This document shows positions 1-64,000 of a stretch of 64,000 bases of DNA, one piece after another. Within the stretch, counting starts at the first letter, position 1, and each line of letters begins with the position of its first letter. Source of the DNA: the human T2T-CHM13v2.0 reference genome, Homo sapiens; NCBI RefSeq assembly GCF_009914755.1, contig NC_060928.1. One strand, written 5' to 3'. The notes beneath the pieces were generated by a model. The model ran no database searches, was not told the origin of the DNA, and was given only the letters and a program-made list of their open reading frames with translations. Both the position numbers and the translations under genes were made by a program.

Positions 1-222
1 GTCACTGGTTGTGAAGGAAATCAACACCATGTTTAGAGGGTTGGAATTTTTAGCACTCCCATCCAAACCTCCAAGGATGGGAGAGGGGCTTGAGGTTGAG
101 TTAATCATTAGTGGCCAATGATTTAACAAATCATGCCTATGTAATGAATATCCTAATCCTTCATGAATGTCCTAATCAAAGGAGTTTGGAGATTTTCCAT
201 GTTAGTGAACACATGGAGGGCT
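1..222 (+). mobile_element. MER21-like LTR fragment
   Basis: ttagagggttggaattt...gagaggggcttgaggttgagttaatca...ggccaatgatttaacaaatcatgcctatgtaatg resembles the MER21 consensus as recalled. Confidence 0.7.
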
Positions 223-649
223 GTAAGTCTCAATCTCCAAACTATGCAAACCAAGAACAAATAATTTCACACAAATCCTTTGCCATTGACATTAACCAGA
301 AGACAGGGTACTATATAAACCCAAACTAATATTTTAAGCCCCCCTAACCAACTGAATGGAACCCTCTTCTTTGCCAAGGGCATTCAAAAGTTAAACTGAA
401 AAACTAGTTCAGTCTGTGATGGGAAGGGGGGTTGTACGTGCTTCATTATACACTCCTCCCTTTACAATTCGGGCACAACTGAACAGCATTAACATTAAAA
501 CTGACACCTTAAGAATGACAAAACAGACTCTTTGCAGCAATAAAATACCAAATTCCAACCCGACTCTATTATAACATGACATGACAAATAGCAGGCCCTG
601 AAGGAAAGCAGCATGTTTTACCTCAAAATACATTTCTTTGATGTATTTT

Positions 650-2660
<2,011 letters not shown>

Positions 2661-3479
2661 TGAAAAGGCCCTGCAAAACTGTCTCTTGTGGGAAAAATCT
2701 ACATTCTGTAGAGAATCCCTTTCCCTTTCCAGGTCTTTTCCCTGATTTAGGAGAGATTAACTAAGAGTCTGGCACCTTTTTAAGCCTAATAAGAAACATT
2801 TACAATCTATTCTCTTTGAAGCCTGCTACCTGGAGGCTTCATCTTCATGATAAAAATCTTGCTCTTTACAATCGCTTATCTTAAGCAGACACTCCTTTCT
2901 ATTAATTTCAGGTCTTACATAATAACTTAACTCTTTCAACCAATTGACAATCAGAAAATCTTTGAATCTACTTATGACCTAGAACACCCCTACCCCTTGC
3001 TTCAAGTTGTCCTGCCTTTCTGGACCAGCCAGTGTACATCTTACATGTATTGACTGATATCATGTGCCTCCCTAAAATATATAAAACCAAGCTGTAGCTC
3101 GACCACCTTGGGCACATGTTCTCAAGACTTCCTGGGGCTGTGTCATTGGCAATGGTCCTCAGGTTTGGCTCAGAATAAGTCTCTTCATATATTTTACAGA
3201 ATTTGACTCATTTTGTCAACAACTTCAAACCAAGTTATCTGTAAATAGAAAACAATAATAATGACAACAACAATACCAATTTCAAGCAGAGATGTTTCTC
3301 AAGCTCCCAGATCTCCAGGCTCTGTGGAGAACAAAGTGAATCTGGGGGAAAGAAAACAGCATGGAAGAGATAATGAGAGAACAGAGAGCCTATGAGTGAA
3401 CTAAAATTGTCCCCAGAAAGAGAAAGTTTACCCTAGGAACAAAAATACTATAAATAGTACTGGAAATTCTATAAGAAAG

Positions 3480-4920
3480 TTATTTTTTTAATATCCACCA
3501 GCAATGTTTTGTAGTTTTAAGCATATGCATTTTATACATCTTTTCTTAAATTTATTACCATGTATTTTGTTTTTTTATTTATGATAAATCAAGTACTTTA
3601 AAAAAATTTCTTCCAGGTTATCCATTGCCAGTATATAGAAATATAATTATTATTTGTAAATTGACTTTATATCTTGAGAACTTACTAAATTATTATTTAT
3701 GATGACTTTCATATAGATTCAGGATTTTCTATGTACACAATCATGCATTATGCCAATAAAGACAGTTTTAGTTCCTTCTTTCTGATCTGTATGTCTTTTA
3801 TATTTTTTTCTAATGCACTAGCTATATCTCCAGTACAGTGTTAAAACAGAAAGAACAGACATCTTTGCCTATTCCTTATCTAAGAGCACAGTATTCAATC
3901 ATTTTACCATTGATGACTATAGTAACTGTATGTTTTGTATAGGTCTCCTTTCTCAAATTCCCTTTTCTCCTAGTTTTAAAAATCATAAACAGTATTGAAT
4001 AGCATGTTCATATTTTGAGTCTACATTTATGAGAAACTCAATATTATTAAGATTTTGATTCTCAAAATTGATCTATAGATTCAGTTGATCTATAGACACT
4101 ATTGATCTCCATTCAATCTATAGATTCAATCCAACAAAATCTCAGCATGCTTTTTTTGAAGAAAATAATAAGCTATTAATGTATATGGAAAAGCAAACAA
4201 CCTAGAAGAAACAACAATTTTTTTTAAATGAACAAGTTTAATTAGACTACTTGGTTTACAGATTTGCTGTAAACTACAGTAATTGAGACAGTGTTGTTGG
4301 TGTAAGCACGGCCATGTAGACAAACAGAACACAATCACCAGTACAGAAATAGACCCACACTTATGTGGCCAATTTATTTTAGACAATGGATCCAAGATAA
4401 TTCAATTAGAAAAGGTTAATCTTTTCAATAAATAGTACTGGAACTACCAAATATTCCTATAAAAAATTAACCTTAACTCTTACATTACACCATACACAAA
4501 AATTAAATTGAAATGGAACATAAATGTAAACATATAAGCTAAAACTATAAACCTTCTATAAAAATCATAAGAGAAAATTTTTGCAAACTTTTACAGGAAA
4601 GATTTCTTAAATATAACACAAGAATCACAAACCATGAAAGAAATAAACTGACACAATTAACTTTATCAAAACTTAAAGAAACAATTTTTTTGCTCTCTGA
4701 AAGACACAGTTAAGAAAACAAAGAGACAAACCACAGAATGGGAGAAAATGTTTTGAAAATATATATTTTACAAAGTACTTTATCCAGAAGATATAAACAA
4801 TTCTTATAACTCAATGAGAATACAAAGAACCTTCACAAATGGAGATATTAATAGCTAATAAACTCATGAAAAACTGTTCACAGTTCTGTCTTCATGAAAA
4901 AGAAAACTAAAAAACAATGA
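3480..4920. mobile_element. Ancient L1M ORF2 remnants: minus piece about 3480-4030, plus piece about 4030-4920
   Basis: Degenerate ORF2 motifs, e.g. cagcaatgttttgtagtttt, gaacagacatctttgcctt, aaattgatctatagattca, agaaatagacccacacttatgtggcc. Confidence 0.75.
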
Positions 4921-5156
4921 GACATCTCTACACCATCATCCTCAACAAGGGTGATATCATCCCCAAGGTAGCAAAAATTAGTTCTTAGGTACAGAGGAAA
5001 ATTTTCTATATTGTATAATATACAGATTTTATATGTACGTATAATACATATACACACAGTATAAAACAGATACTATTAAACTACTAATATATGCAAAACA
5101 TCAATGAATCTTAAAAAGCATTAGACTAAGTAGAAGAAAATCGTAATATCCACATA

Positions 5157-7041
5157 CAGGTATACCTCATTTGATTGCACTTTGCTTTATTGTGCTTCAC
5201 AGTATTGTGTTTGCAAATTGAAAGTTTGTGGTAACCTTGTATTGAACAAGGCTATCAGTGCCATGTTCCCATGTTCCCCAAGCGCATAGGCTCACTTCGT
5301 GTCTTTGTCACATTTCAGTAATTCTTGTAATAATAATAAAAAAGTTTGAAATATTGCATCTGTGAACATGATCTGTAATGCTATTATTGTAATTGTTTTG
5401 GGGTACCACAAACTGTGACTGCATAAAATGGCAAAGGTAATAGATAAGTGTTGTGTGTATTCTGACTGCTCTACCATAGCACATAGTAGAGCAGATATTC
5501 TCCCCTCTCCCTCTCCTTGAGGCTTCCTATTATATGAGACAAAACGATATCAAAATTAGGCCAATTAATAACCCTACAATGGCCTCTAAGTGTTTAGGTT
5601 AAAGGAAAAGTTGCACATCTTTCACTTTAAATCAAAAGCTAGAAATAATTAAGCTTAGTGAGGAAGGCATGTCCAATGCCAAGACAGGCCAAACCCTAGG
5701 CCTCTTGAGCCGAGCAGCTAGCCAAGTTGTGAATGCAAAGGAAAAGTTATCAGAGGAAATTTAAAGTGCTGCTCCAGTGAATACATGAATGATAAGAAAG
5801 CAAAATAGCTTTATGGCTGATATGGAGAAAGTCTGAGTCATCTGGATAGAAAATCTAACAAGCCACAACATTCCCTTAAGTTGGAGTCTAATCCAGAGCA
5901 AGGCCCTAACTCTATTCAATTCTATGAAAGCTAAAAGAGGTGAGGAAGCTGCAGGAGAAAAGTGTGAAGCTAGCAGAGGTTGGTTCATGAGATTCAAGGA
6001 AAAAAATTCTCTCCGTGCCATAAAAGTCAAAGTTGAAGCAACAAGTGCTGACACAGAAACTGCCTCAGGTTATCCAGAAGTTCTCACTAAGATGATTGAT
6101 GAAAGTGGCTACACTAAGTAATAGATTTTCAATGTGCATGAAAACACCTTCTATTGGAAGAAGATGCCATTGAGGACTTTCATAGCTAGAGAGAAGAAGA
6201 AAATGCCTGGCTTCAGAACCTCAAAGGTCAGCCTGATAAGGCAGCTGGTGACTTTAAGTTGAAGCCAATGCTCATTGATTATTCCAAAACCCCTAAGTTC
6301 CTTAAGAATTATGCTAAATATACTCTGTCCGTGCTCTATAAATGAAACATCAAAGCTTTGATGACAGCACTTCTGTTTACAGCATGGTGTACTCTATACT
6401 TTCAGCCCACTATGGAGACCTACTGCTCAGCAAAGAAGATTCTTTTCAAAACATTACTTCTCATTTACAATGCACCTGGTCACTCAAGAACTCTGATAGA
6501 GATATACAAATAGATTAATGTAGTTTTCATGCCTGCTAATACAACATACATTCTTTAGTCCATAGATCAATGAGTAATTTTGACTTTCCAGTCTTATTTA
6601 AGAAATACATTTTTTAAGGCTATAAATGGCACAGATAGTGCTTCTTCTGATGGACATGGGCAAAGTAAGCTAAAAACCTTCTGGAAAGGATTCACCATTT
6701 TAGATGCCATGAATATTTGTGATTTATGGGAGGTAGTCAAAATGTTAACATTAACAGCAGTTTGGAAGAAGTTGGTTCAGATCTTCAGGGATGATTTTGA
6801 GAAGTTGAAGACTTCAGTGGAGGAAGTAACTGTGGATCTGATGGAAATAACAAGAGAACTAGAATTAGAAGTGGAACCTGAAGATGTGTCTCAATTGCTG
6901 CAATGTCATAATCAAACTTGAACAGATGAGGAGTTGCTTCTTATGGATAAGCAAAGAGAGTGTTTTTTTGTCTGTTTTTTAGAGGGAATTTACTACAGGT
7001 GAAGATGCTGTGGACATTGTTGAAATGGCAACAAAGGATTT
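5157..7041 (+). mobile_element. Tigger1 (pogo/mariner) DNA transposon, 3'-truncated, decayed transposase
   Basis: TA then CAGGTATACCTC left TIR; ORFs 5924..6121 ([11 protein letters not shown]) and 6580..6921 ([13 protein letters not shown]); no right TIR found. Confidence 0.93.
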
Positions 7042-7044
7042 GTA

Positions 7045-8438
7045 TATAAATGACATGAGTAAAACCACAATAAAGTGATATATTGAAGCCTATTGAATAA
7101 TAAAAGAATATATTGGTTCATACTGAAATAAACAAATAGAAGAAAGCTCTTCCTTATATTGGATTGCCAACTAACAAATACAAAAGAAATAATAGAATTT
7201 AAAAATTACCACTTGGCAATCATTATCATCATCACTGACTCAGGTGGGAAACATCAATTAAGGCTAAAACTGGTGGGTGCAGGTTTGCTGACCATGTGAG
7301 TTTCCTAGGGCTGCTATAACGTATCATCATAAATGTGGTGGCTTAAAACAATAGAAATTTATTTTCTCACAGTTCCAGAGGCCAGAAATCTGAAATCAAG
7401 GGGTAGGAAGGACCAAGTTGCCTTGAAAGATCTCCGAGAAAATTCTTCCTTGCTTCTTCCAGCTTGTGGTGGCTCCAGGAACACCTTCGCTTAAGGCAGC
7501 ATAACTCCAACCTTTGCCTTTGTCTTCACATAACCTTCTTTGTTGCTATGTCTGAATTTTCCTCTGCCTTTCTCTTACAAGGATATCTTTCACTGGATTT
7601 AGGGCTCACCCTAAATTTCGGGTGATATCATTTTCAGATCCCTAATTATGTTTGCAAAGACCCTTTTTCCAAGTAAGGTCACATACATAGATTCCAGGTG
7701 GACAAATCTTTGGAGGAGTCACAAACCAATGCACAACAGTGAAAATAGGATATTTACAGAGTATCTCCCACAATATACTTATTAAGTGCCAAGGGAAAAG
7801 TAGATACTCCATAATGGAGAGACCTGGCAAATCAAGGTCAATGTCATCAATAGTAGTACAAATCTATATTGCATCCCTCCATGCGTGATGCACTATGAAG
7901 AGTACCGTGTCACTTCTACCACATTTCTGCCAAAAATGCATAATGTGAATCTAATTCTGAGAAAACCTGCACAAATCCAAATGGAGTGGCATTCTGATAC
8001 TTCCAGAAACCTCAAAGTTATGAAAGACAGGAAGAGAGGATGGAGAGGCTTGGCTAGTTAAAAATTGTACTAGAAAAACATTTCTTCAGCTCTAAAAGAC
8101 ATTGCCAGGAGGTAATAATATTTGAGTAAGGTCTTTGGGTAGAGACAGCATTTTATCAGTGATAATTTCCTGATTTTGATTATCGTGTTGTGTAGGAGAA
8201 TGTGTTTATTTTATGGGGAGTACACACTAAAGTATTTATGGGCACAGGGACATTATTTCAATAACTTACTCCTAGAGAGTTTAGAAAATACTATGTATAT
8301 ACAGAAAGAAAATATAGTAAATATGGCAAAGTGTGAATATTTGGGGATTCTGAAAAGTATGTGGCAGTTCTTTGTATAACTGCTGTAACTTTTCTCTAGT
8401 TCTGAAATTATTTCAAAATAAAAAGTAAAAAAAAAAAA
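7045..8438 (+). mobile_element. Old L1MC/ME-type 3' region, interrupted by MLT1
   Basis: L1M 3'UTR-like motifs ending gaaattatttcaaaataaaaagt followed by poly-A at about 8427-8438. Confidence 0.65.
7295..7735 (-). mobile_element. MLT1 (C/D-like) MaLR LTR
   Basis: gtttcctagggctgctataac...ggtggcttaaaacaatagaaatttattttctcacagttccagaggccagaaatctgaaatcaagg. Confidence 0.88.
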
Positions 8439-8469
8439 GACTTTTGAAGAAAATATCTACTTACCCCAG

Positions 8470-10890
8470 AGGAGTCTGGTCCCCAAAATTCATTGTGGCT
8501 GGAACACTGATGTGATATATGTTTTAATGCATATAAGCTGGTCCCTGGCAACTAAGCCAGTGACCTGACTGGTTTTCTGAAGCAGCAATGAATATTTAGA
8601 GGATTGTATGATTGTTCTTCCTTATCAGTCTTTGAATGGGCTTATGGAAAATAAGACAACTTCTGGATTGTTTATAATTTAATGTGAATTATTTGACTGA
8701 GTTTTCTACTTAGGGTTTCATCTAACGTGGATTTTTTTGTAAAACCCATGGGATTGGCTGTTTTTCCTCATTCTAGGGTCACCAGGACTTTTTCAGTATC
8801 ATGTCTGTCACAAACCTTTCAAGTACAATTGGATCTTCATGATTTTAAGGCCCAAGAGGCACAGCAGCTCACACCACAGCATGTACCTGCTGCAAAACTA
8901 TCTCCTGCTCTGGGCCTTACTCAAACTTAATAGCTCTAGCAAATACACCAGTAAATCCGTTACAAAATATTGTTCACATAAGCCAAATAAGCCTATCAAG
9001 TGCAGTACTTCTTTGTTGTTGAGGATGTACAAATTAATGGAACTCTCTTTCCCTTTGGAAGGAATAGCTATTCTGGCCGTAGACCATTGTTCTCCTAGAA
9101 ACTTTATTCAGGTGGCAATTTACTATTTTGGGGTGTGTGAGAATTATCTCCTATCCTCTAGTACTCATGTGTCTTATCAAGGCATCTCATGAATTAGCTA
9201 ATTTCTGCTTACCAGGTCTGATTAATATGATTTCATTGATTTAGTAGGGCAGTGTAATGACAAGATGGGCAAGGTCTGCAAGATAGATTATGACAGAGTT
9301 AAAGAAAAGATATAGTTTCACATAGCGCTGAGAGAAAATATATACTACTATCTCTGCACACTGAAAACAAAAAACTGGTTTTTTGACTAGTTTGATAATT
9401 TGCATGGAGAAAACATATTTGTCAGACTAAGAGCTGCACACCAGATTCTAGGGTCTTCTATACTATGGGATTTAAATTTGCAGTAAGTCCCTGTCATTTT
9501 CCAAGACTTATCTGTCTTCTTAAATAGGCAATTTAACAGGGATGTAAGAGGAATCAACAACTCTGTGTCTTTGAAGTCTTTGATGATGGCACTAATCTCT
9601 GTAATGCCCCAGTGATATAGTAATTGCTTTTGGTTTACTATCTTTGGGGAGGAGAAAATTACAGGGTCTTTAACTTGGCCCTTCGTATTCTTATAGTATT
9701 AACTCTATGGTGCTGTGAACCAAAGTGGGGTTTCTTCTAATTGCTGAGTATGGATATTCCAACTTATATTAATATTTAGTCACTAAAGGAAGAAAAGAGC
9801 ATAGCATGTTTGCAGACCTACTGGGTCTACTGTGAGACAGACTCAGGCTAATGTTCTATTATTATCTGACCTCCGTAAGTCTCCGCTATAACTTGTGGCC
9901 CAGAATTAACTTGGGAACCTGCACATTAACAATGACCACAAATCCTGGAAGACCTGGTTATTTTTCCCCCCAGATAATTATAACTTTAATAATTAGCTGC
10001 AGTTTCCTTTATTAAAACATCTATGGAAATATTTGAGGCAGTGATGCATGATGCTTTCTCAAGTAGATCCAGCTTCCCATTTATTAAAGAGATTTTATGT
10101 CTATGAACTGGTTCAGGTCTAAAAATTGGGTGAGAGACTATAGTTTTCCATTGTAGTGACTTGAGACAGATGTCCAATCTTTATTCCTAAAGTATAACTT
10201 TAGTAGAAAGTACACCTACTTCAATTCTTGAGTCAATGGCATTTTGTAATAATCTCTGTGTGTCAGACGTTCTTACTACCTTATTCAACCTACCTCCCAT
10301 TAGAATAAGCACACCCATCTTTGTCTGGCAGTTAAGTGTCTGTCTGTCCAGGATTCCATAATAGCTATTGTAATCAAGGAACCTCTTTCAATGACACCAT
10401 CTCCAGCTATTATATATCTACTGATTTCAGAATATAACCATACCCAAGGATGCTGGCATTTCACTGACCAATGCATTTCCCAGTGCTTTGGTAAAATAGA
10501 AAGTTCTCTGGGCCCTCCTAGTGATACAATGAAGAGGTAGATTCCCTCCTCAATATTATAACAAAAGTGTTAAAGAATATAATTTTATTTAATGTAGATT
10601 AATGTTGAATTTAATGAACCAAGAAAACAGATTTATTCCAGTTGCATAAAACAGTATATTAAATTCTGAACCTTTGGGGGAAAACAACATATGTAAGTAT
10701 AGACGTTGAGCTGAGAATTTAGAACCCCGAGCTTGTCATTCTTATTATTATTTGGGGATTTTTCCGATGAGGTCAGAAGCCAACCCACCTGAGTCCCCTT
10801 CATCATCACTTTTCTACTAAAGTCCCCATTTAGTAGCTGCTGAGTTGTTCATTCTAAACCTTGCCTTTAATGGACATTTCATTCTATTAA
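8470..10890 (-). mobile_element. Ancient ERVL (class III) internal gag-pol fossil
   Basis: Hand translation of minus-strand fragments gives KTDKSWKMT, WCAALSLTNMFFS, DALIRHMSTRG*EI, KFLGEQW, GPEQEIVLQQVHAVV*AAVPLGP...DPIVLE, colinear with ERVL RT and connection domains. Confidence 0.8.
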
Positions 10891-11437
10891 AAAACCTGTG
10901 ATAATTTAAGTAACTTTTTTGCCACTGCATGTTAGAGATTACAAATACCACATTTTTCACTGCAAGCCATTTATGTACCTTATACAATATCAGTCAACAG
11001 TCTCTTAAAGGAGAGTTTCAACAGCAGAAAGACATTTAAGTCAGAGAATATATGCTCACAAAAGCATTAGAAATATTGGAGGATCAAAGATCAGGGAAAG
11101 CTGCTGCTGGCTGTAGGTTTTAGAAATCTCTATCAAGTTTTAGAAAAAAATCAGGAAGGTGTGGAACCAGTGTCTTCACTGCAGCACTGACAGTCATGAT
11201 TTGCAAAGCACCCGGAGGCTAGTGAAACACTTTCTATCTGCTGAAGCTCATAGAGCTGACTGTCACTGCTGGAGGAGCAAAGTAGAGCTTTCTGCCTGTC
11301 TTTCACCTTCCAAATCTCATAACTGCTTTTTGCTGTTGCACCTAACCCAGAACTAAAGAAGTTACTTGTTTCCAGCCCTGCGATACAGGAATATTAGAGA
11401 AAAGCTGAGACTGTGCCAATCTATCACTAGACAAACT

Positions 11438-11650
11438 GGCATAGTGGTTAAGAGAATGGGCTTTGAAGCTCCGGAGCCAGATCACCTGGGTTCAGAGCCA
11501 GGTTCCTCCACCTACTATTTCTATGACCTTGGCAGGGTACCCAATTTCTTTGTGCCTCAGTTGTGACAGTTTTGAACTGTAGCTAATCTCCCTACCTCAA
11601 AGATTTTTAAGAGTTAGTTCAATATACTATATGATAATGCCTGACATATG
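11438..11650 (+). mobile_element. MIR SINE
   Basis: gcatagtggttaagagaatgggctttg...ctgggttc...tgaccttggcagg...tttgtgcctcagtt. Confidence 0.8.
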
Positions 11651-11654
11651 TATT

Positions 11655-11990
11655 TCTTTGCAGGAACATGGGTAAAGCTGGAAACCATCATTATCAGCAA
11701 ACTAACACAGGAACAGAAAACCAAACACCTCATGTTCTCACTCATAAGTAGGAGTTGAACAATGAGAACACATGGACAGAAGGAGGGAAACATCACACAC
11801 TGGGGCCTGTTGCGGGGTGGGAGGCAAGGGGAGGGAGAGCATTAGGACAAATAACCTAATGCATGCAGAGCTTAACACCTAGATAATGGGTTGATAGGTG
11901 CAGCGACCACCATGGCACATGTATACCTATGTAACAAACCTACATGTTCTGCACATGTATCCCAGAACTTAAAGTAAAATAATAAATACA
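11655..11990 (+). mobile_element. 5'-truncated L1PA (about PA7-10) 3' end
   Basis: tttgcaggaacatgg...ctggaaaccatcatt...catgtatcccagaacttaaagtaaaataataaa. Confidence 0.9.
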
Positions 11991-12540
11991 TAAGGACAGA
12001 AAGAAAGAAATTATTACTAAAATATATGAATGTAGAAAATGGTTTTGCAAAAATGCAAATAAAGTGATTAGGCATTGCATAATCTGTTTGGAACTCTTTG
12101 GTACTCAATTTTTTTTTTTTATTTGAGGTATTTCTTTCCACGGGAACCATAACTATTTAACTATTTTAGGTTTACATTATGTTTGAGGCTAAATATACTA
12201 GCAGCTAGCTTATGTTTAATCAGCATTGCTTTTACATAAAGGACACTCATCTGAAAGCTCAAGGTAGTATACTTAAGTCATTATATTTTACTTTTTCATG
12301 AAGGCCAAGGAAAAATGCCACAGGTCTTTTTACTCTTCTTGGTAGGATCATAATTTTGTTAAATGTCCATAAATAATTAAGATGCCTCTAAAGGTTTGCT
12401 CCATAACTATAAAGTAATAAAACAAAATCTTCCAATTTGAATTTCTCTGGAAGCATTGATTGCAACTTAATCAATTAAACTTTTCACAAATTGACTTTAT
12501 AATTTCATAATGTTTTAAATTCATTCAAGACTAGGTATAC

Positions 12541-13050
12541 TGTAATAGATTGTAAAAAAAAAAAAAGAAGTCGTGAGTCTTCATTCTTTCCCGTATCTAT
12601 GTCCTTTCCAATGTGAAATTGTAGCTTCTTGCATAAAGACGTGAAATCTTCCCGATCCCTTTAATATGGGCTGCACATGTGACTTTTTTTCCCCAACAAA
12701 AAGTAATGGTACTCCAGGTTGAGGCTTTGTGATTCTTTCTTGCTCCTCTGCCTTTATCATGAGAAGATGCTCAAGCTGGCCTGTTAGAGGATGAGACTTG
12801 TGGAACCATATGGAGCAGAGCTGATTCAGCCCAGTTGTCTCAGTTAAAGCCCCAGATGTGTGAGAGAGGCCAGTTGAAATTAGCAAAGCCAGCCTACAGC
12901 TGACCAATGATACACAGATGAGCCAAACCAAGCCCACTTCATATTAGTTGAATTTCTAGGAGACTTTTGAGAAAACAAAACAAAAAACACTGTACGTCTT
13001 GAAGGTTGTGTAGTTGGTTGTAATTATTGCAGCAACAGGTAACTGTACAT
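12541..13050 (+). mobile_element. MLT1 (G/H-like) MaLR LTR
   Basis: tgtaatagattg start; gggctgcacatgtgact, catgagaagatgctcaagctggcctg; ends gcagcaacaggtaactgtaca. Confidence 0.7.
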
Positions 13051-14156
13051 ACACAGTGACATGATTACAAACTGAGCAGTAAGTATATTTAAATTCAAAA
13101 AGTATTTTTGTTTAGCAATGTTAGAATAGTAGCAGTTTCATCTTTTTGATGCTCTTTCTAAATATACAATATAATGCTTTCAAAAACATTAATTTAGGGA
13201 AAATTTAGAGCATCTGCATTCATAACCAAAAGTATGTTTATATTTGTTATTCTACCAAGGGTCTATAAAACAAGTCTAAAGAATTTATTCATTGGCAAAA
13301 TGAATTTTGCATGGCAAAATTTTATGGCAAAACATACAAATCAGAAGCAATTATTCATTCCTTGCATTTTGCATTCTACACTAACTTGCTGCCTACGTTG
13401 AAGCAAACAAGGTAATTTGAATAAATAAATGGTTTCTCTTTAATCATGTTGTGCAGCAGGGAAGTCAGCTTCTAAAGAAATGGTTTTGAAGTGATTAAGA
13501 AGAAAAAGCTTTATAAGTATTTTAAGGCTATTGAGTTACTCTGAGGATAAGTAGGATAAATTTATGAGTGGAAAGCAGAGCAAGGTTTCAAGCATTCAGC
13601 AGGCAAGGTTTCAAAACATAATATTAGTTGGCATAAATAAAAATAAAAGTTCTTTTCAGTATTGCTTGAGAAAGGCAAAAGTGGTTATTTTCAGTCAGCC
13701 CACTTTAATTCAGTACCTGGTGAAGTTTTCCAGCTGGGGCATATGGCGCATAGAAATGACTTATCAAAAGAGGGCCTTCAAGATAGTTCAAGAAAAGTTA
13801 ATCTTTTACCTATAATGTGTTAGCCATTCTGCTAGGTACTGAGAACAGAGCTGGCCAAAGACAATGATTTTAAATCTGTGTGAAATGCAGAATAATAGTA
13901 TATGCAAGACATGAGAAACAAAATTTGTCTATGTGGCTAGAGAATGATTCACAGAGGAGAAAACCAATGACTGGGTCTCGATTTACGTTTATAGTTTACC
14001 ATTTAGGAAAAAAGGATGACAGTAATAAAAAGGAACAGTATAAACAAAGGCATAGGGATGTGAATGAGTGAGTCACAATGGAAAATTCCACCCACCAGGA
14101 ACATGGATAACCCAGGACAGAAGAGGATGGAGGTAAAATATGATAGTACTGATGGT

Positions 14157-14660
14157 ATATTAGTTATTTATTACTGCAAATGAATTAGTGCAAAACTTAC
14201 TTGCTTAAAAACAACAATATTAATCTCACAGTTTCTGTGGGTCAGGAGCTCAGCATGGCTCACCTGGGCCCTCTGGCTCAGGATCTCTCAGGCTGCCATC
14301 AAGGCTGCTGTCAGCCTCATCTGGAGGGACAGTGCAGGGAGGATCCACTTCCATGCTCACTGGTCATCAGCAGGATCCAGTTTTTGTTGGCTATTGGCCT
14401 GAGGCCACCCTCAGTTCCCTGCCACCCTCCGTAGGCAGTTCTCAACTTCTCAGCTTGTAAGCAAGCATGGAGAGCCAGAGAGAGTGTGAGCAAGATGGAT
14501 GTCAATCTTTTGTTACCTAATCTCAGACGTGACTTCTGTCACTTTTGCCATATTATATCCATTAAAAGCAAGTTACTAGATCCAACCCACTCTTAAGGAA
14601 GTGGGAAGGAATATAAAGCAAGGACATAGATAGTAGGAGGGAGGGATCATTGGGAGCCTT
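14157..14660 (-). mobile_element. MLT1 MaLR LTR
   Basis: tattagttatttattactgc...gcttaaaaacaac...tctcacagtttctgtgggtcaggag...cacttttgccatatt. Confidence 0.8.
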
Positions 14661-15169
14661 TTAGAAGCAGTCCCCAAAAGATGGTAAAAGTAATTCCATC
14701 CATCATGAGTGACAGTACTAGGAAAAGAGGTCGGTGATAAGGATACATGAAATTGATGAGACAGACAGTTGGTAAATGATAGGGAACATTTTAGTGTTCT
14801 ACTGAAATGACTAGAGAGCCTGCATAGGTAGGATACATTGATCCCTGTGAGTAGGGCTAAACAATGCTAACAATGATCACCTGAGACATCTAGGAAAAGA
14901 AGAGCTTTGAATGCCCACGTGGTGGAGACTTGTTTCTTACTTCTTCTACACAGGCAAGATGCTGCTGGAGGGATGCTTGCAGCCTAACCTGACTGCCAAA
15001 TATGAAAAGAGAAAAGAGGAGGTGAAGGACAGAGCACAATATCAATGCATCCAAGTTGTCCAGTGGCCAGAGACAGAAATCTGAAATAAAACAACCAGCA
15101 CTGGTTGCTCAGAGAAAAAAAAAAAAACAAAGCTTATGACAAAGGCAATTTTCACAAAAATAATATCAA

Positions 15170-15570
15170 GAATATTTTAAAAGATAATTTAGAGGATTAA
15201 AAAACTTCATTAAAAATTATTTTTGAATGAAATAATTCCATGGGCAAGTGGAAAGAAATGACATTAACATTGAGAACTGAATCAGAAACTGAAATATCAA
15301 GTTAAAGAATCAGGTCTCTGAAAAAAATCAGAGACCAAAAGGAATGCGATGGAAATAATGAATGCAAATATGTAAATAATCTTAATTCTTAAAGAAGAAA
15401 AACGTATCAAGAAATTACAGGCAATCACTAAATATATGAGAGAAATAAGCTCTTGGTCTCAAAAAGACTTTCTTCTCCAAAAGATTGAAAGGAAAATGAA
15501 ATTCCATTATTAATGTTTTAAAAGAAACTCCTGATCATATGTTAGTATAATTACTGAATTCTGAGAATAA
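15170..15570 (+). mobile_element. Very old L1/HAL1 ORF1-like remnant
   Basis: A-rich degenerate ORF1-like stretch (ttctccaaaagattgaaagg, tagtataattactgaattc). Confidence 0.4.
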
Positions 15571-15959
15571 AACAATTTATCCTATTGTAAATTATACAAA
15601 TTGACCCAAGGAGATACACATTTTCTTCTAAGACACTCTCTTTCAGCCAAAGTGGTTTATTTGCTATTCATTAAATGCAGGGCACCATCATTCCTAGTCC
15701 CATTTTCTTCTAGTAGGAGCAGCCTTTCCCCAACTACACAGTTGGAATTGGAGAGCCAAAGAGAGTGCTGTAATAATTACATTAAGACTAGCAGCAGGGT
15801 ACAGGAACTATCCCAGGCAAATCTGGTCCTGTGGTTCTCCCTACCCAGATCTTCAGAAGGCTCATCCTTGCGATGCCCTTAGGACTTTGCTTAAGTGTCA
15901 GCTTATCCACTTCCCTGAGCATCCCCTAGTGAATTAATGAACTACTACTCATGCAAGCC

Positions 15960-18705
15960 CCCTTACCCTACTTGATATTTTGCCTCATATATTATGCATT
16001 TATTTGTTATATCTCTCCACCTGTCTTAGTTAATTTGTGCTACTACAACAAAATACCAGAGACAATTGTAAAGAACAGAAATTTGTTTTCCCATAGTTCC
16101 GGAGCTTTGGAAGTCCAAGATCAAGGAACTGTCAGGTTTGATTGTCTGGAGAGGGCTGCTGTCTGCTTCCAAGATGGCACCTTGTTGCTGCATCCTCTGG
16201 AGAGGAGGAGTGCTGTGTCCTTACAAGGTGGAAGGCATAAGGGCAAGAGGGCCAAACACCTAGTGAAGGCTCTTTCATAAGGGTTTTAATTCCACTAATG
16301 AAGAAGGATCCCTCATGACCTAATCACCTCTTAAGAGCCCCACCTCTTTATACCATCTCGTTGGTCATTAAGTTTTAACACCTGAATTTTTGAAGCAATA
16401 CATCCAAATTTATGTCCCTCTTAGATGAAAAATATATTCAGTCCATTCCCATAGCCCCTAAAGTATTAACTATTTCTAGTATCAACTTAAAAGTCTAAAG
16501 TCCAAAGTCTCATTTAAATATTTCTCAATCAGATATGGGTTAGATGCAAAGGTGTATATCATCTGTAGGCAAGTGTCCCTTTAGCTGTGAATCTGTGGAA
16601 TTAAAAAAGTTATGTGCTTCCAAAATATGGTGGTGGGATGGGCACAAGTTAGATGTTTCTGTTCCAAAAGGAGAAACAGGAAAGAAGAATGAGGTAACTG
16701 GTGTTAAGTAAGTCTAAAATCCAACAGGGCAAACAACACTCCATCTTAAGCCTTGAGAATAATCTTTGACTCCATGTCTCACATTCCAGGAACAATGGGG
16801 CAAGGGTTAGGTCCCCAAGGCTCCAGGGGACTACAACCCCATGGCTTTACTGAGTGTACCCCAAGCAGCTGCCCTCACAGATTGAAATTGGGTGCCTACA
16901 GCTCTCCCAGACTGGCATTCCGCATTGGTGACAGATCTAGGCTCTCTGAGGTGGCTCTGCTCCCATGGCTCCATTAAGAATTGCTCTACTGGGGGCTCTC
17001 TGCAGTGACCCCAACCCCTCGGCTCTGCTGGGCTTTTCCCAGGTTGGGGCCTTATTCAACACATGAGCAACATCCTCTCCCTGGGCCCCGATCCTCTCTG
17101 AGGGGCGTCCTTTGAAATCTTGGTGGAGGTGAAATCATGCCACCACAGGTCAAGGACTCTGTGAGCCTGTTGAATTAGCATCGTGTGGATGGATTCTCCA
17201 GTTTATAGCATTGTGGCTTACAGATCATGCCTTGCAGAGCAGTGGCCCGAGTTCTACCTGGCCCACTTTAGCCACCGCTGAAGTGGCCAGTGAGCGCTGT
17301 ACCAGAATATGGAAAGAAAGGACTTACAGTAACCTTGGGTGGAAAGCCCTGAGGCCCCACAGCCACCCTGGGCTCCTCTCTTCCAGCTGTTCTGTTCTCA
17401 AGGCCTAGCACTCTGGGTGTTTGATGGGTACTGCAGCTTCTAAAATGCCTTCAGTGTCGTGCTCCCATTATCTTAATGAATAATACCTGGCTTCCTTCTA
17501 TTCATAATAATCTTATCAAATGGTCTCTTGGGTATACCATTGGTTTTCTCTCCTAAACAAGCTTTTAAAATTCTGTACATGGCCAGGCTGAGCATTTTTT
17601 CAAATCTTTATATTTTACTTTTGTTTTAACTATAAATTCCTTCTTCAGTTTTTTTCTCTCTTCTCACATTTTACTATAAACAGGAGAATCCATGTAGCAC
17701 CCTGAATACTTTGCTTATAGAGATTTCTTCCACCAAATTTCCTAGTTCATTGCTTTTAAGTTCTGCCTCCTACAAAGTCCTAGGACATAGACACTGTTCA
17801 GACAAATTATTTTTCACTTTATAATGAGGACAGCCTTTTCTACAGTTTCCAATACCTTGTTTCTTATTTCCATCTGAGACTTCATTAGAATAGTCTTCGC
17901 TAACCATGTTTCTACCAGCATTCTGTTCACAACCACTTTAAGTAATCTTTGGGAAGAATGAACCTTTCCCTGTAGCTCTGCTCTTCTTCTGAGCCCTCAT
18001 CAGAATCACCCTTAACACTCCATTCATGGCAATAAAGGCTTTTTTCAACATTTACTTCAAAAGTTTTCCAGCCTGTAGCCATTACCCAATTCCAAATCTA
18101 CTTCCTCATATTTTGGTATCTGTTATAGCAACACCCACTTCTTTGGTACTGATTTCTCTCTTAGTCCATTTTTATGACTATAACAAAATATCACAGACTG
18201 AGTAATTTTTAAAGAACATAAATTTATTTCCTCACACTTCTGAAGGCTGAGAACTCCAAGATCAAGATGTGGGCAGGTTAGTTGTCTGGTGAGGGCTGTT
18301 CTCTGGTTCCAAGATGGCACCTTGTTGCTGCATCCTCTGGAAAGGAGTGCTGTGTCCTAAGATGGCAGAAGGCATATGGGCAAGAGGGCCAAACACTGAG
18401 TAAAGCTATTTTTATAAAAGGCTTAGTCCCATTTATGAGAAAAGAGCCCTCATGCTCTAATCACTTCTTAAAGGCCCTACAATAGTACTTAATAAGATCA
18501 TGTTGCCCATTAAGTTTCAACACCTGAATTTTGGAGGAGACATGCTCAAGCCATAGCACCACTTCTATGAGAGCAGGGCCCTCTCTGTTTAGTTTACTGC
18601 TGTATCTATCCTTGTGCCTAGAACAGACAGTGGCATGTCATAGGCATTCAGTAAATACGGTTGAATGAACCAATTTTTGAATTAATGAATGAATAAATGA
18701 ACAAA
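15960..18705 (+). mobile_element. L2 3' end split by the MST provirus (about 15960-16021 and 18564-18705)
   Basis: tttatttgttatatctctccac | ttctatgagagcaggg...gtgcctagaacag...ggcattcagtaaata...tgaatgaat. Confidence 0.75.
16022..18558 (-). mobile_element. Near-complete MST (MSTC-like) MaLR provirus: LTR about 16022-16408, internal region, LTR about 18156-18558
   Basis: Two similar ~400 bp direct repeats (ttccaagatggcaccttgttgctgcatcctctgga occurs in both); MST-int motifs between them; 5-bp TSD ccacc/ccact. Confidence 0.92.
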
Positions 18706-18779
18706 GCAGAAAAATTATATAGATCAATTTCCATAGAAAAAAATTGGAAGGGGATTAGCAGATGGATTCAGGTGAGACC

Positions 18780-19060
18780 GCATAGAATAACGGTTCTATG
18801 CTAGAGAATAGAACTTAATAATGCTTAAGTTCTAGAATATGACTGCCTGAGGTTCTTAGTTTTTTTTTTTTTTTATCTTATCTTTTTTTCCTGCATGGCT
18901 CTAGACACATATGGTTTGATTTCTTTATTTCCAGGTTTCCTCAGTTGCGAAATTAGGATGTTAATTATAGCTTTTGACATACAAGAAACATCAAAAAGAT
19001 TGAATGTCTTAATAAGAGTGAAGCATGTAGATCAGTGACTGCTATGTAAGTATTCTAATA
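18780..19060 (+). mobile_element. Degenerate MIR
   Basis: gactgcctgaggttc...gtttcctcagttgcgaaattaggatgttaat core-like motif. Confidence 0.5.
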
Positions 19061-19079
19061 TTATTTTGATCTTTTGAAA

Positions 19080-19905
19080 AAGAGATAATACCAACACTAC
19101 TTAAGCTATTCTGATGAGGAAAAGATAAGAATAGCATAACAGTAATGCTAAGCCTTATAAAGACTGACTAAATCTCACTTTTAACTAGAGAAATATCATT
19201 TATGACTACAGATTTTTAAAAGGCAAACTATTAGCAATCTGGAAATTAGCTGTGTGTCAAAAGAACACTGGAGTATGACCTATGAAAAAATATGAATGCA
19301 AAGGTAGTCAATAGTAAATTATCAAATTATATCATTATGTAAACACAACATAGGATTTTAAAAACTATAATTGTACAATCACGTTCTAAAAAGGCATTTC
19401 AAATAATTCAGCAGTCTTTCCTGATTAAAGTGCTAAATAAAATATAAATTTAAAAAACTTTTAAGTATAAAACAGGGTCTTCACCAAAGTCCAACCGGAA
19501 AAATTCTAAAAAGTGAACTTTTAAAGCCATTTTTATTAAAATAGGAATCAGACAGGTATGCCTATGATCACTGCAGATGTTGTTATTACTGTTAGTCAAC
19601 ATGAAAGTTTTAAAACGTTTGCGATAAGACAAGACAATAAACAACACTGACAAAAGATATAATAAAGTCAAAAGCTTTTCCATAGATTAGAAAAATATTT
19701 AATGTACAGAATATTTCTGCAAATTAATAAATGACAATTAGTAACAGAATTATTGGAAATATGAATAGGAAATTCACAGTAAAGTAAATTTAAATGACAA
19801 ATAAACATGAAAATATGTTCAACCTAGTAATAAGGAAATGTAAATTGTTTTAAAAGTTACAGAATACCTTTTCTATATCAGATTGGTAAATATAAAAAAA
19901 TTGAT
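19080..19905 (+). mobile_element. Ancient L1ME ORF2 fragments
   Basis: Degenerate motifs caaaggtagtcaata, ttcctgattaaa, ataggaatcagacagg, aaacatgaaaatatgttcaacc. Confidence 0.55.
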
Positions 19906-19919
19906 CATACAAACTGTTA

Positions 19920-20200
19920 ATAATAGCCGACATTTATAATCAAGTACTGATTTATGCTAGGGACTTTTTCATGTTCTATGTATATCAAGTCATATATTCT
20001 TTGTAACAAGCATATGACTAAAACTAATATTAGTCTAATATATCAATACTGGTATTATTATTCCTATTTTACACCCAATTAAACCAAGGAATATAGCAAT
20101 TTAGTAATTTACTCAAGGTCTCACAGGTGAAAAGTTGAAGAGCTATAATTGATCCCTAGCAGATTGACCCTAGAGATTGCTCCTTTAACCACTACACTAA
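19920..20200 (-). mobile_element. MIR SINE
   Basis: attattattcctattttacac...agtaatttactcaaggtctcacag...ctcctttaaccactacact. Confidence 0.75.
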
Positions 20201-20349
20201 ATTTTCTCATTGCTATCAGCAACATAGGTAAAGTGTCCTTCTCATATATAGCTCATTGAAATAAGAATTATTATAGTTTTTATAGAGTAACCCACACTAT
20301 TTATTGAAATTAGAACTATGGCCTTTGGCCCCTCACTTCACTTCTAGGT

Positions 20350-20562
20350 TTGACAATATTTATTTGTGAATAAGCATTCCAATAGGAATAACCACAAGCA
20401 AATTCAGGGAGGTAGAGGAACACACAGTTTTTAAAGGAAAAATGAGGAGGGTCACATACATTTTTTTAAGAAAATTATCCTTGGCTACAAGTATCAATAA
20501 TACGGGTGGCATCAGTCCAAAGTTGGACAGGCAGTTGCTGGGCAGATATCCTCATGGAAGTA

Positions 20563-20608
<46 letters not shown>

Positions 20609-20763
20609 CTCTGGTGGCCTTTGTGCAAGATTGTGTTTTTATGCAGAGTGTTTTGTGATAGTTATTTTATCAGACACAAATGCCTGAGGACCCTCCCCTC
20701 ATGGCCTTCCGCAGCTCCATTTGTCAGGGAAGTGGCTCCATTTTGATTCTGACAACTTTCACA
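20350..20763 (-). mobile_element. LTR37-like ERV1 LTR
   Basis: Ends ctccattttgattctgacaactttcaca; internal gttggacaggcagttgctgggcagat and ggcctttgtgcaagattgtg. Confidence 0.75.
20565..20607. repeat. (GT)n microsatellite
   Basis: About 21 perfect GT units seen directly. Confidence 0.98.
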
Positions 20764-21129
20764 CACTTTATAGGAAAAAAAAGTACATGAATGTAAAGAT
20801 GTGTACAAGATTGTTTATTGCAGCATGTAGTACTAAGGGGTGGATGCATAGCAATAGGTTTAATGATTGAAAACCTATTGTATACTTGTAATGAACTTTG
20901 TGGTTGTTTTTATAATATCCATTCCCATTTTCTTAGGATCAAATTTATTTTGACAATGTTTCAGCCTTCACCCTCTTGCCAATAGTTCATGTTCTTTGAG
21001 AGGGAGAGTAACAGTTGACTGCATTTCTAGTTTTAAAAGTGGTACATGTGACTGAGGCTTTATCACTGTTAGCAAATTATCAAAAGCAAATAATGTTGAA
21101 CATTGACTGAGAAAAAAACATAATTCTGG

Positions 21130-21250
21130 ACATCATCTTCAGAAAGTATGATTCAATAGCTCTAGAGTTACTCCTCCAAGAATCTATGTTTTCCTTTTTT
21201 GTTAACCAAGCTCTCCAGGTGTTTCTCATGCACAGACATGTTTAAAAACA
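21130..21250. mobile_element. MER5-like hAT MITE fragment
   Basis: tgattcaatagctctag...aagctctccaggtgtttctcatgcacag...tgtttaaaaac. Confidence 0.55.
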
Positions 21251-23194
21251 AGCATGAATATCGTAAATGTCAATGCTGTATGGTAAATATCACCTAGCTG
21301 AGACTATGAATTCATGGAGGAAAGTGTAATTAATTACTAAGGTCAGAGGTACAGGCAAGAGTTGACACTTTATTGATTTTTGAGTATTAAGTGAGATTTT
21401 GTTTTTGTGAGGAGCGTGTATGACCCCCCAAATAGAAGATAGTACAGAGTGGATTCTTGGAAGATGGTGCAGCATAAAGCATGTGAAATCTTTCTCCCTA
21501 ACTAGACAATAATTGCACTGGCACAATCTGTCTGATGTAACTATTTTGGAGCTCTACAGTGTATTGAAGGCTTGCAGTTGAAGACTTGGATGATAACTTG
21601 CAGTTAATTTCAGTAAATTTCAACTCTTGGCACAAAACCATCCATCCCCTACCTCTCAGCCACATGACAGGTAGATCTGCACATGTACCTGGAATAGCTT
21701 GAACATAGCTTGAAGAAGCCTGGGTGCACAAAAAGGACCCTTTCCTTTATATACTGGGGATCTATGCCCTGATTGTTACTTCTGATTGCAGATGCACAAA
21801 GAGGCTAAAGCCATTGTTGTTTTACCTCCTCCCATTGCTGCAAGCCCTTCCCCTTCTGACTGAAGTGACTGCCAGGGCCAATGACTTCCCCTTCACCTTC
21901 ATTTTTCTCTTTTTCCACTTTGTGAGCCAGACATTGAAGACTAGCTCATTGAAAAGAAACCACATACACGAGAAAATTAGAAAGTCACCACTCATGCCCA
22001 GGGGAAGGCACTGGCTCAGAAAAGGCCAGAGAATACATTAAGTTTGCCCCTCTGGTTTATTCTTGGCACAGAGATAGATAGCCTACAACAATCAAGAAAC
22101 AACAACAAAAAAAGCAGCAAATCCTGGTGAAGAGGAAGGATTCAATTTCCAGCATTGCTGTACCATTAGATTAACATGTCTAGTTTTCACCAGAAATCAT
22201 AAAGCATATTTACAAACCAGGAAAATATGGCTAATTCAAAGGAAAACCGCACAAACTTCCCCTGACAAAGAACTGATAGTGGAGCTATGAGACACAGACT
22301 TTGAACAACTGTCTCAAAGATGCTGACAGAACCAAAGCAAGACATGAAGAATGCCAAGAAGTCAATGTATGAAAAAAATAGAAACATAAATGAAGAGATA
22401 GAAAACCTAAAAAGAAAGAAAAAAAGAAAATTTGGAGCTGACAAAGAAAATAACTGAAATGAATAGTCACTAGAGGGATTCAAGAGCAAATTTGATCAAG
22501 CAGAAAAATCAGCTAACTTGAAGATAGGACCATAGAAATTATTGTCTGAGAAACAGAAAGAAAAAAGATTGAAATAAAGTGGACAGAGACTATGAGTCCT
22601 GTGGGACACCATCAAACAGATCAACATATACATTATGAAAATCTCAGGGGGGAAGAGAAGGAGGAAGAGGAAGAGAGAATATTTGAAGAAATCATGGCTG
22701 AAAACTTTTCAAATATAATGAAAGATATGGAAATAAACATCCGAGAAGTTCAATAGATTCTGAGTAGAATAAACTTAAAGATACTCAAAGTGAGATACAT
22801 TATGATCAAAGTATCATAATCCCAAAACAGATAATGTTGAAAGTAGCTTTAGAGGAGTGACTTACCACATAAAAAGGATCTCAATACTATTATCAGCAAA
22901 TTTCTCATCAGAAACCTTGGAGCATTTCCCCTATGGATAAGAGGAACTAAGGTGTAGAAAAAAATAGCAAAATGGCAGCAGTAGGTCCCTATTTATCAGT
23001 AATTGCTTTTAATGTAAATGAATTAAATTCTCCAACCAAAAGGCAGAGATCAGCAAAATAGAGTTTTTAAAATGATTCAACTATATGCCATCTACAAGAG
23101 ACTCATTTTAGATCCAGAAGGCAGTGGACTGATATATTCAAACTTCTAAAAGAGCAAACAAAGAAACAACATGTCAACCAATAACTGTATAACT

Positions 23195-23385
23195 GATTTA
23201 ATTGTATATTTTGAAATAACTAAAAAAGTATAATTAGATGGTTTGTAACACTAAGAATAAGTGCTTTAGGGAATGGATACCCCATTTTTCATGATGTAAT
23301 TATTACATATTGCATGCCTGTATCAAAATATCTCCTGTACCCCATAAACATATATAACTACAATGTACCAACAAAAATTAAAAAT
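23195..23385 (+). mobile_element. Short L1MA 3' end nested in the L1M ORF1
   Basis: aattgtatattttgaaataact...ggataccccattt...tgtaccaacaaaaattaaaaa. Confidence 0.8.
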
Positions 23386-24020
23386 GTTCTATAGCTGGCA
23401 AAACTATCTTTCAAAAGCTTACCACTAGAACTGCCCTGCAAGAAATGCTTAAGGGAGCCCTGCAGGTTGAAATTAAAGAACACTAAATAATAAGACATAA
23501 AGATCTCAATAAAGGTGAATACATATGCAATTATAAAAGCTAATGGTGTGGTAACTTTGATGTATGATTCTACTTTTTGTTCTCTACTCTATTTAAGAGA
23601 CTTACACATTTAAAAAAATTATTAGTGTCAAAGTTAGTATTATAACTTTAGTTTGTAAATTAACATTTTTTTCTACATAATGGTAGAGATGAATATATTA
23701 AAATTTATTAGTTTATGTTTCTTAAAACACAATGTGTAAAGATATAATTTTATAACATCGACAACTAAAAAAGGTAGTGCTGAAGCTGTTAAAGGTGCAG
23801 AATTTTTATGTTATTAAAATGAAATGGTATAAATTCAAATTGGTGTAACAACTTTAGGATGTTACATGTAATCCCCATGGTAACTACAGAAAAATAACTA
23901 AAGAGTATACTCTAAAGGAAATGAGAAAGGAATAGAAATATTTCACTACAAAAAAATTAGCTAAACAGAAAAAAAGATGGTAATGCAGAATATGAGGAAG
24001 AAAAAAGCTATAAGGCATAG

Positions 24021-24630
24021 AGTGGTTTCACTTTCCATGGTTTCAGTTTCCCATAGTGAACTGCAGTTCAAAAATATTAATCAATACTCTTGTGCTTTTG
24101 AACCAGAATTAAGTAAAATAAGGGTTACTTGAACATAAGTACTGCAATACTATGACAAATAAGCTGCTAACCAAGATGGTTATTAGGTGACTAATGACAA
24201 TCCAGGTAAAGATTTCATCCTGCTCTTCAGAATGACATGCAATTTAAAACTTATGAATTGTTTATTTTTGGGCTTTTCAATTATGTCACGATGCCTACAT
24301 AATTCACCTCATAAATCTCATCACATAGGGATTTTGTCATCTCACTTCATCACAAGAAGAAGAAGGGTGAGGACAGTGCAATAAATATTTTGAGGAAGAA
24401 ACACCACATTCACATAATTTTTATTACAGTAGATAGCTATAATTGCTCCATTTTATTACTACTGTATTTTTGTTAATCTCTTTCTGTGCCTAGTTTATAA
24501 ATTAAACTTTATCTTAGGTGGTTATGTGTAGGAAAAACCATAATGTATATAGTGTTTAGTACTATCCATGATTTCAGGCATCCACTTTGGGTCTGGGAGT
24601 GTATCCCCTATGGGTAAAGGGGGACTACTA
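24021..24630. mobile_element. MER44 (Tigger7-family) non-autonomous DNA transposon
   Basis: ggtttcactttccatggtttcagtt...caggcatccact...gtatcccctatgggtaaagggggactacta followed by TA; left TIR missing. Confidence 0.8.
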
Positions 24631-24990
24631 TATAGAAAAAAAATCAAAATGACAGAAATAAGACCCTACTACTTATCAGTAATTACTTTTAATGTAAATG
24701 AATTAAACCTTCCCATCAAAAGACAGAGATTGGCAAAATAAATGGAAAAAAACATGATCCAACTATATGCTGTCTACAACAGACTCACTTTAGAGCCCAA
24801 GATACAAATAAGTTGAAAGGGTGAAAATGGATATTCTATGCAAACGGTAATAAAAATTCAGAAGAATGGCTAAACTAATATCAGACAACATAGACTTTAA
24901 CTTTAAAAAGATTATGAGATGAACAAGGATATTACATATTAATAAAAGATTCAATATGGCAAAGAGACAATTATAAATATGTTTATTTTT

Positions 24991-25403
24991 TGTGATGGTT
25001 AATACTAAGTGTCAATTTGATTGGATTGACGAATACGAAGTATTGATCCTGGGTGTGTCTGTGAGGGTGTTGCCAACGAAGATTACCATTTGAGTCAGTG
25101 GGCTGAGGAAGGCAGACCCACACTTAATCTAGTGGGTGCAATCTAATCAGCTGCCAGTGAATATAAAGCAGGTAGAAAAACGTGAAAAGGTGAGACTGGC
25201 CTGGCCTACATCTTTCTACCATGCTGGATGCTTCCTGCCATTGAACAATGGATTCCAAGTTCTTCAGTTTTGGAAGTCAAACTGGCTCTCCTTGCTCTTC
25301 AGCCTGGAGACAGCCCATTGTGGGACCTTGTGATTGTGTGAGTTAATACTTAATAAACTCCATTCCATTAGTTCTGTCCCTCTAGAGAAACTTGACTAAT
25401 ACA
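24991..25403 (+). mobile_element. MLT2A (HERVL) solo LTR
   Basis: tgtgatggttaatactaagtgtcaa...tcctgggtgtgtctgtgagggtgttgcc...aataaactcc...tgactaataca. Confidence 0.92.
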
Positions 25404-25942
25404 TTTAATAACAGACTACCAAAATACATGAGGTAAGAAATGACTAAAGAACTAAAGGGAGAAATACACAGTTTTACAATAATATTCAGAGACTTCTATG
25501 CCCTACTCTCAATAATGGAGAGAACCACCAGACAGAATTATAACTAAGGAAACAGTGGACTTGAACCCATAATAAACCAACTATATCTAACATACATATG
25601 TGGAACATTCTACCCAACAACAATAGGATACACATTCTTCTCAGGTACATGTAGGACATAAGCCAATCACAAAATAACAAATACTGTATGATTCCACTTA
25701 TATGAGGTACATTGAGTAGTCAAAATCATGGGGACTGAAAGCATAATGGAAATTGCCACAGGCTGGGAGGAGAAAGGAATGGGGAGTAATTGTTTAATGA
25801 ATATAGAATTTCAGCTTTGCAAAACAAAAATAGTTTTAGAGATGAATGGTGGGGATGGTTGCACAACAATATGAATGTACTTAATATCCCCAAACTTTAC
25901 ACCTAAAATAGTTGTTACTCAAAATAATAAAAAGTAAATCAA

Positions 25943-25958
25943 TCTCTCTCTCTCTCTG

Positions 25959-26008
<50 letters not shown>
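25943..26008. repeat. Compound (TC)n(CA)n microsatellite
   Basis: Seen directly. Confidence 0.97.
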
Positions 26009-26009
<1 letters not shown>

Positions 26010-26010
<1 letters not shown>

Positions 26011-26660
26011 CAGACAGCACAAGCCAAAACAGGAAGGAACAAAGCACTTTCTATATTTGGGAAATAACAAAGGACCGGTGAGGCTAGACGGCATAGATAG
26101 TGGAGATAAGTCTAGAAAGTTGGGTAAATGTCAAATCTAGAAAAATAATTGATGCTATGTTATGGAGTTTTTTTTCCATTATAATTTAAAGCAAATACAT
26201 TTTTGGATTAAAAAAATAAAATGACCTTATTTGCTCTATGTCTTGGGAAAAATAATATGGAAATATAGATGGGAGAGGAAAGAGAATTGAGTAAGATACT
26301 TTGTATTTTTGGTATTTTGAGAAAAACTATTTCATCTATATTATATATAAATTGTTATATTCTAACAAAAGTTGATTTTTATGTACTCATTTATATCTCC
26401 TTTTAATAATATTGAGTACAAACCATTTCCCTAATAAGCATGTACCCCCAACCAGAATATTAAGAGAATACAGGGCTTTGGAGTGCCCAAGAAAGACATC
26501 ATGATTTGATATGAAAATAAGCCATTGTTTTGACCATCAGCAAATGATCTTAGCAAGTACAGATTCAGTGGAAAATAGAGGCAGAAGCCAAACTGCTGTG
26601 TGTGGAAGAATAAATGGTGGTTGAAGGGGTAAAGACAGCATCATTTTTCTTCAGGATGAT
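26010..26660 (-). mobile_element. Degenerate L2 fragments
   Basis: Purine-rich L2-like motifs (cagattcagtggaaaatagaggcagaagccaaactgc). Confidence 0.5.
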
Positions 26661-28459
26661 TAAGAGTGGCTGCTAGACCAGGAGGCCAGCTTGAGGGTAA
26701 CCAGATCATTTTAGCACAAATACAACCTAATGTAGCCAAGTTCTGAGAGAGCAAGCAAATTCATTCAACAGTCATCCAGCAAGAATGTCCCTCATCACTC
26801 CTTTGGTGCTGCACTTTCACACAGTATATCTGTAATGTGATCATGAAAAGTAATTAAAGAAACAGTCTGCACTGTCAGTAAAGCATTACATCTAAGTGCT
26901 TATTCAATGTTACTGCCTTTAGTCATCAGTATTTTCAAGAAAGAGTAAAATATTGTTCTTTTTTCTAAAAAGTAGTAAATCATCTAAATTAATTTTATCT
27001 TATTCTTATTTTCCTCCAAATGAGAACATGTGCTACTCCCCTTATCAGTTAATGATTTGCTGAGGTACATAGGATAAAATAGTCTTTAAAAAATCTTTTG
27101 TTTATGTTCATTGGTTTCCATTTTCTACCTCTATCTTCATCCTCATATTCAGCCTATTTTAAAATACTTCTTTCCTGAGTTCCATTCTTCCAGGCTTTCA
27201 CTAATGTAACCCTGTACATTACACTGGATATATTGGGGATTTTTGTTGGCTGGCATAAACTTACCACAAGAAAATTTTGTTTCTACATAATATTTTATGA
27301 AAGTACTAAAAGCTACCACTATCATCTCTTCTAGGGCCTGTGGTGGGCCAGGAAAATGACAAATTAGCTGCCAAATCTAATGAAAGGTTGATTAAATATA
27401 AAGGGAAGAAAAATTCAACCATCCTCATACACTGACAACTGAGGTTTCTTGCTTTTTTCTTTCCAAATGCCCTTCCAATGAGGGGAAGACAAAATTAATA
27501 TCTCATCCACGATTTCAGTCTGGCAGAAAATGAACCTCTTTTACAAACAGGTTGATTATTAATTAGCATTCCTAAAAGGTTGTTCATTTTGCTAATCTTA
27601 AACACTGAAATTGAAATTGCTGCAGATCTTGACAGGCACCCACTGAAAGTCCTCACTCCTTAAATAAGAGCTTCATCAGAAACTATCAAATCCTTTAGCA
27701 CAGATTTGTCCCGATTTTTAAGGCATACTTTTCTTGAGGCTTTAATTTTCACTTGATTCTATTTTACTATTTTTTTGTATTAATTCCCTCACACATTTTA
27801 GCTATTAGAAAGCCAGCATGAAGCGACGTGTTTTTGTAAAAAATAGATTTGCCTCAACAAATTTTTACTCAGATAAAGAAAGTGAAAATTAGATTTAGTT
27901 TGCAATTTTGAAGTAGAGATTTTAAAGGTCATTTATGTTGTGTGCATGTGTGTAGTGGTTGTGTGGTGGTGTCATTTCCTTTTTTTGTTTGCCAGAACCA
28001 TTCTGAAATAAAAAATGAGTGCAATATATTAGAAATAAAAGGTATCTGCTCTCTCATAATCTATAATTGGTGTGCTATTTCTCAATGTTTGTTCCATAGT
28101 AGATGCCATGGGTAATCAGCCATAATTATGGATTAAGATTCATCTTTTGCATATAGGTACCCTATTGTTTCAGCAGTATTTGTTGAAAAGATTGGATTAG
28201 AAGTTTTAATGTAGCAACAAAATTGCTGCTGTGACATGATAAAGTAAATGAACTGAATGTATAAGAATGTCTTCTAAAATCAAGCTTTCAAAGATGGTGT
28301 CTTTGAAAGAAATCAAGAGAAAGGGTTGAAGAAAGAGAGTGACATATGTACTAAAGCTATCAATGAATGAGTGAGAGCAGATAGCAACAAAAAACGATTA
28401 GCATGAAGCTTTGTCTTGTGGCATGAGTTTCAAAAGATCTGGTGCTTTTTGAAAGAGGA

Positions 28460-29037
28460 CAGAAGACTCCCCAAATGGATCTGTAGAATATTGTAATTTC
28501 TATCAAAATGCACACAAGGATTTTTGTGGACATAGGCAAGTTCCTCCTAAACTTTATGTAGAAAAGCACAGGACTAGAATAGCTAAAACAACCTTGAAAA
28601 ATAAGAATAAAGTAGAAGGAATTACTCTACCTGCTATTAATGCTTACTATATGGCTACATTGATAAAAAAGCAATGTGGTATTGGTGAAGAAATTGACAC
28701 ATACATCAGTGAAAGAGAATAGAAAAAGCAGAACTTGACCCCTACAAACATACCCAAATTTTTGACAAAAATGTAAAAGCAATTCAGTGGAATTATGCTG
28801 AGTGGAAAAGGCCAATCCCAAATTTTCCATAATATATTATTCCATTTATATAACATTTTAAAATGACAAAATTATAGGATGAAGAATAGATTAGTGGTTG
28901 CCAGGTTTATGGAAGTTGGAGGGTGGGAGGTGGCTGTTGCTATAGAAGGGTAGCACAAGGAATACTTATGATAAAACTGTTATTTTGACTGTAGTCATGG
29001 TCAAAGAATCTACATGTGTTATAAAATGCATAGAACT

Positions 29038-29077
<40 letters not shown>

Positions 29078-29760
29078 CTGTTGAAATCTGAATAAGCTCA
29101 GTGGATTGTATCAGTGTCAAACTCCTGCTTGTGGTATTGTACTGTAGTTACGCAGGATGTTACCTTTGAGTGAATGGCACATAGGCTCTTCATTGTATGA
29201 TTTCTTACAACTATGTGTGAGTCTGTAGTTATCTCAAAATAAAATGTTAAAAAAAAGCAGGAGACAGACTATAAATGGTTTGATCTTCGTCTTCTATTTT
29301 TTTTAGTTCCTATTGAAAAAAACATTGTAAGCTTTCAAATACTACATTTGGATGATAGCCTTATGAAAGATTTTGTGGTTTGATGCATGCAAATTATTGC
29401 TTTAAAAACATATGACCAGTTAGTCAACATAATCAACTTATGTTACCAATCAGCACTGTAATTAAGAAATAAGAACATGATACCAAAATAAACTCAAAAT
29501 AGATCAGAGACCTAAATGTAAAACTTTAAGCAATAAAATATCTAGAATAAAATAGGAGGAAATCTTTGTGACCTTGTTTAGGAAAAGATAAAATTCATAG
29601 ATCAGACCTCATAAAAATTAAGAAATTCAAAAACCAGTACTGAGGGAATGAAAAGACAAACCATAGATAGGGGGACAGTATGTTCAAACTACACATCTGA
29701 TAAACAACTTGTATTCAGAATGTATCAAAACATCTCAAAACTCAGTGTACAAACAACCCA
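28460..29760 (+). mobile_element. Old L1M fragments (ORF2 about 28460-28790, L1MC/MD 3'UTR about 28790-29256, ORF2 about 29480-29760)
   Basis: gaatagctaaaacaaccttgaaaa; attatgctgagtggaaaaggccaatcc; tctcaaaataaaatgttaaaaaaaa; aactcaaaatagatcagagacctaaatgtaaaac. Confidence 0.8.
29041..29074. repeat. (CA)n microsatellite
   Basis: Seen directly. Confidence 0.97.
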
Positions 29761-30108
29761 GAAAAGTACTTACAGCCAGATTAGCTTTGCAGCATATGTC
29801 CCCTGGGCCCTGCAACCCTGTAGATTGATGCAGTGAGAGCCAAATGGAGACATCTCTTACATGATTGTCAGATTTTACTTGTTGAATGAGGAAAACAGAA
29901 AAAAATACATTTTTGTGCTTTTAAAGGGAAAAGAAACCAACTTCCCCTCTTCCCTTCTGAGAGAGGCTCCTTGGATATGTAATGGAAGAAATGCACACTC
30001 TAGCTCTTTGATATATAAATAATTCTCTCTAGGAACCAAATAAGTTCAGTATCTCCAGGTTTCACAACATAGAGATGTCTCTAAAGTTCTGGGACCAATT
30101 TCTTTTGA

Positions 30109-30447
<339 letters not shown>

Positions 30448-30656
30448 TAATCTAAATATTTCTAAGAGAAGTGAAACAAACATTCTTTATCTTATACTAT
30501 ACATATTTCCATGTTTCATGGACCTGCAGCTTTGAAACATGGGAATAAATCCAGGTTTATTTTCTCACAGTTACATTATGCTAAAATTAGAATATTTGTT
30601 CCTCAATTTCAGCTGAGATCCAAAGATAGAACATACCAATTTGTTCTAGTGTCAAC

Positions 30657-31422
30657 TGTATTGAACTAGGAGCTATGTTCTCCATAATCTCCTTAATCTG
30701 TATACTTCCAGCTTAGAGTTGGATAAGAGAGGAAATCCCATATTAGGAGGTTAAAGGGAATCAGGGGCCTTTACTCTCAGAAAGATCTAAGTTTGAGAGT
30801 CACTGACAACTACAGAGGCGCTCGGCTTTTCCTCACTTTCCTCTACTCCACCAGCTCTTCTTCCCAACTGTTGACCTTGAGGACCAACAGCGGTTCCAAG
30901 CCTGCCCCCAGTTGCAGATAACAGAGGCCACACTGAGACATCTTCCCCATAGATCCCTCCACAACCTCCCTTATACAGTCCCTCTAAGGAAGCTCAACTT
31001 GCTTGTCTACTCAGATGTCACTGCCAACTCCTAGTGGTCCTCTGCTCCAGTGCTTCAAGATGACTGTTTAATGACTTTATCTGCAATACTCCAAAACTTC
31101 CCTCTGAAAATTCACCTCCCCAGCAATTCCTACTCTTGTCTAAGACAGGAACGGGCAAAGTATCTACAGTCCCATTGCTTATTTTTTAAAAGAAAATTTT
31201 ATTAAAACGATTATTCCCATTTGTTTCTGTATCATCTGTGGCTGCTTTCTGCTATACAACAGAATTGAGTAGTTGTGACAGAAGCCTTCGGGCCTGCAAA
31301 CCCAAAATATTTACTGCTGGCTCTTTACAGAAAAGGTGTTGATGTCTGCTGTAATGTATAATTCCTATAAAAATTCCATATTCCATTATGTTTCTCCCTT
31401 CCTGACTGAACCTTCACTGATG
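30657..31422. mobile_element. Old ERVL-type LTR (LTR33/41-like), split by MER58
   Basis: tgtattgaactagg start; ttcctgactgaaccttcactga end; subfamily uncertain. Confidence 0.5.
31146..31350. mobile_element. MER58A hAT MITE
   Basis: tctgtggctgctttc...agaattgagtagttgtgacaga...ggcctgcaaacccaaaatatttact...ctttacagaaaa. Confidence 0.85.
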
Positions 31423-31479
31423 TTCTCACTTAAATAGGACATGTAAAGAAGATGGCTAATAATTGATTTAAGAATTGTT

Positions 31480-31777
31480 TTTTTTTTTTTTTGAGACTGA
31501 GGTCTTGCTCTGTCACCCAGGCTGGAATGCAGTGGCATGGTCAAGCTCACTGCAGCCTCAATTGCCCAGGCTCAAGCGATTCTCCCACCTCAGCCTCCTA
31601 AGTAGCTAGGACTACAGATGCATGCCACCACACCTGGCTAATTTTTTCTATTTTTTTGTGGAGATGGGGATCTTGCTATGTTGCCTAAGCTTGTCTTGAG
31701 CCTCTGGGCTCAAGCAGTCCTCCCGCCTTGGCCTCCAAAAATGCTAGGATTACAGGCATGAGCCACCACACTCAGCC
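31480..31777 (-). mobile_element. AluJ SINE
   Basis: gctcactgcagcctcaa...ctcaagcgattctcccacctcagcc...ctgggctcaagcagtcctccc; TSD tgatttaa(g/t)aa(t/c)tgtt at 31464-31479 and 31778-31793. Confidence 0.96.
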
Positions 31778-32339
31778 TGATTTAATAACTGTTAGTTCAT
31801 CTCCAAATAGGCACCCCTAAAAAGTTTTACAGAGGTTTAGAGTCCAGTGAACAATTGGAGAGGGAATTTCCTTGAAAAACATTTTGTTGAACAGCTGTGG
31901 CATTCTCCCTTGCCCACAGTTTTTCCATCCCACTACCATATTCTTACACATTTTATAGGCAAGACACAGGGATATTCTAAGATCAAGCCTTGTCAGGGAG
32001 TGGGATGAGGGTTGGAGTAGCTTTAAGTAGACCACATAAGTTTGATACTAGAGACTTGTAACTGCAGACTTAACTGGCAAGAGACTGGCTATGGTGCCTA
32101 TGGCAGCAAAGTACATAATTGTGTTTGGAAAGTAACTGTATTCCCATCACAACTTCAAAAAGGATGCACGTCTCCCAGATAATACATATGGAACCTGATG
32201 TAGAGACATCAGCATAAGACTAATTTAGAAAGAACCACTTTCAAGACAACTTCCTTCAAGGAATAGGAGGAGCTCAGCAAAAAGACTGGAATTGTTCCAT
32301 TCAATGAAGAAGCCAAGGGGCTAGGTATATCCTCTCTGA

Positions 32340-34240
32340 GTCTCTCTTTAATTCATTCCAATCAGGCTGTCTGCCTACCTGCTCTAGCAAAGATAATCTT
32401 TTCTAGTTCATCTGGAATATCTATTTTGCCAAATTCAATGACTACTCTTTGGTCCTCATTTTACTCAACTTGTTTTTCTTAAACTGACATTTTATTTTAT
32501 TTATACACTATATAATTTGTTATAGATTTTTATTGTTTATATTTATGGTGTACATTGATGGTTTGATATATATGTATTGTGGAATGATTACATCAGGCTG
32601 ATTAATATATCTATCACCTCATATAAATCTGCATCTTTTTTTGTGATGAGAACATTTAGAATCTACTATCTTAGCATTCTTAAGTATACGCTACATTATT
32701 ATTAACTGTAATTACCTCGATGTACAATAGATATCCAGGCTTAATCTCCTAACTAACTGAAACCTTGTATCCTTTGATCAACATCTCCCCATTCCACCTG
32801 CCCACCCCAGCCCCCACTCCCTGGTAGCCCCTATTTTCCAATCTACCTCTCTAAGTTAGACTTCTTTATATTCCACATATAATTGCTATCATGCAGCACA
32901 TTTCTTTCTGTACCCAGCTTATTTAACTTAACATAATGTCCTTTAGGTTCATCTGCGTTGTTGCAAATAACAGGATTTTCTTTAAAAAAACAAAACCTGA
33001 ATAGTATTCCACTGTTTGTATGTGTATACATTCATATGTATATGTGTGTGTGTGTATAAACAACAGATAAATTGATAAAAAGTGACATATATATCACACT
33101 TGAATAATGGCTACTGTGAATAATGCTCCAATGAACACAGAAGTCCAGTTATCTCTTCGAGATACTGATTTAATTTCCTTTGACTCTATACCCATAAGTG
33201 GAATTTCTGAATCATATGGTCATTCTATTTTTCATTTTTTGAGAACTCTCCATACTGTTTTCTATAATGGTTGTATTAATTTATATTTCTACCAACAGCA
33301 TACAAGGGTTCTCTTTTGTCCACATCCTTCCAACACTTGTTATATTTTGTCTTTTTGATAATAGCCCTTCTGATAGATGTGAAGTAGTATTTCATTGTAG
33401 TTTTAATTTGAATTTCCCTGATGATTACTGGTGTTTGGCAGTTTTTCAGTACCTTAGCAGCATTTGAGTATTTGCCATCAGTGACAACTGTCTCCTTTTT
33501 GAAATACTTTATTGGCTTTAGGAACACCATGTTCTCCTGGTTTTGTTGTACCTCACTTTCTGTTCTCAATTTCTTTTGCTGGATTCACTTCCTCTGCCTA
33601 AACTCTAAATATTGCAGGACTCTGAGCTTGACTCTGGGCCCCTCTCTTCTCATCGACCTTCTTTTCATAGGTGATGTTTTCTGATTCCACAGTTTAAAAT
33701 ACCATCAATATGCTAATAATTCCCAAATTGATCTCATTATCTTCTATCTCTCCTCTAAGCTCTCAGCTCATAAAACCAAGCACTTTAAGTCTCCACTAGG
33801 CTCTCTAAAAGGCATCTTATATTTAGTACGGCCAAAACATAACAGGCTTTCCAACATAGGTAAATGTTACTGCATTCCATTCAGTTCTCAAGTCAAAGCT
33901 AGAGTGTGTTTGCTTGCTCTCTTCCTTTCTACTCAAGTCAGATCCAATACATTGTCAAAGTCAACACTACCACCACCAAAGATCACCCATCCATCCTTTT
34001 CTCTATATTTATAATGCTATCACCTAACCTAAGACAGCAACATCTTCCATGTAAACTACTAGAATCACTTCTTAACGACTTTCCTGCTTCTATTCTTGCT
34101 CCTCTCCTCTGCCCAAACCATTCTATATAACAATCAGAAACATCTTTTAAAAATGTAAAGCAGGTAATTTTCTCCCCAGTTTGAAACACTTCATATTAGG
34201 AAAAAATTCATTTCCTTTACCATGGCTTGTAAAAATTTAC
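32340..34240 (+). mobile_element. L2 body, split by L1MA
   Basis: tgccaaattcaatgactactctttggtcctcatttt | cttagcagcatttga...ctccttttgaaatac...tctcctctaagctc. Confidence 0.75.
32485..33435 (-). mobile_element. L1MA (about MA8-9) 3' end
   Basis: gtgatgagaacatttagaatctact...aactgaaaccttgtatcctttga...ttttttgagaactctccatactg. Confidence 0.88.
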
Positions 34241-34609
34241 TTAAAACTGATTTGATATTTGCAGTCTCTTATCTCAACTCCACAAAAGAATAGAAAACAG
34301 TATGTTGTAGCTGGGAAACTGCAAAACATTAATATGGCTGAGGATAAAGGTAGATATGTGAAACTTTGGAAGGTGATGAGACTGAAAATATAGAAAGGAT
34401 GAAATTGAAAAAGACTTAGGAACTTAGAAGTTGAGACTTTCCTCAAGGAATTTGAACAATAAAATGACTATATCAAAAATTACACATTTTTAAGACCAAC
34501 TGGCAATAAACTAACTTTGGTTTATCAATGATAAACAGTGCCTCAGATTAATCATTTTAGCAGATGTTTTAGGTGACCCACTCATTCTTTCAGCCCACGT
34601 CTGATTTCA

Positions 34610-34993
34610 GCAACAGCTGTGGTGAACAATTTCTGCAAACAATGTCAACTTTTCATCTCAAAAGAGGCCCACTCTCAGCGTTTGTGCTTCAGTGCTTTCC
34701 TGAAAGCAGCAGGTCTCTCAACCTGGAATGAGGGACACTGAATGCCTTAAGGGTGTCTGGAGTCAGTAGATAAATGCCCTGGCCACAGGTCATGATTTCC
34801 ACATATTTACTCAGAGAGCTCTTTTCGCCCACAGCACTAGGCAGCTGGAAAACTGGACTTTATTGAGTTTTCTTCTTTCACTTTCTCATTTACCCTGTTC
34901 ACTCACTCTTGCTTCCTGTAATTGCCTCCCAAATATGGCATCCAAGTCCTTGTTTTAGACTCTGCATTAGGTGGAATCCAAAAATTACAGACA
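34610..34993 (+). mobile_element. LTR16-like old ERVL LTR
   Basis: 3' end tgcttcctg...cctcccaaat...caagtccttgttttagactctgc...ggaatcca...gaca. Confidence 0.6.
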
Positions 34994-37900
34994 ACCATGC
35001 TGTTCTTTATTCGAGAACTATTAGTTGAGAATAATGTGCTTAAAAAAAAAAGTCATTAAGACATTTCATAAAATAGTGGTAAATCTTCTAAGAGTAAAAC
35101 TAGAAATGTATGGGATGAAAAGACAGATACCAACAAATGTTAATACTAGTTAGTACTATTTTCCACATTCTTCAGCCCATATTAGTTTTTTTGGTAGCTA
35201 TTTCAACTGACATGAGGTGGCTCTCAGCTGAACATGGAGTTATTGTTTGCTCTCAGTTTCGTATCTTATATAATAGCAGTGTCAAAATCCTGTGAAATCT
35301 GAGCAATCTTCAGCTGTGAAGGACAAGGGAAGAAAGTCTTTTGAGACAAAGGGCTCGTAACTTGGATTCTTGTTTTTTATATGTATATTTTGCATTTCAA
35401 GCTTCAGCCACAAGCTTTTTTTTCCCCAGCATATATTTTATGTTTTTTCTCTTTCTCTTACATGCCTTAATCTACTTCTTCTTTTGTTCAACTAAATGTA
35501 TGCCATGTTGAGATCCTCATAGCATAAAACCTTTCATTTCAGAGTTGTTTCTGCATAATTGCCTAGGCAAATGGTATTCTACCATTAAATTGTTTCACTT
35601 TTTATTGACATCATTACTGATTAAGGAGGACAACTAAATTATGTTAGGTTCAATTAAGTAGGCTGATGGGACAATCCAGATGTAAAGAAATGCTAGTTAT
35701 GTAATTTTTAAAAAAGCCTCTGAACCCTCCTACACTGACTACATTTCCATCCCACTCTTCAGCACATGATTTTTTTACAGCAAACTAAAGTTTTTAAATG
35801 AAACTAATGGTTAAAAATTAAATTATCTTTTTGGTAAGTCCTAAAAGTACAAGTTTAGTGTATATACATATTGTCACAGCAAGCCAAAATCTAAGAAGAA
35901 ACAATGGAGGGAAAACATGGATTTCTTTGTCTTATAAACTGGAAGAGAGCAGGTGCTTTGTCTGATTTGCTTGATACATACCAAGAAGATGCTCAATAAT
36001 GATCACTCGTTATCAATGTGCCATTGGTTATCACATCACAAGGTTATTATGAGCATTCTTTATATTAAATAATGGATAGAAGATTACTAAATACCAAGCA
36101 CATTGTAAGTGTAAAATAAATGTGTTTTCCTTGGTATGCCCTATTCTCATTTGTTGATTAATGCAGCAATCATTGCTTTATATTGAAGGTTGAAAATAAA
36201 TTTAAATAAATAGTCTGTGAACTAGCGAAGTCCATAAAAAAAGGTTTAGATCCTTGTTGTTTTGCAGTGTGGTAATGGTTTCAGCTTTCTTAAGCTCTCC
36301 TAAGTAGGTAGCAGTCATCTTACGTAGATAGCAGTCTGATGGACCAGAACATGGATATCACTAATAACTCTGTATTTCTGTCTCACTGTAAGCAGGCTAC
36401 ATTATTTTCAACTATTTTTGCCACCTATAGTGCTCTATTTAGAACCTCTTAGAATGTAAGCTAGCAAACTGACAATTAAAAATTAGGTCTTAATTAAGTA
36501 AGGGTCTTGTGAAAATTTAGTTATTAAATATGTAATTTATATGTTTATTCTGATTTTCTTGATGATTATAAGGAAATAACTATATGTCTATTCACTTCAG
36601 TATTTTTAACTAGTTAACAGAGAAAAAAGTTGAAATTAATGATTTACATTAGTTAGTTCTGTTTAGTATCCAGAATACTTTAAAATCTCATTAACCATAT
36701 TGTATGCTATCCTTCAATAATGGATCCCCTTAAATAAAAAATATTTTGGAACAGTTGATTGCTAATGCAGAATAAATAGTAAAACAATTGTTGGTAGAGA
36801 TTGAGCTCCATATAAATGTAAGATGACACCATGTTTAATAAAGAGTTATGCATCCCATGGGAACACAAAAATATATTTCCTAGATTACTGAACTGATGAT
36901 AAACTATGATATGCACATTTAATAATAATAAAGTTAGTAAGTATTTTGTCAAGTCTGTAATATCTGCATAAACATTCTGACAGAGAAATTGGGAGAGAAA
37001 AAGAAAATAAAGCCTTTATTTTCACATTTAGCATTAGAAGAGTGGTAGACTCCACCAGAAATACCAACTTGGGTTGAAAGAGACCATTTTGCGCTAAGCT
37101 TATATTGATGATGTACGTATTTTGATGTGAGGATTTTGCCTTGAAGGTACATGCCAGCTCGTAGGAGTTCGATTTAACATTCACCTCTAAGCACTGAAAA
37201 ATCTGGGTTATGGTCAACGCAGCAGCTTGCTACAAATAAAATTAAGACTCACCTGAGATTCTATGAATTGCTTTACTAAAAGCCTGGTTGTTTAACATTG
37301 TTGCTAAAGTTCTGGGAAGAAAATCCAAACACAACATATAAAAATAAATTTCCATGGCTCCTACTGTTTCCTTTGGAAAGGCAGATAATACAATTCTTAT
37401 TGCCTTTTATTTACAGATATTGTTACAGGAAAGATAGATTTGACTAAAAATGTCATCTAGGAAAATTTTAACCAAAATTAGAAATTTTGCTAGTGATCTG
37501 GGTTGCTAAGAATCTAAGCATTAATACATGATGGTCTTGTGTAGGTAATCTTCAGTTGTGATGGATGAGAGCCCCTGTATAGGATGTGGAAGGAAAGAAT
37601 TCAGAGAAATAAGCTAATATCTGAGTAATAAATTTAACAGAAATTTGAGAATGTCCCTAGATAAGGCTGAAGATAAAGGAGAACTTTGCTGCTTTTTAGA
37701 AAGGAGTGGTCAGGACTGATGGAAGAAGGGAGAAAATGGAAGGGACTGGAGAGTGTGAGAACGGTTCCCACAGGCTGAGATTAAGGAAATTAACTTTTCC
37801 CTTGAAGAAAACATTTTTTTCATGGTAGCAATGACAGAAGAACTTTGTGAAAAATGTTATCTAAAGTCCAATTTAAGGCTGTTTCATTTCTGGTTCTGCT

Positions 37901-38543
37901 GCATTTTTCTGGCATCATCCCCCCAAAAATAGCCATGCAAAAGTGTACCTTGAAAATTAAATGGGAGGTCAAGAAAGCCAAAGAGGGGAGAATTTAGTGA
38001 GAGCCAGAACCTGGGACCAGAAGAGAGACCAAATACCTCTTTTCACTACTTAATTTCCTCAAATTCCGAGAGAGAGAGAACTGGATTTATCACAGTCCAC
38101 TGGGTAGGATAATAGCGACTTAAAATAGACATTAACAAAAAGGCTTATCTCAGAAGTATAGATAAAAGTAAAGTACACATTTTTTTGTATGATTATTAGT
38201 TAGGTAATGAATGGGTGAATTTCTTGGGCTGCCTCACTAATTTGTGAACTATGTTGCGTATTTATTTAACTCTATATTTCTACCACATTCTTCTTTTCTT
38301 TCCTGAGTGTCTCTAACATATTGATGAAAATGTGTAGGTTTTGACCTTTAAGGGAAGATGAATTTTAAGGAGCAGATTTTAAAAAAATTATTCAAAGTAA
38401 GTAATATAGCTTACATTTTAAAGATAGTTTATAGAATATACATATATATATAGACATATGTAGAGAGACTATATGAAGGCATACATACTTCTATGTGTAT
38501 GTTTGCTTTTGTAGATTTGAAGAATTGTATTTCTTTTATTTTT

Positions 38544-38818
38544 TAATTTATAAAGAAAAGAGGTTTAACTGACTCACAGCTCCACATAGCTAGGGAGGCT
38601 TCAGGAAACTTACCAATAGTGGCAGAAGGCAAAGGGGAAGCAACACGTCTTACATGGCAGCAGGAGAGAGAGAGAGTAAAGGAGGGAGTGCCACTTTTAA
38701 AACCATCAGATTTCCCAAGAATACACTCATTATCACAAGAACAGCTTGGGGGAAACTACCCCCATGATCCAATCACCTTCCACCAGGCCCCTCCCTTGAC
38801 ATGTGGGGAAAACAATTC
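38544..38818 (-). mobile_element. MSTA/THE1D-like LTR fragment lacking both termini (transduced by the adjacent L1)
   Basis: taatttataaagaaaagaggtttaactgactcacag...cccatgatccaatcaccttccaccagg...acaattc. Confidence 0.9.
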
Positions 38819-41800
38819 TTTTTTTTTTCAATAGGTTTTGGGGGAACACGTGGTATTTGGTTACATGAATAAGTTCTTCAGTGGTAATTTCTGAGATTTT
38901 GGTGCACTCATCACTTGAGCAGCCTACATTGTACCCAGCGTGTAGTCTTTTATCCCTCAACCCTCTCCCACCCTTTCCACTGAGTCCTCAAAATCCATTG
39001 TATCATTCTTATGCCTTTATGTCCTCATAGCTTAGCTCCCACTTATGAGTGAGAACATAACGATGTTTGGTTTTCCATTTCTGAGTTACTTCACTTAAAA
39101 TAATGGTTTTCAATCTTATCCAGGTTGCTGCAAATATCATTATGTTGTTCCTTTTTATGGTGAGTAGTATTCTATGGTATATATGTACCACATTTTCTTT
39201 ATCCAATTGTTGATTGATGGGCATTTGGCTGGTTCCATATTTTTGCAATTGCGAGTTGTACTGCTATAAACGTCTGTGTGTATCTTTTCCATATAATGGC
39301 TTATTTTCCTCTGGGAAGATACCCAGTAGTGGGATTGCTGGATCAAATGGTATATCTACTTTTAGTTCTTAAAGGAATCTTCACACTCTTTTCCATAGTG
39401 GTTGTACTAGGTTACATTCCCACCAACAGTGTTAAAGTGTTCCCTTTTCATCACATTCTTGCCAACATCTATTATTTTTTGATATTTTGATTATGGCCAT
39501 TTTGGCAGGAGTAAGATGGTATCATATTGTGGTTTTGATTTGCATTTCTCTGATAATTAGTGATGTTGAGCATTTTTTCATTTGTTTGTTGGCCATTTGT
39601 ATATCTTCTTTTGAGAGTTGTCTATTCATATCCTTAGCCCACTTTATGATGGGATTTTTTTCTTACTGATTTGTTTGAGTTCCTTGTAGATTCTGGATAT
39701 TAGTCCCTTGTCAGATGCATAGATTACAAATATTTTCTCCCACTCTTTGTGTTACCTGTCTACTCTGCTGATTATTTCTTTGGCTGTGCAGAAGTTTTTT
39801 TACTTTAATTAAGTCCTATCTATTTATCTTTGTTTTTGTTGCATTTGCTTTTGGGTTCTTGGCCATGAAGTCTTTGAATAAGCCAAGGTCTAGAAGGGTT
39901 TTTTTCTAATGTTATCTTCTAGAATTTTTATGGTTTCAGGTCTCAGATTTAAGTCTTTGATCTATCTTGATTTGATTTTTGTATAAGGTGAGAGATGAGG
40001 ATCCAGTTTCATTCTTCTACATGTGGCTTGCCAATTATCCCAGCACCATTTGTTGAATAGGGTGTCCTTTCTCCACTCTTATGTTTTTGTTTGCTTTGTC
40101 GAAGACCAGTTGGCTTTAAGTATGTGGCTTTATTTCAGAGTCCACTATTCTGTTCCATTGGTCTATTGCCTGTCTTTATACAAGTACCATGCTGTTGTGG
40201 TGACTATGGCCTTATAGCATAGTTTGAAGTCAGGTAATGTGATGCCTCCAGATTTATTCTTTTTGCTTCATCTTGCTTTGGCTATGCAGGGTCTTTTTTG
40301 GTTCCATATGAGTTTTAGGATGGTGTTTTCTAGTTCTGTGAAGATTGATGATGGTATTTTGATGTGAATTGCATTGAATTTATAGATTGCTTTTGGTAGT
40401 ATTGTCATTTTTACAGTACTGATTCTACCCATCCATGAGCGTGAGATGTGTTTTTATTAGTTTGTGTCATCTATTATTTCTTTCAGCAGTGTTTTATAGT
40501 TTTCCTTGTAGAGATCTCTCACCCCTCTGGTTATGTATATTCCTAAGTATTTTATTTCCTTTCTCTGCAGCAATTGTAAAAGTGATTGAATTCTTGATTT
40601 GATTCTCAGCTTGGTCACTGTTGGTGTTTAGCAGTGCTACTGATTTGAGTACATTGATTTTGTATTCTGAAACTTTACTGAATTCATTTATGAGATTTAG
40701 AAGCTTTATGGATGAATCTTTACGGTTTTTTAGGTACACGATCATATCATCAGTGAACAGCAGCAGTTTTACTTTCTCTTTACCAATTTGGATGCCTTTT
40801 ATTTCTTTCTGATTGCTCTGGCTAGGACTTCCAGTACTATGTGAAATAGAAGTGGTGAAAGTGGGCATCCTTGTCTTGTTTCAGTTCTCAGAGGAAATGC
40901 TTTCAACTTTTCCCCATTCAGCATAATGTTGGCTGTGGGTTTGTCATAGATAGCTTTTATTACCTTAATTATCTGCCAGTTTTGCTGGGGGTTTTAATCA
41001 TAAACGTTAATCTATTTTAATCATAACGGGATGCTGGATTTTGTCAAATGTTCTTCTGCATCTATTGAGATGATCATATAATTTTTGTTTTTACTTCTCT
41101 TGATGTGGTGTATTACATTTATGGACTTGTGTATGTTCAACCAGCTCTGCATCCCTGGTCTGAAACCCACTTGATCAAGGTGTATTATCTTTTTGATATG
41201 CTGTTGAATTTAGTTAGCTAGTATTTCGTTGAGGATTTTTGCATGTGTGTTCATCAGGGACATTAGTGTGTAGTTTTCTTTTTGTATTATTCTTTCCTGG
41301 TTTTGGTATTAGGGTGAACTGCTTCATAGAACGATTTAGGGAGGATTCCCTCTTTCTCTATCTCTTGGAATAGTGTCAATAGGATTGGTACTAATTCTTC
41401 TTTTAATGTCTGATAGAATTCAGCTGTGAATCCATCTGGTCCTGCACTTTTTATTTGTTGGCAATTTTTAAATCACCAATTTACCACTGCTCACTGCTTG
41501 TTATTAGTCTGTTCAGTGTTTCTACTTCTTCTGGTTTAATCTAGGAGGGTTGTACATATCCAAGAATTTATCCATCTCCTCTAGGTTTTCTAGTGTATGT
41601 GTGAAAAGGCATTCATCGTAGCCTTGAGTAAACTTTTGTATTTCTGTAGTGTCGGTTGTAATATATCCTGTTTTGTTTTTAATTGAGTTTATTTGGACTT
41701 TCTGTCTTCTTTTCTTGGTTAGTCTCACTAATGTTCTATCAATTTTATTTACCTTTTCAAAGAATCAGCTGTTTGTTTCATTTATGTTTTGTATTTTTTG

Positions 41801-44800
41801 TTGTTGTTTCTATTTCATTTAGTTTTGCTCTGATCATGTTTGTTTCTTTTCTTCTGCTGGGTTTGGTTTTGGTTCGTTTTTGTTTCTCTAGCTCCTTGAG
41901 GTGTGACCTTAGATTGTCTATTTGTGCTCTTTCTGACTTTTTGATGGAGGCATTTAATGGTATGAACTTTCCTTTTAACACTGTTTTTGCTATATCCCAG
42001 ATATTCTGATAGTTTATATCACTATTATCATTCAATTCAAATAATTTTTAAATTTCCCTCTTGATTTTATTGCTGACTCAGTGACCATTCAGGAGCAGGT
42101 CATTTAATTTTCATGTATTTGCGTGGTTTTGTGGGTTCCTTTTGGAGTGGATTTCCAATTGTATTCCACTATGGTCTGCGAGAGTACTTGATATAATCTC
42201 AATTTTCTTAAAATTGTTGATACTTATTTTGTGGCCTATCATATGGTCTATCATGGAGAAGGTTCCATTTGCTGATGAATAGAATGTATATTCTGTGGTT
42301 CTTGGGTAGAAGGTTCTGTAAATATCTATTAAGTCCATTTGTTCTTGGGTACCATTTAAGTCCATTGTTTCTTTGTTGACTTTCTGTCTTGATGACCTGT
42401 CTAGTCCTGTCAGTGGCATATTGAAGTCTCCCACTATTACTGTGTTGCTGTCTATCTCATTTCTTAGGTTTAATAGTAATTGTTTTATAAATTTGGGAGC
42501 TCCAGTGTTAGATGCATATGTATTTTGGATTGTGATATTTTCCTGTTAGACTAGTCCTCTTATCATTGTATATTGTCCTTCTTTGTCTTTTTAAACTGCC
42601 GTTGCTTTAAAGTTTGTTTTGTCTGGTATAGGAATAGTTACTCCTGCTCATTTTGGTGTTCATTTACATGGAATATCTTTTTATACCCCTTTACCTTAAG
42701 TTTATATGGGTCCTTATGTGCCAGGTGAGTCTCTTGAAGATAGCAGATACTTGGTTGGTGAATTCTTATTCATTTTGCCATTTTTTGTCTTTCAAGTGGA
42801 ATATTTAGGCCATTTACATTCAACATTAGTATTGAAATGTGAGACTCTAGTCAATTCATTGTGCCATTTGTTGCTTGAATACCTTCTTTTCATCATATTG
42901 TTTTACAGTTCCTGTGAGTTTTATGCTTCAAGGAGGTTCTATTTTGGTATATTTTGAGGATTGTTTCAAGATGGAGAGCTCCTTTTAACATTTTTTATAG
43001 TTCTTGTTTGGTAGTGGTAAATTCTCTCAGCATTGTTTATCTGAAAAAGAATGTATCATTTCCTCATTTATGAAGCTCAGTTTAATGGATACAAAATTCT
43101 TGGCTGAAAATTGTTTTGTTTAAGGGGGCTAAAAATAGGACCCCAACCCTTTTAGCTTGCAGGGTTTCTGCTGAGAAGTCTGCTGTTAATCAGATAGGTT
43201 TTCCTTTATAGTTTACCTTATGCTTTTGCCTCACAGCTCTTAAGATTCTTTATTTCATTCTGACTTTAGATAACCTGATGACTAGGTGGTGAAGCAATGA
43301 CCTTTTTGCAATGAATTTGGCAGGTGTTCTTTGAGCTTCTTGTATTTGGATGTCTAGATCTCTAGCAAGGCCAGGTAAGTTTTTCTTGATTATTTCCTCA
43401 AATATGTTTTCCAAATGTTTAGATTTCTCTTCTTCCTCAGGAACACCAATTATTCTTAGGTTTGGTCATTTAATGTAATCATAAACTTCTTGGAGGCTTT
43501 GTTTATTTTTTTAAATTCTTTTTTCTTTGTCTTTGATGGATTGGGTTAATTCAAAAGCCTGGTGTTTAAGCTCTGAATTTCTTTCTTCTATTTGTTTGAT
43601 TCTATTGCTGAGACTTTCAGTGCATTTTGCCATTTCTCTAAGTCTGTACTTGATTTCCAGATGTTGTGATTGTTTTTTATTCATGCTATTTTACTGGAGA
43701 TTTTTCCATTCACATCCTGTATCATTTTTTTTATTTCTTTAAGTTGGACTTCACCTTTCTTTGGTGCCTCTTGGATTGGCTTAATAGTTGACCTTCTGAA
43801 TTCTTTTTTTTTTTTTTTGTTAATTCAGAGAGTTCATCTTGGTTTGGATCCATTGCTGGTAAGCTAGTATATTTTGGGGGTGATAACCTTGTTTTGTCAT
43901 ATTATGAGAATTGTTTTTCTGGTTCCTTCTCATTTGGGCAGACTATGTTAGAGGGCAGATCAGGGACTCAAGGGCTGCTGTTCAGATTCTTTTGTCCCAT
44001 TGGGTACTTCCTTGATTTGGTGCTCTCCCCCTTTCCCTAGGGATGGGGCTTTCTGAGAGCCAAACTGCAGTGATTGTTATTTCTTTTCTGGATCTAGCCA
44101 CTCAGCTGAGCTGCCAGGCTCCACCTGGTGCTTGAGAGTGTTTCCAAAGAGTCTTGTGATGTGATTTGTCTTCAGGTCTCTCAGCTGTGTATACTAACAC
44201 CTCCTCCGGTGGAGGCGGCAGGGGAGTGAAGTGGACTCCATGAGAGTTCTTGGTTGTATTTTTGCTAAGTACTGCTGATTTTGTGTTCGTTGGCCTCAAG
44301 CCAGGAGGTGGTGCTTTCAAGAGCACATCAGCTGCAGTAGTATAGGGAGGATACAAGCTTGGCCTAGGATCAGGCGGTGTGTGGGGCCATGGAGCTCCCA
44401 GGAGACTATGTCCTTTGTCTTCAGCTACCAGGGCAGGTAGAGAAAGACAATCAGTGGAGGGCAGGGTTAGGAGCTTAGACTCTCCTTGAGTGGGGCTTGC
44501 TGCAGCTGCTGTGGGGGATGAGGGTGTGGTTCCCAGAGGGATTATGGCTGCCTCTGCTGCCTCACACAGGTTGCCAGGGAAGTAGGGGAAAGCCGGCAAC
44601 CTCAGGCCTCACCCAGCTCCTATGCAGCCTGCAGCCTGAAAGGCTGATCTCACTCCCACTGTGCCCCTGACAACAGGACTGAGTTTATTTCCAGGGCTGA
44701 GAACTTACCCCAGGTTACAAGCCTCCTAGCTGAGAAAGAAAAGGGACTCAGCTCCTCTGCTGCCCCACAGAGCCTGCAGCAACAATCCATCCACTTCAAA

Positions 44801-44943
44801 AAGTCTGTGGAAGTTCTCAGCTTTCCTGGTATGTTCCTGCCGTGGTTCTTGGAGAAAAGGTTCACAATTTGGGTCTCCACACACTGTCCTGCCCATCCAA
44901 GTGGGAGCTGCAAGTTAGTCCTGCCTCCTATCTGCTGTTTTCC
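38819..44943 (-). mobile_element. Full-length (~6.1 kb) L1PB (L1PB1-like), both ORFs disrupted
   Basis: Poly-T then caataggtttt...tggttacatgaataagttc; ORF2 relics (GDFNMPLT...[18 protein letters not shown]); ORF1; GC-richer 5'UTR ending gggagctgcaagttagtcctgcctcctatctgc. Confidence 0.93.
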
Positions 44944-45221
44944 AGAACTGTATTTCTTTACCCACTCATTTATTTGCTGTTTCCTATATTTTGTACAAAA
45001 ATGACTAAAAATTATAACTAATAAAGGTTATTTTCCTACATCTTCCCTCTTCCAAGGCTTTTTCATTGTTTTCGTTAATGAATTTTTTTTGAAAAAAGAA
45101 ATGAATATTATGTTAACTATAATATTAATTTTCAGAAGGATAGTAAGAAGACGATTCCCAAATCCCAATCCTCAGAAATAAACACTGTTAACACTTGATG
45201 GACATAATTACAGATATGTCT

Positions 45222-45445
45222 GCTGGTGTGCTGGAACTGGCTTGTACTGGCTTCTGAGAACTAATTGTGTGCATCTTGTCCCAGCTCTGTACCCAGGGAC
45301 ATTACATTAGTAGACTGAAATCAGTCATGATGGGAGTATTAACACCACGGAAATAGACTACACTCAGAGGCTCTTTTTGTGTTGCTGTTTTTTGTTGTTG
45401 TTTTGAAAGCCATTTACTAAAGATTTGCAAGCCCATACATCACTG
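45222..45445. mobile_element. MER63-like hAT MITE
   Basis: gctggtgtgctggaactggcttgtactggct ... cccatacatcactg imperfect TIRs. Confidence 0.7.
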
Positions 45446-45619
45446 AATATATCACTATGAACAGATATAGAAAGACAGCTAAACATTTTCTATAAGGAGA
45501 CAGACAAAAATTACCTCATGGTCTACATTATAATATTTAATTAAATGTATTCAATTTAAAAATATTTTTAAATTTTAGAAGAAAGAGAAATTGAAGTGAA
45601 ATTAAAGGAATTGCTAAAT

Positions 45620-46040
45620 TCTGGCTGGTGGGGAGAGGCACTATTATGGGCCCTATATAAGCCCCAGTACTGCTCACTCTTATCATTTAGGGAGGGAGAG
45701 GACAGTTCACTTTCTGTGCAGCTCTCACCTTTCCAGGAGTCTGTCCTGAAGATTTTAGCTGCCTTGGTGTTCCTGGACTTTCAACTGTCTCTTTAACTCA
45801 GAAAGTTCACGGGGCTTAGCTCATTCTCTGCTCCGTAGCCTCAAAACTCTCTCAAGGCAGTAAGCTAGGCAGGCAGCCATGGGGCTCTCCTTATTTGTTT
45901 TCCAACTCTCAGTCATGAGTGTCATTTCTACCTGATGTCTAGTGTTTTAGAAATAATTGTTTCAATATATTTTGTTCATTATTTGTTTGTTTCAGGTGAG
46001 AGAGGGAATCCAGTTTCTGATATCCCATGTGGATAGAAGT
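45620..46040 (-). mobile_element. Old L1M 5' region fragment
   Basis: cttatttgttttcc...cctgatgtctagtgttttagaaataattgtttca...ggatagaagt. Confidence 0.45.
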
Positions 46041-46748
46041 TCTAAGGATATGTATGCAAATATAAAGTCTTTTTTCAAATTATGTTGATACTGTGGATAG
46101 TTTAACATTCCTTCCAATAATTCCCTACCTTTACAAAGGTCTGATAAATGCCAGCAAAATATTAGATGGTGAAACCTTGATAAAATGAACGGTACCAGGT
46201 AAATATTGGTAATTTTAAAAAAGATGAATAGGCCATGACATCTGTTTTGAACCTAAAGCTGAATATCAGAATGAATCTTCTGCTTTTGTATTAGCATCCA
46301 TGGACTGTCAAGCCTTTACATTTTATTAGGGTAACAATAATCAACGCTGTATTTATAACATGCATTCATGATCAAACATCATATTTAATAAATGCTGTTG
46401 AATTAATGTAGTTTTGTTTAGAAATGCAGCCTGAATAAAGTATTACAAGACAAACATAAAATTACATTTTTAATGTGCAGTTTTGATAACTGTATATTGT
46501 TAAATATATATATACAATTTTGAGGAGAACACCTATCTCAATTAAAATTCTTTTCGAGCATCTACTTTTAATATTGTATGAAGGAAGCTACATCAGTATC
46601 AACCAAGCCTCTTTTCTTTAGAAATGTATGATTTTAATGAAATTTACCAACCTGGGGATTGTGACAACTAATTAACATCTTACTTATATACACTAGATAT
46701 TTCTGTTCACTCAGTTGTATATTCATGTATTCAACAAATTGTTTTATA

Positions 46749-46895
46749 CAGATGCTCCTTGACTTACAATGGAGTTACGTCACAATGAAATCATCAAAAG
46801 TCTAAAATACCATAAGTCAAAAATTTAATACCCTGATAAGCTCATTGTAAAATAAAAAAATTTAAGTAAAACCATCATAAATTGAGGACTGTCTA
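46749..46895. mobile_element. MER47/Tigger5-type MITE
   Basis: TA-cagatgctccttgacttacaatggagttac ... aaccatcataaattgaggactgtcta. Confidence 0.75.
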
Positions 46896-47959
46896 TGTAA
46901 TACAAATATTCTGCCATAAATAAAATATTGTTAAAAGTTTAAGTTGTTCTATAGACAATTTAGAATGTAAAATAATGCTTATAATAATAATAAATGTTCT
47001 ATCAGGTATTATAGAATACTAGATGGTCCTACATTTTAGTTTTCTAGATAATTGAAGTTTTCCCTAAATAGAATCAATAATTTCCAAAAGGGTTACCTAC
47101 TTACCACATATCTTTCTAAAGTACATTCCATGTATTTTGTTCTTTCTACATAGGGCAAACTTTTAAAATTTATAGTTTCACTAATAATTCAGTGTCAACA
47201 CTTGCATTATCAAATACCGTTTTTGTGGCTATAATATATTATTGTCTTTAGAAAATGTGTGAAATTGATGTTCCCTACATGAAATTTTCCAAGACTTTAT
47301 GCCTTTTTAAATATGTCAGTGTTTTATAGTTTTCCTCTGTCTTTCTTTATTCAGGCTTTTATATGGCCCTTTTCTAGTTCTGTAGTGATTCTGTCTTCAT
47401 CAGCTTTTCCTCTCTCAATTCTAATCTATTGTGACCAGCTCATAAGGTAACCAAGCTAATTAGAATAATGAGTTTAATAAAATTGGTCTGTGAGTAATGC
47501 CTTAAAATATGGACTTTATAGTAAAAGCTTCACTGTAGTCTTTTAACTACTGGAGACTTTTCCTTGTTTTCTTCCTGCTTCTGGATTCTTGAATTGAAAT
47601 TGTTCTTTGAAGTTTTACATTTAAACTGCACTTTCACATCTAGAAGAAAAATCACATCTGTAAACTACACCCAAGTCCAGGGTGATAAAGCCTTAATCTG
47701 AAAGAGACCACCATACTTCTGAGATGTATCTAATAAATGTTTAGCTTTTCAAGAAGATTGTGCAGAATATACAACCCCCAAAATACACAAGTGGGAAGAG
47801 TGTTTTCAAATTACCTCATTTGTTGGTTGTTGATGTAATTTAATGAACTGCAATATACCCTTCAGATTAGGCTCAAATAACTTACCTTCTTGGAAGCAAT
47901 TTCTGACCTTTCAGATAGAGCTGATAGATTCTTCCTTTATATTCTTCCTACACCACAAA

Positions 47960-48122
47960 TTTTTCTCTATCTTAATCCCATTATATACATATTTGTTTAC
48001 ATACAAGTCTTGCTTTTTAGATTGAAAGTTTCCAGATGACAAGTAGAGTAACTTAAAGAATCTCTAAGCCAAGCACAGTGCCAACATAAAGTAAGAGCTC
48101 AATGAATGTGCATTGAATAGAT
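47960..48122 (+). mobile_element. L2 3' end
   Basis: agattgaaagtttccaga...aagcacagtgccaacataaagtaagagctcaatgaatg. Confidence 0.65.
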
Positions 48123-48309
48123 GGATATTCCCTTTAGCAATTATGGAAACAACATGATATTTTATGAAATCTATGGGATTAAACAAATAGCATATAACGT
48201 ACTGTGTTATGTGACTAAGGTCACAAAGATGAGTAAGATATAAGCCCTTACTGTCAAAAACTAGACATATGTAAAAAGAGATAAAATGGTACACAAATAA
48301 CCGTGGAGC

Positions 48310-48980
48310 TGTATTAGTTGAGATAGGCCAAGATATGCTCTAGTTCAAGTTGGTCCAACCTGTGGCCCATGGACTGCATGTGGCCCAGGATAGCTTTGAA
48401 TATGACCCAACACAAATTTGTGAACTTTCCCAAAATATTATGAGTTTTTTTGTCATTTTTTTTCTTTTTCAGCTCATTAGCTATCATTAGTGTTAGTGTA
48501 GTTTATGTGTGGCCTAGGACAATTCTTCTTCTTCCAGTGTGGTCTAGGGAAGCCAAAAGATTGGGCACCCCTGCTCTAGTGAGTAATGAGTAAACCCTCA
48601 AATCTTTGTGGCTTACAACAATAGAATTTTCTTTCTGCTTCATCCAAGTTGGAGGTGGGCTAGAAACTTTACTCACTCCTCTCCGAACCATGACACAGGG
48701 ATCTGGGCTTCTTCTGTCATGTATCTGGGCCAACTCTGAGTCTTTGCCTCCAAGAAATGGATGGGAGAGACAGACAGAGGGAAATGGGCAATTACAATAT
48801 ACCGTTCCATGAGGAGCCAGTTTGAAATAGACATGTGTCACTTCTTGTCACATTTGTTTGGCCAGAACTTGCTCTATTACTCTGTATTGGTTCAAGGGGC
48901 TCAGAAATATATTCTTCCTGTCTGCCTAGGAGGAGAAAAACAAATGGTCTGATTAGCACTGTGGTATGCAGCATACAGTA
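48310..48980 (-). mobile_element. Old MLT1 (J/K-like) LTR, split by MER30
   Basis: tgtattagtt...ccctcaaatctttgtggcttacaacaa...tgtcacttcttgtcacatttgtttggccagaac. Confidence 0.65.
48346..48573. mobile_element. MER30 hAT MITE
   Basis: gtccaacctgtggcccatgg...gggaagccaaaagattgggcacccctg; 8-bp TSD ctctagtt/ctctagtg. Confidence 0.92.
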
Positions 48981-49346
48981 TTGCCTCTAGCTCAGTTGCC
49001 AAGTGCAAGTATGAAGTCAATATGTACAGGCAACTTATAAAGGAACAATTTACTTATATAATACTTCAACTTATTTCTTATCACTATACTCCAAGATGTT
49101 TTCCTGACGTGTCATTAAATTACAAGTATAAAAACCTCTCTTTAGACAAGAAAGCATAACAATCACATGCATCTTAGCACTGCTGAGCTTTTATTTCATT
49201 CACCTCCTGATAAATTGCTGTTTGTAAATATTGTGTTAATGTCTGTTGAGACCAGAACAATGGATCTGGTAAAAAATTGATTCAATTAAGAGATAAAGAA
49301 TGAAGTTTACCATTATTTTACCTTTTTGGTGACACCAATAGAACCA

Positions 49347-49742
49347 TGTATTTCGTCATTCTTGCATTGCTATAAAGGAATACTTGACACTGGGTAATTT
49401 ATAAAGAAAAAAGATTTAATTGGCTCAGGGTTCTGCAGGCTGTACAAGCATTGCACTGGCATCTGCTTGGCTTCCAGGGAGGCCTTGGGGAGTTTTTACT
49501 CATGGTGGAAGGCAAAGCTAGAGCAGGCATATCACATGGTGAGACCAGGAGCAAGAGAGAGGGGGAGGAGGTGCCACAAGCTTTTGAACAGCTCGATCTC
49601 ATGTGAACTCACTATTGTGAGGAAAGCACCAAGCCATGAAGAATCCACCCTGATGACCCCAACACCGCCCATCAGTCTCCACCTCCAACACCGGGAATTA
49701 CATTTCAACATGATATTTCAAAGGAACATCCAAAGCATATCA
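49347..49742 (-). mobile_element. MSTA/B solo LTR
   Basis: tgtatt...ttgctataaaggaatacttgacactgggtaatttataaag...catccaaagcatatca; perfect TSD aacca at 49342-49346 and 49743-49747. Confidence 0.93.
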
Positions 49743-50264
49743 AACCATTTCTTAAAAAAAACTTGGCATTTTATTACTTTACTATGGTTTAGTGGTATAA
49801 TTCTTTATGCTACTATCCCTAGAGAACAGACATATGTGCTGTGTATGTGTCACACACACACAGAAACACACAAGGGGCCCATTTCCACACATATACATAA
49901 ATATCAGTGGTCTTGGCATTGACCCAATGTCTGAATTTGTACCTTCAGACATATGGGAATATTTTCATCTCTAAAAATCATTTTGTACATTAATGTTTAA
50001 ATTATAGCTTCATATTTGATATAAAAATTCTGACTTCTAACTTAATATGTGGTTATTATGCTGCTACTCAGTGAATGTATTTTCAACATTTAAACATTTT
50101 GTCCTTCAAATTATTAATCATTTTTCATTCTAAAGATGACTATAAGAAGTACAAGAAAAACATTATAGAATAAAAGTACGTATGATTTGGTCTCCATATT
50201 TTACAAATGAAGAAATGGCTTACTACTGGCTAAGACAAGAACTCAAGAATTGTAAAAAAAACTG

Positions 50265-50425
50265 TATAGGTTTTGGATTCAGACACACCTGGATTCAAAT
50301 TTTGGCTCTGTTGCTTAATTTCTGTGTGAATATGTATAAGCTACTTAATCTTCCTAACTTTCAGTCTTTTTATTTATAAAATAGGTGTTACAGTACCTGA
50401 ATTTCAGAGTTGCTGTGATTAGATG
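50265..50425 (+). mobile_element. MIR SINE
   Basis: ttttggattcagacacacctggattcaaattttggctctg...ctacttaatcttcctaactttcagt. Confidence 0.75.
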
Positions 50426-51257
50426 AAATTAGATAATTAGATGAAAGAAGAAGAAAGAATGTAGCTGTATAAAATTCTTGTTATCAGCAGCAAATTTCTG
50501 ACTCTCTGATAATAATAATTGGATATTCTTATACTACTACTACTACTACTAGTACTATTATCAGTTTCTTTCTAAAGTCCTTAAGGACTTATCAGAGCAA
50601 CTTCAAACTAAAATAGAATTTAAAAGTGTACTTTTCTTTTTCATTTGAATACTATTATTAACAGGTTGAGTTTTGGCAAATAGTTTCCCTGTTAATATAA
50701 TTTCTTGAATTTGACAAGTATAACAAAATATGTTATCTGAACACAGTGGTAATAACATAATAATTGAACACATCACAGAGCAGAGAATTAAAATGATGTA
50801 GACTTCAGAAATTTCTTGTATTGTTAGAAAAACGAATAAATGGCAAGAAAAGGATGATTTATTGTATGGCTGTTATCTTTTTAAATCATCTTGGTAGAAG
50901 GTATAGGAAGTATCTTTCTATGCATTTTCCATCATCATGGGTTCATATTGAGAGAAATCATTCTATTTTTTTTGTCAATGATAGTGTCTCATTGCTAAAA
51001 CAACTGCTTGAAAACAGTTTTCAAAAACTAGATTTCACTTTAAAGAAAAAATAAAAATCTACACTATTTCCACTTATTTACATTTTAAATAATAAAATTA
51101 CGTTAAGAAACAAAACAAAATAAATACGTTTGCCAAAATCTATCTGTCTTTGTTCTTCACATCACTTCATTTTATTTTAACAAATTTACTGAGGTAATTC
51201 ACATGCCATACAATTCTCCTATTTATGCACATTACTTCTTGAATAAGATATTCCTAT

Positions 51258-51945
51258 GCCTATCCAATCTAAGAATCCCAAGAAAAATCAAAATAAACAT
51301 ATCGATATTGAATATCAACTCTGTAAAAACGATCAGAATAGACTAGAATAGGTGCTGGGGTGAGACAATTATTTATATGTTTTTTCTCTCAAGGTATTAA
51401 CTTTCAAATTAGAAGAATTGGACATAGGTACATTAATAAAATATTTAAATAAAATATTAAAATATGTTATATATAATAGAAGAGATACTATAACATACTC
51501 AATGACTAATAATAAAATAGGGGTCATAAAATAAAAGTGATTTAGGAATTTCAAGGAAGAATATATATTTTACACTATATTAGTTGATAAAAATTTCCTA
51601 GATGAGATAAAATTTAAGTTAGGAGTTCAGAGAAGGCCAGAAGAGAAGGGGAGTTTTCCTGGGTAAAGGGGAAAGAAGGGGTCAAAACATCAACAAAAGC
51701 AAAGGAGTAGAAAACCATAAGACTCCCTCAAGGAGCAATATGTGAAAAATAATCAGCTGGAACAGAGTGTTGCCTTTGAGGAGAATTATAATGTATTCTC
51801 CAGCTGGGACTCATGGGCAAGGTTGTTAGCCAGAAGATATACCTAAGCCCATCCAATCTAAGAATCCAAAGAAAAATCAAAATAAACATACAAATATTGA
51901 ATATCAACTCTGTAAAAAAGGTTAGAATAGACTAGAATAGGTGCT
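51258..51945 (+). repeat. Dispersed ~99 bp direct duplication (51258-51356 and 51847-51945)
   Basis: atccaatctaagaatcc(c/a)aagaaaaatcaaaataaacat...gaatagactagaataggtgct occurs twice. Confidence 0.95.
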
Positions 51946-52360
51946 CCAAAAAGCCACAGGATATGCAGCATAGCTTATCATATGGAAATACCATATTTCC
52001 TTGGGACTAATTAATTGAAGATGTGATTTTTGTTTTTGAAAACTCATATAAATTGGAATTTTATGTCATTTTCAAGTGTTTCAGCTGCTCTCCTTAAAAA
52101 TCATGAGTATGGGTTTATTCTCCTTAATCATTTCAGCTTTTTAGTGGAAAAAGCTGATTATCAAGAATTAAAAAAGACAAGATTACGAGATCAATTGGGT
52201 CCTGTTGGTGGAAAAACTTAAATGTCAGATTAAAGAGCTTGGACTTTGTGTTAGAAGTAAGGAGCCTTAGAAGAATGCTAAACTGTGGGAAAGTATACTA
52301 AAAAATCTTTCAATAAATTAATATGGCAACTTAATATACAGGATGTATGAATGAGGAAAT

Positions 52361-53090
52361 TATTATTATTATTATACTTTAAGTTTTAGGGTACGTATGC
52401 ACAACATGCAGGTTTGTTACATATGTATACATGTGCCATGTTGGTGTGCTGCACCCATTAACTCGTCATTTACATTAGGTATATCTCCTAATGCTATCCC
52501 TCCCCCCTCCCCCCACCCACAACAGTCCCCGGTGTGTGATGTTCCCCTTCCTGTGTCCATGTGTTCTCATTGTTCAATTCCCACCTATGAGTGAGAATAT
52601 GCGGTGTTTGTTTTTTTGTCCTTGTGATAGTTTGCTGAGAATGATGGTTTCCAGCTTCATCCATGTCCCTACAAAGGACATGAACTCATTTTTATGGCTG
52701 CATAGTATTCCATGGTGTATATGTGCCACATTTTCTTAATCCAGTCTATCATTGTTGGACATTTGGCTTGGTTCCAAGTCTTTGCTATTGTGAATAGTGC
52801 CGCAGGAAACATACGTATGCATTTGTCTTTATAGCAGCATGATTTATAATCCTTTGGGTATATACCCAGTAATGGGATTGCTGGGTCAAGTGGTATTTCT
52901 AGTTCTAGATCCCTGAGGAATCGCCACACTGACTTCCACAATGGTTGAACTAGTTTACAGTCCCACCAACAGCGTCAAAGTGTTCCTATTTCTCCACATC
53001 CTCTCCAGCACCTGTTGTTTCCTGACTTTTTTATGATTGCCATTCTAACTGGTGTGAGATGATATCTCATTGTGGTTTTGATTTGCATTT
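52361..53090 (-). mobile_element. 5'-truncated L1PA4-like insertion
   Basis: cccattaactcgtcatttacattaggtatatctcctaatg; perfect TSD tgaatgaggaaat at 52348-52360 and 53091-53103; (TAT)n tail. Confidence 0.95.
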
Positions 53091-53214
53091 TGAATGAGGA
53101 AATATTATAGGCTGAAACCAGCTTAGAATGTGCAAACACAAATGATTTATTAAGGCAGTTGCATCATTTTCAGAGCCAATTCTATTATGTGATTTATAAA
53201 AATTGTTTAAGGTC

Positions 53215-53533
53215 TGCTACAGTTTGAATGTCTCCCACAGAATTTATATGTTGGAAACTTAATCCCCAATGTGACAGCATTGGCAGGAGGAGCCAAATGG
53301 GAGGTGTTTAGGTCTTGAGGGCAGGATATAAATGGCTGTCAAAAGAGGATTTGCTCTCTTGTGCACTTTGACCTCCTGCCTTGTGATGACACGGGAAGAA
53401 GGCCCTTACCAGTTGCCAATGCCTTGATCTTGGACTTTCCAGCCTCCAGAACTCTGAGGGAATAAATTTCTTTTTTTTTATATTTTACTCAGTTTCAGGC
53501 ATTTTGTTATAGCAGCACAAACGAATTAAGCCA
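53215..53533 (+). mobile_element. MSTC/D-like solo LTR
   Basis: tgctacagtttgaatgtc...ttggactttccagcctccagaact...aataaatttc; TSD aggtc/aggcc. Confidence 0.88.
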
Positions 53534-54759
53534 AGGCCCATTGTCCTTGACTAATTCTTGAAGATTAGAGGGCTCACTTCATTGGAGCCCAATATTGCTA
53601 ATTTAAAATCTAATAATTGTATATCATCAAAAAAAATCTGTGAAGGCAATAAACTTTCCTTTATGGAAATAAAAAAGACACTAAATTAGTTATGCCATAT
53701 CATTTCAAAGTTGAACTAATAGAAAATGTTACCCATTAATGATTTATGTTGTCTTTATCAGAAACAAAAAATGCCTTCCAAATACATTTTATCAAAAATC
53801 ATTTAAGAAATACATCTCGTTTTATATAAGAAATTAAAGTGAGTCTAATCCCAAACTATTATAAATAACAAGTGTTGATCTCCTCCTCAGTCCTCCAAGA
53901 AACAGAACCGGCAAATTTCTGAAATTGTTCTAAAAAAATCAGTGATTATTTCAAAAGCTGGTAACAGTTTTTGAAGATTAGCATTCTTGGTGGAATATTT
54001 AATGAGCAGTTTAGCTGTAGTTCCCTAGCAAAATGAAGAAGTCCAGAAATTGTGAAAAACATATGGAGGCAAATGGCAAGGTTCACCATCCCCTGCCCAG
54101 TGGGATCTCAGCTACATCCATGTGATCCCTCAGCCATATTTAGGTCTTTCGATTTCTGCAGATGAAAGAACATTCTTTCACAAGAAATAGAGAAGCTACC
54201 ATGATAATAAAAGCTCTTTGGGTGCCCCATCAGATGTAAGCTCTCCTTGATGATGATGTCGATTATCATCCTGTTATTTTTGGCATTTATTCATTTTCTC
54301 TCAGGCATGGGACTTTGCCTCATAATAAGTAGGAGGGCCTCAATTTCTTGAAGCTGCCAGAGCAACCATATTCCAACTATCATTTTTTTCACAAATGCTT
54401 ACAAGATAATGTATAGTGAACTTCCTGGTTGAGAACGTGAAATGTTTTTGTACATTTCTGAAGAATGGCAAACTACCTAGCTTAAATACCCCGTGCCTAA
54501 TTTCCACTAACATTGTTCAAGAGTCAAACCTCATAAACCCCAAAGCATATATAGCTAAGGGTGGAATAAAGGTGGGCTCAGAATGCTTAAAGCCCGTTAT
54601 GTCCCATGTTATAAAGGACTCAGAACTAACTTCTACCCCTGGTACTTTCCTTATGCTTCTCTTAATGAGGTCTTTCCAAAAGATATAGGTGTCATTAACT
54701 CCTGGAAATCAATTCTTCCTTCAATATTGTTGCAGGCATTAAACCAGAAGTGACTATTA

Positions 54760-55790
54760 ATATCAAAGGAATATTTAAGTTACAGGAGAATTAGTATGAA
54801 ATATACATTCATATACATTAATATGAAGTATACACTCATAGGGTATTGTTAGGTGCCATAGGAAATTGAGAAACCTGTTATCTTTCCACAATCCAAATAT
54901 TTAAGAATTAACTATAGAAACATATGTACATAAAGAATTGTAAACAACAGTATGACAAATTTTCTATCAAATTTTAAAAATGTAGGAAGTAACGACAATC
55001 TAAGTGGTATAATGCATATTTAATATTTTCTAGGGATGTATGTATGCTTGATATATTTACCAACTTTGATTTTTCAATGTAATATATACACTTTGAGAAG
55101 TAAATTTAGGTGTTCATAAATTAAGGAGAAAGTAGCCAATAAAAATGAAGTGTCAGTTTCATTTGAATAGGGATTTTTAAATGAATAATTTACAATATAT
55201 AGAGAGAGTTATAAAACATGAAAAATATTTCAAATAGTATAAAATATATGTGAATATTTATATGGTGCCAGAAAGAATATCTTAGAAGAAATACAAAGGA
55301 AATAACCTATTTTACTACAAAAATATGAACGTTTTAAAACCCAAAACAAATTAATGGCTTATTGCTAGCTGGAAATTTCTATGCACTCTGGAATAACTAT
55401 GAAGCAAGACCAACATTCTAGGAGAAAATTATCAATATTTGTTAAGAGCAGAAAAATGATCATTTTAAAAATATATTAATTCTCAATCTAAGAGTATTCT
55501 AGAGAGTACTAATAAATGTAAGGAAAGATAAAACATCAAAATATCACCTTAATACAAAAAGGAGTGGAAATTTTATAATTGACTAACACCAGGTTATAGG
55601 TTAAATTAATTGTGCTACATCTTATAACAGATCAAGAGTCACCATTGAAAAATCATTCTTGAAAAGAGCATATCTTGCTGTGAACTTTGAAGAGACTATT
55701 TATTTATATGAACAAATACAATATAACCTTAAATGACATCAAGGAAAAAAAAACTATTTTTCAGTACAATTCCAATTTCAAAACCTTAAA
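54760..55790 (+). mobile_element. Very old L1ME-like remnants
   Basis: A-rich degenerate motifs (caaatatttaagaattaact, ggaataactatgaagcaagacc). Confidence 0.4.
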
Positions 55791-55860
55791 TATAATGAAT
55801 GTCACATGCTAGACTATTCCTAGATACTCTTGCGTTTGGGGTTTATCCTCCTAATAATTA

Positions 55861-56746
55861 TGTAACAGGATGTTATAACACTATCGAACTACCCTGGTTT
55901 TAGTTTCAGCTAAAGCCCCAAGACTATTATTGAGACCACCATACAGAAATTGTAAAGAGGAGTCATTAACCCTTATTAGGAACACTTAGCCTGTGAAGAT
56001 AAAAAGACCCAGGATTAGAGAGAACAGTTTGTTGATGTGTAATGAGTCCTACACACTTGTAAGATGGAGGGGTCAGTGTGCTTGCCCTTCAAATCATGCT
56101 TTAGGAAAGGGGATTAAAGGAGATGTGCAAAGAGTTTAATATACAAGCCGAATACTTTGGAGAACACAGTGGACTTGCGTCTGCCTTACAGACACACCTG
56201 AGACATCTAACATGGAAGGATCTGGTTGGCTGGTTTATGACAGCAGAGGGAAGGAGAGTTGGTGTCACTCGCCAACTGACACTCCTAGAGTCTTTCTGGA
56301 CAAAAGATGCATTAGTGTTAATGGCGAAGCTAGGGATGAGCGACACATGTGAGTGAGAGTTAACTTTGGTACTCTATAGTGAGGTGAATTGTCAGATTTC
56401 TCACGGCCAAGGAAAGAGCCAGCAGCAGCCAGAGATGAATTGCCCCGCATGAAGAGAACGCTTGTTAAGAAATTCACAGCAATAAGTTGGTATCTCCAAA
56501 GAGCTATAATAACACTCAGAAAAGTAAGGGTCAGCTTAAAACTCTGTCCATTCCCAGGAACACCTCATGACAACCCGAAAAAGAGAAGTAGGACTTTCCC
56601 TGCCTCTTTCTGCCACTCTAAACTTGCTCACCCACAATCCTGGTGAGGATGGGAGCTGAGAATGACAAGCTGGAGATGAAGATACTGCAGAGTAAGTCAG
56701 GAAAGAGAAAAGAAGCCAACGGGGCATCCTTGTTGGAAATTTTACA
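55861..56746. mobile_element. Possible ancient (Gypsy-type?) solo LTR
   Basis: GC-richer ~885 bp block bounded by tgtaa...ttaca inverted termini; no clean TSD. Confidence 0.4.
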
Positions 56747-57424
56747 TTTTATTTATTATTAGGCTGAACAAATTCATTACTATACCATTTTTATTATTAG
56801 AAATCAATTAGAAAACTAGTACGATTTATTCCATCCAAATTTCACCCAAAGGAAAGGGAGAAATTTAGCTTCAAATATTAGACTTAAAAGGTTAGCAGCA
56901 TACAAATATAGTTGCTTTCACATTGAATATCACGTCATGCTTGATCAATGCAGCTGCTATATAAAAATAAAGTTGTCCCCATTTCTTGTATTTTAGAGAA
57001 TCCAATATCTACCTATCTCCCCCACCACAGTGTGCCCAGGATTTTCCTGGATATAGATGATTTTATTCCTGTTCCTGCCTCATCACTTATAGCTGTTTAT
57101 TTCTCTCTGCCCAGCACTAATTCAAACATTACAATACAAGTCCTCTACCTTGATATTTAAAAAATATCTCTCACAAAGGGAGTTATATTTAATAGACTCC
57201 TGCTCACAACTTGGGGTTATAGGCAGGGTGGGGGAGTACTTTTTTGTGTATTATAAAAGTTAGCATAAAATTAAATATAAGGCACACTAGATTTTAGAAA
57301 TTCCTTGGCCATATTCACCTCACTGAACTTCATTCTGGTTAGTTTTCAACCCTCAAGTTGCCCAATTCCCGGCTGTGTTGCTGACCTTCACAATCCTGGG
57401 AGATCATCCTATATGTTTCCCAAC

Positions 57425-57620
57425 TTTTCCAGTATTAGTTATGGGGCCTGGGTCAGGTTACTTAGCATCTTCCTATCTTTCTTTCCTTTTCCCTTAAATT
57501 GGGATACTATGAGTAGCTACCTCACAGGATTACTGGGAAAATTAAATGGACTGACATGTATAAAGCAATTAGCTTAGTGCCTGGTACAGAGTTTATGTTT
57601 CATAAGGTACTCAGCTTGCA
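57425..57620 (+). mobile_element. MIR SINE
   Basis: ctgggtcaggttacttagcatc...tacctcacaggattactgggaaaattaaatg...tgtataaagcaattagcttagtgcctgg. Confidence 0.75.
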
Positions 57621-57812
57621 TTTTGTTTCTTCTACTCATCATAAGTATGCCCTAGAGGGTAAGGTAGAATGGGAGTGGTTTCCTTCTTACATGAAAAGAA
57701 CTCCTCAAAATGTTTTCCTAAGTGAAACAGTTCTCACTCCCAATACAATGAGTTACCTCCTTGAAAATAATATTATTTTCCTCTCCTGGACTTGTATGTC
57801 AAAAAATACAGT

Positions 57813-58652
57813 CAAAAGAATTGTATGAAATAGACTAAAATATTATTTATGTGTATTTCTGGATATAAAGTTGTGAAAGTTATTTTTATGCATATTGTAT
57901 TTTATATATCAAATCTGAATTTCTTTTCTAAAAACAGAGATCTTACTTATTACCACCATGCCTTACTAACAATTTCATGAATATAGGCGATCAATGAACT
58001 TAATCAAAGAAGGTCTGGGACATTGAGAGTGGTGACTTAGGACCCTCCTTCCTACATTAGATGCTCACTTCTGGCCCAGAGCAAGTGATGAGGCCTCCAA
58101 GGAGGGTTTTGCAGTGTTATATACCACAGCAGAGTGAGGGTTCAGTCTATAAAATATCTCTATTTTATACAGTTTGTATGACAGTTTCCAGGGAGTCATG
58201 CCTCATAAATTCATATGTTCTGTATTTATTTATAAGCAATACTTAGGGATAGCCTATTAAAGAATTAAATAAAGAAGGCTTATCCTAGTAAATATCATTA
58301 GTCTACCTTGTGGTTCAATTATTATGTTCACAAGAACATTCATTTCAATCATCAGTCTTCTTTTCATTTCCCCTGGGTGCAATCTCCTGGTATTGGGGGA
58401 GAAATAGATTTCTGGCCAGTTGCTTTAACAGCATCTACCAATTCACTGTCTGAACTCAGTTAATATCTTCTTGCCACACATTTCTCTAGTTATTATTATT
58501 TGTTTTACTATATTTTAACAAAGAATTAAGGCATCTAATACCTTAAAAAACCCCAAAAGAATTGGAGGAAATAGACTAAAATATTATATATGTGTATTTC
58601 TGGATATAAGGTTATGAAAGTTTATTTTTATGCATATTATATTTTATAGATC
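57813..58652 (+). repeat. Dispersed ~98 bp direct duplication (57813-57910 and 58554-58652)
   Basis: caaaagaattg...gaaatagactaaaatattat(t/a)tatgtgtatttctggatataa...tttttatgcatatt(g/a)tattttata occurs twice. Confidence 0.95.
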
Positions 58653-59214
58653 TTGTTCAAATCAACAAGATTTTAACTACCTAATAGGGACTATGAATAA
58701 AATATATCCATAGTGAAAATATTTATTTAAAAGTCTTTTGATACATTTATTCCATTTAATTAGTGTTTATCTTCAATTGCACATTTTATATGATTTGATG
58801 GAGACACTTAATTGAACAATGCAATGTTTATAAGGTCAAATTCACTTTCTTCTCTGGACAATCCATTTTAACATGTTTTTAATCAATGGGAGGATTCAAT
58901 CCAACCTCTCAAAGTGTTTCCTTTTCCTGGGAAGCATCATTTGCATAAGTCTAGTTTTCACTTACTTATATTAATAAATTACAAACCCTCTAATACACCT
59001 TGTAGCTATGACAGAGAGATTGATGTAGTGTTTGACACACCATACATTAGTAAAACTTACAGTATCAATCAGGGCAATGTGTCTCTTCTTTTCTTTAGAT
59101 TACAGATTACTAAGAACCCAATATTCCTTTTTCAGAGAAAAGAAGTCCAAGGATTTTCTTTCAATATTGGCCATTAGTCAGCACCCAGATCTGAGAGAGA
59201 TGTCCAACAGTGTT

Positions 59215-59445
59215 ATTCTTGAGCTTATTTATTTTGCATAACTGAAACTTTATTCCAATTGAAGAACTCCCATTTTTCCCTCCTTTTAACTTTTGGTAAC
59301 CACCATTCTATTTTCTGCTTCTAAGAGTTTCTCATACCTCATATGAGTGGAATCATGTAGTATTTGTCCTTCTGTTGCTGGTTTATTTCACTTAACGGTA
59401 ATGTCTTGCACATTCATCCATGTCGTGAGAAATAGTAGGATTTCC
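59215..59445 (-). mobile_element. L1MA 3'UTR fragment
   Basis: cataactgaaacttta...tggtaaccaccattcta...cctcatatgagtggaatcatgtagtatttgtcc. Confidence 0.8.
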
Positions 59446-59682
59446 ACAGACATTTTTAAATGATTTTCTCTGTTGACTGACTGTGGGGTGCAGTTTCTTA
59501 TCTCATTAGCCAGTGCATGGCCTGAGAACCCAGTGCCTGCTCACTTCAAGAAGCAGATAATAATTCTGGAAATCTGACTAAAGCATCTGCCTTATTCCAA
59601 ATCTCTTCTGAGTCAACAACTAGTTATTTCTGGTAGTTATGTACATGACACACTTGAATTCTTCCCTAAATTCCCATGAAAT

Positions 59683-59705
59683 TTGTTGTTGTTGTTGTTG
59701 TTGTT
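59683..59705. repeat. (TTG)n microsatellite
   Basis: Seen directly. Confidence 0.9.
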
Positions 59706-60023
59706 TTTTAATGAATGCCCATTCCCTTGACAACAACAACAAGGCCATTGGCTATAAGTGAAAAGTCTTTGAACTGCTTTCATCTCTGTCCAATGTGCAG
59801 GTGTGCCCTTGTCTTCTTCCATTAAGCTTTCCCCATCTGCAGGGTGTATTGCCGTTGTTTTCCAAACAAGTGACATAATCCAGAAACTCTCATCAGTGAA
59901 CCAGACAACTTACTTTGCTTCATGGGGAGCAATTCGCAAGACACAGAACATGCAGCAATTAACCTGGAAAAGTCTGCTGAGGGCTTTATTTGATCGGCTC
60001 TATAGTCAGTGAGGCAACCTGCT

Positions 60024-60396
60024 TGATATGGTTTGACTGTGTCCTCACCTAAATCTCATCTTGAGTTGTAGTTTCTATAGTCCCCACAAGTCATGGGAGG
60101 TGCCCAGTGGGAGATACTTGAATCATAGGGGTGGTTACCCCCATGCTGCTGCTCTCATGATAGAGAGTACTCATGAGATATGATGGTTTTATAAGGGGCT
60201 TTTCCCTTTTTGCTCAGCACTTCTCTTGCTGCTACCATGTGAAGAAAGACATGTTTGCTTCCCCTTTTGCGATGATTGTAAGTTTCCTGAGGCCTTCTCA
60301 GCCATTCTGAACTGTCAGTCAATTAAACCTCTTTCCTTTATAAATTACCCAGTCTCAAATATGTCTTTATTAGCAGTGTGAGAACAGACTAATACA
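60024..60396 (+). mobile_element. THE1 (C/D-like) solo LTR
   Basis: tgatatggtttgactgtgtcc...caattaaacctctttcctttataaattacccagtctc...gactaataca; perfect TSD ctgct at 60019-60023 and 60397-60401. Confidence 0.95.
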
Positions 60397-62650
60397 CTGC
60401 TCCTGTATGCAGTGATTCCCTTCTGTGTACTTGCCCACTTCCCAAAGTATGCTTTTTAACATCCCATTTCTAATTTCTGAGTGAACTTTGGCTGTGCTGT
60501 TTGATCCCTATATGAATGTTTCTGACATCATCCAAGACAAAGTTGGTTTCCCTAGCTTTGGAGTTATCTGATGCCCTTCTGTTAGGGCACAGTTTTGATG
60601 ACCACCACTCAGTAAGAAGCAATCAATTGTCTTTTAAATGGTTTATTAGGAATAGCTATTTTGCCTAACATTTGTTCTCAAAAAATAAGAGGTCTTCACT
60701 GAACTCTTTCATTTCTGCAGATAGCTCTAGTCTGTGTATGTTCTGGTTTCGGGTGCATCTAATATTATCTGTGCAGTCAAATCATACAATCCTAATAGAC
60801 CTTCCTGCATCACCACCCTCCAAAAATCCTTTAGCAATTTCTTCTGCTCAGAGCCTCTACTCAAATTCAGTTATCTTTCTGGTGACTTTGTGAACAGAGG
60901 TCAATAGCATTCTTAGATTGAAGAAAACAAAAACAAAAAACTGCAAAAGCCTAAGTAAGCTCTATTTATCTCTAGGTCTCTTACTCATTTGCAGATTCTG
61001 TAAGCGATAATTTTTTATGGTTTCAAAAAATGTCTCTAGTTGCTCCAGTCAATGTAATTCCAAGGGCTATGGATATTATCTGAGCTCATCAGCCTGGCTC
61101 TATTTGTCATGTGAGTCACCACAGTCCTTAACTCCTCTTTAATTCTTATGAGAGGAGAAGCTTTTATAATATAATCAATTTACTAACTTGCTTTGCATAT
61201 TTGTTAAGTCCAGGTCCCACTTCATGAAATTATCAATTGTGCAGGCAAATTCAAACATACTTCTGGCAATATAGTAAATGTATACTGAGTCCTATTCTGT
61301 GAGAATGCATATTGTACCTGGCTGTTCCTGGAAATTGAGATGGAGAAGAAAGCACTAGGCAAGTTTCTAATGACATAGCCATCCTCCTTGGCTTGTTGTG
61401 CATCCTATACAGTGTTTACCACATCAGGTACAGTTGAAGCAATTAGGACAACTACTTGTTGAATGCTTGATAATCTACAGTTAACCTTCAGGGACTGGCC
61501 AGACAGCTCTGTTAATGGGGAAGCTAATGGGAACCAATAATCATACCTCAAGTATTCCCTTAATCAGGGCAATAATCTCTTGTACGTTCCTGGAATTCTG
61601 TATTGTTTACAATTTATTCTAGGACAACATAGGAAATTCCAAAAGTCACCGTTCAGCATGGCCAGTTAAAACTCCAGGAAGGGTGATTAGGCAATATACT
61701 TCCCCAACAAAAACGGAAAAAGGGAACATTCTCTATTAGCACATAATATCTATCCCAATTATGCATTCAGCTAAAGGCCATTAACCAGTGAAAAGTCTCC
61801 CCAGTCATATTCTTCACTCCTAAACTTATTCTGATGCTAGTCCCCCCAACATGGCATCTCCAAATCCTGCTAGTTTCAGCTTTGGGTCTTTCATAGCACT
61901 GCCTTGATTTATCATAAGTGCTACTGAACATTGAAAACCTCTATCTAGTCATTTTAGAGGCTTTGCCTACCAGTTCCTGGCTTTTTTACCAGGATTTGCT
62001 GGATTTTTACCAAATATTTGCAAAAGGCCTATGATTGCTTGTTTGGGGTAGGATAAGAATATCTCAGTCTCTCAGCCAACCTTTTTCAGACTCAATGACT
62101 TTATCTATGGAAACACATTCAGGCTGCTGTTTAAGTACTTTCCATTTTGAATCTTGATTCTCATCAGTTGATTTGATTTTTCTAGACTATAATAATTTGA
62201 GTGAACTTGCAGTGACACTTTAAGAAGTGGGAGGGAGGATCAGAGCAGCTCCCCACCTTCCAAATGTGGATACTGTTGTTCTAACTTCTTAGTAGAAACA
62301 GTAAGATTCTTTCTCTCTCTTTTTACACTGCTTTTTATAAACCATCTAAAGAGCTCCACTAAGTTGAGGGGATTCTTATTTCCTTTTTCTCTTCATGGTC
62401 CTTTCTTTTGTGTGCATAGATCTTTTTATCATCATGCAGCCCCCTCTGCATTACCTGAGCTGGCAGGTTCATCATCATCTCCTAAATATTCCCTTGGTTT
62501 CCCATTACATAAGGAGAACAGGAGACAGAAGCTCTCCAAAGTAGCACGTGTTTCATTATCTGTGCCAGAAACATTAAATTGATTGCGTCTTTCTGATCAT
62601 CAAATAGACAGGTTGGTGTTGGTCATTCACACCATGCCTGAAGCATGAAA

Positions 62651-62831
62651 AGACATATGACACTTGTGAGTCATATGTCTCATATGTCTCACAATGAGTC
62701 ATGTTGTGAGTCATATTGTGACATCTGTGAGTCACGTGTCTCATGTGTCTCACAATGAGTCACATTGTGAGATAGGAAATTACCTATCTCACAGGGGAGG
62801 GGATAGGGAATTTACCCCTCTCAGGAGAGGG
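62651..62831. promoter_or_regulatory. Tandem and inverted repeat cluster with five AP-1 sites and an E-box (candidate enhancer)
   Basis: TGAGTCA at 62667, 62695, 62707, 62728 and 62756; GTCACGTG at 62731; motifs seen directly, function inferred. Confidence 0.5.
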
Positions 62832-64000
62832 TTGCTATGCTTCTACTTTTACCGGTTATATAGATTAATTATTATACCACATGAAAATACCTGCTTACAG
62901 AAGTTTTCAGACACTGGGGATTGGCCTTCAACTTACATAGCTCTAAAATTAGTGAAATTTCCTAGACAGGTGAAGAAGCCCTGCAAGTAATGATTTACCT
63001 GGCTTCTACTGGTATTTTTATGTAAAACATTTGAAAATTTACACAGAATATCCTTGGGATTTAGTAGTCACCTGATCTTAACCTCCAGTTATTTGTGTAT
63101 TTTTTGAGTAATCAATGGCCTTGTTTATGCTACTTTGTGAAGAAGTGGGACATCATTCCAAGTAGTCATATAAGTACAAGTATGCCTTCCATGACAGGAA
63201 AGAAAAGGCTCACAGCAAAGAATAGTAGAATTTGGAAATTTTTTTTCTTAGGATTGGGTAATTATAAGCAATACATAGATTTTATTGTTCTTTGCTTGAA
63301 GGGAACTTATAGGTCTTACTTTATCAGCACCACTAGCACTAGCCAGGGGATAGAAATTGTTCTATCTTCCCCTCTTCCAGCCACCCTTCATCAATCCATT
63401 TAGCCATTTCCCTCATATCTAAGTGTACTTCCTCCACATTCCATTGCATCAAAGATTTGCTATCATCAATGTCCTATCATCAATGGGTAGGACTCAACTT
63501 GTAATTAGATCTTCACTATATTTTTTATATACTTTTTATTGCTAAAAATGACCCAGCCCATTAAGATTTATGAGATTAAAGCATAGTTCTGCTTGCACTG
63601 CCAATCTGTGCTAACACAAAGTCTCAGACTGGCAAAGAAACATGGTTCAAAAGCTTTACCAGTTCTGAAATGTACTAATAATTTCAAGAATACAGGCAAC
63701 CAAGAGGCTCAGACAGCCCTGGGGGGTTGTCTGCGAGTAGACCAGTTCCCTGGCACTTTCCATGTTTGAGATGTAGTCTCAGGTTCGAATAGAAGATGAG
63801 GTCTCCTGGTGGAGTTTTGCTTGGTTGACTCACACAGCAGAGGAATATTTAGTCTATAAAATATTGCCACCTTATACCTCAGTTTAAGGGACATTTTCCA
63901 GGGAGCCAAGTATTATAAATCCTTAGGGTCTTAATTTATTAATGTTTTCTACAGGCAATCCTTTACCAGGGACATTCTGTTAAGAACTTTTCATAGATAA

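What the first reader, a model, noticed from the sequence alone, without database searches (positions are those of the whole stretch)
38521..44959. Full-length L1PB with an ancient 3' transduction that ends at a MaLR LTR's own poly(A) site
Seen: the 16-bp repeat agaa(t/c)tgtatttcttt sits at 44944-44959 (abutting the L1 5' end) and at 38521-38536. The second copy is not next to the L1 tail (38819-38828) but about 280 bp beyond it. Between them lie an MSTA/THE1D-like LTR fragment, co-oriented with the L1, and a second short T-rich tail (38537-38544). The fragment lacks the LTR start and stops at ...cctcttttctttataaatta, just past the position of the ATTAAA signal; the intact THE1 at about 60320-60350 continues cccagtctc at that point. 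Inference: a source L1 inserted inside an LTR elsewhere, read through its weak terminator, used the LTR poly(A) signal and retrotransposed here. Annotation tools would report two unrelated neighbours. The tag could identify the parent locus and siblings of an extinct L1 lineage.
Basis: partly seen in the sequence, partly recalled or inferred. Interest (0 to 1): 0.8.

Follow-up and report, generated by a model that had tools for sequence, protein, structure and literature searches.

The report
Old L1 carrying a transduced LTR piece
A dead, full-length L1 retrotransposon carries 275 bases of an unrelated LTR that it most likely copied from next to its parent element, which is a well-known kind of event and so a tidy but ordinary example.

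Summary
A 15/16 direct repeat (38521-38536 and 44944-44959) encloses a composite on the minus strand. It consists of a full-length, decayed L1 (38829-44943), its A10 tail (38819-38828), a sense-oriented 275-bp MaLR LTR fragment (38544-38818) and a 7-nt A-rich tail (38537-38543). The L1 starts at the first base of its family. The LTR fragment starts about 40 nt inside the LTR. It stops 20 nt after the poly(A)-signal position, where all 19 aligned genomic relatives continue. Seven of 12 independently found A-tailed MaLR truncations end at that site or 1 nt from it. No repeat flanks the L1 alone, and no remainder of the LTR lies nearby. The best reading is an L1 3' transduction terminated at the LTR's poly(A) site (about 0.8). 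The main rival is a second retrocopy inserted into the L1's poly(A) tail (about 0.1). No parent or sibling locus turned up in the human genome. The mechanism is textbook, so interest is low.

The parts
44944..44959 (.). Target-site duplication, copy at the L1 5' end (AGAACTGTATTTCTTT on the + strand)
   Evidence: It abuts the first base of the L1 as defined by family alignments.
38829..44943 (-). Full-length, decayed L1 body (6115 bp)
   Evidence: 5' end: 26 of 39 non-self hits begin at query 57-60, which is window 44944-44941. The flanks of 11 inspected copies are unrelated to one another. 3' end: 19 related copies end at the same ...CCTAT(T/G)G. The longest open stretch is 168 aa.
43253..43465 (-). 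ORF1 remnant (L1 RBD-like domain)
   Evidence: Pfam PF02994, E 1.7e-19
42114..42545 (-). ORF2 endonuclease remnant
   Evidence: Pfam PF03372, E 6.4e-6, above its cut-off; PF14529, E 4.8e-6, just below its cut-off
40497..40880 (-). ORF2 reverse-transcriptase remnant
   Evidence: Pfam PF00078, E 6.9e-5, 23.1 bits, below the 29.6-bit cut-off. A weak match, but in the expected order.
38819..38828 (-). The L1's own tail, a pure A10 run. There is no AATAAA or ATTAAA hexamer here.
   Evidence: Of 19 related copies, 15 have AATAAA or ATTAAA at this place, 1 has AATAAG, and 3 have a plain A run like this copy.
38544..38818 (-). MaLR (MST-type) LTR fragment, running from about LTR position 42 to the LTR poly(A) site. 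It holds part of U3 plus R. This is the transduced segment.
   Evidence: Short A-tailed LTR retrocopies start about 150 nt downstream of this fragment's start, so the fragment begins upstream of the LTR's inferred own start site.
38564..38569 (-). Position of the LTR poly(A) signal. It reads GTTAAA here, 20 nt before the end of the fragment.
   Evidence: Of the 19 LTR relatives, 14 have ATTAAA, 2 have GTTAAA and 3 have other hexamers.
38537..38543 (-). Second, short A-rich tail (AAAAATA)
38521..38536 (.). Target-site duplication, copy at the 3' end (AGAATTGTATTTCTTT on the + strand). Its T-rich end abuts the tail.
   Evidence: On the + strand the pre-insertion site reads ...TTTCTTT/AC, an L1-endonuclease-like nick site. 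The consensus TTTT/AA is recalled, not from a call.

Best explanation
This is an L1 3' transduction, and the proposed order of events is as follows. A full-length L1 of this family sat elsewhere in the genome, inside or just upstream of a sense-oriented MST-type MaLR LTR, at about LTR position 42. Its transcript ran past the L1's own 3' end. That transcript was cleaved and polyadenylated at the LTR's poly(A) site, 20 nt after the ATTAAA position. The chimeric RNA (L1, genomic A tail, 275 nt of LTR, new poly(A)) was then inserted here by target-primed reverse transcription at a ...TTTCTTT/AC nick, which created the 16-bp target-site duplication.

Shown: the anatomy, the single enclosing duplication, the complete L1 ends, and the end of the fragment at the main MaLR poly(A) site.

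Inferred: the existence and position of the parent element, and read-through as the way the two parts were joined.
For: 1. One 15/16 duplication encloses the L1 plus the LTR piece, and none flanks the L1 alone.
2. The L1 is complete at both ends. At the 5' end, 26 of 39 family hits start at window 44944-44941, and the flanks of the inspected copies are unrelated. The 3' end matches the ends of 19 related copies.
3. The LTR piece is in the same orientation and starts directly after the A10 tail.
4. It ends at ...ATAAATTA, where all 19 relatives continue.
5. Two strict genome-wide patterns found 17 distinct loci where a MaLR LTR 3' region is followed by A10 or more (7, 12, 2 shared; reversed-pattern controls gave 0). 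Of these, 15 were inspected. Twelve are truncations followed by unrelated DNA, and 7 of those 12 end at this site or 1 nt from it.
6. The fragment starts about 150 nt upstream of where short A-tailed LTR retrocopies with their own duplications begin (L085, L091, L093). The RNA therefore came from upstream of the LTR's inferred own start site.
7. This L1 copy lacks the AATAAA or ATTAAA hexamer that 15 of 19 relatives carry at their 3' end, which fits read-through.
8. No remainder of the LTR lies near either end. The only other MaLR pieces in the window are at 18161-18253, 49357-49718, 53447-53517 and 60024-60400.
9. The defining features given in the literature are a weak L1 signal, a downstream signal 10-40 nt before the cleavage site, and co-mobilised flanking DNA (PMC9311842, passages).
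Against: - No parent or sibling locus was found. None of 39 non-self hits spans the junction, and none of 39. In each case only 40 candidates were scored, out of 9931 and 2036. Three exact junction patterns found only this locus or nothing.
- The signal hexamer reads GTTAAA in this copy. The signal must therefore have been intact in the parent and changed later, or a non-canonical signal was used.
- The outer tail is only 7 nt long.
- The hexamer missing from the L1 could have been lost after insertion.
- A second retrocopy inserted into the L1's poly(A) tail would look identical.
- No orthologous empty or intermediate site could be examined.
Confidence: 0.8

Rival explanations
1. Two successive insertions. 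The L1 inserted first and made the 16-bp duplication. Soon afterwards a 5'-truncated retrocopy of some LTR-terminated, polyadenylated RNA (for example a MaLR element transcript) inserted into the L1's still long poly(A) tail, in the same orientation. Its own target duplication would consist only of A's and so would be invisible.
For: The result would be L1, A(n), LTR piece, A(n), original duplication, exactly as seen. A-tailed MaLR LTR retrocopies not visibly attached to any L1 do exist in this genome (11 of the 12 truncations). That poly(A) tails are favoured L1-endonuclease targets is established knowledge, recalled and not from a call.
Against: - It needs two rare events at one spot within the lifetime of a long, pure tail.
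- My rough, unmeasured estimate of base rates favours transduction by more than 10 to 1.
- The L1 copy lacks its own poly(A) hexamer, as do only 3 of 19 relatives. Read-through predicts this; the rival does not.
- None of the sequence evidence discriminates sharply between the two.
Confidence: 0.1
2. Template-switch chimera. Reverse transcription began on a polyadenylated LTR-containing RNA and then jumped onto the poly(A) tail of a full-length L1 RNA within a single insertion event.
For: A single duplication around two sequences of different origin fits this too. L1 reverse transcriptase is known to switch templates (PMC4476161, passages).
Against: In the chimeras described, reverse transcription starts on the L1 RNA and switches to another RNA. 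The non-L1 part therefore lies 5' of the L1 part, and the events appear largely restricted to U6 and U6atac (PMC4476161). Here the order is reversed and the L1 is full length with its tail. The LTR piece starts in U3, not at an RNA 5' end.
Confidence: 0.04
3. Unrelated neighbours. An L1 inserted beside or into a resident LTR fragment, and the 16-bp repeat is a chance match.
For: Both element types are very common. No parent locus was found.
Against: - The repeat occurs only at these two places, against 0.16 expected at up to 2 mismatches in the whole window. Both copies sit exactly at independently defined element boundaries.
- No duplication flanks the L1 alone.
- Neither missing part of the LTR is nearby.
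- The fragment ends at the poly(A) site with an A-rich tail.
Confidence: 0.02

Closest known systems
L1 3' transduction (read-through of the weak L1 poly(A) signal to a downstream signal, co-mobilising flanking DNA)
   Same: An L1 with its own tail, then a foreign co-linear segment, then a second tail placed 20 nt after a poly(A)-signal position, all enclosed by one target-site duplication with an endonuclease-like nick site (definition in PMC9311842).
   Different: The event is old. The copies are about 80-85% identical to their relatives, and the parent cannot be traced. The transduced DNA is itself a repeat: an LTR whose own terminator was used. Repeat annotation alone would therefore not reveal the link.
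L1-mediated processed retrocopies of endogenous-retrovirus RNAs (for example HERV-W processed pseudogenes)
   Same: The LTR sequence stops at the R/U5 boundary, is followed by an A tail, and lies within target-site duplications.
   Different: Here the LTR piece starts inside U3 and is fused behind a complete L1. It is a passenger of an L1 transcript, not a retrocopy of the retroviral RNA. On HERV-W I saw only abstracts (PMC5537654 and PMC5016936, listing).
U6/L1-type template-switch chimeras
   Same: Two RNAs of different origin lie inside one target-site duplication.
   Different: The order of the parts is reversed, the L1 is full length, and an A10 run lies between the parts (passages).

Membership tests
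L1 3' transduction | The L1 3' end, with its own tail, lies upstream of the extra segment | tested here: met
   The L1 body ends at 38829 exactly where 19 related copies end, followed by A10.
L1 3' transduction | A non-L1 segment, co-oriented, follows the L1 tail directly | tested here: met
   38544-38818 is a MaLR LTR on the minus strand, 82-85% identical to 19 copies.
L1 3' transduction | The segment ends in a second poly(A) tail at a genuine cleavage site | tested here: met
   It ends at ...ATAAATTA followed by AAAAATA. Seven of 12 independent A-tailed MaLR truncations end at this site or 1 nt from it. The tail is only 7 nt long.
L1 3' transduction | A poly(A) signal lies 10-40 nt upstream of the cleavage site | tested here: inconclusive
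   The position is right, 20 nt upstream, but this copy reads GTTAAA. Of the 19 relatives, 14 have ATTAAA there.
L1 3' transduction | Target-site duplications flank the whole composite and not the L1 alone | tested here: met
   A 15/16 repeat sits at 38521-38536 and 44944-44959, with no other match in the flanks.
L1 3' transduction | A parent locus or siblings share the junction (confirmatory rather than defining) | tested here: inconclusive
   None was found. The searches score only 40 candidates or need exact motifs, and the parent may have been lost.
L1 3' transduction | An empty orthologous site in an outgroup carries one duplication copy | not testable with these tools
   No other primate genome was available.
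   The body is 6115 bp and the reading frames are broken.
   No Dfam or Repbase library was available, so the name is unverified.
MaLR LTR (MST/THE1 group) | Collinear homology to LTRs that have defined termini and MaLR internal sequence next to them | tested here: met
   See the alignment. The internal-type sequence upstream of the LTR start is shared by L010, L015 and L019. The type names MST, THE1 and MLT1 and the call of MaLR-internal sequence rest on recalled motifs.
Template-switch chimera | The L1 (or another first template) forms the 3' part and the second RNA forms the 5' part | tested here: not met
   Here the L1 is the 5' part and is full length. The definition is from PMC4476161.

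The most novel reading that the evidence does not exclude
This locus may be one visible member of an uncatalogued class: MaLR LTR sequence moved by the L1 machinery rather than by LTR integration. Members would be either passengers of L1 read-through transcripts or A-tailed retrocopies that end at the R/U5 boundary. If so, a measurable share of 'truncated solo LTRs' are not LTR insertions. The 275-bp tag here could also be the only surviving trace of a lost parent locus from the time this L1 family was active.
Probability: 0.4. Interest if true: 0.3.

Novelty: new member of a known kind. Interest (0 to 1): 0.17.

Why it matters
It is a clean, internally documented example of an old L1 3' transduction in which the terminator was another retroelement's poly(A) site. 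Repeat annotation would list the two parts as unrelated neighbours. For genome annotation, it shows that an LTR fragment ending at the R/U5 boundary with an A tail should be read as L1-mediated. It changes nothing about the mechanism, and the tag did not lead to a parent element or to siblings in the human genome.

Tried and rejected
1. Parent or sibling search.
- BLAST-type searches of the whole genome with 38537-38900 and 38765-38885. All 39 non-self hits match only the LTR part, and all 39 match only the tail plus the L1 3' end.
- Exact 3' junction patterns found only this locus.
- A 5' junction pattern, LTR start followed by L1 start, found nothing.
- The best LTR hits (L002-L004, 84-85%) are uninterrupted LTRs and so are not the parent.

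2. L028. This is an L1 of the same family with an A10 tail followed by GAAT..., and it first looked like a sibling. It is in fact an L1 inside an MLT1-type LTR that continues past the poly(A) site.

3. L049. Its alignment ran 16 nt into the duplication. Inspection shows this is only chance similarity in an A-rich flank.

4. L053 (C1:33539863). It looks like a second L1 transduction to a MaLR poly(A) site. Its target duplication could not be confirmed.

5. Poly(A) site position. The broader pattern search showed that not every A-tailed truncation is at +20. Five of 12 lie at +12 to +16. Three further pattern hits are in-situ A runs within intact LTRs.

No repeat library was available, so the names L1PB and MSTA/THE1D were not tested.
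Full report
**Observation**

The 16-mer AGAATTGTATTTCTTT lies at 38521-38536 and AGAACTGTATTTCTTT at 44944-44959, a 15/16 match. Between 38400-38900 and 44850-45050 it is the only match of at least 10 exact bases, or of 14 to 16 bases with one mismatch. In the whole 64-kb window, on both strands and at up to 2 mismatches, the 16-mer occurs only at these two places. Dinucleotide-preserving shuffles give 0.16 expected. Both copies sit at element boundaries that were defined independently (see below), so chance is a poor explanation. That last step is inference.

**The L1**

On the minus strand the element runs from 44943 down to 38829, a length of 6115 bp.

- 5' end. A genome-wide search with the 5' end plus flank scored 40 of 1159 candidates. 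Of the 39 non-self hits, 26 start at query 57-60 (window 44944-44941), 12 start at 66-71, and 1 starts at 42. Eleven of these loci were inspected. The copies share the same first bases as the window element, or start a few bases inside it. Their upstream flanks are unrelated to one another. The one hit that reached into the duplication (L049) reflects only a loose similarity in an A-rich flank. The L1 is therefore full length, and the duplication abuts its first base.
- 3' end. Nineteen related copies end at the same ...CCTAT(T/G)G as the window copy.
- Coding remnants. Pfam finds them in the expected order on the minus strand: ORF1 RBD-like domain at 43253-43465 (E 1.7e-19), endonuclease at 42114-42545 (E about 5e-6), and a weak reverse-transcriptase match at 40497-40880 (E 6.9e-5, below the curated cut-off).
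- State. The longest open stretch on that strand is 168 aa, so the element is dead.
- Poly(A) hexamer. Of the 19 related copies, 13 have AATAAA and 2 have ATTAAA directly at the end, 1 has AATAAG, and 3 have a plain A run. The window copy has a plain A10 run.

**The LTR fragment**

- Identity. 38544-38818 on the minus strand is 82.0-85.4% identical to 19 genomic LTR copies and 73.6% identical to the THE1-like LTR at about 60024-60400 in the window.
- Start. In the alignment the full LTRs start about 40 nt upstream of where the fragment begins. The fragment starts directly after the L1's A10 run.
- End. The fragment ends at ...TTTATAAATTA. At that point all 19 relatives and the window LTR continue with about 50 more LTR bases. 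The fragment instead continues with AAAAATA and then the duplication.
- Signal. The poly(A)-signal position lies 20 nt before the fragment's end. It reads ATTAAA in 14 of the 19 relatives, GTTAAA in 2 and something else in 3. The fragment reads GTTAAA (38564-38569).
- Remainder of the LTR. Neither missing part is nearby. The only other MaLR matches in the window are at 18161-18253, 49357-49718, 53447-53517 and 60024-60400. The one at 49357-49718 covers nearly a whole LTR, including the part that the fragment holds, so it is a separate element.

**Is the end of the fragment the LTR's poly(A) site?**

- Two strict genome-wide patterns asked for a MaLR LTR 3' region followed, at a free distance, by A10. 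They found 7 distinct loci and 12 distinct loci. Two loci are shared, which gives 17 in all. The reversed-pattern controls gave 0.
- I inspected 15 of the 17. The other two came without loci.
- Three of the 15 are A runs inside LTRs that continue, so they are not truncations.
- Twelve of the 15 are LTRs cut and followed by an A run and then unrelated DNA. Seven of these 12 are cut at the fragment's site or 1 nt away (+20/+21 from the hexamer). Five are cut at +12 to +16.
- L085, L091 and L093 are short copies with visible target duplications of their own. They start shortly after the TATA-like motif.
- From these short copies I infer the LTR's transcript start and read the +20 site as its main poly(A) site. 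On that reading the window fragment begins about 150 nt upstream of the start, inside U3. Its RNA must therefore have been started upstream of the LTR, which fits an L1 transcript reading through.

**Mechanism**

The geometry is that of target-primed reverse transcription. On the + strand the pre-insertion site reads ...TTTCTTT/AC, and the T-rich end of the left duplication copy abuts the A-rich tail. The endonuclease consensus TTTT/AA is recalled, not taken from a call. The features that the literature uses to define 3' transduction are a weak L1 signal, a downstream signal 10-40 nt before the cleavage site, and co-mobilised flank (passages read in PMC9311842). All are present here, except that the hexamer in this old copy differs by one base from that of most relatives. 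I therefore take 3' transduction as the best explanation, at about 0.8.

**Rivals**

- Nested insertion (about 0.1). A second, 5'-truncated retrocopy of an LTR-terminated RNA inserted into the L1's poly(A) tail. It would leave the same picture, because its own target duplication would be made only of A's. Against it stand the need for two events at one spot, my rough and unmeasured estimate of base rates, and the absence of the L1's own hexamer in this copy. None of these is decisive.
- Template-switch chimera (about 0.04). Described chimeras have the L1 as the 3' part and are largely limited to U6 and U6atac (passages in PMC4476161). Here the order is reversed.
- Chance neighbours (about 0.02). 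This is contradicted by the duplication statistics and by the missing remainder of the LTR.

**Parent and siblings**

None was found.

- In one search, 40 of 9931 candidates were scored. All 39 non-self hits cover only the LTR part.
- In one search, 40 of 2036 candidates were scored. All 39 non-self hits cover only the tail plus the L1 3' end.
- Exact junction patterns found only this locus or nothing.

These searches are not exhaustive. At this age a parent LTR would be hardly closer to the fragment than any other family member, which is inference from the 82-85% identities. The result is therefore 'not found', not 'absent'.

**Age**

- The L1 is 78-85% identical to related copies over its 5' 240 bp and 82-94% identical over its 3' 132 bp.
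- The LTR piece is 82-85% identical to its relatives.
- One of the 16 duplication bases differs.
- A table in PMC1794541 (passages) dates MST to about 75 Mya and THE1 to about 55 Mya. An MST-type LTR would thus have existed before an L1 of this divergence was active.

No date was computed here.

**Novelty**

The phenomenon is well established, and only this instance is new. The one unusual aspect is that the transduced DNA is itself a repeat whose own terminator was used, which hides the link from repeat annotation. I searched the papers library for 3' transduction with downstream polyadenylation, for transduced sequences in older L1s and for MaLR/THE1 polyadenylation signals. None of the listed titles or abstracts describes this locus or an LTR-terminated L1 transduction as such. 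I read only the passages named above, so a published description may exist elsewhere.

Noticed in passing
Loci L054, L055, L057, L064, L083, L085, L091, L092, L093, L056, L062 (own genome; for example C10:15572760, C12:34087585, C13:50195490): These are A-tailed MaLR LTR copies cut in the +12 to +21 zone after the poly(A) hexamer. Three (L085, L091, L093) are short copies that start near the LTR's TATA-like motif and have visible target duplications. L054 and L064 have what looks like MaLR internal sequence (judged by eye) plus a complete LTR 5' end upstream of the cut. All look like L1-mediated retrocopies of MaLR RNAs. One review abstract calls HERV-W the sole HERV group mobilised by L1 (PMC5537654, listing).
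   Followed up: partly
L053 (own genome C1:33539863, locus positions about 1080-1560): An L1PA-type 3' end with its A-rich tail is followed by about 190 bp of an MLT1-type LTR that ends at the same ...ATAAATTA site, followed by A14. It looks like an independent, younger L1 transduction to a MaLR poly(A) site. Its target duplication was not confirmed.
   Followed up: partly
L028 (own genome C7:148094120): An L1 of the same family, also with a plain A10 tail, sits in sense orientation inside an MLT1-type LTR that continues past its poly(A) site. This is the kind of arrangement a transduction parent would have, but in a different LTR family.
   Followed up: yes
window 44457-44956: The RefSeq 'enhancer' feature given in the hub's annotation lies almost entirely inside the 5' UTR of this old L1 (L1 5' end at 44943). 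I did not examine it.
   Followed up: no
window 49357-49718 (minus strand): A separate, older and more diverged MaLR LTR (66-84% identical to MST-type copies) lies 4.4 kb beyond the L1 5' end. It covers nearly a whole LTR and is not the missing remainder of the fragment.
   Followed up: yes
L024 and L025 (own genome C22:4330207 and C21:2591225): Two L1 3' ends with near-identical flanks lie on two acrocentric short arms. This is presumably a segmental duplication.
   Followed up: no
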